In this document: positions 1 through 64,000 of the stretch, in pieces | Numbering within the stretch: position 1 is the stretch's first letter | How the letters are laid out: each line of letters opens with the position of its first letter | Assembly: GCA_964016885.1 (NCBI GenBank) | Contig: OZ024740.1 | Coordinates: 146,940,001 to 147,004,000 of the forward strand | Direction of reading: 5' to 3' | DNA length: 64,000 bases | Source of the DNA: Eledone cirrhosa | Taxonomy: Eukaryota | The notes under the pieces: model-generated | The model's input: only the letters and a program-made list of their open reading frames with translations | Told to the model about the DNA's origin: nothing | Databases searched by the model: none | Translations under genes and position numbers: made by a program

Positions 1-315
1 GGGGGGTTCGTTGCTATTTTGGGGGGATCTGTTTTTTATTTTAGGGGTCCGTCTTTTATTGGGGTGGGGACGGTTTTTTTAGAGCAGAGAGGGGGTTCGT
101 TTTTATGGGGGGGGGGGGCGTTTTTTATTTGAAGTGGGGGAGACCGTTTTCTATTGGGGTGGGGGGCTCGTTTTTTATTAGGCGGGTCCGTTTTTTCTTT
201 GGGAGTAGTCCGTTTTTTATTTGGGGGATCCGTTTTTTATTGGGGAGGGGTTCCGTTTTATTGGGGGGATCCGTTTTTTATTGGGGAGGTTTTTATTTGT
301 GGGTTCTATTTTTTT
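1..315. repeat. Degenerate G-run/T-run minisatellite (about 20-bp unit, GGGGGATCCGTTTTTTATT-like)
   Basis: Repeated ggggg..ccgtttttt(t)att blocks. The ORFs here are low-complexity artefacts. Confidence 0.75.
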
Positions 316-321
316 TATTTA

Positions 322-424
322 TATGTAGCCGGTAAGAAGCTCTGTAGCCGGTAAGATGCTAAGTAGCCGGTAAAAGCTATGTAATCTGTAAAAAGCTATG
401 TAGCCGGTAAATGCTATGTAGCCT
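322..424. repeat. Short tandem repeat, about 19-bp unit (TGTAGCCGGTAARAAGCTA-like), about 5 copies
   Basis: tgtagccggtaa recurs at about 19-nt spacing. Confidence 0.8.
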
Positions 425-454
425 CTGTGTGTGTGTGTGTGGGGGGGGGGGTTG

Positions 455-1020
455 TGTGTCGTAACATAGCGTTTATTTTTTCTTTAAAGAGATCAATAAA
501 ATATGCTGCTATCAAAGTTAACAAAATTAATTGAAAACACGATATTTGCTGGTGAAGAAATAAACACTCACACATTTATGTGTGAGTGAAAAGAAAACAG
601 ACACACGTACACACATCTGTATACTGTACAATATGCACTCATATTTATACAAAACACACACACACACACACATATTTATGTGTGTGTGTGTTTTGTATAA
701 ATATGTGTGTATATGCATATAGTGTGTCTGTTTTCTTTTCTGTATTTATATTTGACCATAATAAGTACTTTGAGCTTTACATTTAATAAGCTGTGTTTAA
801 TACAGACGAGACAGCCTTGAGACAAATAAAAAAACTCATAATTAAAAAGGAATTGACTAATTAATAGCCCTACATTCAATCGTTAGCGTCTACCCTCTAT
901 ATAGTGTCATTTAGGTTGGATGGCCATGTCTTGCTTGTAAAATGTCGAACTTTATTTTCCTCTTTCCATATAAAGTGTGAAACCATTAAGACATTTTGAA
1001 TCTGTTTTGTCGTTTCCTTG

Positions 1021-1023
<3 letters not shown>
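455..1023. repeat. Unclassified interspersed repeat; second same-orientation copy at about 9200-9690
   Basis: Shared blocks such as cattcaatcgttagcgtctaccctctatatagtgtc and tttaggttggatggccatgtcttgc in both places. Confidence 0.8.
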
Positions 1024-1115
<92 letters not shown>

Positions 1116-1119
<4 letters not shown>

Positions 1120-1877
1120 ACGGATGAAGGCGGCGCATCCACACCAGAAAAGCCGTTAGCAGGGACCGGTTCGTCCACTTCAAATCGGCCCTCCCCCTCG
1201 GTGCCAAGTCCGGATACATAAGGAGTGAACTGACACGTATCCGGAATAAATGCAGCACCACAGAAGACCGAGGCACACACACACACACTACACACTTCTT
1301 GGAAGTGCTTAAGCTAAATGGTTATCCGACATCCACCGTGAACTGCATTATAAATAGGAAACACCACATTCGAAGCACGAACTCCACCAACACCTCTTTT
1401 CTGAAGCTCCCACATTTCGGTGACGACACAACAACAGCCATCCGCAGGGAAGGAATGGACTTACAACTAGCTCATTCAGGGCCCTCCTTACGCAGACAAC
1501 TCTCTATGAGACGAACTGTTGAACGCAACAGCCTGTGCACGCTGGCCAATAATACAGATATATGTATCAATAATACAGATATATGCTATCAAGCATAGGT
1601 CGTGTACAGAGTCCAGTGTGATAAATGCGACAGCTTCTACATAGGTAGCACCTCCAGACACCTACACATCAGGATTAAAGAACACATTAACACTAACGCT
1701 TCCTCATTGAAGAAACACTTAGAGAAATGCAAAAACACTTCCAAAGAAATAACAGTTAAGGTTAAAACAAAAGAAAGAAATCTGGGCACTCTCAGAATTA
1801 AGGAAGCATTAATCATAGCCAGAACACACCCGCAAATCAATAATAGATTAGAATTAAGCGCACAATACCTAACGTAG
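1116..1877 (+). mobile_element. Penelope-like retroelement 3' fragment (end of RT, linker, GIY-YIG endonuclease), decayed
   Basis: Translation gives VYRVQCDKCDSFYIGSTSRHLHIRIKEH...LRIKEALII...PQINNR (GIY-YIG motif) after FLKLPHFG...LAHSGPSLRRQLS. Has stops/frameshifts and starts at a (TA)n tract. Confidence 0.85.
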
Positions 1878-2393
1878 AAGGTTACTGAACTCTATATAGA
1901 GCACACACAGGCCCACTTTTGACAACTTTATCCATCTGTGAGAAACCCTATATTCCGTCCATGCTTGTTAACATTTGTACGTGTGTGCTTATACACACTT
2001 GGGCGTCTAAGCGAATTTAAAGGGAAACGACTCATTGCCCCTTTGACCTGTCTTGACCTTAATTTTAACACAAAGAGTTTAAATTAAATAAATGAATAAA
2101 TAAATAAATATTAAAACCGGCCAGCATGGTACAGGAAGCCACATCGGACACTGGAATAGTTCCTTTATTTTCCTCAGTGGAAGAGATATTAATCTCGAAA
2201 TAGCACGGACACTCTATCTCAAAATTATTTTTGAAAAGCATTTAGAAATGCGCAACCAGTAAAAACTTAAAAACTTAAAACCACAACTGAATACTAACCC
2301 ATACAATCACTAATACTCTTTTATTCCTAATTAAACCATTTTTCAACTGTGAACAATTTGTCAGCATTTTCTATTCCGTTTACCAATATATAT

Positions 2394-3350
2394 ACTAGAC
2401 ATGAAAAATGCGCAAGCTCAAAAGTGCCACAGAATGTTATAATAAACCTTCAAAAGTGTGGGACTAGAGTTGTTGCTAAAAAATATTGTAATCATTATAT
2501 ATCGTACATTCTGTGGCATCCTTTATAAAAATAGCTTAAACCAACGAAGCCTTTATTTTTACGCTATTTCACTTAGTTAATTCTTAGAGTGTAACATATA
2601 AAAATATGATTTACAACTATAAAATAAATTAATTAATATAATAACAGAGCTGCGGAGCTGAAATTTAGGAAATAATGGAGTATCGGATCCTGAGTTGGAG
2701 CCAGTCAATTTTTGGCCGACTCCGCAGCCCTGTATAATACATTTCATATTAAAGTTATTAATAAACCTATTTTACACTGCATGCAAATTACCATGAGATA
2801 TTGATATTAGATATAAGATACAGCGCAATATCTACAGCTGTAAAAGTACGAAAGCGAAGTAATAATAAGTGGCTTAAGGTAATTCCAATATGAAAGTTTG
2901 TAGTGATAAAAATTTGATAATGCAATACGATTGTTAATATTATAGTTCTATGAAAATGTAACAATAGATAACTAAATTATTTTACTATTAGTATATTTAA
3001 GAAATTATCATTATAGATTTGATCGTTCATATAAGCATCATATTAAGTTTCAACACAATTATTTTGTTACTATGAGTATATGATAATAATATTACGTAAT
3101 TATTTATAGCTGTTATTACATTAAACATAGATGTATTTATTTTTATATGTTACACTCTAAGAATTAACTAAGTGAAATAGCGTAAAAATAAAGGCTTCGT
3201 TGGTTTAAGCTATTTTTATAAAGGATGCCACAGAATGTACGATATATAATGATTACAATATTTTTTAGCAACAACTCTAGTCCCACACTTTTGAAGGTTT
3301 ATTATAACATTCTGTGGCACTTTTGAGCTTGCGCATTTTTCATGTCTAGT
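2394..3350. repeat. Inverted repeat, about 210-bp arms (2394-2605 / 3138-3350)
   Basis: actagacatgaaaaatgcgcaagctc... is the reverse complement of ...gagcttgcgcatttttcatgtctagt; arms are near identical. Confidence 0.9.
2645..2732. mobile_element. 88-bp hAT-like MITE
   Basis: TIRs CAGAGCTGCGGAG / CTCCGCAGCCCTG; flanks TATAATAA / TATAATAC form a 7/8-matching 8-bp TSD. Confidence 0.65.
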
Positions 3351-3969
3351 TTAATATTTTTTTAAGGCAACGCTTGTTAAACGCTTGTTAAGGATATATA
3401 TATTTTAAGGCAACTCTAGTTAAACAGGATATATATTAATAATAAATTATCGTTGTAATGTAATTAGATTATGTAATTGTTATTATAAATTATCTTATAA
3501 ATATTAGTGTAAGATGTATAAAAATATTTTCAGACTTTTAATATAAACAACTACAAAAAACAATCAATATTAAATCAATATATTATACATAATAGAAAAC
3601 ATAAAATAAACAATACAAAAACAAAATATTTACATACAATTGCAATTATCAGTGTATATACATTTTCTTTATATTCCCTGAGCAAATTAATAAGATTTGT
3701 TTTTATTGTACATAATTTGATGACTTGTTGGAGTGTATTAAAAGATAGCAACAATTTGTGATTAAATTGTTATCTTAAGCAACTCACTTTTTAATAGTTG
3801 TTGGCTGAGCGAAATTGTAAAAGCCTATGAGCAAATATAAAAAAAAATACACAAACAACATTTCCTTGTGTTATTACAACATTAGATAAAATAATTGAGC
3901 AATGTCGTTATATTTTGCTCTTATTGCACATTAATAGTGTTTCTATTTTTCGGCACAAATCCATTACGG

Positions 3970-4105
3970 CAGTCCATTACTGGTACTTTATTTTATCGAA
4001 TTAGTAAGTATGAAAGTCGAAGTTAACCTCGGCAGGATTTGAACTTAGAATGCAAAGGACCATAACAATACTGCAAAGCATGGTGTCTGACGCTCTACCA
4101 ATACT
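3970..4105 (-). mobile_element. tRNA-derived SINE fragment (same family as 48468-48655)
   Basis: actggtactttattttatcga...aagttaacctcggcaggatttgaact is the reverse complement of the SINE core. Confidence 0.7.
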
Positions 4106-4569
4106 TGTGTTGAGCTGGTCATTAATTTATGGTGGTCGTGCGTGGAGTAGAGCAATCGCTAGTTGAAATATTATGAACAAAACATTTTTATTTGCCGAAG
4201 AACATATTTTCAATACTGTTTGTGAATGTGACGAAGGAAATACATTCTGATATGGAACAGTGTACAAAGTGTGTCTGTGAATAACATAATGTTACCTCAT
4301 GTTGTTGTCAAGACATAATGGATTTCGTATATCCAGTTAGAAGATGAAACCTAGCCATCTCGGATTAGTTATATTTCATGCCATGTGTAAACGTGTTTGA
4401 GGATAGCAAAATATGCGTGTTTCTTGTCTGGAAACTTTCTGCTAAACTGATTGGTTTCGTTTTTGGCACTATACAATACTCATCCAACAGATAGCTGTAT
4501 TGGATCCTTGATTGGTTAATATTTAGGTGAGGGTGCTTGATACAGAGTTAGTGCAAAATGGATCAATGT

Positions 4570-5230
4570 GTAATAATAATAATGATAATAATAATGAAAA
4601 TATTGTGTACAATGCTGAGGTGCACTACAACTCATCAAAAGTGCATATATAATACATAGGGTAATATAAAAACGTCATGAAAAAGAACAGTGCATGAGTC
4701 ATGATATACACATATGTGCATGTGTATGGAAGGGGGACATCAGGTGTAGTTTTGGTGTATTTCGGAATGTATGATGGTTTTAAAGGATGCAGTGTGTCAT
4801 CAGCTAACAACTGATGCAGGAAGTTTGTTCCATCCTTCAGCAACTCTGAGCATGAAGAAATATTTCCTAAAGTCATGGGAGCTGTGTTGTTTTCTGACTT
4901 TGTAGGCATGTCCACGTGTTAGACACATGGAGATCAAAAAGGTGTTCGGGGTTGTTGTTGTTGGTCGGATGGTTAATAACTTTGTGGGTGTTTACCAAGT
5001 CCATTGCCAGAGGGAAGCAAAATATTCAGGGTATGGTAGGTGTCTGATGGAGGATATGCGCTTGGTTGCATGTCTCTGAACAGTTTCCAGGAGGTCAATG
5101 TTCTGAGCAAGATAGGGGTTCCAGACTGATGACGCGAACTCCAAGTGTATTCGTACCATAGATGTATACAGCTTTAAATAGATGGCTGGAGGGCAGCTAA
5201 TGAAGGTCTTGCTGATTGATGCCAAGTCAA
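4570..5230 (-). mobile_element. CR1/L2-like LINE 3' fragment with (TTA)n tail
   Basis: ORF 4992-5225 has LYTSMVRIHLEFASSVWNPY...LETVQRHATKRI, typical of the CR1-group ORF2 C-terminus; simple-repeat tail at about 4570-4595. Confidence 0.75.
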
Positions 5231-5437
5231 TCTTAATAAATTGACTGATTTATCTGTTCACTACTGCTAATCCACCGCTGTTTGTACAATTTTTTAGATA
5301 ATGTCAATTTGAGCTTGAATCATTGGCGTAATGAAATTTGAAAAGATTATAAGCAAATCTTTTTTAAAATACACAGACAACATTTAACTGTATCGTTGCA
5401 ACGTTAGATCTAATAATGGAGCAACATTTGTGCAGAA

Positions 5438-5902
5438 TTATTGTTTGTGCAATAAGATATTTGCAGATCTGTACTTGGTCTGCTCTTTAGCCAACTCGGT
5501 ACGTTTAGAAGCTCTACGCTCGGCTTGCTTTTGAGATATAATAGCTGAATTTGCAGATCTATACTTGGCCTGCTTGTTTGCCAACTCATACCGTTTTGAA
5601 CATCTATACTTGGCCTGTTTTTGTGTTAATTTAGCAAAATTCACAGCTCTATAATCGGCCTGTTTTTGTCTCAACTTCTCCCGATTCCGCATCCGGTAAG
5701 CTGCTTTCACATCCAATTTAATACGCCCATCTAGATTATTAGCACAGGAATGTGAACAAGCTTGTGGGACCGCATCATTGTAAGTATATGAACTGCCTGC
5801 AACATCAAGACCCAATTCACAAGTGCAGCGTTGCTCATTCACATCGGCAGTGGGGACACCAAAATCCGTGACAGGTCTCGATTCACTCGCGAGATACATC
5901 AC
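5438..5902 (-). other. Orphan ORF with about six 15-aa basic repeats (..KQAKYR..), probably a transposon-derived remnant
   Basis: LRQKQADYRAVNFAK/LTQKQAKYRCSKRYE/LANKQAKYRSANSAI/ISQKQAERRASKRTE/LAKEQTKYRSAN periodicity. Confidence 0.4.
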
Positions 5903-6179
5903 AGCTACACTATATATTTAAACATATAGACAGTGATACCTCGCTACTTGGCGGTTCAACTATCGCGGATTCACGATTTCGCGCATTTTTAGAATATATA
6001 TATGAACACCTAAAATTTTTCATTAAATCCATTAAAATATTAATAATAAACACAGTTCTAATCATACGCTATATATATATATATATAAATATAAGTAATT
6101 AATACCGTATAAATGGTACAAAGACTGTTTATGTAAAATGTATTTCTCAACAGAGTATTGAATACTTAGGAGAAATTCA

Positions 6180-6510
<331 letters not shown>

Positions 6511-8011
6511 TCTAGTCCTTCGCTCAAGATTAATCTATAAGTTTAGATGTCTGCCTTCGTTTAAGTAAATATTACAGTAAGATTTTTAATATAAACAACT
6601 ACAAAAAACAATTAATATTAAAACGAAAAAATTATCAATGATAAAAGAAGCGGATGCAACTTTTTTTTTTATAAAGTTATATTCCTGTTTCTTTAAAGAA
6701 CATTTCATTTTTGTTCTATTGTAGGCGAAATAATGCAATGGTTTAATAGGGAAGATATAACTTACCAATAATGTCTCTAACCGTGTAACGCTTTTTAAGT
6801 AGATAACTACAATTGAAAATACTAAAAAAAATGGAACCAACAATTCAATTTGAAAGTCGTCTACTTATAGTGACAGTGTATTACTGGTACTTTATTTTAT
6901 CGACCCCGTAACGATGAAATGCAAATGCTTAAAATTTAAATTGCCTTAATTCTATCGTCTGCTGTTTCATTAAAGGGAGATTCTCGTCTGTATTTAATTC
7001 TATCGTCTACTGTTCCACTAAACAGATATACCTCCACTATCGTCTCTATTTATACATTTTAACTTATAACTTATACACATTTGATTTGAAATATTTTATC
7101 TAGTCCCCCCTCTCAATATTATGATGATTTCTTTCGAATGAAACAGTTCTAATCCTGTAGAAGCCATTTATATATATAATTGAACTGAGTTAAAAATTCA
7201 CAATATTTATAATTAAATAAGCTCATATATATATGTGTGTATTTATCTGTTTATTGTATTATATATAATGTGTGTATATACAGGATGTCCCCCAAAAATA
7301 TATACACACTTCAACAGCATTCTAATAACTATTGCCTGTACAGGTAAAGTGTCAATCGAATGTTAGTTTCGTGTTTTAACAGTACAAATTTACAATACAC
7401 ACATAAAACCAGTGTATATACATACATGAGTGTGTATACACATACATGAATGTGTATATACAATATATATGTATATATATATAGACACATATATTCACGG
7501 TGCAACGGAACATTAAAATATAGATGCGGGAGGGGGGGGGTGTATATATAGGGGCGCTGGGGATAAAGGAGTGTAAAGCGTGTGTAATTGATATATTGAA
7601 GGAGAGGAGCGTGCAGCGATAGAGTAACAAATATATAGAGAGGGGGAGAGATGGTATTGAAGGGGAGGAGTGCAAAGCGAAAGAGTAAGAGATATATATA
7701 TAGAGACGGAACAGATAGAGAGAAACAGGCGTAAGTAACAGTGGAAGAGATATATAGAGAGGGGGAAATGTGTTATTGAAGGGGAGGAGTGTAAAGCGTA
7801 AGATATATATATAGAGAGGGGGAATAGTATATATATATATCAACACTTACTCTGATTGGTTGAAAATTAGCCAATGACATACGATCACCACCACCACGGC
7901 TATCCCGGGAAAATTTATGAAGATGTTAGGCATATATGTTAGAACACGAAAAGTGAACATTCTGTTGTTTCACACTTTTCGTGTTCTAACAGATATATAT
8001 ATATATATATA

Positions 8012-8527
8012 TCCTTCTTTCTTCTCATGTGTTTTATATATATTTACCTCGGCTGCGTTTGTCTGTTTCTCTCTTACTGCTTCCCCGCTCTCTCTGTTTC
8101 TCTCACCTTCTTTCGCCCCCGCTGTCAGTTACACTTTCTCTCGACTGACCTCTTCCTCACACTTCCCCTCACTCACTCTCTGTTTCTCCCCTTCTCACTT
8201 CCTCCCGTTTGGCTTGTGTGGGTCTCTTCTTGCTTACATCGACACGGTCTGTACCTCTTTCGCTCATGAAATCAACCCAACTTATGCTGACCGGACAACC
8301 ATGTTGCTTGTTTATTTTCCTATCTTCGGTTTGCTTTTATCCTTCTATGTTGTTTACTTGTCCCCCTCGCTTTACGCAAATTACTGGTCCCAATAACATT
8401 TTTTAGTTATTGCTCGCACCAACCTGAGGTATCTGATTTTTAATGATGGTTGGAAAATCACTGACAAGGGACTATTTTTATCATATGTAACCCATGTGCA
8501 AACCACGCAGCATTCTTCTTTCTTCTC

Positions 8528-8535
<8 letters not shown>
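8012..8535. repeat. Interspersed ~530-bp repeat; related inverted copy with tandem redundancy at 13600-14326
   Basis: Reverse-complement similarity to 13600-14130; its start motif cttctttcttctcatg recurs at its end. Confidence 0.75.
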
Positions 8536-8574
<39 letters not shown>

Positions 8575-8576
<2 letters not shown>

Positions 8577-8950
8577 CGTTTGATTGAAAGTAGATTGAAA
8601 TATTTTTTCTTGGTTCAACATTAAAATAACTAAAAGGGAAATTTCTGTTCTATTTCCACCATTCTAAAGTATAAGATATGTTATTTGAAAGGGATTTGGC
8701 TGTTGTGTCTAACATTTTCTTTTATATAAATTTCAATGTTTCACTGCTGTTTCTACCATTGTTATTGACAAAGTCCATACGCAGGGTTTAACGTTTCATA
8801 TTTACCTCCCTTTGACCGTGATACTTGCCTGGGTTTTCGAAAATAGTGACATCACTAATTTTGCTCATAACTTTCTTAATAATTCGTATATTTAATTGCA
8901 ATTTTATAGAAAAACTTATTAAAGTGTGTAGATTACAGTTCTGTAAGTTA
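8575..8950. repeat. Unclassified interspersed repeat; diverged copy at about 38667-39040
   Basis: Shared aaatagt(g/a)acatca..cataactt and acttattaaagtgtgtagattacag; both begin at a (TA)n tract. Confidence 0.7.
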
Positions 8951-9862
8951 ATATACACATTTTAAAGTAGATTTGACCAAGACTAGAATATGTGATTAAT
9001 GGTATATTTATTTGCTATTTCTCTCATTTTCTGACACATTAAATGTATCTACGGTTTGAGGAAGATTTCGTTGCTACAACTAGCATTGCCTAAGACACCA
9101 GAAAAAAGTATTTCACTGTGCTCACAGCATTTTACAAAACTGTGTTGTGTGAGGGAGATTTGATGTTGTTTTTAATAGGTTTTATGCCATATTTATATAT
9201 GTATGTGTCCCGTAAAATGGAATTTATTTTTCTTTTAAAGAGATCGATAAAATAAGCTGCTATAAAAGTTACCAAAATTAATTCAAAACATACGTTTGCT
9301 GGTGAACACACACACACACATACATGTGTGTGTGTGTTTTGTATAAATGTGTGTGTATATGTATACAGTGTACATATGTGTGCACGTGTGTCTGTTTTTT
9401 TTTTTTTTATATTTGATCATGTTAAATACTATGAGCTATACATTTAATACGCTGTTTTCAGAATACAGAAGACTTGAAATAAATGAAAAAAAAACCCCCC
9501 TCATAATTAAAAGGAATTGATTAATTAATAACCCTACATTCAATCGTTAGCGTCTACCCTCTATATAGTGTCGTTTAGGTTGGATGGCCATGTCTTGCGC
9601 ATAAAATGTCGACCTTTCTTTCTCCCTTTTCATATAAAGTGTGAAACTAATAAGACATTTTGTATCTCTGTTTTGTCGTTTCCTTGAACTTTATGTATAA
9701 ATATCTATATTTACAACTTAGCTTCGACATGAATGTGAATTTCGTATATCTAAAGATATACGGTATGTTTAATAAATAAACATTTTGAAAGCCTCAGCTA
9801 TGAATAGATGGTTGACGGCTAGCGCCGTCTAGCGGAATCCAGCAGAAGCAAGGGGGATAATT

Positions 9863-9899
9863 GTCTATGCATTTCGAACTTAAATGGTCTCATCAGGAC
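9863..9899 (-). ncRNA. Minimal type I hammerhead ribozyme motif
   Basis: Minus strand: GTC-CTGATGA-GACCATTTAAGTTC-GAAA-TGCA-TA-GAC. Palindromic stem III; weak stems I and II. Confidence 0.55.
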
Positions 9900-10513
9900 C
9901 ATACTCTCCCAATAAGACAGGCGAAAAACTATATATTTTTGCCTGCCCTGATGAAAACCATATATGTGTGTGTATATATATATATTGAAGGATAAGTGTT
10001 TCAAACTGTATTTTATCATGAGTTAAAGGTCTATAGATTTTTCCCTGGATTTTACTAAATTCTGTGGATGAATTTATATCCTGATTCTCTTTTGAGATGA
10101 GTTTGAGTTATTTTTCCTAAATCTTTCGTTAACTACTTTTCCCATCTTGACGTTATAGTCGCATATATGTTATAGAATGCCGTTAGCTTCTTGCTAAAAC
10201 AATCTCTATACCTTTCATTTATATTTATACTCGGATTCTTTTCCTAGAGTGCTTAAACTATCTGTGACTAATCCCGGTTTTTTTCATAAAAACTGTGATA
10301 ATTATTGCTATTTTGCTGAACTCCTTTGTAGAGTTTTTTTCAGAATGTATTTGACTGCTATTTCTTGTAAATAAACATTCACTTCCATCCTGACGTCACT
10401 AGCCCCGTTTTTTCCTCATGTGCTTTTTCATGAATACACATGAAGGCGAACTAGCCAGTTTTAGAATTCCCTTTTTCGGATTATACTACTGTGAGAGCCC
10501 TGGTTTCTGTTGA

Positions 10514-10594
10514 GCTCTGCTGATGAATGAAATCCAACCGTGACCATCTCCACTGAAAGTTTTCATGAAATAGTCTTTTAAGACTATACAGAGC
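10514..10594 (+). ncRNA. Type I hammerhead ribozyme (array copy 1)
   Basis: GCTCTG-CTGATGA-ATGAAA..28 nt..TTTCAT-GAAA-TAGTCTT-TT-AAGACTA-TA-CAGAGC. All three stems pair; predicted cut after AUA at 10588. Confidence 0.9.
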
Positions 10595-11142
10595 ATTTGA
10601 TGTTATTCCAAATTGAAGGATAAGTGTTTCAAACTGTATTTTATCATGAGTTAAAGGTCTATAGATTTTTCCCTGGATTTTACTAAATTCTGTGGATGAA
10701 TTTATATCCTGATTCTCTTTTGAGATGAGTTTGAGTTATTTTTCCTAAATCTTTCGTTAACTACTTTTCCCATCTTGACGTTATAGTCGCATATATGTTA
10801 TAGAATGCCGTTAGCTTCTTGCTAAAACAATCTCTATACCTTTCATTTATATTTATACTCGGATTCTTTTCCTAGAGTGCTTAAACTATCTGTGACTAAT
10901 CCCGGTTTTTTTCATAAAAACTGTGATAATTATTGCTATTTTGCTGAACTCCTTTGTAGAGTTTTTTTTCAGAATGTATTTGACTGCTATTTCTTGTAAA
11001 TAAACATTCACTTCCATCCTGACGTCACTAGCCCCGTTTTTTCCTCATGTGCTTTTTCATGAATACACATGAAGGCGAACTAGCCAGTTTTAGAATTCCC
11101 TTTTTCGGATTATACTACTGTGAGAGCCCTGGTTTCTGTTGA

Positions 11143-11223
11143 GCTCTGCTGATGAATGAAATCCAACCGTGACCATCTCCACTGAAAGTTTTCATGAAAT
11201 AGTCTTTTAAGACTATACAGAGC
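11143..11223 (+). ncRNA. Type I hammerhead ribozyme (array copy 2)
   Basis: Same sequence as 10514-10594. Confidence 0.9.
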
Positions 11224-11773
11224 ATTTGATGTTATTCCAAATTGAAGGATAAGTGTTTCAAACTGTATTTTATCATGAGTTAAAGGTCTATAGATTTTTC
11301 CCTGGATTTTACTAAATTCTGTGGATGAATTTATATCCTGATTCTCTTTTGAGATGAGTTTGAGTTATTTTTCCTAAATCTTTCGTTAACTACTTTTCCC
11401 ATCTTGACGTTATAGTCGCATATATGTTATAGAATGCCGTTAGCTTCTTGCTAAAACAATCTCTATACCTTTCATTTATATTTATACTCGGATTCTTTTC
11501 CTAGAGTGCTTAAACTATCTGTGACTAATCCCGGTTTTTTTTTTCATAAAAACTGTGATAATTATTGCTATTTTGCTGAACTCCTTTGTAGAGTTTTTTT
11601 CAGAATGTATTTGACTGCTATTTCTTGTAAATAAACATTCACTTCCATCCTGACGTCACTAGCCCCGTTTTTTCCTCATGTGCTTTTTCATGAATACACA
11701 TGAAGGCGAACTAGCCAGTTTTAGAATTCCCTTTTTCGGATTATACTACTGTGAGAGCCCTGGTTTCTGTTGA

Positions 11774-11854
11774 GCTCTGCTGATGAATGAAATCCAACCG
11801 TGACCATCTCCACTGAAAGTTTTCATGAAATAGTCTTTTAAGACTATACAGAGC
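11774..11854 (+). ncRNA. Type I hammerhead ribozyme (array copy 3)
   Basis: Same sequence as 10514-10594. Confidence 0.9.
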
Positions 11855-12104
11855 ATTTGATGTTATTCCAAATTGAAGGATAAGTGTTTCAAACTGTATT
11901 TTATCATGAGTTAAAGGTCTATAGATTTTTCCCTGGATTTTACTAAATTCTGTGGATGAATTTATATCCTGATTCTCTTTTGAGATGAGTTTGAGTTATT
12001 TTTCCTAAATCTTTCGTTAACTACTTTTCCCATCTTGACGTTATAGTCGCATATATGTTATAGAATGCCGTTAGCTTCTTGCTAAAACAATCTCTATACC
12101 TTTC

Positions 12105-12165
<61 letters not shown>

Positions 12166-12171
<6 letters not shown>

Positions 12172-13588
12172 TGAAATTGTCTGTGTGTATGTGTGTCCTA
12201 ATTTTTGCAAAGTCTATACAAATACACATTTCTACTTCGATTGACTTTAAACTTGCATTTATATATTCCTTGCGGTCTAAAGGTATTAACTGCAGCTTTT
12301 ATTTTTCAATTTTCTGTTGTTAAAGGGGTATTAGGGGCCGGTTAGCGATCTCTCTCTCTCTTTCTTAGCCTGTATTTTTAGATAGATACATAGCTATAAC
12401 GTCGCGCCCTTATAATATCTGTTTGTATGTCTAGCTGTCTGCATTACGACATTATGAAAACATTGTTATCATTGCTGACGTATTATCTTCGCTATTTTCC
12501 GTTCATTGCCAGGGAACATCTTCACGAACCAAAGTATCGTCTTCATGTTTTCCTTCGGTTCACAGATTGATTTTTTAGTTTCAAAAGATCCCGTTAAGGG
12601 TGGAAGCAGCGATTCTTTGCTTAAACTTTAATCTGTTATTTTAATATATATATATATATATATATAATTATATATTCGTGTACAGATAGTTTTGCATACA
12701 CAAAAACAAAATATAAACAAACGTATTTATTTCACGAAAGCACAGACGGCTTATCGTCATTGTTACTGCCGATATGCGACCCAAAAAGTCCCTCTACTTT
12801 TGGCACAAGGCCAGCAATTACATAGTCAATGGTTCGGAAATCACATGCATCTTTGACGAGTTTACTCCTTACTCTACCAGTTAGTCTTAGTGAACTTCGT
12901 CCTGCTTTTAGGTCATGCCTCGAAGGAAGAGATACTCCATTAGCCGAAATACTGCGAAAGCGGCAAGAAAAAGAACAAGGCAAGTAAACGAATCGTCAGT
13001 GGAATCTGCTATTCGACGGTCGCAAGATGCTGAACGTACTGCCACCAGAAGAGCACTTGAAACAGACAACCAACGAACCATTCGCCGAACCGTGTCAGCT
13101 TTGCAATGTCTATCAACAAATCCCTGGGTCAGACCCTAGCTGTTGCTGGTCTTCTTTTGGAAGTCATGTTTTTCACACGGGGAACTATACGTTGGCTGCT
13201 CAAGAGTGGGAAGCAAGACAAATCTCTTTGCATATGCCTGACACAGAAGAACAAGGAACATTGTGTACAAGCAGGTGCTACAATTATTGTTTAGGTAGAC
13301 GAGACAGAAGGGGATATACACGATTGGCGGAAGAAGGACGAGACTGTGTTAGTAGTACGACCAACGGCTGCTATCACACTAACAGCAGCAAAACAACAAC
13401 AAAAAAGAGAGAGAACGCAATTGCATGCTTTTGAAAAATCTTAATGGAAAATTATTTGCCTAAGCACAAAATGTAGAAACCATCCCCAGGCCGAGGTATT
13501 CCGTACTTCTCTGTACTGTTTCAGAAAGGAGGGATAAACATGCCAATCTATGGTTAGAAGCCGGAGCAACGCCGGGCCATTCTGCGAG
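12166..13588 (+). mobile_element. Internally deleted Helitron (RepHel N-terminus joined to helicase C-terminus)
   Basis: MPRRKRYSISRNTAKAARK... resembles Helitron N-termini. FAMSINKSLGQTL..GL.L then (frameshifted) FSHGELYVGCSRVG matches PIF1 helicase motifs V/VI. 3' end CCGGAGCAACGCCGG hairpin then CGAG|T (degenerate CTAG). The 5' end is hidden in (TA)n. Confidence 0.8.
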
Positions 13589-13599
13589 TATATATATAT

Positions 13600-14326
13600 A
13601 TATATGTGAAAAATATGGGGAGAAGAATACTGCATGGTTGCACATGGATTACATGTTATAAAATGAGTCCCTCATCAGTGATTTGCCAACGATCATTGGT
13701 ATTTCATCGCATTAAAAATCATATACCTCACGTTGGTGCGACAATAACTAAAATAAGTTATTAGGACAATGGAAACGCGTAAAGCGAGTGAGACAAGTAA
13801 ACAACACAGGGGAAAGCTAACCGAAGATAGAAAGAAACACAAGCAACATGGTTATCCTGTCAGTATAAGCTGGGTGAATACATGTGCGAGTAAGAAACAG
13901 ACCTTCTGCTAGTGAATCCGATGTAAGAAAGAAGGAAAATCGGGTTCGTAGCGGACGGGGCTAAGTGAGAAGGGGAGAAACAGAGAGTGAATGAGTGGAA
14001 GTGCGAGGAAGAGGTCAGTAGAGAGAAAGTGTTAACTGACATGACAGAGGGGACGAAAGAAAGTAAGAGAAACAGAGAGAACGAGGGAGCAGTAAGAGAG
14101 AAAGAGAGAAACACAGAATCGCAGTTTAGGTAAATATATGTGAAAAATATGGGGAGAAGAATACTGCATGGTTGCACATGGATTACATGTTATAAAATGA
14201 GTCCCTCATCAGTGATTTGCCAACGATCATTGGTATTTCATCGCATTAAAAATCATATACCTCACGTTGGTGCGACAATAACTAAAATAAGTTATTAGGA
14301 CAATTGAAACGCGTAAAGCGAGTGAG
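13600..14326. repeat. ~534-bp unit with ~190-bp direct terminal redundancy (1.35 copies)
   Basis: 13600-13792 is repeated almost exactly at 14134-14326; TA-flanked. Confidence 0.85.
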
Positions 14327-14386
14327 AAAAATATATATATAGTGACGAAACATAAGTCAATTGCATGAACACATAATCCTTTATTT

Positions 14387-14442
14387 ACTGCTATATATAT
14401 TTCGATGATAGCCATTGAATGGCTATGACCTCATCAGGCAGT
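14387..14442 (-). ncRNA. Type I hammerhead ribozyme motif
   Basis: Minus strand: ACTGC-CTGATGA-GGTCATAGCCATTCAATGGCTATCATC-GAAA-TATATA-TA-GCAGT. Confidence 0.8.
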
Positions 14443-14501
14443 TAGTCAGTTCTTAGATATGCCAGCTCTGTGTTTATAGTGTTGATGGTATCAGAGCCTT
14501 G

Positions 14502-14543
<42 letters not shown>

Positions 14544-14548
14544 GCACG

Positions 14549-14581
<33 letters not shown>

Positions 14582-14595
14582 GTATGTATGCATAT

Positions 14596-15121
14596 GTCAG
14601 GTCGCTCTCGAGTGCTACTGGTAACATGTAACCCAGTACAACCTGTCTCGTAGTTGGGTCGTGGGCGACTAAACTGGCAACCCAACCAAGCTTGCTTGGT
14701 GAGGGGAGTGATATTTGGACACCCTGCGGGATGAAATACAAGATCCGGCAAACCGCAGAGGAACTCAGCAGAGTCAACAGCCATCCAAATAGTACTTTTT
14801 TTTTTTACCTGGGAGTGAAAGGCCCCCAGTTGTTGTCACAACACCTTTCTAGGTGAGGGAAACTCTGAAAAAAAAAAAAAACCTGCGGCTTCGGAAGCAT
14901 CCGATGATGTTGACTTGTTCTCCTTTTCGGGTAGTGTTTTCGATGCTCAGAGAGTGGGATTGGTCGAGTGCAAGGCCTTTCCCCACTTAAAAAACCTACA
15001 AAGCACAGGCATTGCTTGTTCAGGATATGTTACAGGTTCGTGAGGCTGGCCATAGCCTAAAAGTGCACCAACCTCTATAATCTGACAAGCGATTGCAATA
15101 GTCTTAGCAGAGTTTACAGCC

Positions 15122-15123
<2 letters not shown>
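14596..15123 (+). mobile_element. Unclassified structured interspersed element; internally deleted copy on minus strand at about 36067-36501
   Basis: caggtcgctc.cgagtgctactggtaacatgtaacccagtacaacctgtctc and gagtgggattggtcgagtgcaaggcc are shared. Confidence 0.7.
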
Positions 15124-15186
<63 letters not shown>

Positions 15187-15251
15187 AAAAAAGATGAAAT
15201 CGAAAATGCAACTGGAGTCTTTTTTTTTTTAAATATATATATTTATTTGGT

Positions 15252-15291
15252 TACTTTACCGGTTTCGCAGTTCTTCTGCTTTTCAAAAGTA
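15252..15291 (-). ncRNA. Degenerate hammerhead motif
   Basis: Minus strand: TACTT-TTGAAAA (core decayed from CUGAAGA)-GCAG AAGAA CTGC-GAAA-CCGG-TA-AAGTA. Confidence 0.5.
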
Positions 15292-15310
15292 GAATTGAGA
15301 TGGAGGGTCT

Positions 15311-16160
15311 GTGGTTTTTCTCACATCTGGTTGGTCTTTGAATGTTACTTCTGTTTTATATGGAAAAAAGTGGCTCACGAAGGCTTTTTTTAAAATAAAT
15401 GTAATTTGATTCGTTATAAATGAAATTATGACTGTCACGTGAACAAGTAAGTACATAACATGCTAACCATCCAAACAGATGCATACATACACAGACACAT
15501 AACGCCTTCTACTTTAGAAAATAAAAATCAGAACTAAATAAACCTTAACATACGTTAATACTCTAACACCTTAACATGCCCCCCCCCCCCCCCCACACAC
15601 ACACATAACTCCCTCCCCCATTTCTACTAACGGAATCATTTTCCTACACACACACACACACACACACACATACACACACACACACACAATATATATTCTC
15701 TCCATCTTAACACGCTAACCATACTCCCACACACACATACATAGACACATAACACCCATACACACACACAACCCCCTCCCCCATTTTTACTAATAGAATC
15801 ATCTTCCTACACACACACAAGCACACAAATAAACATATATATCTCTACTTTCTTTATTTCAATAGAAAGTCTGAATTCTGACACCCCATCGCACCAGCCA
15901 TATTCACTGAACCAGAACAATTCTCCCCATCCAATTTTTCTTGACCATTATCTTTTGTTTGGCACAAAATTCTCTAAAAGGCTACAAAATAAATTCCCAA
16001 ATACGGGCGCGAAATTTAATGTACTTGTTCACGTGACAGTCATAATTTCATTTATAACCAATCAAATTACATTTATTTTAAAAAAAGCCTTCGTGAGCCA
16101 CTTTTTTCCATATAAAACAGAAGTAACATTCAAAGACCAACCAGATGTGAGAAAAACCAC
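15311..16160. repeat. Inverted repeat, about 138-bp arms (15311-15448 / 16022-16160), abutting a Penelope fragment
   Basis: gtggtttttctcacatctggttggtctttgaatg... versus ...cattcaaagaccaaccagatgtgagaaaaaccac. Confidence 0.9.
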
Positions 16161-16654
16161 AAGGCAAGTGCTTCCTTAAAATACCACACCTGGGCGAGAA
16201 TACCACCAACACTATCCGCAGGGTTATACGGAGAGAGGGCCTCGACATCCACCTGGCCCACTCGGGCCCCTCCCTGCGAAGATGCCTCTCCAGGAAACCC
16301 GGGAAATCGACTGACGCGTGTTCCTTCAGAAACTGTCCGATGCGCCATACGAACTGTTGCTTACGCACATACGTCGTGTATAAGGTAGAATGTGACAAGT
16401 GCAACCACTACTATATCGGTAGCACAATCCGGCCGCTACACATCCGGATCAAGGAGCACATCAACACCAGGGCCTCGTCTTTCCGGAAACACATAACCAA
16501 ATGCGGAAACAAAGTCGGAAGGCCCATTGTCACAGTGCTAGCGACAGAACGCAACGTCGGCACGTTACGAATCAAGGAAGCCCATTGGATCAAACGCCTA
16601 GGGCCACACATAAATAACCGATCCGAGAGAAGAGAAATGAGGTGGTTGGTATAA
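16161..16654 (+). mobile_element. Penelope-like element 3' fragment (linker plus GIY-YIG endonuclease)
   Basis: FLKIPHLGENTT..LAHSGPSLRRCLS; VVYKVECDKCNHYYIGSTIRPLHIRIKEH..LRIKEAHWIKRLGPHINNR. Relative of 1116-1877. Confidence 0.85.
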
Positions 16655-16669
16655 ACAAACGAGACAACA

Positions 16670-16787
<118 letters not shown>

Positions 16788-17164
16788 GCATTCGAACGAT
16801 TATTAGTGTGTGTGTAGCACCGCCACCATCCACCGACCAGTCAGAATACTACTTCCATACGAATATACTACACTGCTAGTACCTAAAACCAGCACAGATG
16901 AATAGTACAATGGATTGACAGCTAACGCCATCCCACTCCCATATTAAAAGAACTACTTCGACCGTCGACATCTGCTTGATCGCACTTATTCCGCGCGCAC
17001 GCTCTTTCCTACGTTCCTCTACACACTATACATCTCATTCTACATTCCCTTACATCTCTCTCTCTTCACCACCGGATCCTGTTACCCGGATAATTACCCA
17101 TCTGCATTGTTGAGGCTTCCAAAATGACCAAAAGAAAATAAATCATATATATATATATATATAT

Positions 17165-17465
17165 ATTTAATATAGAAAAGCATCTACAGGACTAGAACCG
17201 TTTCATTCGTGAGAAATCACCAGGAAGCTGACTGTCGAAGTAAATGTGGTGGTATTTATATATTTTCTGGTGGTAGGAGAGGGTGGTGATTGGGATGGGT
17301 GGAGGTCATTGGTTGATGGATTTAAAGAAAAGGGAGTTCATTAAAAGCTAATTCTTTAAAGCGATAATTTATATTAACAAAGGCAGAAAGAAAACTGTAA
17401 ACAGGTTCAAGTGTTGGGGTGCTTCCCCTTATTGTGAAGTTTCTCTTAATTTATATTCCAGGTGT
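17165..17465 (-). mobile_element. Hammerhead-bearing repeat, same family as 26300/28462/34586; core mutated
   Basis: Homologous to 26300-26610; the motif at 17179-17229 reads CTGGTGA instead of CTGATGA. Confidence 0.7.
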
Positions 17466-17552
17466 CAACAAGCACATTCACACACGCGCCCACTTACACA
17501 CGTACACGCAGACGCAGGCAGGCAGACACACAAACGACAAACATACATATAA

Positions 17553-18000
<448 letters not shown>

Positions 18001-18004
<4 letters not shown>

Positions 18005-20464
18005 CTCTTTTACTCTTTTACTCTTTTACCTGTTCGAGCCATCCAGCTGAGGCCATGCTGGGGCAACACATTTTCTCTCCAGCCTGTATTGGTTGGCCAT
18101 TGGTGCAACAGGGAGTTCGTTGTTGCTGCCCTTAGGTTTCCCTCGTGCCTTGCTGTGGGCTCATCCGAGATCCTCGATAGCAAGGTGTCGAGATGTTTCT
18201 TGAAGACATCCACATCCACACCATGCAGATCTCTCAGATCCCTCGGCAGCTTGTTGAAGAATTGAGGGCCCTTGAACCCCAGGCTATTGCAATATCTGCT
18301 CCCTATTCTAGATGTGGAAGACACACAGTGACGTCCTGTTCGACGGTTGGTCCAGCTCCCAATGCCAAAGTTTAGTGCTAGTCAATCCAGGATTTTCCAC
18401 ATGTAGATCACTGCGTATCTCTCCCGTCTTCGTTCCAAGGAGTAGAGGTTCAGTTCTTTTAGCCTCTCCCAGTAGCTTATCTCCTTCATCGTCGCAATCC
18501 TCTTAGTGTAGCTTCGCTCGATTGCCTCAAGTTCCGTGGTTAGTTTGACACTATGGGGTGACCACAACTGGGAGCAATAGTCCAGGAGGCTTAGGACAAA
18601 TGTCCTCCATAGTGTGAACATGGTGTCTCGGTCTCTTGGCCGGAAAGTCCTGAAGATCCAGCCAGCGAGTTGTCTGCACATTGTCGCCACTTTCATGATG
18701 TGTGAGGAAAAAGATGCATCATCGCTCATGTCTATATCCTGGTCTCGTATCGATTTTGACACGAGGATATCGGTCCCTCCTGGTCCGGCGTAACTGTGCT
18801 GTACTGTATTTGTGTTTGCAGGTTTGTATTGTAGGGCTTGGAATTTGCCAGCATTAAACTGCATGTTGTTGTCTTTCGCCCATTTGTATATGGCATCCAG
18901 ATCTTGTTGTAAAAGGGCAGCGTCAGTCGGGTTTTTGATTGCCTGTGCTACCTTAGTCTCATCAGCATAGCTAGTGAGGGATGTTGTTGTATGTACTACA
19001 GTGGGAATGTCTGAGAGAGCCACCAAAAACAGTAGTGGTCCCATGACTGTCCCTTGGGGCACCCCACTTGTTATTGATGTTTTCTTTGAGAGGGCCCCGT
19101 TTGCTGTGACTGTCTGGCTTCTGTCCTTTAAGAAGTCGTGTAGCCACTCACCCACTTTTCCAGTTATGCCGAGTCCGTCTAGTTTGTGACATATCATTCC
19201 GTGGTCGACCTTGTCAAAGGCCTTCACAAAGTCAAGATATCTCACGTCCACATGTGAGCTGTCTAGCAGTTGTTTCAGTGCCCATTCGTAGTGATGTAGC
19301 AGCTGTGTATGGAAGCTTCTTCCTGGGCGAAAGCCATGCTGCGTGCTAGTCAGACGGTCATTTTCCTCGAGGAAAGTGATAAGTTTCTTTCTGATGATTT
19401 GCTCCATGACCTTACTGATATGTGACGTCAGGGAGATTGGCCTATAATGTTTGGCCTCCACTCTGCTACCTCTTTTATGGATAGGCATATTGTGGCCTTC
19501 TTTCAGCTCCCTGGGTAGTATACCGCTAGCCAAGGAGCTTCTGAAGAGCGTCTTCAGTGGAGTTGCTAAGGCCCGCTTACATGTTTTTAAGAGGACTGCT
19601 GGGAATCCATCAGGTCCAGCAGCTGAGTCTGTTCTAATTTCATCTATGGCGTATACCACATCCTCCTCCGTTATGTCTATGTGGTTGATGGTCGCCATTT
19701 CTTCATGTAGTGTTGGGGCATCAAAGAACTCCTCTGGCTTTGTTATTTGCATGTGCCTCAGTGGACATGTGAACACACTTTTGTACTGTTCGTTCAGTAT
19801 TTCACTTATCTCTTGGGGATTCTCGGTTAATGAACCGTCTGAATGGAAGAGTGGCCCAATCTTGCAGTGTACCGAGGCAGTTTTTTTTGCAAATTTAAAG
19901 AAGGCATTAGGGTTTGTTTTAATATTTTTTATGGCCCTGCTTTCTTTCTTTACCCTCTCATTTTCATAGGAAAGTCTGAGTGCAATCTCGGTGTCAAGTA
20001 GTGCTTCTTGTTTTTGTTTTCTTGTTGTGCCTTCAACTGGTTTAGGAGCTTGGTTCTTCGTCTCATAAGGATTTTCCTATCTCTGGGAATAAGATTTTTG
20101 TGTCTGTTGGCCTTTTTCTCCGGGACAAACTTTTGGCATATAGTTTGTATCGTTGTCATGAAGTGTTGAAATTGTGTGTTGGTGTCTTGTATGGTGGTGT
20201 TTTCACTCCATATTTGCTCCGGATTTCTCGCTTGATCTTTTTCCAGTTAGCCTTGTAGAAGTTAAGGATGGATAACGTCCCGGTGCTTCTTGATGGTTTT
20301 GTCTCTGTTGGTTCTCTCGGACCACATATCATTAGTTCTACTAAGTTATGATCCGAGAGAATTGTTGGTGTCACCATTACATTGTGGATGAGCACTTCGT
20401 TGTTTGTAAAACAGAGGTCCAGGACATTTTCGCCTCTTGTTGGGAGGAGTATTGCTTGTTCCAT
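18001..20464 (-). mobile_element. CR1/L2-group LINE, 5'-truncated, decayed ORF2 (end of endonuclease plus RT)
   Basis: ORF 18382-19776: AAGPDGFP, YRPISLTS, QHGFRPGRS, YLDFVKAFDKVDH, SGVPQGTVMGPLLF, YADE(T). Upstream PTRGENVLDLCF..SDHNLV. (AAAAGAGT)n 3' tail at 18001-18028. Confidence 0.9.
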
Positions 20465-20546
20465 TTACAGCCTGTGTGTGAGGGCCATCAAGGACTCCGT
20501 CCGTCTTTCAATGTAATATCAAAACATTAATTTATTTACAAAGTGG

Positions 20547-20649
<103 letters not shown>

Positions 20650-20793
20650 GATACTTTGGGAAAGTCATATTGCCAATTAGAAACACACGCACCAGTTGCT
20701 TTCACTTCAATTTATAATAAATTTATAAATTTAGGAATTTATAAATTTCCGGTTGGTTGATTGGTTCCACAACCAGATGGTTGTTTATATATT

Positions 20794-20836
20794 GTCAAAG
20801 TTCTTTCGTCACACATTCTGTGACCTCTTCAGTGAC
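20794..20836 (-). ncRNA. Minimal hammerhead motif (mirror of 20891-20933)
   Basis: Reverse complement of the plus-strand copy. Confidence 0.65.
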
Positions 20837-20890
20837 TGGGCGTAGGACAGAACAAAGGAGAGGCACAAAAAACAAAGAAAAGAATCCCCA

Positions 20891-20933
20891 GTCACTGAAG
20901 AGGTCACAGAATGTGTGACGAAAGAACTTTGAC
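20891..20933 (+). ncRNA. Minimal type I hammerhead motif
   Basis: GTCA-CTGAAGA-G-GTCACA GAATG TGTGAC-GAAA-GAAC-TT-TGAC. One extra nucleotide before stem II; minimal stem III. Confidence 0.65.
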
Positions 20934-21161
20934 AATATATAAACAACCATCTGGTTGTGGAACCAACCAACCAACCGGAAATTTATAAATTCCTAAATTT
21001 ATAAATTTATTATAATAAATTGAAGTGAAAGCAACTGGTGCGTGTGTTTCTTATTGGCAACATGACCCTCCCAAAGTATAATAATATCGGTTTCAACACA
21101 CGTTTTCAGATAAAGAATCTTGTTAAACAAATTCAGAAACGAAATATATATATATATATAT

Positions 21162-21351
21162 ATTAGGAACCAGTAAGACCCCGACAGCTGAGCTAAAGCC
21201 GTTTCGACGGCTAATTCCAGAATTAGCCGTCGAAACGGCTTGAGCTCAGCTGTCGGGGGTCTTACTGGTTCCTAATACCCACTCTACTACCTCAAGTATT
21301 GAGTACTTTGGTGCGTTATGGTCCACCTGGTTCCTTACCACATTTCCTTCG

Positions 21352-21353
<2 letters not shown>
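21162..21353. repeat. Short TA-flanked element with hairpin 21162-21276 and a hammerhead 3' half; copies at 24827-25028 and 33100-33195
   Basis: GACGGCTAATTC..GAATTAGCCGTC-GAAA-CGGCTTGAGCTCAGCTG-TC; shared tail gagtactttggtgcgttatggtccacctggttccttaccacatttccttcgtta. Confidence 0.8.
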
Positions 21354-21412
<59 letters not shown>

Positions 21413-21423
21413 AATATATATAA

Positions 21424-21454
<31 letters not shown>

Positions 21455-21509
21455 CATAAGTATATATAAATATATATATATATATACATAAGTATATATA
21501 AATATATAT

Positions 21510-21982
<473 letters not shown>

Positions 21983-22024
21983 TATATAAATATAGTTATG
22001 TAATAAACAACATAAGATAATTAT

Positions 22025-22082
22025 TTCATTTACCAGTGGTTTCTTGAAAGCAGATATATCAGTTTTCAGTCGTCAGAATGAA
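22025..22082 (-). ncRNA. Type I hammerhead motif
   Basis: Minus strand: TTCATT-CTGACGA-C TGAAA..TTTCA A-GAAA-CCACTGG-TA-AATGAA. Confidence 0.75.
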
Positions 22083-22492
22083 TAAAACATGATGGTTTTA
22101 TTAAATATGGATTTGAAAACAAAATATAAGAAATATGAACGTGAGAGTGAGGAAACAACGAGCGAAACAACCCTTTACACATACACACCCACCACCTTTA
22201 TCCTTTACTCAGTTTCACTCTTTAACCAGATACTCTTATCCAGTTCTCATCGCAAACTTTTTACAACACTTTCTTCCCTTACCTATTCTTAATAATTGTG
22301 TTTATTTTTTCAATTTTACTCCCCTTTTGTCCTTACTTACCCAATAGGTTTTTATGTTCTCACATAGGGCTGTGTACGGGCGCATTTGCAGACAGGCTCA
22401 TGTGTACATACATCTTTAGTATTTTGATTATTTATTTGTACGTGTGTGTGTGTATGTGTGTATGTGTGTATGTATGTATGTGTGCGTGTATA

Positions 22493-22563
<71 letters not shown>

Positions 22564-22578
22564 ATATAATATATCTAT

Positions 22579-24360
22579 CTAAGGCGGGTAAAATTCCCGA
22601 GATCCATGGACGAGTTCTCTCCAGCGGTCTCTGTCCCTCATTATCGCTGCCATGTCCTGCGTCTCCAACAGACCAGTGTCTGACCTTAGGGCATCAACAT
22701 ACGTCAACCTTGGTCTTCCACTTCCAGTGTGTCCATGTAGGGGCTCCCAAAGGAGCACTGAGTGCAATGTCAACTCTGGATGTCGGTGAGCATGTCCAGC
22801 TAACCTCAGTCTCCTCTGTGTCACTTTTGAGCTGACTTTTGGGATGCTCCCATACAGCTCTGAGTTTTTCATCCTCAGTGTATACTGATTAATGTTCAGA
22901 GCCATCCTCAGCATTCTCGTGTAGCACCCATCCACCATCTGAGTGAGTTTCTTGGTTAGTGTCCAAGTCTCAGACCCATACAGCAGTACAGACTCCACTA
23001 CAGCAATGAAGAGGCGGATTTTCAGGTCTCTACGAAGGTCCGACTTCCACACCGATCTCAAGCTGTGGCACGCCGCCCAGGCCTTGCTCTTCCTCTCAAC
23101 CACATCATCTTCCGTATTCCCAATCTTTGCTCCCAAATACAAGAAGTCTTCAACCAATTCCAGTGGCTTCTCGTCTACATTAGTGATCCCCTCTGGCTTC
23201 TCAACATTCTCTACCAGATATTTTGTTTTAGTCTCATTAATTTTCAGCCCCACACTCATCGACACAGTCTCAACCTCCCGCATCAAATCCTCTGCCTCCT
23301 TCACTGTATTTGTCACCAAAACTATGTCGTCGGCAAATTCAGCATCCGATACCTTTTTCGCCCTAACTCTCCTTCTCTGAGCCGGTGCTACAGTAAAGCC
23401 AGAGTCCTGGTGTTTCTCCAGTGCAAGGCGCATACAATAGTCCACTACGATGATAAAAAGGTAGGGAGCCAATGTATCTCCCTGGAGCACTCCAGCCAGT
23501 ATCTCAAAGAACTCTGTCATCCCATCAGGTGTAATGACTTGGGCTTTGGTGTTGGTGTAGAGCAGTGATATCAGGTCCACTATCTTCTTGGGGATTCAAT
23601 AAGCCTGTAAAATCTTCATCAGGCAGTAACGGTCCACAGAATCAAAGGCCTTCCTAAAGTCAATGAAAACCATGACCGCAGGAAGGCACTTTGCTCTAGC
23701 TCCCTCTAATATCCTCCTCAGCATCAGGATGTGACTGGTGGTTGATCTATCCTCTCTAAAGCCGTTCTGGTTGTCCCTGAGCTTCTTCTCCATCTCAGGC
23801 TGGATCCTGTTAAGAATCATCCTGTTGAGGGTCTTTGCCACAAGTGACGTCAGTGAGATCCCCCGGTAGTTGTTGGTGTTAGAGAGATCTCCCTTCTTTG
23901 GCACTGGGACGATGTTACTGATCCTCCACTGATTCGGGGCAACTCCTTTCTCCAGTGCCCCGTTACAGAACCCCAGGATGATATCATCAAAATCACACCT
24001 CTTCATCACCTCTGATGCCACTCCATCTTCTCCATGAGCCTTGCCCTCCTTGATCCTCTTCTTGGCTCTCTGAAGCTCCTCTCTGGTGAAGGGCTCTGTC
24101 TCAACATCCAGTTCCTCAAACAGCCGCCTGATCTCCCCAGTGCTCTGGGCTGTGGAGGGTGGCTCTCCTAGTAGGGTCCTAAAATGGTCTAGCCATTTCC
24201 TCTTCCTATCCTCGGGCCCCGTTCCCTGGATCTGACTCGAACACCTTCTCTTCCTCCCTGTGATCTCGTTGATGATCATCCAGCTCTCCTTACATCCAGA
24301 TCTGTCAACCGCTCTCTCCACACTTCTGATCTTCTCTATCAGTGCCTCCTCTCTGACCTC
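22579..24360 (-). mobile_element. RTE/RTEX-like LINE, 5'-truncated RT, one frameshift near 23590
   Basis: NYRGISLTS, QNGFREDRST, FIDFRKAFDSV, GVLQGDTLAPYLF, FADD, DFLYLG, VLLYGSETWTL, RRLRLAGH, GRPRLTY. Confidence 0.9.
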
Positions 24361-24426
24361 ATAATATATGTTGATTTAAAACTGCACTATTCACAAGTGT
24401 GTTTTAACCTTCATATCATGTCTCCC

Positions 24427-24497
24427 TATTTTATCTGACGAAAACGCAAATGTTATTGCATGATGATATTTGTTTTTGAAATGCGCATAATAAAATA
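24427..24497 (+). ncRNA. Type I hammerhead motif
   Basis: TATTTTAT-CTGACGA-AAACGCAAATG..ATTTGTTTTT-GAAA-TGCGCA-TA-ATAAAATA. 8-bp stem I and palindromic stem III. Confidence 0.8.
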
Positions 24498-24753
24498 CAT
24501 GGAACTCTTTTAACCATCTGTTGATCTTATATATTATTTATACTCCAGTCCTACAAACTGTAGAGTGCTTCTTATCTGCATACCATAATTTAATATGGTA
24601 TCCCTGAAATATGTATAATGAAATAAATAAGGTTTTATAAATATAGTTTCCATTTATTAATATCGTATATCTACTCCAAAAACTTGTCGAGTGCTTAATA
24701 TCAGTTATAAAAATATTTACTTGTTGTATCCTAACAACTTTAAATAGAACTTT

Positions 24754-24831
<78 letters not shown>

Positions 24832-25144
24832 AACGAGTCAAACCGCGACGGCTGAGCTCAAGCCGTTTCGACGGCTAATTCTGGACTAAAATCAGAATTA
24901 GCCGTCGAAACGGCTTGAGCTCAGCCGTCCGGGTTTTACTCGTTCCTATTACCCACTCTACTACCCTAAGTATTGAGTACTTTGGTGCGTTATGGTCCAC
25001 CTGGTTCCTTACCACATTTCCTTCGTTATATATATATATATATAAATGTATATATATATATATATATTTATATATATGTATATATATATATGTATATATG
25101 TATGTGTACGTATGTATGTGTGTGTGTATGTATGTGTGTATATA

Positions 25145-25192
<48 letters not shown>

Positions 25193-25209
25193 TATACACA
25201 CATACATAC

Positions 25210-25328
<119 letters not shown>

Positions 25329-25653
25329 AATGCGTGTGTATGTATTTGTGTGTATATGTGTTTATATATATATGTATGTGTGTATGTGTTTGTATGTGTA
25401 TATATAAATTTATGTGTGTGAGTTTATTTATGTTTATATTATACTTACATATGGTTCTATGTATGTGTTTACATATATAGTTGTGTGTATGTGGTTGTAT
25501 ATATGGTTTTGTTTTTGTCTGTATAGTCTTACGTATGGTTTTGTATGCGTGTGTATGTGTATATGTATTTTTGCACGCATGTTTATGTATATGTGGATAT
25601 GTACGTATGTTTATTTTTATATTTTTGTCTATATATATATATATATATATATA

Positions 25654-25991
25654 TACAATATTAAATAAATGGAAACTATATTTATAAAACCATATTTATT
25701 TCATTATATATATTTCAGGGATATCATATTAACAATATGCTATGCCTTCCTCAGACAAAATACAATATAAACAGTTTTATAGATAAATAGATTCGACATA
25801 CCGTAACATCTACTTGCATTCTCAAATGCAAGTAGATGTTACGGTATATCGAATCTATTTATCTATAAAACTGTTTATATTGTATTTTGTCTGAGGAAGG
25901 CATAGCATATTGTTAATATGATATCCCTGAAATATATATAATGAAATAAATATGGTTTTATAAATATAGTTTCCATTTATTTAATATTGTA
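25654..25991. repeat. Near-perfect palindrome, about 167-bp arms with a 4-nt loop
   Basis: Centre reads catctacttgcatt-ctca-aatgcaagtagatg. Confidence 0.9.
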
Positions 25992-26246
25992 AATATACTC
26001 CAAATATTTGTCGAGTGCTTTTATATCAGTTATAAATATTTACTAGTTGTAACCCAACAATTTAAATATAACTTTCCATATATATATATATATATATATT
26101 TATTTATTTATTAAAATAACAGATTAAAGTTTAAGCAAAGAATCGCTGCTTTCACCCTTAACGGGGGGGGGGGGTTCTTATATATTTGATATATATTTAT
26201 CCTTATCGAGCCCTCTTTGGATTTTAGTCTTCAAATTTATTATTAT

Positions 26247-26302
<56 letters not shown>

Positions 26303-26314
26303 TTAATATAGATG

Positions 26315-26365
26315 AGATTCTACAGGACTAGAACTGTTTCATTCATTAGAAATCATCAGGAATCT
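26315..26365 (-). ncRNA. Type I hammerhead motif (mirror of 28462-28512)
   Basis: Reverse complement of the plus-strand copy. Confidence 0.8.
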
Positions 26366-26968
26366 GGGTATCAAAAAATAAATATGGTATTTATAGGTCT
26401 CTACAAGTGGTAGGAGAGGGTGGGGAGTGGGATGGGTGCAGGTCATTGGTTGATAGAAAAGGGAATTCATTAAAAGCTAATTCTACAAAGCTATAGTTTA
26501 TTTTTATTTATTTATGTTTTTAGAGTAACAAGGGCAGACAGAATTCTATAAACAGGTTCCGGATGGCATACCATTCCTTGTCATTAAGTTTCTCTTAAGC
26601 TAACAGGTGTCTATAAAATCAGTGGGGGGTCAGTCATGGTCGATAGAATTAAAGAAAAGGGAGATTCTTTAAAAGCTAAAGTCATTAAGGTTCTACTAAG
26701 TGACAAAGGTCTAGAGAATTCTGCAGACAGATTCAAAATACTGAGTGCATATCTTACTATTATCTTCGAACTTCTCTTAAACTAATCAACTATATGCCAA
26801 AAATCAACAGACACATTCACAAAAAAACAAAAAACCACATACTCACTCACACACTTACGCGCAACCATAAACACACACACAAACACATATACACACATAA
26901 AAACACACACACATATATAAAAATATATATTCATGTACACACACATACATACACACATACACACATAC

Positions 26969-27039
<71 letters not shown>

Positions 27040-27243
27040 TATATACACATATATACACACACACATATATATATATACACATACACACACACATACACAT
27101 ACATACACACACACACACATATATACACAAATAAATACACTCACACGCATACATACAAACACAAATATACATGTGTATACATATACACACAAATACATAT
27201 AGACATATATACATACACATACACAGACACATATACACACACT

Positions 27244-27274
<31 letters not shown>

Positions 27275-27330
27275 ACACATACATACATACACATACATAT
27301 ATACACACACATACGCACACATATATATAC

Positions 27331-27400
<70 letters not shown>

Positions 27401-27417
27401 GTACACACATATACATG

Positions 27418-27449
<32 letters not shown>

Positions 27450-27776
27450 AAAACCCCATACACACACATATATATACATATACACACACATACACACATA
27501 TATATACACATATACATATATATATATACATCCATATATATAACCACATACATATATACATACATACACATACACATATATATATGTCTGTGTATGTGTA
27601 TGTATATATGTCTATATGTATTTGTGTGTATATGTATACACATGTATATTTGTGTTTGTATGTATGCGTGTGAGTGTATTTATTTGTGTATATATATGTG
27701 TGTGTGTGTGTATGTATGTGTATGTGTGTGTGTATGTGTATATATATATATGTGTGTGTGTATATATGTGTATATA

Positions 27777-27857
<81 letters not shown>

Positions 27858-28461
27858 GTGTGTGTGTATGTGTGTATGTATGTGTGTGTACATGAATATA
27901 TATTTTTATATATGTGTGTGTGTTTTTATGTGTGTATATGTGTTTGTGTGTGTGTTTATGGTTGCGTGTAAGTGTGTGAGTGAGTATGTGGTTTTTTTGT
28001 TTTTTTGTGAATGTGTCTGTTGATTTTTGGCATATAGTTGATTAGTTTAAGAGAAGTTCGAAGATAATAGTAAGATATGCACTCAGTATTTTGAATCTGT
28101 CTGCAGAATTCTCTAGACCTTTGTCACTTAGTAGAACCTTAATGACTTTAGCTTTTAAAGAATCTCCCTTTTCTTTAATTCTATCGACCATGACTGACCC
28201 CCCACTGATTTTATAGACACCTGTTAGCTTAAGAGAAACTTAATGACAAGGAATGGTATGCCATCCGGAACCTGTTTATAGAATTCTGTCTGCCCTTGTT
28301 ACTCTAAAAACATAAATAAATAAAAATAAACTATAGCTTTGTAGAATTAGCTTTTAATGAATTCCCTTTTCTATCAACCAATGACCTGCACCCATCCCAC
28401 TCCCCACCCTCTCCTACCACTTGTAGAGACCTATAAATACCATATTTATTTTTTGATACCC

Positions 28462-28512
28462 AGATTCCTGATGATTTCTAATGAATGAAACAGTTCTAGT
28501 CCTGTAGAATCT
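28462..28512 (+). ncRNA. Type I hammerhead motif
   Basis: AGATTC-CTGATGA-T TTC TAAT GAA T-GAAA-CAG TTCTAGTC CTG-TA-GAATCT; GUA cleavage triplet. Confidence 0.8.
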
Positions 28513-28595
28513 CATCTATATTAAAACTTTTATACTCTGCTATGTATTGAGTACCTTACTTACTGTGGTTACCTCCGATTCAACCCGGAATAACG

Positions 28596-28636
<41 letters not shown>

Positions 28637-29523
28637 ATATACATATGTATATACACATACATTTGTGTATGTGTTTTTATACGTGTGTATGAGTATTTGT
28701 GCATGTTTTTGTGTATGTGCGTGCATGTGTATGTATGTATGTGTGTATACACATATATATGTATATATATTTTATATACATATATATTTATGTAGAAGTT
28801 ATATTTAATTTGTTGGGATACAACAAGCAAATATTTTTATAACTGATATAAAGCACTCAACAAATTATTGGAGTAAAAATACAATATATTAACAAATGGA
28901 AACTATATTTATAAAACCATATTTATTTCATTATACATATTTCAAGGACACCAAAGCAAATTATGGTGCGCTTTCATCAGATAAAATATAATATAGATCA
29001 GTTTTATAAACAAATATTGACATACCCTTAAAGAATGCGACCATTTCTGTTGGAAGCTCCTGTATAAAGAAATAAATATGGTTTTATAAATATAGTTTCC
29101 ATTTGTTAATATATTGTATATATATATGCACAGCTCGTGTATTCGTTTATTTTTATTTGTTTTTTCCCCCCTCCTGTTACTTATCGTTGTCAACAGGTAT
29201 CTTTTATTTTTGACTTTGTATTTTTTGTTCTTATTCATTTATTTATTTATTCTTATTACTTTATGTATATGTATGTGTATGTATTTTGTCCATGCCTGTA
29301 GATACATATACCCTTATGTGACAAAGTTACGTCTACGTACTTTTTAAGTATATGCGCGTGGTTGAGTGTGTGTATGTTTATATATTTATTGTTTTTATAT
29401 ATACATATGTATTTTTTTCTTTTTTATTTTCTTCTCTTCTTCGCCCGTTGTTTCCTCAGCCTCACTTTTATATTACTTTTATTTTGTTTTCAAATCCATA
29501 TTTAATAAAAATACCATGTTTTA

Positions 29524-29581
29524 TTCATTCTGACGACTGAAAACAGATATGTTTGCTTTCAAGAAACCACTGGTAAGTGAA
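29524..29581 (+). ncRNA. Type I hammerhead motif (family of 22025-22082)
   Basis: TTCATT-CTGACGA-C TGAAA..TTTCA A-GAAA-CCACTGG-TA-AGTGAA. Confidence 0.75.
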
Positions 29582-29706
29582 ATAATTATCTTATGTTGTT
29601 TATTACATAACTAATAAGCTCTGTAGCCTACATAGAGCACTCTTTTTTTCCTGTACCTTTCCGACGGAATTACTTCATTCACACATATATATATAAATAT
29701 ATATAA

Positions 29707-29807
<101 letters not shown>

Positions 29808-29941
29808 TATTCAGGCTTGAGGTTTACCATTGTAAATTCCGTATGGTCAATCGTAATGCAATAATATAGAGAGTACTCAACGTAAGGCAGTTCAACCGTC
29901 TTTGTTTTTGTAGTTGGTGGTGCTATTACGGAGTTAAATAT

Positions 29942-30259
29942 TATAATGAAATGACAGGAGGCTGGATTTGTGTAAATCGTTGAAAGGTTTATTATACTAT
30001 GATTATTTCAATGACCGGGATCCGTATGAATCCGGTGATATCATCAGGTATTCGAAATATAATAAATGAATGTAACAGATAAAATCCATGGGGCTGAAAA
30101 TCGAGGGCCATGGATTTAATCTATTACATTCACGTATTATATTTCGAATACCTGATGATATCACCGGATTCATACGGAACCCGGTGGTCATTGAAATGAT
30201 CATAGTATAATAAACCTTTCAAGGATTTACACAAATCCAGCCTCCTGTCATTTCATTAT
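29942..30259. repeat. Fold-back element, about 150-bp arms, hammerhead in each arm (29994-30051 minus, 30148-30208 plus)
   Basis: Plus copy: ATAC-CTGATGA-TATCACCGG..CCGGTGGTCATT-GAAA-TGATCA-TA-GTAT. Confidence 0.85.
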
Positions 30260-30359
<100 letters not shown>

Positions 30360-30389
30360 AATATATATAAATATATATATATATATATA

Positions 30390-30536
<147 letters not shown>

Positions 30537-30594
30537 AAATGGAAAAAATGAAATGAAATTTCATTTCTCACTCTTTATATATATATATTTATAT

Positions 30595-30673
<79 letters not shown>

Positions 30674-30677
30674 TATA

Positions 30678-31679
30678 TCTTTATATATATAAAATTAAGT
30701 ATGCGCATGTGTGTCTGTGTATTACCTATAGGGGCCTACATCTTACGACCGATTTTCATGAAACTTTACAGGCTCATAGATTAGTCACCGGGAGTGTTTT
30801 CTATATATCAGCGTATCGTTTTTTTTTTTTTATTATTCCGGTGTCATTCTGCAGATAAAAATCGATAGGGCGGTCACCTTTTTTTAGGTATCGTAAAATA
30901 AGATTTTTGGCTCTAGCTACACATTTTGCCACCGATTTCGTTCAAATTTTAAAGCAAAATAGAATTTATGATTCCACATCCTCTAATGGCTTTATATTTT
31001 GCATTTGTTCTTCAGGGACGGCGTGGCAGCCGCTTAAATATTCAAAATACCACTTTACCACTTTTAGACTCAAATTTCCACTTTTTCGGCTCTAGCTCCC
31101 ACATTAATCAACCTACTTTGTTCAAATTTTACACTACGCTGGATCTGATCTTAAAGTGGCTTTACATTTTGGATTTTTTGTTCAGGAACGGCGTGGCAGC
31201 CGCTTAAATATTTGAAAATACACCTTTTCGCTCAAATTTCGGCTCTAGCTCCCACATTTTTCAATCGATTTCGTTCAAATTCGAAACTTCGGCTCCACCT
31301 CACACATAAATCAATTTATTTGGTTCAACTTTTATATTACGATAGAACCTATCATTGCACATATTATAGATGGTCAAAGGCAAAATGATGGCCACTGACG
31401 ACGTCTGAGCTTTTAGTTGTGTATTTGAGAATTCATCGGTTTTCAATCAAGTAGCGTGAGGAAATTTGGTTTAGTGCTAGAGGTCATTACCTCCCTCCCC
31501 CACCATGCCCCTTCGTCAGTCACTCGCGTTTCTCAGTGAGAGAGGTCATCACCACCCACTCCAACATGACCTGTGTGTGGCCATAGATGAGTCATCGAGA
31601 AGCAGTCGCTAAGATCAACACCTTTTCATCAAAGCAGATATTATTTTACCTACCCAGGCAACACTGGGTACTGTTGCTA

Positions 31680-31680
<1 letters not shown>
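30678..31680 (+). mobile_element. Non-autonomous Helitron (about 1.0 kb)
   Basis: A|TC 5' end followed by ATATATATAAAA; subterminal hairpin TACCCAG-GCAACA-CTGGGTA; CTAG|T 3' end; internal direct repeats (ggctctagct.c.cacatt). Confidence 0.8.
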
Positions 31681-31710
<30 letters not shown>

Positions 31711-31718
<8 letters not shown>

Positions 31719-32170
31719 CAAGGTCTAGCAAATAGAGAAAAAGTTTTAAAATAAATTAAAAAAAATTCGCTGTACTTACTATATGTGCCTTTACCGCGGT
31801 TTCAAGCTCCAGAATAAACGGAAAATCCAAGCGGACTTCCATTGAGAAGGGAGCTATCTTCAGAAGGCTCTTCTCCCTCGGAGAATATAAAATTCCCGAG
31901 TTCAAATCACAAACTGACGCCATACAAAACCATTCCCAAATGAGAGCGAATGATGAAAGAAATAATTCTGTCTGGTGCCGTGTGCAAAGACAAAAGGCAG
32001 GGTCGTCAGGTCAATGTCCTGCCACTAGAAATAGCAGCAGTCCAAACAGCCCAAATTTTATCTCTATTCTGGAGCTTGAAACCGCGTTAAAGGCACATAT
32101 AGTAAGTACAGCGAATTTTTTAAATTCTATTTTAAAACTTTTTCTCTATTTGCTAGACCTTGATTTTATA
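31711..32170. repeat. Fold-back element, about 105-bp arms (31711-31816 / 32065-32170)
   Basis: tataaaatcaaggtctagcaaatagag... versus ...ctctatttgctagaccttgattttata. Confidence 0.88.
31787..31868 (-). ncRNA. Type I hammerhead motif
   Basis: Minus strand: GCCTT-CTGAAGA-T AGCTCC..GGAGCT T-GAAA-CCGCGG-TA-AAGGC. Confidence 0.85.
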
Positions 32171-32276
32171 TGTTCTGGCTTGTTAATTTATTAACCCGCC
32201 ATAGAACCACATTGGCATAGGGTTGGATAATACTTGTTTCCCTATATGTATTTTTTACACGTAGGAATTCATACTT

Positions 32277-32325
<49 letters not shown>

Positions 32326-32374
32326 TATATATATATAAAATATATATATATATAAATATATATATATTTATATA

Positions 32375-32668
32375 AACAAATAGTAGAAAGGAAAAAGATT
32401 TTTCAGTAGAAAATGCTGAAGAGATTCTTTCAGTGTAATATCAAAACATTAATTTATTTACAAAGTGGATATTTCCGCATTTAATATACCAGTTTCAGCA
32501 TTATATGCATTGTCAATTGTGGATATGCATAATATTGTTAAGTTGCATATTTATACAAATAATAATAATAATAATAACAGAGAAAGAAGGAGAGACACGA
32601 CAGAAAAATGAATTCTTCTCTCTAAATATGTATGTGAAAATCAATTTTTCTTCCCCTTATTATTATTT

Positions 32669-32699
<31 letters not shown>

Positions 32700-32792
32700 T
32701 TGTATAAATATGCAACTTAACAATATTATGCATATCCGCAATTGACAATGCATATAATGCTGAAAAAATCTTTTTCCTTTCTACTATTTGTT
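32375..32792. repeat. Fold-back element with an indel between arms
   Basis: 32493-32578 mirrors about 32670-32764; 32375-32403 mirrors 32765-32792. Confidence 0.75.
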
Positions 32793-32963
32793 TTTATATA
32801 TATCAACTCATGTGTTACTTTTCTACATTCGATATATATAACGCCAGCATCAACAGTTTTCCAAGAGATGTCAACATGAATGGACCTGTTATTTTTATCT
32901 AAAGACATTTTTTCCAATTCCACCCTCACCTGTCCCTTCAATCTATCTTATTTCTCCTTCTTC

Positions 32964-32997
32964 CTTCTGATGAAGGACTAACGTCCGAAGCGTTAAG
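32964..32997 (+). ncRNA. Degenerate minimal hammerhead of the Penelope pLTR type
   Basis: CTT-CTGATGA-A-GGAC TAAC GTCC-GAAG (for GAAA)-CG-TT-AAG. Confidence 0.55.
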
Positions 32998-33271
32998 ACC
33001 CTCTTCCTGCTATTTCAAGCGTTAATCTAATATATCCTTCCATATACTGTACCAATTGTGTTGTTATTTCTGTTTGCCTTATATATATATATATATATAT
33101 AACGAAGGAAATGTGGTAAGGAACCAGGTGGACCATAACGCACCAAAGTACTCAAACGGCTTGACCTCAGCCGTCGGGGTCTTACTGGTTCCTATATATA
33201 GTGGTGGAACACTGGAAGGTAATATCCGTAGTGGTAGAGCACTCAGTCCATGGGACGAGTTAGGTAGAAGT

Positions 33272-34545
33272 GGTTACACAACAGTTAGTTCACCATACCT
33301 AGAACAATTGTTTCACCTTAGCGGATCGTAATGGGCATGGTTATAGGAACAGGAAGGACAACCGTACGAACGCGCATGCGCAGGAACCCGGTCACCTCAC
33401 ACAGGCAATACTAGAATGCGTGCGAGAGGTGTAAGGGAGATAACTGCGAAAGTCCGAAAATTTTTAGTTGAAAATAAAATTACAAGGAATCAGTCCGGAG
33501 CTTTGTAGTTATGCAATAGGTGTTTGGCGACGTGTGGACAACGTGTGAAGAATTCATTTCTCGTGTTTAGGCAATCACTATTGCGTAATCTCTTTAGAAT
33601 AGTTATTCGCTCGTCAATACATAAGCCACACGTCGAATTTCCCCTTGCATATGGCTTGGACTTAGTGATGGCTTCCATTGGATGGAGTAGTCTATACTTG
33701 AGTCCTTGAGGGACCATACGTGGCTCGCGAGTTTCGAGGATGAACGTCTGTCCGGGTACCTGAAGGCAGACTGGTGGTTCAGGAAACGTTCCTTAAATCG
33801 GCCCTCCATCATGCCCACATAGGATTTGACCTCCTGTGGTTCGTTTGGTCGGTTGGAAGTGACCACAGCTTCATAAATTATAGCTGGTGTGTTACATTGC
33901 TGTTGAAGGGGGAAAGCTTCGGGCTTACGGCAAGAGCACCCTGGTGGGGTGTTGCTCCTAGGGCTGTTGGTGATGTGGGTCTTCATGTTCTTAGCGCAGG
34001 AGTATCCTAGTTTAACTTTGTGTCGGTTAAAGATGGAGCGGTATTTATGACCTATGGGGAAGTGTCTATCTAAGAGGGCTAGAAATATTTTTCCTACATT
34101 GGTTTTAACGTTGAGTGAGAAGGGAGGAGAGAACCAGATAGTTTGTCTATTGTTGCGCTTACTTTTCTTAATGGTGTTGTTGCTAGTGGGAGAGTAGGTG
34201 ATAGGTTGTGAGAAGCCGTTGTTAGCCAACGCCGTGTTATAGCAGGGTGCCGCCTTGTCAAAGATAGCCATATTAGAGGAGAGGTTTGAGATTCTAGTAC
34301 TGATATTCTTAACGAAGTTTCTAAAAACAGTGGGAGGGTGGCATGAGTCCTTGTGAATGTAATTGAGTTTCTCGTTTAGCTTATGGAAGGGTCTGTGGGT
34401 GTGTGTGCGAAGGTCTAAATTAATGTTTAAGAAATCTACGCTAGAGGGGTTGGTGGCTACTGTTATTCTAAGTCCTAACGCATTGAGGATCCGCTAAGGT
34501 GAAACAATTGTTCTCGGTATGGTGAACTAACTGTTGTGTAACCGC
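33272..34545 (-). mobile_element. 5'-truncated Penelope-like element (end of RT, Cys linker, GIY-YIG) with an inverted terminal segment
   Basis: WFSPPFSLNVKTNVGKIFL, LGYSC, IIYEAVV..SYVGMMEGRFKERF.NH, CGLCIDER..LNTRNE..CPH. 33272-33327 is inverted at 34488-34543. Confidence 0.88.
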
Positions 34546-34546
34546 T

Positions 34547-34585
<39 letters not shown>

Positions 34586-34591
<6 letters not shown>

Positions 34592-34765
34592 GAAATGGCT
34601 TCTACAGGACTAGAACTGTTTCATTCGGAGGAAATCCTGATGATTTCCTCCGAATGAAACAGTTCTAGTCCTGTAGAAGCCATTTCTATATTAAATTACT
34701 TTTACTCTGCTATGTATTGAGTACCTTACTTACTGTGGTTATCCCCGATTTAACCCGGGATCTAC
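34586..34765 (+). repeat. Perfect ~51-bp-arm hairpin (34586-34692) centred on a hammerhead core, plus family tail
   Basis: cggaggaaatc-CTGAT-gatttcctccg at the centre; the tail matches 28530-28590. Confidence 0.88.
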
Positions 34766-34782
34766 ATATATATATATATACA

Positions 34783-36045
34783 CAGGGGTTGGAGAACATA
34801 ATGGAAACACCTAGCATCATAATTTTGAAATATCTATAAAACCGTCAAAAGCTTGTTTATTTGTTTTGTTTTATTTATTATTAGTGTTGCTTAATATGTT
34901 TTGTTAAAATTGCTGTTTCTTTTCAGATATCATCAGAAAAAGGTAATTAAAATTCATTAAAATGACAGATCTATCGGACTTTCAAAGAGGTCAAATTGTT
35001 GGTGCTCGTATGGCAGGCGCTAGCGTAACGAAAACAGCCGAAATGTTTGGTGTATCAAGAAGTACTGTCTCGAAAGTAATGACAGCCTTTGAGAAAGAGG
35101 GAAAACCTCCTCGTCGAAACAAAACTCCGGAATAAAACCAAAACATTCAGATAGGGACCGTCGGACTCTTACGCGAATTTTTAGAAAGGATCACAAAAGT
35201 ACAGCTCCCAAAATTACTGCAGAACTTAATGACCACTTCGAGAACCCAGTTTCCACAAAAACTGTTCGCCGGGAGCTGCACAAAGCCGGATTTCACGGTA
35301 GGGCTGCAATCAGAAAACCACTACTTTCAAAAACAAACGTTGCAAAGCGTTTAGAGTGGAGTAAAAACCTACAGAATTGGTCCTTAAAGCAGTGGAAGAA
35401 TGTTATTTTCTCGGACGAATCATCCTTTACCTTATTTCCGACTACCGGCCGAGTATACGTGTGGAGACAGCCAAAAGAAGCATTTGACCCAGACTGCCTT
35501 CTTCCAACTGTTAAACATGGAGGGGGATCTGTGATGATCTGGAGGGGCTATATCTTGGAAATCCGCCGGCCCAATGGTTTCCCTTCATGGCAGAATTAAT
35601 AGTCAAGACTATTTAAGCATTTTATCTGATCAAATTCATCCTATGATTGCGGAACTGTTTCCGAAGCGAAACGCAATCTTTCAGGATGATAATGGACCAA
35701 TTCACACAGCTAAAGTTGTTACTGAATGGCACGAGGAACATTCTAGCGAAGTTGAACATCTTATCTTGCCACCACAGTCCCCAGATCTCAATATTATTGA
35801 ACATTTATGGTGCATTTTAGAAAAACAAGTAAGGAGTCGATATCTTCCACCATCATCACTACAAGAATTGGAGACTGTTTTAGCTGAAGAATGGACAACA
35901 ATTCCTTTGGAAACAATTCAAAATTTGTACGAGTCCATACCTCGTAGAATTCAAGCTGTAATTACTGCCAAAGGCGGTCCTATCCCATCTTAAAATTTTA
36001 AACAAATTTATTTTAATGTGTTTCCATTATTTTGTCCAACCCCTG
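34783..36045 (+). mobile_element. Full-length Tc1-like DNA transposon (1263 bp), DD36E spacing, frameshifted transposase
   Basis: TIRs CAGGGGTTGGA.AA.ATAATGGAAACAC / GTGTTTCCATTATTTTGTCCAACCCCTG in a TA context. ORF from ATG 34962 (MTDLSDFQRGQIVGAR) through FSDES, FQDDNGPIH and SPDLNIIE to stop 35993. Confidence 0.92.
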
Positions 36046-36066
36046 TATATGATATTTATAAATATG

Positions 36067-36501
36067 ATGGCTGCAAATTCTACTAAGTGTATTGCAATCG
36101 CTTGTCAGATTACAGAAAATGGTACACTTTTAGGCTACGGCCAGCCACACGAACCTGTAACAGATCCTGAACAAGCAATGCCTTCGCTTTGAAGGGTTTT
36201 TTTTTAAAGTGGGGAAGGCCTTGCACTCGACCAATCCCACTCTTTGAACATCGAAAACACTACCCGGAAAGGAGAACTGGTCAACATCATTAGATGCTTC
36301 CGAAGCCGCAGGTTTTTTTTTAGGGTTTTTTTTTTTTTCAGAGTTTCCCTCTCCTTGAAAGGTGTTGTAGCGACAACTGGGGGCCAGGCAAAAAAAAATG
36401 TTATATCTGGATGGCCGTTGACTCTGCCGAGTTCCTCCGCCCCGACCATGAGACAGGTTGTACTGGGTTACATGTTACCAGTAGCACTCGTGAGCGACCT
36501 G
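36067..36501 (-). mobile_element. Second, deleted copy of the 14596-15123 element
   Basis: Reverse-complement similarity at both ends. Confidence 0.7.
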
Positions 36502-36988
36502 TACATACATATATATATATATATGAGGATGGCTGCCCCCTCGTTATCGAGTATGGTCATTGCACGATATACCATTATTAATAATTAGAGGTTGACTTTG
36601 CCTTTCATCCTTACGGGGTCGATAAAATAAAGTACCAGTAATGCACTGGGTAATTGCTGGCCTTGTGCCTAAAGTAGAAACAATTAATTAATTCTATCGT
36701 GCAATGCCTGTGCGTGGAGATGTTTATTAAAGTGAGGAAAGACTGTGCACTGAGCCAATCCCACTCTCTGAGCGACAGTAGCTATAACCGGAAAAGAAGA
36801 AAAGATGAACATCATCAGTAACTACTGAGCCGCAGGTTTTATATCGGAGTTATCCCAGTTTCCTGAGTTGCCTTCTCCTATGTATATACACATGTACATA
36901 TGCATGTATATGTATATAAACATGGGTGCATGTTTATGTATATGCGTGGGGACATAGAAATAGTCGGGCTGGACACCCGATCGCGCGG

Positions 36989-38669
<1,681 letters not shown>

Positions 38670-39454
38670 ATGTTTGCTTGAAAATATATTGAAATATTTT
38701 TTCTTGATTCATCAGTAAAATATATAAAAGGGGGATTTAGGTTCTCTTTGTATCCTTCTAAAATATAATAAGTTGTATGATTTGAAGAAGATTTGGCTGA
38801 TGCGTTTAGCATTTTCTTTTATATAAATTTCAATGTTTGGTTGCCGTTTCCAGCATTGTTGTTGACCAAATAGATGTCCACAAGCAGGGTCGAAAGTTTC
38901 ATATCGACCGTGATATTTACCTGAGTTTTCTAAAATAGTAACATCAATTATTTTGTTCATAACTTTCATGACAATTTATATTTTTTATTGAAATTTTATA
39001 GAGATACTTATTAAAGTGTGTAGATTACAGGTCTGGAAATCTTATATAATAATTGTCGTTTAGTGTACGCCCGTGTGTCAGTCCATGAGATGAATTAGTT
39101 AAAAGAAAGGAAGGGGATGGTGAAAAAAACTACGGCAAAAACAGCGCTCTTTGTGAGTGCATGTGTATGTTATGGTCGGGTTAACTCAAGAGTGGAGTAA
39201 CTGCTTTTTCTAGCAAATTCAATATTCACTTTCTGTCCACCTTACTACCCATCTGTGACCATTGTATCATGTATTAATTTCTCCCTTCGCACCCTGTGAT
39301 ATTTTCACTTGCTACAAAGAGAACAGTCCTTTTATCCGACCGATGTATTACGTGTTAATTCCTCCTTCCGCCTATAGAGATCTTCTCACTTGCTACAAAC
39401 ATGCCGGGAAAACAGTCCTTATTTCTGAGGTGTCTCTTGAAAAGCTGATGGGCC

Positions 39455-39504
39455 TCACAACGATGGTGCATTTCTATAATGCACAATTGTTGTATATGGA
39501 TCAG
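39455..39504 (-). CDS. Possible terminal coding exon (phase 1, ..DPYTTIVHYRNAPSL*)
   Basis: Minus strand has a T-rich tract then TTTAG|CT GAT CCA..TTG TGA. Non-repetitive context and phase-compatible with exon 54258-54419. Speculative. Confidence 0.25.
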
Positions 39505-39761
39505 CTAAATTGCGCAGTTGAAGAAAAAAATAGGTATATTTTTGTCTATTATTTCTTTCTATATATATATAAGCAACGGGAGTTGAGATTTTAAACTTTC
39601 TCTCTACCAAAACACACGCACTGAATCTACTATTAACTAATATGTGCACGCTGAACAGCTGATTGCAGTTACATTACTGCAATTTGGCAGATTCATTGAG
39701 TGAGATAGGTATTGGCTGCAGAACATTGACTTAATACCAGCGATCTTTGTTACTTTTATAT

Positions 39762-40232
39762 TATCATTTTACGTCCGTTTTTCCCTACTTGCAAGGGTGG
39801 GACGGATCCTATTAAGCACAGCATCTCTCCATTCATCACGGTCCTTCGTCATCACCTCGGTGAGCTTCAGCGATCTGAGGTCAGCTCTCACCACCCCCGC
39901 CTATGATTTTCCTGGTCTTCCTCTACTGCGTCTTCCTTCAACTGGCATTTCTTGGCACTTCTTTACACAGCGGTCATCCTCCATGCGCATCAAATGTCCA
40001 TACCAATGCAGTCTTCTCTCCTGCACACTACAACTTATCCCTCTCATACACAGTTTCTCTCTCAACATGTCTATGCTTGGTCATTCACGCACATTGACAT
40101 TGCACATCCATCAGAGCATGCTTGCTTCATTTCTCTCCAGCCGTCGCATATCCTCTGCAGTTGCTGCCCATGCCTCACTACCGTGCAGCATTGTGCATGT
40201 CACACAGGCATCATATAACTGGTCTTTTATTC
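39762..40232 (-). mobile_element. RTE-like LINE 3' fragment
   Basis: LYDACV..MLHGSEAWA..DMRRLERNEASML; tail cccttgcaagtagggaaaaacggacgtaaaatgat. Confidence 0.8.
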
Positions 40233-41102
40233 GTATATTATATCTATATATAATATAAAAGAAAAATGGCCATTGGTTGGTTGGCCGAACCGCATGAAAA
40301 AAATACATACGTGTGTGTGTGTGTGCGTGTGTGAACAACTTATTAAAACATTTCTTCAAACAGATTTAAGTAATAAATAACTGCCATAGAATATTTTATT
40401 AGCATTGCTTTATTAAACAATTTATTTTTAGAAACATAAGAACTGAATTTATAAGAAGCATCAATATATTTTTTTTACTATGAAAAATTGTCTAATAGGT
40501 TGTGTATACAAACCTTGGAAACAGAAACAAATTGTACAGCGATGCTCACCATTTATATACCCAACTTAGACTTCTTTTCATTGTAAAAACACGCTGATGC
40601 CTCTAACTTACAAGTTCTTTTATTAGATGTATTTAAAATACATATATGCATACACACGTGAACACACATGTTCAATTTTATTTTAGATTCATATAATATA
40701 CATATGGTTTTATTAGGTTTATTTATAAAAAAACATTTTTTTTAATGATGATTAGCTTTAATTAATTAGTTAATGAAACAAATGAAGATGTCATGTAATT
40801 GCTCTTATGTAGTTGTCAATCTTATATTTGTGACTTTCAAATATGAAATATGCAAATGAACAGCCAATTAGTCTAATCCCAACATCTACTATATGACTGA
40901 ATTTTAGCCTTAACCATTTCATTCTAATCAGTAAAACCTGAAAAGCTAAACATACATCTAAAACATTTCTGGGACTGAATTATTAAACTCAATATATTGC
41001 TCTATTAATTAGCAACATCATTAAATCATCAGAATTTGGAAACTGTGTCAAATTAGAATATTTAAAAACCCTTACTAATTCAAGACCAAACAAACTTCAT
41101 CA

Positions 41103-41723
41103 CTTTTCTCATTAAAACTACAATCAGAACTTACTTCACTCATGACCTTTTCATACCTGATAAATATTTTCGCAATCCTTTGGTGTGTGTATCTCAAGCA
41201 TGTTCAGCTTTATAATATACAACAATATTGTAAAGAAAGCAATGTAGGTCAGTGTGGCCTAAAATGTAGGTCAGTCCTAAAACCCTATATAAATATTCAT
41301 TCTGTTTGATTTGGGTTAATTTTTAAAATTGGAAGATCCCCTAACATTTCAGCCCATCATGGCTCTTGAGGTTTATACAGTTTAGCTCAGTGCTTCTCAA
41401 ACTGTGGGTAATGATAACTCAACATTCAGGAGAATTCTTCATATGTTAAATATGTTGCTTATTGTGCTTATTTCCTTCTGGTGCCAGTGATCCACTTGCC
41501 TGGCTAACCTACTTTAGTGACATGCTCACCTCGCCCTTACGCTCACTATGAGCATATATGAGTGTAGGCCACACTGACCTACATTGCTTTCTTTACAATA
41601 TTGTTGTATATTATAAAGCTGAACATGCTTGAGATACACACACCAAAGGATTGCGAAAATATTTATCAGGTATGAAAAGGTCATGAGTGAAGTAAGTTCT
41701 GGTTGTAGTTTTAATGAGAAAAG
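41103..41723. repeat. Inverted repeat, about 158-bp arms (41103-41261 / 41565-41723)
   Basis: cttttctcattaaaactacaa..gtcagtgtggccta versus taggccacactgac..ttgtagttttaatgagaaaag. Confidence 0.9.
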
Positions 41724-41794
41724 GTTGAGTGGACAAGTGCTTGGTAGATACTTCTGTACATATATATATATCGATATTATATGTACAGATTAAA

Positions 41795-41844
41795 GTTTAA
41801 GCAAAGAATCGCTGCTTTCACCCTTTTACGAGATCTTCTGAAAT
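41795..41844 (-). ncRNA. Hammerhead-like motif with a variant core (CAGAAGA); relatives at about 12578-12626 (+) and 26128-26165 (-)
   Basis: Minus strand: TTT-CAGAAGA-TCTC GTAAAA GGGT-GAAA-GCA..TGC-TT-AAAC. Confidence 0.4.
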
Positions 41845-42589
41845 ACATATATATTTACTTGTTTCAGTCACTAGACAGCAGTCATGCTGGGGCACTACTT
41901 TTTGTAGGGTTTAAAAAATGTGTCCCACAAATATCATTATGGTGGCAAGATTTGTGGAAGATGTACACAGAAAAATTGCAAAAATTTAATTTATATAAAA
42001 ATAGATAAGTACGTTGTCAAACACAATGTATTTTGTTGATGTGAAATATAAATGTGAGAAAGTGGAAACAATGGATAAAAATGGATCGTGTCACACATAT
42101 TGAATAAGGTAAAAGAAAGGTGGATATAGTTGATTACAGACTCATGTAAGGAATTTAATTGAAGAACAATGTAACCAATAGTACTTATAGTTTCATCATC
42201 ATCATCATCATCATCAGGTTTAGCGTCCGTGTTCCACGCTTGCATGGGTTTGGACGGGGGTTTTCCCACTTGAGGCAAGAGTGGTTGTCTTGCTCGCATA
42301 GGACTGTCTGGCGGGTTTTTGTATATTTATATTTAAACCTTTTGATACTAAACCCCCATTAGCTTTAAAACTGCTTGTTTAAAAGTGTTTATATATATGT
42401 CTAAATACAGTCCATCATAATTTCATGTAAGAAACTTGGTTTTGTTCCAACATCAGCTTAATGATGAGAAACTTATTTATAATTACATAATTCAATAATT
42501 TTTGCTAACACAAGCTAGCAATAGTTTCCACAGACACTGATTAAAATATTTTATGCATTATAGTGGAAGAGCAACAGAGATTATGAAAG

Positions 42590-43053
42590 ATATGTGTGAG
42601 GAGCGCGATGCTGCATGGTAGTGAGACATGGGCAGCAACCGCAGAAGATATGCGACGGCTGGAGAGAAATGAGGCAAGCATGCTCCATTGGATGTGCAGT
42701 GTAAATGTGCGTGAACGACCCAGCATAAATGTGTTGAGAGAGAAACTGTCTGAGAGGGATAGAATGTAGTGTACGGGAGAGGAGACTGAGGTGGTATGGA
42801 CATGTGATGCGCATGGAGGATGACCGATGGGTGAAGAAGTGCCAGGAAATGCCAGTTGAAGGAAGACGTGGTAGAGGTAGACCACGAAAAACATGGGCGG
42901 AGGTGGTGAGAACAGACCTCAGATCATTGAAGCTCACAGTGGAGATGACGAGGGACCGTGACGAGTGGAGAGATGCTGTGCTGAATAAGACCCGTCCCAC
43001 CCTTGCAAGCAGGGAAAAGCGGATGTAAAATGATGATGATGATGATGATGATC
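42590..43053 (+). mobile_element. RTE-like LINE 3' fragment with (GAT)n tail
   Basis: AMLHGSETWA, RRLRWYGHVMRME, GRRGRGRPRKTW; ends atgatgatgatg. Confidence 0.85.
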
Positions 43054-43709
43054 ACTATAAATGGATTAAGGTAACTGAAATCATACATCTTAAGTTAATA
43101 CAACCATGGTAAATAACATAATCACAGACATATTGTGTGTATATATATATACATATATTCAAAAAACAAAAGACCAATTCATTCTTTAATTTCTACGTCC
43201 GTTTCAATACGGTTTCAATATTACTTGCATTTGCAAACAAATGAAAATCATTAATTATCAATTATTCACACCATACATAATACATATAACTGCATTTCTT
43301 CAGGAAATGTGAGAAGGAACAAAGTTTGCCAAATTCAAATAGTAACAAGAATAGACTTCATATCAATCACTGAGCGTAAAGCAAACAATTAAATATAAAA
43401 AAACATATTTTGTCCATGGAGTAGTTGGAATGTGCAAAATTATAGGTTGAGGTAAAAAGCATTACATAATCATTTACAATGCTATCAATTATTTTTGCTT
43501 ATACGGTTAGAATAATATTTATTCTAAGACTTGCAGGAATGGAAATTATTTAAGAGGCAGCAGTAAACAGGTTGATTCAGTTAATGTCACTTGTCAAACA
43601 ATTGTCCTGATTTATAGTGTACCAAATCATTCTTAGAATTATCTAAAGAATTAATTAAGATACAGTTTGAGTTGTTTATTTAGGGGCGTGTTTAATGATG
43701 TATTATGTT

Positions 43710-43923
43710 CTAGGTTAACTTTGCCTTTCATCCTTACGGAGTCGATAAAACAAAGTACCAGTAATGCACTGGGATAATTGCTGGCCTTGTGCCAAAAGTA
43801 GAAACAATTATGTTAATTATAGTTTTTAATAATTTTAAATAATTATTTTTATTTTTACGATGGAATAGCATAAGTGGAATTAATACTACGAATGAGCTAA
43901 CATATGTTTGTATATATACACAC

Positions 43924-43983
<60 letters not shown>

Positions 43984-44565
43984 TCGTGTATATATATATA
44001 TATATATATATAGACATATTTATACATATATATATGCACATAGACATACATTCCCATGTATCACATAATGTAATATACAATATATAACCTTGTACAATAT
44101 ATAATAAAATATCATAATGCAGCATAACATCTCATATAGCAAAACATTGGCAGTATCGGTAGAGAGTCGGACGCCATGCTTTGACGGATAGAGTTATGGC
44201 CCTTGCCATTCTGAGTTCAAATCCCGCCGAGGTTAACTTTGCCTTTCATCCTTACGGGGTCGATAAAATAAAGTACCAGTAATGCACTGGGTAATTGCTG
44301 GCCTTGTGCCAAAAGTAGAAACAATTATATAATGTTATATGATATAACTTATTATATCATTTTATTATTCCATAGGGCAATGGATTGGCAGTATCGGTGG
44401 AGCATCAGACATCATCCTTTGCAGTACAGAGTTATGACCCTTTATGTTCTGAATTTAAATCCCGCCAAGGTTGGCTTAGCCTATCATCCTTACAGGGTCG
44501 ATAAAATAAGCACCAGTAATGCACTGGGGGTATTTGCTGGCGTTGTGCCAAAAGTATAAACTATT
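43710..44565 (+). mobile_element. Cluster of three tRNA-derived SINE copies (about 43710-43810, 44148-44328, 44375-44565); another at 36587-36685
   Basis: gagttcaaatcccgccgaggttaactttgcctttcatccttacggggtcgataaaataaagtaccagt (B-box GTTCAAATCC). Confidence 0.8.
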
Positions 44566-44959
44566 ATTATATTATTTCATGATTCTATTTCACTATAACA
44601 TAGGTAATATTTGGCCATATAAAACTTTACTTTAACTACTATGGGATGTATATTTAGGTCTAATTGCTACCTGTAATTTTATAAGTTAAAATTGATATTT
44701 AGACATAGATTCTAATAAGATTGAGGTCAGATTATCATTAAAATACAATTATATTGCATGTAATTTCAGAATATATAGAAAGAATACATCCATAAGCATT
44801 TTAAAAAGTATGTTTATATAATTCACACACATATACATACACTCACGTATAGGCACATACTCATACATGTCTACCCATATGCATTTTAAGATGTACAAGT
44901 GTATACAATTTATGTGGGCATAATACATAGTGTGTGTGTGTGGAGAAATTATTTCTAGG

Positions 44960-47080
44960 TTATATTGGAAAGAAGGAAGACGAGAATGATTTTTCCTATA
45001 TAGGATGTATCAATTATTGTATTTAAGTAGAAGGACCAGCGGTGCAAGTTAAAGGTAGTATAATAAGTAAGGCAATCAAAGATATGAAGACAGGCAAGGC
45101 AGCCGGCCTTCGGAAGAGATAGTTGCTGAGATGTTGAAGGCATCTAGAATGGTGGGACATACTATGATCAGCCGGATAGTAAACCAAGTAATACAGAATG
45201 GGGTCATACCAAAAGACTGGCATAGCAGCATCATCATTAACTGCTACAAGGGTAACGGTGATGCTCTAGATAGGGGAAACTATAGAGGTATTAAGTTAGT
45301 TGACCAGGTCATGAAGGTCACAGAAAGAGTTATAGCGCAACTAATCAGAGAGCGAATTGAACTAGATGAAATGCAGTTTGGGTTTGTGTCAGGTAAAAGT
45401 ACCACAGACACTCTTTTCCTTGTACGGCAACTACAGGAGAAGTACCTAGCTAAAAGTAAACCCCTCTACTTAACTTTTGTAGACCTGGAGAAAGCCTTTG
45501 ACAGAGTCCCCCGTTCCATTATCTGGTGGGCTCTTAGAAAACTAGGTGTAGATGAATGGCTTGTGAGAGCTATACAAGCCATGTATAATGAAATAGTCAG
45601 TAAGATTAGAATTAACAATGAATATAGTGAAGAATTTAGTGTAAAAGTTGGTGTTCATCAAGGCTCTGTCCTTAGCCCCCCTCCTATTTATTATTGCCCT
45701 TCAGGCTATAACGGAGGAGTTTAAGACAGGCTGCCCATGGGAACTTCTATACGCAGATGATCTAATTCTCATAGCTGAATTGATGGCTGAACTAGAGAAG
45801 AAATTCCAAACATGGAAGCATGGCCTAGAATCAAAAGGCCTTAAAGTTAATTTGTCTGAGACTAAAGTTCTAGTATGTAGAAAGGAAAATAGGGCACAGG
45901 TGCCGTCTTGGAAATGGCCATGCTCAGTGTGTAGGAAAGGAGTAGGTAAAAATTCCATTTTATGTCCCAACTGCAAACTATGGGTGCATAAAAGATGTAG
46001 TGGGATCACAGGTAAACTATCTAAGAACGTAGATTTTTATGTGGCCGATGCTCAGGTGCAATAAGTAGCAAGTGCCCACAGGATACTAGCTCCTTCTATT
46101 GCCCATATGGTTCTTTCTGTTACCTGGGTGACAAAATCAGCAGTCATGGAGGGTGCTCTGAAAGTACAGTAGCCAGAGTCAGAATGGGATGGAAAAAGTT
46201 CAGAGAGCTTATACCGCTGTTAGCCACAAAAGGTTTCTCTCTAAAAATGAAAGGCAGATTGTATGATGCCTGTATACGAACAGCAATGCTACATGGCAGT
46301 GAGACATGGGCATTGTGTGCAGAGGACCTGTGCAGATTGGAAAGGAATGAAGCATGCATGCTCCGTTGGATGTGTAATAGTAATATACGCGAACAGGAAA
46401 ACATAAATGAACTAAGTGAGAAATTAGGAATAAGAGGGATCAGATGCTGTTTACTTGAGAGAAGACTACGTTGGTATGGTCATGCGCATGAAAGACGACA
46501 GCTGTATAAAAAAGTGCAGGGTGATCAAAATTGATGGAATTTACGGAGTAGGTAGACCCAGAAAAACCTGGGACGATTTGAAAAATTCCGACCTTACACA
46601 CTTGCACCTCTCTAAGACAATGTCACTGGACCGAGATCTTTAGTGCTACACAGTAATACAGAAGACCCTCCTTGCCTATGTACAAAGCAAAACCTACAGT
46701 CAGTAGGCACCTCTTAACCAAATATACACGCCCAATCCACTACCCCTACTCCCACTCCTACCAACACCACCCTCTCTCTGTAAAGTTGGTACCACAACAT
46801 CCAGTCCAAATTAATGAGAGAATGAGATCAAGTAGGTGTCATGACAAAAAAACACACAGTCCACGCTGTAATGTGGCTTTGTAGGTAACACGGTAAATAG
46901 TTCCCAGTCCACACTGTAAATGTGGTTGGTGTTAGGAAGGGTATCCAGCCATAGAAAACCTGCCAGATAGTCCTATACAAGCAAGATACGGTCACCCAAC
47001 CAACATTGCCTCAAATTGGGACAACTCCCATCTAACCCATGCTAGCGTGGAAAATAGACATTAAAAAAATAATGATGATC
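44960..47080 (+). mobile_element. RTE-clade LINE, 5'-truncated, frameshifted RT with an inserted PHD-like Cys/His finger and 3' UTR
   Basis: NYRGIKL, MQFGF, FVDLEKAFDRVP, GVHQGSVLSP, LLYADDL, CSVCRKGVGKNSILCPNCKLWVHKRC, MLHGSETW, RRLRWYGH, GRPRKTW. Confidence 0.9.
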
Positions 47081-47519
47081 AAGTCTTAGGGTTAGAACTT
47101 GTTGAAGGAAAATAAGGATTAAGACTAGTGGGTTATAGTTAAAGTTGATTTTACAATAATATTAAAATTATAAAAAAATTTGGCTATTGGGTTGAAAATT
47201 CTTAGTGAATAAGATAGAAATCAGTATGGCTTTAGTGGAGGGGAGGCATTATTATGTCAAAAATTAATCTATAAACAATATATATAAAAATATATAAAAT
47301 AAAAAATAATTTACAATATGTGTGTGTGCGCGCGTGCGTACGTGCGTGTATATATATATATAAATAAACACATTTGTATCTTAGCATAACAGATTGCATA
47401 ATTGATTAAAACTAGTGAAGTTATATCAAATTTACCTATAGATATGTTAAACCATTACATGGTTAATGTTTAGATAGTACCTTTAGTTTAATATTTACTA
47501 TAATAGAAAGATTGAGAAT

Positions 47520-48400
47520 ATTTATGTGGTCATGTGGAAAGAATCTAAGATTTTTTGTTAAGGATTACTAGTCTGGATTTGAAAATATAGAGGCATTCAG
47601 TAAGGCACAAGTTACACCTTTTGCTTCCAGGCTGGTAAGAGTGGATGACTTTCAGGATCTTCCAATTAATATAGTACTCAGTATTGACCTTTTTTAGGTC
47701 CCATATATATGGAGCTAATGAGGTTGTGCTACTAAGTGTTTTCTCTCTAAAAGAGTGGCAGTGCATATAATATCTAGATTTAAAACTATTCAAGGTGACC
47801 CCATTTATATATATTTATATATATATAATTAGTATGTGTGGACATAGCACATTGGTAAACTATCTAATCAGTTAGACAACTGTCATTAAGAGGGCAGGTA
47901 TTAGGGTTTCTACAAGATATTGTGTTATTATTGCAGTTAGAATGCAGGTGATGAACAATGTGTAAAAGTTTTGGATATTGTCCGTCAAGCCACCTCTAGC
48001 TTCTAGATTACCTGTGTTAGTTCTATTATTTGATGTTAGTACATTTCTTTTATTTTCTTATTATTGCTGGATAATTAGTAGTTAGCTATATTTGGAGTGT
48101 TAGAGTAAGATATTTTTACAGTATTCTTATTAAGTATTGTTTAACAATGGTGGGCTGGAAGGAAATTTTTTGTTAAGATATTAAAAAGCAGTTTAGGTGT
48201 ATTAGAGGCTATGTAATTTATTTCCTGTGAGTTGACTTACACATTCTTGGTGGTAGATAATCTGGTTTAGGTTCTAACAGGTTATCTTTAAGAGTATTAT
48301 GCTTAGGTTCTTTATTGTTAATAAACACCTTAAATTTATGTCTAGTTTTGTCTACTTTGGATGTGTTTGTTGTCTAGGTTATTACAGTGGTTGTTTACTT
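47520..48400 (-). mobile_element. Heavily decayed Penelope-like fragment (type of 33272-34545)
   Basis: FKSRYYMHCHSF..TSLAPYIWDLK..INWKIL..YQPGSKRCNLCLTE..LNKKS. The boundary towards 48400 is approximate. Confidence 0.7.
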
Positions 48401-48467
48401 TATTATTGTATTATTCTTTTTATGGCTACTATTATTGTACTCACAGTCATTAATATTTGTACTGTCA

Positions 48468-48655
48468 AGGGCGGTGGATTGGCAGTATCAGTAAAGGTTC
48501 GGACGCCATGCTTTCCAGCATAGTTATGTCCCTTTACGGACTGAGTTCAAATCCCGCTGAGGTTAACTTTGCCTTTCATCCTTGCGGGGTCGATAAAATA
48601 AAGTACCAGTAATACACTGGATAATTGCTGGCCTTGTGCCAAAAGTGGAACCAAT
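48468..48655 (+). mobile_element. tRNA-derived SINE, near full length
   Basis: GGCGGTGGATTGGCAGTATC (A-box-like), GAGTTCAAATCC (B-box) and the conserved core. Confidence 0.8.
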
Positions 48656-48939
48656 TAATATTTGTACTGTTACTATTTCTATGTGCTTTATGTGTGGTCT
48701 ATTACTTTCATATTCACTGGGTGTGTGGTTATCATTACACTTATTAATTATTTTCGCATTTTTATCAAGAAGTGAAGGATTGTTTGGTTTATGTATGTTT
48801 TATTATTATTGTTCAAATTGGGTCCTTGTATAGTTATTCTAAGTGGCTGACATATACTGTTATAAATTATGTTTTGTGTATGTATGTTGCTAAGTGATTG
48901 TCTTTTATTTCACATTACAACAGTTTACTCAGCTGTAGA

Positions 48940-49190
48940 AATGAGATGATAGGACTGGGGTCCATATCATTCCACTGCAAAGTGGTTGTGGAGGTACCAC
49001 AGCAAAAAAGCACCCAGCCGACACTGTAAAGTGGACGTGGAGGTACCACGGAAAAAAAAAGCCCCCAGCACTCACTGTAAATGAGGTTGGTGTTAGGAAG
49101 GGCATCCAGCTGTAGAAATCAAGCCAAAATCAGTTCCCATCCCACCCTTGCAAGCAGGGAAAAGTGGACATAAAATTATGATGATGATGA
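48940..49190 (+). mobile_element. RTE-tail SINE or RTE 3' UTR fragment; similar at 50780-51092 and 53590-53875
   Basis: Repeated cacactgtaaagtgg units, gttaggaagggcatccagctgtagaaa and (GAT)n tail. Confidence 0.75.
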
Positions 49191-49339
49191 TACACAAAAC
49201 ATAACTTATAACAGTATATATCAGCCACTTATATACATATATACACAAAATATAGGTTATAACAATATATATATATATACAGTCAGTTAGAGACAAACAG
49301 CTGCACACACACACACACATATATATACATATATATATA

Positions 49340-50207
49340 CAGGGTGCGGACGATATTTGTTCGCAATTTTCAACTGCTAATTTTATGCAAATTTTTTTTC
49401 TTCCGTTGTCACTCTTGTCTTCATTAAAACAGTGACTACATTTCCATTATTTATTTTCAGAATAATTGATTATGAATAATTTTGAATCTCCAAATTTATG
49501 GAAGAGACACGGAGTTCTTCTTGGAATCCATGCTGGGAGGACAAATAAGACCAGAAGATCATCTCCCAGAACAACAGGTGGCTTGCTGTCTCATCCAAAG
49601 ACGTGCCCAGAGTCATGCAGACAAAGTTTCCAGCAACAACATTGGTCTTAGGGGTCGTCAGCAGTCAAGGTGACGTCATGCCACCTCACTTCTTCTCTGC
49701 GGGCCTCATGCTGAACACCGATGGCTACATCCGCATTCTGAGCGAGGTAGTAAAGCCCTGGATTGACCAGGAAGTTGCAGGTAGGCCGTACGTGTGGCAG
49801 CAAGACTCAGCGCCTTGCCATACCAGGCGAAAGACCCAAGCCTGGCTGTTAGAGAACTTCGTCAACCACACTTCACCCGACATCTGGCCTCCCAGTTCGC
49901 CTGACTGCAACCCCCTCGACTTCGCACAGTGGAACGAGACACCAACAGATCTAGTTGCAATACGAAAGATGATCTGAAGGCCAGGATCACAAGTGCTTTT
50001 AGGGGCATAAGTCGAGGGACAGTAAGCGGTTCCGAGGCCGCCTTGAGGCCGTCATCAAAGCCAATGGTGGGTTTATCGAGTGAGATCGAAAAAACAAGTC
50101 ATGAAGACAAACTGACCCAAGTTTGATAAATGAATCTTAAAAAATAAAACTACTGTATTATTTTTTCCTAGACAGTAATCTTGCGAACAAATATCGTTCG
50201 CACCCTG
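49340..50207 (+). mobile_element. Internally deleted maT-like (DD37D) Tc1/mariner transposon
   Basis: TIRs CAGGGTGCGGACGATATTTGTTCGCAA / TTGCGAACAAATATCGTTCGCACCCTG with TA flanks. WQQDSAPCH..WPPSSPDCNPLDF has 37 residues between the second and third D. Confidence 0.9.
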
Positions 50208-50359
50208 TATATATATATATCACAGCCTGTTTAGCTCAACGGTTAATAGTGCTCAGCCAGAAATTGTCTATAGGTGCATTTTACCCGATTTTGTAACCTA
50301 TTGTTTATAGCAATCGATTGTGGTTACAGTTATTTTCTATTTTTGAAATTTCTACATTT

Positions 50360-51092
50360 TCCATGGTTGGAAAGGAATGAAGCTTGCATGCTCTGATGGA
50401 TGTGTAATAGTAATATTCGTGAACGCAAATGCACAAACATACTGAGAGAGAAACTAAGCATAAGAGGAATCAGCTGTAGTGTGTAGGAGTGGAGATTGCA
50501 TTGGTAGGGACATGTATTGCGTATGAAGGATGACAAGCTGTATGAAAATGTGCAGAGTACTTAGAGTCAATGGAAGCCATAGAATGGGGAGACCCAAGAA
50601 GACTTGGGACAAGGTGATAAAAGTTTACCTTGCCTAGTTGCATCTCTCAAAGGCGATGATACAGGATCAAGATTTTTGGTGTTACGCAGTATTACATAAG
50701 ACCAGACTTCCCCCAAGCACAGGCTGAGACTGAATCATATAAATAGTATGCACCACACCAACCACTCCCATACATTTCCCATGAGGACAGGCTGAAGCCT
50801 CAAGCCCACATTGTAAAGTGGTCGTGATGGCATCACGGCAAAAAGCCCCCAGTCCACACTGTAAAGTGGTCATGTAGGTGTTACAGCAAAAATCACCCAG
50901 TCCACACTGTAAAGTTATCGTGTAGGAGTCACAACAAAAATCACCCAGCACTCACTGTAAATGAGGTTAGCACTAGGAAGGGCATCCAGCTGTAGAAACC
51001 AAGACATGGTCACCTGACTGGCATTGCTCACAACAGGATAACTTGTCTAACCTATGCCAGTGTGGAAAAATGGACATTAAACGGAGATGATG
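50360..51092 (+). mobile_element. Decayed RTE-like LINE 3' end
   Basis: LERNEACML..GRPKKTW remnants followed by the RTE 3' tail. Confidence 0.75.
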
Positions 51093-51683
51093 ATATATAT
51101 ATAAAGATGTAAGATGTAGAAATGAGATACATATAGTTATGTTAAGATGAATAAAATCCTTTTCATTAGCTAGCTCCAAAACATGCTACCTCTCGCAATT
51201 GCTGTTGCACCCATCATTGTTTTCCCCACATTTCCTGAGGAAAAGTCTCATTCACTCTCTTGATTAGAACCCAATCTTAGAAGTCACCACATGGGAGTGA
51301 TATTATAAAAGTTTGCTAAATGAAGAGAACGCATGGAATAATGAGTGTCTACCCCAAGCTGAGCCAATCACCTTATTTACCATACAACAGTATGGTAGAT
51401 AAGATGATTAAGAATATGAAAATCAAGAAAAGCAGTTAGCACTTCAGGGATTACTGCTGAGTTGGTTAAATTATCTGATGGAGCAGGACACTGGCTAGTC
51501 ATACATTAGCAAACCAGGTAATACAGAAAGCTGTCATATGACTAGCGTAATAGCACCATTGTGAACTGATATATATACACACACAAAATGTAATTTATAT
51601 TACTATATATAGTTACTTACATACACACTTAGCCATAAAATATATACATACAAACACACACATATACACAAAATTGTAATTTA

Positions 51684-51724
<41 letters not shown>

Positions 51725-52109
51725 ACTTGAATATGTAGATAACTATGCATTGTTTACAAGAGATAAACAAATATTATACATGCTATATGGATGAGAAAGC
51801 ATGGAAAAGTGGTAGGACTCGAATCAGGAACATCTGAAATTATATGAAAGATGAAATGAATTAAAGGTAAAGAAATATAAAATAGTTAAAGTTGAAATTT
51901 TAAAGTGGATAAGGTGTTAATAGAGCAGGGAAAATTGAAAGCCCCTCCACCTTTTGTCATGACTGTGAAGGCACATGGCTAGTACTGGACTCACTATTGT
52001 AGGATCGTGACTGATTCCTAGTTGGAAAAAACGAATTGCAACGAAAAGAGAATGTAGTTGAATGAATATAGTGCTGCATGGCAGAAATGAAAAATCAATG
52101 CTGCGAAAA

Positions 52110-52805
52110 CTGAGATGCTTGTCTTCCCAAGGAAGCCTGCACACTGCACACTAGATGTAAATGGAGCTCCACCGAAGCAGGTAAAGAAGTTCAAGTATCA
52201 TGGGGCCATGTTCATGAGTAATGGAAGGCAAGAGGCTGAATTAAGTAGAATAATTGCAGGAGCAGGTGCAGTAATGTGCCAGCTTCAGAATTCAGTAATC
52301 AGAAGAAGGGAGGTAGTCATAAAAGCCAAACTCACTATCTTCAGTTCAGTATTCGTGCCAACCTTTATGTTCATGAATCTTGGGTAATGACTGAAATAAT
52401 ACGATTAACAATACAAGCGGTGGAAATGGGGTTGCTCTGAATGGTCTTTGGAGTAACGTTACTTGATAAAGTATGTAACTTGGAGGTCAGAGAATCATTT
52501 CAGGTAGAGCCGCTACATCTCCGAATTGAGATATCACAGCTCCAATACTATGGGCATGAGGTTAGAACCTGTCAGGAAAGAGTTGCTGGACAGATTTTAT
52601 GGGCAAAACCAGCTGGCAAGAGACCCATGGGTTGATCCGAGCAAGATAGTTGGATAACATCCATGAGCTTAGACAGTCTTGCTTGGTCATCCAGCCGGAT
52701 CAGTTGGAGATAGTTGCTTCTGATAGGAACTGCTGGAAGGACTGCTTTGAAGACTCTGCCCCCACGATCCTTCCAGGATTAAGTGGGCAAAGGAGAAGAT
52801 GAATG
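52110..52805 (+). mobile_element. Decayed RTE-like LINE 3' fragment (second family)
   Basis: KQVKKFKYHG, AKLTIFSSVFVPT, QLQYYGH, GKRPMG remnants. Confidence 0.7.
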
Positions 52806-53132
52806 AAGTATAAAGGTTCAGGGTTTGATAATCAGTAAAGAGTAGAGTCGCAGTGAGTAAAGATCCTGTGGAAGTGGTATAGTAGTTTAGTAAATGTTGC
52901 TGGTAGGAACTATACAACCTGTGAATCAGATTCTTGTTAACTTTAAGTATTCTGTTTTACTGATTTCAGTCATTAAATTGCAGCCATTCTGGGTTACTGC
53001 CTTCATTTAATTGTTTATATTGACCCCAGTACTTATTTTGTCAAGTCTGGTATTTATTTTATTGATCCCTTTTTTGTCAAACAGCTATGTATATATATAT
53101 ATAAAATCAAAGATTAGTATGGTTCGTTGATT

Positions 53133-53174
<42 letters not shown>

Positions 53175-53432
53175 CTCATATATATATATTGTTATACATT
53201 TTTTTTTTTGGGGGGGGGGCATGTTGCCAATAAAAACACACGCACCTGTTGGTTTTCCCTTCAGTTTATTATGTTTCCAGTTGTTTAGTTGGTTTGATAA
53301 TCGGAAGGTTGTTTATATATTGTCAAAGCTCTTTCGTCACACATTCTGTAACCTCCTCAGTGACTAGGTTTTTATTTTGTGTGTCCCTCCTTTGTTCTGT
53401 CTTACACCATCTTGTTTTTGTATGTTGTGTGT
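53175..53432 (-). mobile_element. Hammerhead-family repeat (as 20645-21083); motif at 53322-53364
   Basis: Minus strand: GTCA-CTGAGGA-G-GTTACA GAATG TGTGAC-GAAA-GAGC-TT-TGAC. Confidence 0.7.
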
Positions 53433-54010
53433 AACAAACAAAAACAAGATGGCGTAGGGCAAGGAGTGGAGAGATCCAAGAAGACCTGGGATGAGGTGAT
53501 AAAAGCTGACCTTGCCCAATTGCACCTCTCAAAGGCGATGACACAGGAGCGTGACCTCTGGTGTTACACAGTAATACAGAAGACCCGACTTCCCATGGGT
53601 ACATCCCCTCCCACTGCAAAGTGTTCGTGGAGGTGTCACGACAAAAGAGTACCCTGTCCACACTATAAAGTGGTCATGTAGGCGCCACGGTAAAAGAGCA
53701 CCCAGTACTCACTGTAAATGAGGTTGGTGTTAGGAAGGGCATCCAGCTGTAGAAATCAAGCCAAAATCAGTTCCCGTATGGACAAGACATGGTCACTCGA
53801 CCTGGCATTGCCCACAACAGGACAACCTGTCTAACCCATGCTAGCATGGGAGAAGGACGTAAAATGGTGATGATATCTATATATATCGTAATTCTATTAT
53901 ATATACATACATTTTATCATCATCATCATTTTATGTTCATTTTAAAGGCTGACATGATTTTGATGGGTTGTTCTAGTCTGAGACTAGAAGGGTAAGTAAA
54001 TCACATCTCG

Positions 54011-54043
<33 letters not shown>

Positions 54044-54257
54044 GTACTGTTGTCTCCTAGAGACAGGATCAAAGCTTATGGCCATTAGAATATATATTAA
54101 AACATTTCTCTCTTTTGAAAAAATTAGAGTCTTTACCCTAATACTGGAAATTTTCAGAATGATCTATCCACTAATAAATTTACTATAAACATTTGAATCA
54201 AACCTATTTTTAGATAAGAGATAAATTGTGCAGAATTTAGAAAAATCTGTTTCATAC

Positions 54258-54419
54258 CATTAGGTTTACAGGATTTACAACAATGGGCTCTCATAGATTT
54301 CTTTTCACAGAATGATGGTACCAGTTGTAGAAGGTGTGTACAGTTATTTGGCTGGACATTTCCGTTTACCGTTACCACTTCGAACATAAGTTGCTGGCTG
54401 TCTCCAAATGGGCAACTCT
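54258..54419 (-). CDS. Internal host-gene exon encoding a cysteine-rich PLAC/ShKT-like module
   Basis: Minus strand: ttttccattttcctatatgttCAG| acceptor and G|GTATGA donor. 162 bp, phase 1-1, open frame: SCPFGDSQQLMFEVVTVNGNVQPNNCTHLLQLVPSFCEKKSMRAHCCKSCKPN. Confidence 0.7.
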
Positions 54420-54584
54420 CTGAACATATAGGAAAATGGAAAATAACCAATAAGTAGAAAGATAGGAAACATTTTCAAAAACATGATTTTCAGTTCAATG
54501 CCTTGTGAATTAAATTTTGTAGATAGAAACTACATAGAAGATGCTGTGGGTATGTGTGAGAAAGAGAGAGAGAAAATGAGATTG

Positions 54585-57500
54585 TGTGTGTCTGTGTCTC
54601 CGTGTTTGTCTCCGTGTTTGTCTCCGTGTTTGTCTCCGTGTTTGTCTCCGTGTTTGTCTCCGTGTTTGTCTCCGTGTTTGTCTCCGTGTTTGTCTCCGTG
54701 TTTGTCTCCGTGTTTGTCTCCGTGTTTGTCTCCGTGTTTGTCTCCGTGTTTGTCTCCGTGTTTGTCTCCGTGTTTGTCTCCGTGTTTGTCTCCGTGTTTG
54801 TCTCCGTGTTTGTCTCTCTGTGTTTGTCTCTCTGTGTTTGTCTCTCTGTGTTTGTCTCTCTGTGTCTGTCTCTCTGTGTCTGTCTCTCTGTGTCTGTCTC
54901 TCTGTGTCTGTCTCTGTCTCCGTGTCTGTCTCCGTGTCTGTCTCCGTGTCTGTCTCCGTGTCTGTCTCTGTCTCTGTGTCTGTCTCTGTCTCTGTGTCAG
55001 TGTCTGTCTCTGTCTCTGTGTCAGTGCCTGTCTCTGTCTCTGTGTCAGTGTCTGTGTCAGTGTCTGTATCAGTGTCTGTGTCAGTGTCTGTATCAGTGTG
55101 TGTATCAGTGTGTGTATGAAGTGTGTGTATCAGTGTGTGTATCAGTGTGTGTGTCTGTGTCTGTGTGTGTGTGGCTGTGTCTATCTGTCTGTCTGTGTGT
55201 GTGTGTGTGTGTGAATGTCTGTGTCTGTATGTGTGTGTGACTGTGTCTGTCTGTCTGTGTGACTGTGTCTGTCTGTGTGTGTGACTGTGTCTGCATGACT
55301 GTCTGTGTCTGTCTGTGTCTCTGTCTGTCTCTCTGTCTGTCTCTCTGTCTGTGTCTCTCTGTCTGTGTCTCTCTGTCTGTGTCTCTCTGTCTGTGTCTCT
55401 CTGTGTCTGTCTCTCTGTGTCTGTCTCTCCGTCTGTCTCTGTGTCTGTCTCTGCCTCTGTCTCTGTGTCTGTCTCTGTGTCTGTCTCTGCGTCTGTCTCT
55501 GTGTCTGTCTCTGCGTCTGTCTCTGTGTCTGTCTCTGCCTCTGTCTCTGTGTCTGTCTCTGCATCTGTCTCTGTCTCTACGTCTGTCTTGGTGTCTGTGT
55601 CTGTCTCTGTGTCTGCGTCTGTCTCTGTGTCTGTGTCTGTGTCTGTGTCTGTCTCTGTGTCTGTCTCTGTCTCTGCGTCTGTCTCTGCGTCTGTCTCTGC
55701 GTCTGTCTCTGCGTCTGTCTCTGCGTCTGTCTCTGCGTCTGTCTCTGCGTCTGTCTCTGCGTCTGTCTCTGCGTCTGTCTCTGCGCCTGTCTCTGCGCCT
55801 GTCTCTGTGTCTGTGTCTGTGTCTGTGTCTGTGTCTGTCTCTGTCTCTGTGTCTGTCTCTGTGTCTGTCTCTACGTCTGTCTCTGCGTCTGTGTCTGCGT
55901 CTGTGTCTGTCTCTGTGTCTGTCTCTGTGTCCGTCTCTGTGTCCGTCTCTGTGTCCGTCTCTGTGTCCGTCTCTGTCTCTGTCTCTGTGTCTGTCTCTGT
56001 GTCTCTCTCTGTGTCTGTCTCTGTGTCTGTCTCTGTCTCTGTCTCTGTCTCTGCGTCTGTCTCTGCGTCTGTCTCTGCGTCTGTCTCGTCTGTCTCTGCG
56101 TCTGTCTCTGCGTCTGTCTCTGCGTCTGTCTCTGCGTCTGTCTCTGCGTCTGTCTCTGCGTCTGTCTCTGCGTCTGTCTCTGCGTCTGTCTCTGTGTCCG
56201 TCTCTGCGTCTGTCTCTACGTCTGTCTCTGCGTCCGTCTCTGCACCCGTCTCTGCGTCCGTCTCTGCCTCCGTGGCTGTCTCCGTGTCTGTCTCTGTGTC
56301 TGTCTCTGTGTCTGTCTCTGTGTCTGTCTCTGTGTCTGTCTGTCTCTGCGTCTGTCTCTGCGTCTGTCTCTGCGTCTGTCTCTGCGTCTGTCTCTGCGTC
56401 TGTCTCTGCGTCTGTCTCTGTGTCTGTCTCTGTGTCTGTCTCTGTGTCTGTCTCTGTGTCTGTCTCTGCGTCTGTCTCTGCGTCTGTCTCTGCGTCTGTC
56501 TCTGCGTCTGTCTCTGCGTCTGTCTCTGCGTCTGTCTCTGCGTCTGTCTCTGCGTCTGTCTCTGTGTCTGTCTCTGTGTCTGTCTCTGTGTCTGTCTCTG
56601 TGTCTGTCTCTGTGTCTGTCTCTGTGTCTGTCTCTGTGTCTGTCTCTGTGTCTGTCTCTGTGTCTGTCTCTGTGTCTGTCTCTGTGTCTGTCTCTGTCTC
56701 TGTCTCTGTCTCTGTGTCTGTGTCTGTCTCTGTGTCTGTCTCTGTATCTATCTCTGTGTCTGTCAGTCTCTGTGTCTGTGTCTGTGTATGTGTCTGTGTC
56801 TGTCTCTGCGTCTGTCTCTGCGTCTGTCACGTCTGTCTCTGCGTCTGTCTCTGCGTCTGTCACTGCGTCTGTCTCTGCGTCTGTCTCTGAGTCTGTCTCT
56901 CCGTCTGTCTCTCCGTCTGTCTCTGCGTCCGTCTCTGCGTCCGTCTCTGCGTCCGTCTCTGCGTCCGTCTCTGCGTCCGTCTCTGCGTCCGTCTCTGCGT
57001 CCGTCTCTGCGTCTGTCTCTACGTCTCTGTGTCTGTCTCTGTGTCTGTCTCTGTGTCTGTCTCTGTGTCTGTCTCTGCGTCTGCGTCTGCGTCTGTCTCT
57101 GCGTCTGTCTCTGCGTCTGTCTCTGCGTCTGTCTCTGCGTCTGTCTCTGCGTCTGTCTCTGCGTCTGTCTCTGCGTCTGTCTCTGCGTCTGTCTCTGCGT
57201 CTGTCTCTGCGTCTGTCTCTGCGTCTGTCTCTGCGTCTGTCTCTGCGTCTGTCTCTGCCTCTGTCTCTGTCTCTGCGTCTGTCTCTGCGTCTGTCTCTGC
57301 GTCTGTCTCTGCGTCTGTCTCTGCGTCTGTCTCTGCGTCTGTCTCTGCGTCTGCGTCTGCCTCTGCGTCTGCCTCTGCGTCTGTCTCTGTCTCTGTCTCT
57401 GCCTCTGTCTCTGCCTCTTCGTCTGTCTCTGCGTCTGTCTCTGCGTCTGTCTCTGCGTCTGTCTCTGCGTCTGTCTCTGCGTCTGCCTCTGCGTCTGCCT

Positions 57501-60500
57501 CTGCGTCTGCCTCTGCGTCTGCCTCTGCGTCTGCCTCTGCGTCTGCCTCTGCGTCTGCCTCTGCGTCTGCCTCTGCGTCTGCCTCTGCGTCTGCCTCTGC
57601 GTCTGTCTCTGCGTCTGTCTCTGCGTCTGTCTCTGCGTCTGTCTCTGTGTCTGTCTCTGTGTCTGTCTCTGTGTCTGTCTCTGTGTCTGTCTCTGTGTCT
57701 GTCTCTGTGTCTGTCTCTGTCTCTACGTCTGTCTCTGCGTCTGTCTCTGCGTCTGTCTCTGCGTCTGCGTCTGTCTCTGCGTCTCTCTCTGCGTCTGTCT
57801 CTGTGTCTGTCTCTGTGTCTGTCTCTGTGTCTGTCTCTGTGTCTGTCTCTGTGTCTGTCTCTGTGTCTGTCCCTGTGTCTGTCCCTGTGTCTGTCTCTGT
57901 CTCTGTCTCTGTCTCTGTGTCTGTCTCTGTGTCTGTCTCTGTGTCTGTCTCTGTGTCTGTCTCTGTGTCTGTCTCTGTGTCTGTCTCTGTGTCTGTCTCT
58001 GTGTCTGTCTCTGTGTCTGTCTCTGTGTCTGTCTCTGTGTCTGTCTCTGTGTCTGTCTCTGTGTCTGTCTCTGTGTCTGTCTCTGCGTCTGTCTCTGCGT
58101 CTGTCTCTGCGTCTGTCTCTGTGTCCGTCTCTGTCTCTGTCTCTGTGTCTGTCTCTGTGTCTGTGTCTGTCTCTGTCTCTGCGTCTGTCTCTCCGTCTGT
58201 CTCTGCGTCCGTCTCTGCGTCCGTCTCTGCGTCCGTCTCTGCGTCCGTCTCTGCGTCCGTCTCTGCGTCCGTCTCTGCGTCCGTCTCTGCGTCTGTCTCT
58301 ACGTCTCTGTGTCTGTCTCTGTGTCTGTCTCTGTGTCTGTCTCTGTGTCTGTCTCTGCGTCTGCGTCTGCGTCTGTCTCTGCGTCTGTCTCTGCGTCTGT
58401 CTCTGCGTCTGTCTCTGCGTCTGTCTCTGCGTCTGTCTCTGCGTCTGTCTCTGCGTCTGTCTCTGCGTCTGTCTCTGCGTCTGTCTCTGCGTCTGTCTCT
58501 GCGTCTGTCTCTGCGTCTGTCTCTGCCTCTGTCTCTGTCTCTGCGTCTGTCTCTGCGTCTGTCTCTCCGTCTGTCTCTGCGTCCGTCTCTGCGTCCGTCT
58601 CTGCGTCCGTCTCTGCGTCCGTCTCTGCGTCCGTCTCTGCGTCCGTCTCTGCGTCCGTCTCTGCGTCTGTCTCTACGTCTCTGTGTCTGTCTCTGTGTCT
58701 GTCTCTGTGTCTGTCTCTGTGTCTGTCTCTGCGTCTGCGTCTGCGTCTGTCTCTGCGTCTGTCTCTGCGTCTGTCTCTGCGTCTGTCTCTGCGTCTGTCT
58801 CTGCGTCTGTCTCTGCGTCTGTCTCTGCGTCTGTCTCTGCGTCTGTCTCTGCGTCTGTCTCTGCGTCTGTCTCTGCGTCTGTCTCTGCGTCTGTCTCTGC
58901 GTCTGTCTCTGCCTCTGTCTCTGCCTCTTCGTCTGTCTCTGCGTCTGTCTCTGCGTCTGTCTCTGCGTCTGTCTCTGCGTCTGTCTCTGCGTCTGCCTCT
59001 GCGTCTGCCTCTGCGTCTGCCTCTGCGTCTGCCTCTGCGTCTGCCTCTGCGTCTGCCTCTGCGTCTGCCTCTGCGTCTGCCTCTGCGTCTGCCTCTGCGT
59101 CTGCCTCTGCGTCTGTCTCTGCGTCTGTCTCTGCGTCTGTCTCTGCGTCTGTCTCTGTGTCTGTCTCTGTGTCTGTCTCTGTGTCTGTCTCTGTGTCTGT
59201 CTCTGTGTCTGTCTCTGTCTCTACGTCTGTCTCTGCGTCTGTCTCTGCGTCTGTCTCTGCGTCTGCGTCTGTCTCTGCGTCTCTCTCTGCGTCTGTCTCT
59301 GTGTCTGTCTCTGTGTCTGTCTCTGTGTCTGTCTCTGTGTCTGTCTCTGTGTCTGTCTCTGTGTCTGTCCCTGTGTCTGTCCCTGTGTCTGTCTCTGTCT
59401 CTGTCTCTGTCTCTGTGTCTGTCTCTGTGTCTGTCTCTGTGTCTGTCTCTGTGTCTGTCTCTGTGTCTGTCTCTGTGTCTGTCTCTGTGTCTGTCTCTGT
59501 GTCTGTCTCTGTGTCTGTCTCTGTGTCTGTCTCTGTGTCTGTCTCTGTGTCTGTCTCTGTGTCTGTCTCTGTGTCTGTCTCTGCGTCTGTCTCTGCGTCT
59601 GTCTCTGCGTCTGTCTCTGTGTCCGTCTCTGTCTCTGTCTCTGTGTCTGTCTCTGTGTCTGTGTCTGTCTCTGTCTCAACGTCTGTCCCTGCGTCTGTCT
59701 CTGCGTCTGTCTCTGCGTCTGTCTCTGCGTCTGTCTCTGCGTCTGTCTCTGCGTCTGTCTCTGCGTCTGTCTCTACGTCTGTCTCTGCGTCTGTCTCTGC
59801 GTCTGTCTCTGCGTCCGTCTCTGCGTCCGTCTCTGCGTCCGTCTCTGCGTCCGTCTCTGCGTCCGTCTCTGCGTCCGTCTCTGCGTCCGTCTCTGTGTCC
59901 GTCTCTGTGTCTGTCTCTGTGTCTGTCTCTGTGTCTGTCACTGTGTCTGTCTCTCCGTCTGTCTCTGTGTCTGTCTCTGCGTCTGTCTCTGCGTCTGTCT
60001 CTGCGTCTGTCTCTGTGTCTCTGTGTCTGTCTCTGCGTCTGTCTCTGCCTCTGTCTCTGCCTCTGTGTCTGCCTCTGTGTCTGTCTCTGTGTCTGTCTCT
60101 GTGTCTGTCTCTGTGTCTGTCTCTCCGTCTGTCTCTGTGTCTGTCTCTTCGTCTGTCTCTTCGTCTGTCTCTGCGTCTGTCTCTGCGTCTGTCTCTGCGT
60201 CTGTCTCTGCGTCTGTCTCTGCGTCTGTCTCTGCGTCTGTCTCTGCGTCTGTCTCTGCGTCTGTCTCTGCGTCTGTCTCTGCGTCTGTCTCTGCGTCTGT
60301 CTCTGCGTCTGTCTCTGCGTCTGTCTCTGCGTCTGTCTCTGCGTCCGTCTCTGTGTCTGTCTCTGTGTCTGTCTCTGTCTCTGTGTCTGTCTCTCCGTCT
60401 GTCTCTCCGTCTGTCTCTGCGTCTGTCTCTGCGTCTGTCTCTGCGTCTGTCTCTGCGCCTGTCTCTGCGCCTGTCTCTGCGCCTGTCTCTGCGCCTGTCT

Positions 60501-63500
60501 CTGCGCCTGTCTCTGCGCCTGTCTCTGCGCCTGTCTCTGCGCCTGTCTCTGCGCCTGTCTCTGCGCCTGTCTCTGCGCCTGTCTCTGCGTCTGTCTCTGC
60601 GTCTGTCTCTGCGTCTGTCTCTGCGTCTGTCTCTGCGTCTGTCTCTGCGTCTGTCTCTGCGTCTGTCTCTGCGTCTGTCTCTGCGCCTGTCTCTGCCTCT
60701 GTCTCTGCCTCTGTCTCTGCCTCTGTCTCTGCCTCTGTCTCTGCCTCTGTCTCTGCCTCTGTCTCTGCCTCTGTCTCTGCCTCTGTCTCTGCCTCTGTCT
60801 CTGTCTCTGCCTCTGCGTCTGCCTCTGCGTCTGTCTCTGCGTCTGTGTCTGCCTCTGTCTCTGTCTCTGTGTCTGTCTCTGTGTCTGTCTCTGTGTCTGT
60901 CTCTGTGTCTGTCTCTGTGTCTGTCTCTGTGTCTGTCTCTGTGTCTGTCTCTGTGTCTGTCTCTGTGTCTGTCTCTGTGTCTGTCTCTGTGTCTGTGTCT
61001 GTGTCTGTGTCTGTGTCTGTCTCTGTGTCTGTCTCTGCGTCTGTCTCTGCGTCTGTCTCTGTCTCTGCGTCTGTTTCTGCCTCTGCCTCTGTGTCTGCCT
61101 CTGTGTCTGCCTCTGTGTCTGCCTCTGTGTCTGTCTCTGTGTCTGTGTCTGTCTCTGTGTCTGTGTCTGTCTCTGTCTCTGTGTCTGTCTCTGTGTCTGT
61201 CTCTGTGTCTGTGTCTGTCTCTGTGTCTGTGTCTGTCTCTGCCTCTGTGTCTGTCTCTGCCTCTGCGTCTGTTTCTGCCTCTGCCTCTGTGTCTGCCTCT
61301 GTGTCTGCCTCTGTGTCTGCCTCTGTGTCTGCCTCTGTGTCTGTCTCTGTGTCTGTCTCTGTGTCTGTCTCTGTGTCTGTCTCTGTGTCTGTCTCTGTGT
61401 CTGTCTCTGTGTCTGTCTCTGTGTCTGTCTCTGTGTCTGTGTCTGTGTCTGTGTCTGTCTCTGTGTCTGTCTCTGTGTCTGTGTCTGTCTCTGTGTCTGT
61501 GTCTGTGTCTGTCTCTGTGTCTGTGTCTGTGTCTGTCTCTGTGTCTGTGTCTGCGTCTGTCTCTGCGTCTGTCTCTGCGTCTGTCTCTGCGTCTGTCTCT
61601 GCGTCTGTCTCTGTCTCTGCGTCTGTTTCTGCCTCCGCCTCTGCGTCCGCCTCTGCGTCCGCCTCTGCGTCCGCCTCTGCGTCCGCCTCTGCGTCCGCCT
61701 CTGCGTCCGCCTCTGCGTCCGCCTCTGCGTCCGCGTCTGCGTCCGCGTCTGCGTCCGCGTCTGCGTCCGCGTCTGCGTCCGCGTCTGCGTCCGTCTCTGC
61801 GTCTGTGTCTGCCTCTGTGTCTGTCTCTGTGTCTGTGTCTGTGTCTGTGTCTGTGTCTGTGTCTGTGTCTGTCTCTGTGTCTGTCTCTGTGTCTGTCTCT
61901 GTGTCTGTCTCTGTGTCTGTCTCTGTGTCTGTCTCTGTGTCTGTCTCTGCGTCTGTCTCTGCGTCTGTCTCTGCGTCTGTCTCTGCGTCTGTCTCTGCGT
62001 CTGTCTCTCTGTCTCTGTGTCTGTCTCTCTGTCTCTGTGTCTGTCTCTCTGTCTCTGTGTCTGTCTCTGTGTCTGTCTCTGTGTCTGTCTCTGTGTCTGT
62101 CTCTGTGTCTGTCTCTGTGTCTGTCTCTGTGTCTGTCTCTGTCACTGTGTCTGTCTCTGTGTCTGTCTCTGTGTCTGTCTCTGTGTCTGTCTCTGTGTCT
62201 GTCTCTGTGTCTGTCTCTGTCTCTGTCTCTGTCTCTGCGTCTGTCTCTGCGTCTGTCTCTGCGTCTGCGTCTGCGTCTGCGTCTGTCTCTGCCTCTGTGT
62301 CTGCCTCTGTGTCTGCCTCTGTGTCTGCTTCTGTGTCTGTCTCTGTGTCTGTCTCTGTGTCTGTCTCTGTGTCTGTCTCTGTGTCTGTCTCTGTGTCTGT
62401 CTCTGTGTCTGTCTCTGTGTCTGTCTCTGTGTCTGTCTCTGTGTCTGTCTCTGTGTCTGTCTCTGTGTCTGTCTCTGTGTCTGTCTCTGTGTCTGTCTCT
62501 GTGTCTGTGTCCGTCTCTGTGTCCGTCTCTGTGTCCGTCTCTGTGTCCGTCTCTGTGTCCGTCTCTGTGCCCGTCTCTGTGTCCGTCTCTGTGTCCGTCT
62601 CTGTGTCCGTCTCTGTGTCCGTCTCTGTGTCCGTCTCTGTCTCTTTCTCTGTGTCCGTCTCTGTCTCTTTCTCTGTGTCTGTCTCTTTCTCTGTCTCTTT
62701 CTCTGTGTCTGTCTCTGTGTCTGTCTCTGTGTCTGTCTCTGTGTCTGTCTCTGTGTCTGTCTCTGCGTCTGTCTCTGCGTCTGTCTCTGCGTCTGTCTCT
62801 GCGTCTGTCTCTGCGTCTGTCTCTGCGTCTGTCTCTGCGTCTGTCTCTGCGTCTGTCTCTGCGTCTGCCTCTGCGTCTGCCTCTGCCTCTGCCTCTGTCT
62901 CTGCCTCTGCCTCTGCCTCTGCGTCTGTCTCTGCGTCTGTCTCTGCGTCTGTCTCTGTGTCTGTCTCTGTGTCTGTCTCTGTGTCTGTCTCTGTCTCTGT
63001 CTCTGTCTCTGTGTCTGTCTCTGTCTCTGTGTCTGTCTCTGTGTCTGTCTCTGTGTCTGTCTCTGTGTCTGTCTCTGTGTCTGTCTCTGTGTCTGTCTCT
63101 GTGTCTGTCTCTGTGTCTGTCTCTGTGTCTGTCTCTGTGTCTGTCTCTGTGTCTGTCTCTGTGTCTGTCTCTGTGTCTGTCTCTGTGTCTGTCTCTGTGT
63201 CCGTCTCTGTGTCCGTCTCTGTGTCCGTCTCTGTGTCCGTCTCTGTCTCCGTCTCTGTCTCCGTCTCTGTCTCCGTCTCTGTCTCCGTGTCTGTCTCCGT
63301 CTCTGTCTCCGTCTCTGTCTCCGTCTCTGTCTCCGTCTCTGTGTCCGTCTCTGTGTCCGTCTCTGTGTCCGTCTCTGTGTCCGTCTCTGTGTCCGTCTCT
63401 GTGTCTGTCTCTGTGTCTGTCTCTTTCTCTGTCTCTGTGTCTGTCTCTGTGTCTGTCTCTGTGTCTGTCTCTGTGTCTGTCTCTGTGTCTGTCTCTGTGT

Positions 63501-64000
63501 CTGTCTCTGTGTCTGTCTCTGTGTCTGTCTCTGTGTCTGTCTCTGTGTCTGTGTCCGTCTCTGTGTCCGTCTCTGTGTCCGTCTCTGTGTCCGTCTCTGT
63601 CTCCGTGTCTGTCTCCGTGTCTGTCTCCGTGTCTGTCTCCGTGTCTGTCTCCGTGTCTGTCTCCGTGTCTGTCTCTGTCTCTGCGTCTGTCTCTGCGTCT
63701 GTCTCTGTGTCTGTCTCTGTGTCTCTGTGTCTGTCTCTGTGTCTGTCTCTGTGTCTGTGTCTGTGTCTGTGTCTGTGTCTGTGTCTGTCTCTGTGTCTGT
63801 CTCTGTGTCTGTCTCTGTGTCTGTCTCTGCGTCTGTCTCTGCGTCTGTCTCTGCGTCTGTCTCTGCGTCTGTCTCTGCGTCTGTCTCTGCGTCTGTCTCT
63901 GCGTCTGTCTCTGCGTCTGTCTCTGCGTCTGTCTCTGCGTCTGTCTCTGCGTCTGTCTCTCTGTCTCTGTGTCTGTCTCTCTGTCTCTGTGTCTGTCTCT
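54585..64000. repeat. >9.4-kb satellite of 6/12-bp units (GTCTCT with GTGTCT/GCGTCT/GCCTCT/GCGTCC variants), running off the window end
   Basis: Direct inspection; almost no A on the plus strand; blocks of variant 12-mers. Confidence 0.97.

Follow-up and report, generated by a model that had tools for sequence, protein, structure and literature searches.

Tandem Array and Its Borders

The window, which is the whole 64-kb stretch of Eledone cirrhosa DNA analysed here, contains a tandem array of 2,129 nt. Its head-to-tail units start in register and lie between two simple repeats. The features of the array are as follows, with positions counted in the window.

9984..12112, plus strand: whole array, 3.38 units; starts 24 nt past the equivalent of the cut site and ends 259-264 nt past the last cut site
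9984..10611, plus strand: unit 1, 628 nt
10612..11240, plus strand: unit 2, 629 nt
11241..11871, plus strand: unit 3, 631 nt
11872..12112, plus strand: partial unit 4, 241 nt, without a hammerhead; enters the TA tract via a 5-nt TATAT microhomology
9960..9983, no strand: left TA/TG microsatellite, putative half of the target site
12108..12167, no strand: right (TA)30 microsatellite, putative other half of the target site

The final 5 nt are common to the array and the right TA tract, and the end of the array is thus placed at 12107-12112. No target-site duplication was readable inside the TA tracts at the two ends. Pairwise comparison of the units revealed no substitution; they differ in the length of two poly-T runs, corresponding to 1, 3, and 4 gap positions. 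The near-identical repeat of about 629 bp between TA tracts described by the initial annotation was thus recovered in full. With its period limit of 500, Tandem Repeats Finder misses the array. The absence of substitutions over 2,129 nt bounds the divergence at about 0.0014 (95%); with the octopus calibration of PMC13282606, the array would be younger than 0.4 million years, if that rate applies and the units are not homogenised. The array is real, well formed, and young.

The annotation had also reported no long open reading frame in the units, and this holds: no stop-to-stop frame is longer than 84 aa, and the four unit frames had no Pfam match at E ≤ 0.001 (one domain of unknown function reached E 0.08, under the cut-off). 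At this locus, no reverse transcriptase (RT) or GIY-YIG frame was found between or beside the units. Neither a second copy of the unit nor an inverted copy was found elsewhere within the 64-kb window. The GC content of the unit is 33.7% and its U content 40%. Each unit includes 16 runs of at least four T and neither a B-box nor a TATA match, and the window contains no tRNA. The T-runs together with the lack of a B-box argue against transcription by RNA polymerase III.

Hammerhead Motifs of the Units

Each full unit carries one type I hammerhead, in which the core elements CUGAUGA and GAAA and the cut triplet AUA are found in the type I order.

10514..10594, plus strand: type I hammerhead 1, predicted cut after A10588 (AUA)
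11143..11223, plus strand: type I hammerhead 2, predicted cut after 11217
11774..11854, plus strand: type I hammerhead 3, predicted cut after 11848

In hammerhead 1, stem I is formed by 10514-10519 and 10589-10594 (6 bp), and stem II by 10527-10532 and 10561-10566 (6 bp, with a 28-nt loop). The core occupies 10520-10526 (CUGAUGA) and 10567-10569 (GAA). Stem III is folded from 10570-10587, with 7 bp and a 4-nt loop. The three stems thus have 6, 6, and 7 Watson-Crick pairs. The same parts are found at +629 and +1260 for hammerheads 2 and 3, and these motif positions reproduce the three cut sites and the monomer size of about 630 nt given by the initial annotation. Its description of the ribozyme stands for the two 6-bp stems and the intact core. 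Stem III has 7 bp, since an eighth pair requires a 2-nt loop, and the first pair of stem II is A10527-U10566, not the conserved G10.1-C11.1. According to PMC4209133, the latter pair is highly conserved and not invariant. Stem II starts with ATG, and that frame ends after nine codons.

The motif is not expected by chance. The type I descriptor matched in none of 5000 dinucleotide shuffles of the unit, even when the stems were relaxed to 5, 4, and 3 bp. The Rfam search proposed by the annotation turned out negative: no match was obtained in the window at the gathering score, and no hammerhead family appeared among the four and five matches at E ≤ 10. The snoRNA, miRNA, and sRNA matches obtained (E 1.3-8) were rejected as chance. 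The same scan also overlooked the window's 12 further hammerhead motifs, which makes its negative result a weak one.

Predicted Folding and Pairing of Stem III

The minimum-energy structure of a 121-nt piece (10495-10615) is the hammerhead, at -21.2 kcal/mol, an energy not better than that of shuffled sequences (z -0.43). Two further features were defined by computation.

10589..11217, plus strand: predicted cut-to-cut monomer, 629 nt; circular fold of -134 kcal/mol, 60% paired
10501..10505, plus strand: UGGUU, candidate pseudoknot with loop II (10542-10546 or 10536-10540); computed on unit 2, as 11130-11134 with 11171-11175 or 11165-11169

The fold of the monomer circle has a z of -4.3, the lowest of nine stretches, with four of seven unrelated control stretches at -2.6 to -3.1. 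In long contexts, as in the monomer circle, stems I and II form with a probability of 0.09. The values for stem I span 0.00 to 0.99 across 45 choices of flank, and those for stem II vary with flank over the same range. As modelled, the active hammerhead fold is dependent on its context.

Stem III is a near-palindrome. Sixteen of its 18 bases pair with a second copy through palindromic arms of 8, and the predicted inter-unit duplex reaches -18.0 kcal/mol, compared with -5.3 kcal/mol for each of two hairpins. With the duplex stronger than two hairpins, action as a monomer and action as a dimer are both compatible with the motif. The stable stem III had been taken as a sign of monomeric cleavage, unlike Penelope elements; since the inter-unit duplex is stronger, this sign does not establish monomeric cleavage. 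The supposed contrast with Penelope is weakened: a second hammerhead family in the window has a long stem III as well, and the helix III of fungal and protist Penelope-like elements is large (PMC4209133).

No canonical contact between loop I and loop II is evident. Pseudoknots are a known alternative to this contact, and four candidate 5-bp pairings of loop II with the flanks were computed without covariation support; 11 hammerheads of the window aligned too poorly for covariation to be read. Among other copies, the indel with the best support within the hammerhead is the loss of one T at the centre of the palindrome, at 10576 (73 of 479 reads in run X12).

Related Copies in Public DNA Runs

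Ten of the 14 public runs listed contain part of the stretch, and six of them, from three coded organisms, contain at least half its words. Four runs (X1, X2, X4, and X12) were compared over 9400-12700.

Run X1 contributed 10,821 contigs and X12 16,922 reads over this interval, mostly 90-95% alike; both counts include the flanks of the array, which are separate high-copy repeats. The right flank, 12200-12620, is a very high-copy repeat in X1 and X12, with a depth more than 10 times that of the unit. When the X1 depth is folded onto one unit, it is 57-74 thousand at +1 to +280, 37 thousand at +281 to +350, 16 thousand at +351 to +490, 32 thousand at +491 to +560, and 62 thousand at +561 to +630; this is summed contig depth in bins of 111 nt and not copy number, and poly-T variation could depress its middle. 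For comparison, single listed contigs have depths of 4-11. The shape of the X1 profile fits a large set of copies that are 5'-truncated and share their 3' end, and in which the hammerhead and roughly 280 nt following it are retained. The unit belongs to a dispersed multi-copy family, with many diverged copies in one organism (runs X1 and X12). Pile-ups of the RAD run X12 that end at 9738, 10611, 11874, and 11949 were considered as element ends and rejected as enzyme cuts, since they fall on AATT sites.

In X2 and X4 (organisms B and C), the phase of the array 3' end is bridged by single contigs, 487 and 474 nt long, with three other letters and one gap; shorter contigs (124 and 130 nt, one other letter) extend across the cut site and the phase of the 5' end. 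These contigs are about 99% identical to the array, and both array-end positions are bridged. They come from one study and are among 24 pieces listed of 11,073, none of which spans the locus. Depth at the junctions is 13-14 in X2 and 6-9 in X4, compared with 2-3 for several diverged pieces, and the X4 depth is flat over the unit, at 6-12. The bridging of both junctions indicates that an ORF-less, permuted unit exists outside this assembly. Some letters are common to all units of the window and differ from the runs (for example 10214, 10432/11061, and 10486), which indicates that the units of the window derive from one template.

A 20-base pattern of the unit was seen at four loci in metagenome contigs, none of which was similar beyond the pattern, and these were rejected. 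A tandem repeat of about 168 nt in two of the metagenome contigs (L001:4578-5022 and L003:4999-5611) has a word of 20-22 bases in common with the hammerhead, a chance match. Unit patterns had no match in viral and prokaryote genome contigs.

Other Hammerheads and Penelope Remnants in the Window

The window consists of animal transposon debris, with RT, Tc1-type, and GIY-YIG frames. No host gene was recognised among 130 frames of at least 62 aa, taken from 132 after two duplicates of a unit frame were omitted. A relaxed scan of 1-54000 found 15 type I hammerhead motifs with a palindromic stem III, of which three belong to the array; 60 block shuffles gave 0.12 on average. All 12 hammerheads outside the array combine a palindromic stem III with a microsatellite located 21-529 nt downstream of the cut. 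Two neighbouring hammerheads end 267 and 296 nt past the cut, to be compared with 259-264 nt for the 3' end of the array. The main features are listed below.

14437, 21701, 22076, 24435, 25754, 25891, 28980, 29530, and 31863: minimal hammerhead motifs at nine more positions, all near TA tracts and belonging to several sequence families
9835-9960 (core 9896), minus strand: degenerate minimal hammerhead of another high-copy repeat; adjoins the left TA tract of the array in opposite orientation
1599-1874 and 16151-16651: GIY-YIG coding remnants
33080-34550, minus strand: 5'-truncated element with a putative Penelope-type RT/endonuclease frame (33493-34493); a TA tract closes its 3' region, and its 5' end carries an inverted copy of 63 nt

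The minus-strand hammerhead at 9896 probably came into the same microsatellite by a separate insertion. The frame 33493-34493 is read as Penelope-type by its motifs, and Pfam gave no match for it. The 3' region of its element keeps the palindromic stem III and the GAAA, with an altered CUGANGA box, and its 3' end recurs near 21164-21352 and 24828-25026. No link of the unit to a Penelope coding element was shown by sequence; one of 20 region-strand comparisons came out marginally above shuffles. That likeness, to the left flank 9390-9800, was rejected, as it was reached by one of 200 shuffles among 20 comparisons of AT-rich DNA.

The second TA-flanked hammerhead family (26359 and 28468) has a long near-palindromic stem III and lies in the arms of an inverted repeat. 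These arms, 26299-26834 and 27993-28600, form a 100%-identical 536-nt inverted repeat with a microsatellite of 1.16 kb between them. Related pieces are found at 34585-34761 and 17165-17375, and the copy at 34585-34720 folds back through the hammerhead core. More than 500 nt without a recognised ORF lie upstream of the ribozyme. This family may be another non-autonomous Penelope derivative.

At the far end of the window, a pyrimidine-rich satellite with a 12-nt repeat fills 54595-64000 and runs off the window end; it covers at least 9.4 kb, and its plus strand contains almost no A. Beside it, on the minus strand (54157-54474), is a short frame with a PLAC/ShK-like cysteine pattern and without a Pfam match, at most a putative host exon.

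Origin of the Array

Among the origins considered, one from a retrozyme or Penelope element is the most likely. It is supported by the tandem structure, the intact core, the shuffle control, the agreement with the published definition and size of retrozymes, and the model of their origin from Penelope pLTRs. The window's other hammerheads and Penelope-type remnants, the similar 3'-end distances of two neighbours, the X1 depth profile, and the X2 and X4 junction contigs also speak for it. More specifically, the array is probably a young non-autonomous Penelope-like derivative, an animal non-LTR retrozyme, which was likely inserted as a ready-made multimer by the RT/endonuclease of a Penelope element located elsewhere.

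Under this reading, RNA polymerase II would read through the array, and the hammerheads would cut the transcript, probably helped by stem III pairing of neighbouring units. A host ligase would close the monomers into circles of 629 nt, as described for the retrozymes of coral, mussel, and axolotl (PMC7229834). A TA-targeting Penelope protein would then nick the (TA)n tract, and reverse transcription would start internally, at a point roughly 260 nt beyond the cut site. The reverse transcriptase would copy 3.38 rounds of the circle, or of the still uncut multimer, and halt 24 nt short of the cut site. In the anole, a Penelope-like protein nicks AT-rich DNA and initiates internally downstream of the hammerhead, mainly on uncut RNA (PMC11167929). 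The internal start is suggested by this anole element and by the neighbouring hammerheads, whose ends lie at nearly the same distance. A random stop as close to the cut site as the 5' end of the array is would occur about 4% of the time; the position of this end hints at a cut or structured end of the template, as judged from one event.

The partial last copy had been attributed to rolling reverse transcription of a circular RNA. The array fits this, and a linear multimer template or a DNA-level expansion of a 1.38-unit insertion would fit equally. One locus has no power to separate the insertion of a multimer from later expansion. In the latter case, a 1.38-unit Penelope-derived piece with a 241-nt terminal direct repeat would have been inserted once, with either unequal crossing-over or replication slippage extending it to 3.38 units; the result would be a pLTR-born minisatellite that requires no circular RNA. 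Such growth predicts the same ends, phase, and identity of units, the letters that set the window units apart from the runs are expected from one local source, and most family copies in X1 look partial. Local amplification of pLTR ends is also proposed in the preprint 10.64898/2026.07.22.740005. The starting template must still exceed one unit and lack an ORF, however, and the same junctions are found in the X2 and X4 contigs; in addition, zero substitutions over the array demand very recent or homogenised growth. Local expansion is considered unlikely.

It is improbable that an autonomous Penelope-like family, with its ORF elsewhere, has the unit as its ordinary, complete pLTR, and that its RT copied this pLTR repeatedly in an aberrant insertion without any self-propagating non-coding lineage. 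Penelope-like insertions are known as partial tandems with frequent 5' truncation, and the X1 depth drops upstream of the hammerhead. The ATG of stem II recalls the anole element, in which stem II marks the start of the ORF (PMC11167929), but here the frame is closed after nine codons and no coding remnant is seen in the unit. The listed X2 and X4 contigs cross the junction where the ORF would intervene, and the flat X4 depth also speaks against this origin.

Duplication of a single unit by the assembler is very improbable: the identity of the units, the microsatellite surroundings, and the lack of a locus-spanning long read among those seen would suit it, but the units differ in two poly-T lengths and both permuted-unit junctions are bridged in independent runs, which does not by itself prove the count of 3.38 at this locus.

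For the favoured origin as a retrozyme inserted as a multimer, the activity of the ribozyme is a separate matter. The A-U base of stem II, the lack of a canonical loop contact, and the low modelled probability of stems I and II would count against strong activity. One of nine predicted Xenopus retrozymes cleaved in vitro, according to 10.64898/2026.07.22.740005, so that unaided cutting by the ribozyme of the array is separately doubtful. The anole ribozyme required protein, and was dispensable for insertion (PMC11167929).

A more elaborate version, doubtful as a whole, would see a long, mobile invertebrate retrozyme just after rolling-circle insertion. Its ribozyme would be silent in the monomer circle, where stems I and II are sequestered, and become active only when the 8-bp arms of stem III are exchanged between units. 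A pseudoknot of loop II would replace the loop-loop contact, and a TA-targeting Penelope protein would be hijacked, with the start about 260 nt past the cut.

Penelope-driven mobilisation of animal retrozymes through circular RNA is so far a proposal (PMC7229834 and 10.64898/2026.07.22.740005). The array is a good test object in this respect, being very young and non-integer, with a definable start point of the RT, in a genome rich in TA-targeting Penelope pieces. If it is a fresh rolling-circle insertion, it would be a direct substrate for testing this still-hypothetical process. The long palindromic stem III, the large loop II, and the A-U base together constitute an architectural variant of the hammerhead that is missed by Rfam.

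Comparison with Known Systems

The published definition of animal non-LTR retrozymes, as given in a 2026 preprint with a vertebrate survey (10.64898/2026.07.22.740005), asks for at least two consecutive units, each with a complete type I hammerhead and a fold below -5 kcal/mol. The array has three consecutive full units, and the 121-nt piece folds well below that limit; the initial description as retrozyme-like is thus upheld. Retrozymes are further characterised as non-coding, with GC below 45-50%, and as multi-copy families that co-occur with Penelope-like elements. The short frames and low GC of the unit agree with this, as do the copies in X1 and X12 and the GIY-YIG remnants in the window. 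Unit sizes of 150-450 bp were given in 2020 (PMC7229834) and of 51-972 bp in the preprint. The unit had been called longer than typical animal retrozymes, which is true against the earlier range; against the later one it is not, since 629 nt falls inside it.

The annotation had set retrozyme and pLTR against each other as a clean alternative, and this does not hold, because the preprint derives retrozymes from the pLTRs of Penelope. In its scheme, the two readings are stages of one lineage. The unit has the palindromic stem III of a pLTR, and the flanking RT and GIY-YIG ORF is absent at this locus.

Animal non-LTR retrozymes are known from Acropora millepora (220-245 nt), Mytilus galloprovincialis (350-390 nt), and axolotl (330/350 nt), according to PMC7229834. 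The array resembles them in its head-to-tail non-coding units with one type I hammerhead each, its GC below 45%, the small number of units, the dispersed family, and the presence of Penelope-like elements in the same genome. It differs in its far longer stem III (7 bp, with arms of 8), its 28-nt loop II, and the A-U base of stem II, in not being recognised by Rfam, and in that it is known here from DNA alone. In the titles and abstract openings of the top-ranked papers, which are no proof of absence, no literature on this family or on cephalopod retrozymes was found.

With the Penelope pLTRs (PMC4209133, and Poseidon of Anolis in PMC11167929), the array shares the type I hammerhead, the palindromic stem III, the AT-rich or TA target, a 3' end at a fixed distance past the ribozyme, the 5' truncation, and the ATG at the start of stem II. 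Unlike them, it has no RT-GIY-YIG ORF between its hammerheads, and its helices are full, not of the minimal form. Neither an inverted 5' copy nor a readable tail of 30-40 bp is present at this single locus.

The hammerhead repeats of Schistosoma are named SM-alpha. Like these and newt satellite 2 (PMC7229834), the array is a tandem genomic repeat with a type I hammerhead, and a dimer-competent palindromic stem III is common to it and the amphibian (newt) repeats. In contrast to the newt and Schistosoma repeats, its unit is about twice as long, its stem III is strong where theirs has 1-2 bp, no canonical loop-loop contact is seen, and only 3.38 units are present at this locus.

Plant LTR retrozymes, according to PMC7761336, have a similar ribozyme-to-ribozyme distance of 600-1000 nt, are likewise non-coding, and are also proposed to pass through a circular intermediate. 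They carry type III hammerheads in their LTRs, a primer-binding site, a polypurine tract, and a 4-bp target duplication, and are GC-rich, whereas the array is of type I, head-to-tail without an internal region, and 34% GC. Thousands of elements of the kind to which the array belongs have been reported, and the picture of the class is unchanged by it; the array is a further member of a known and abundant kind.
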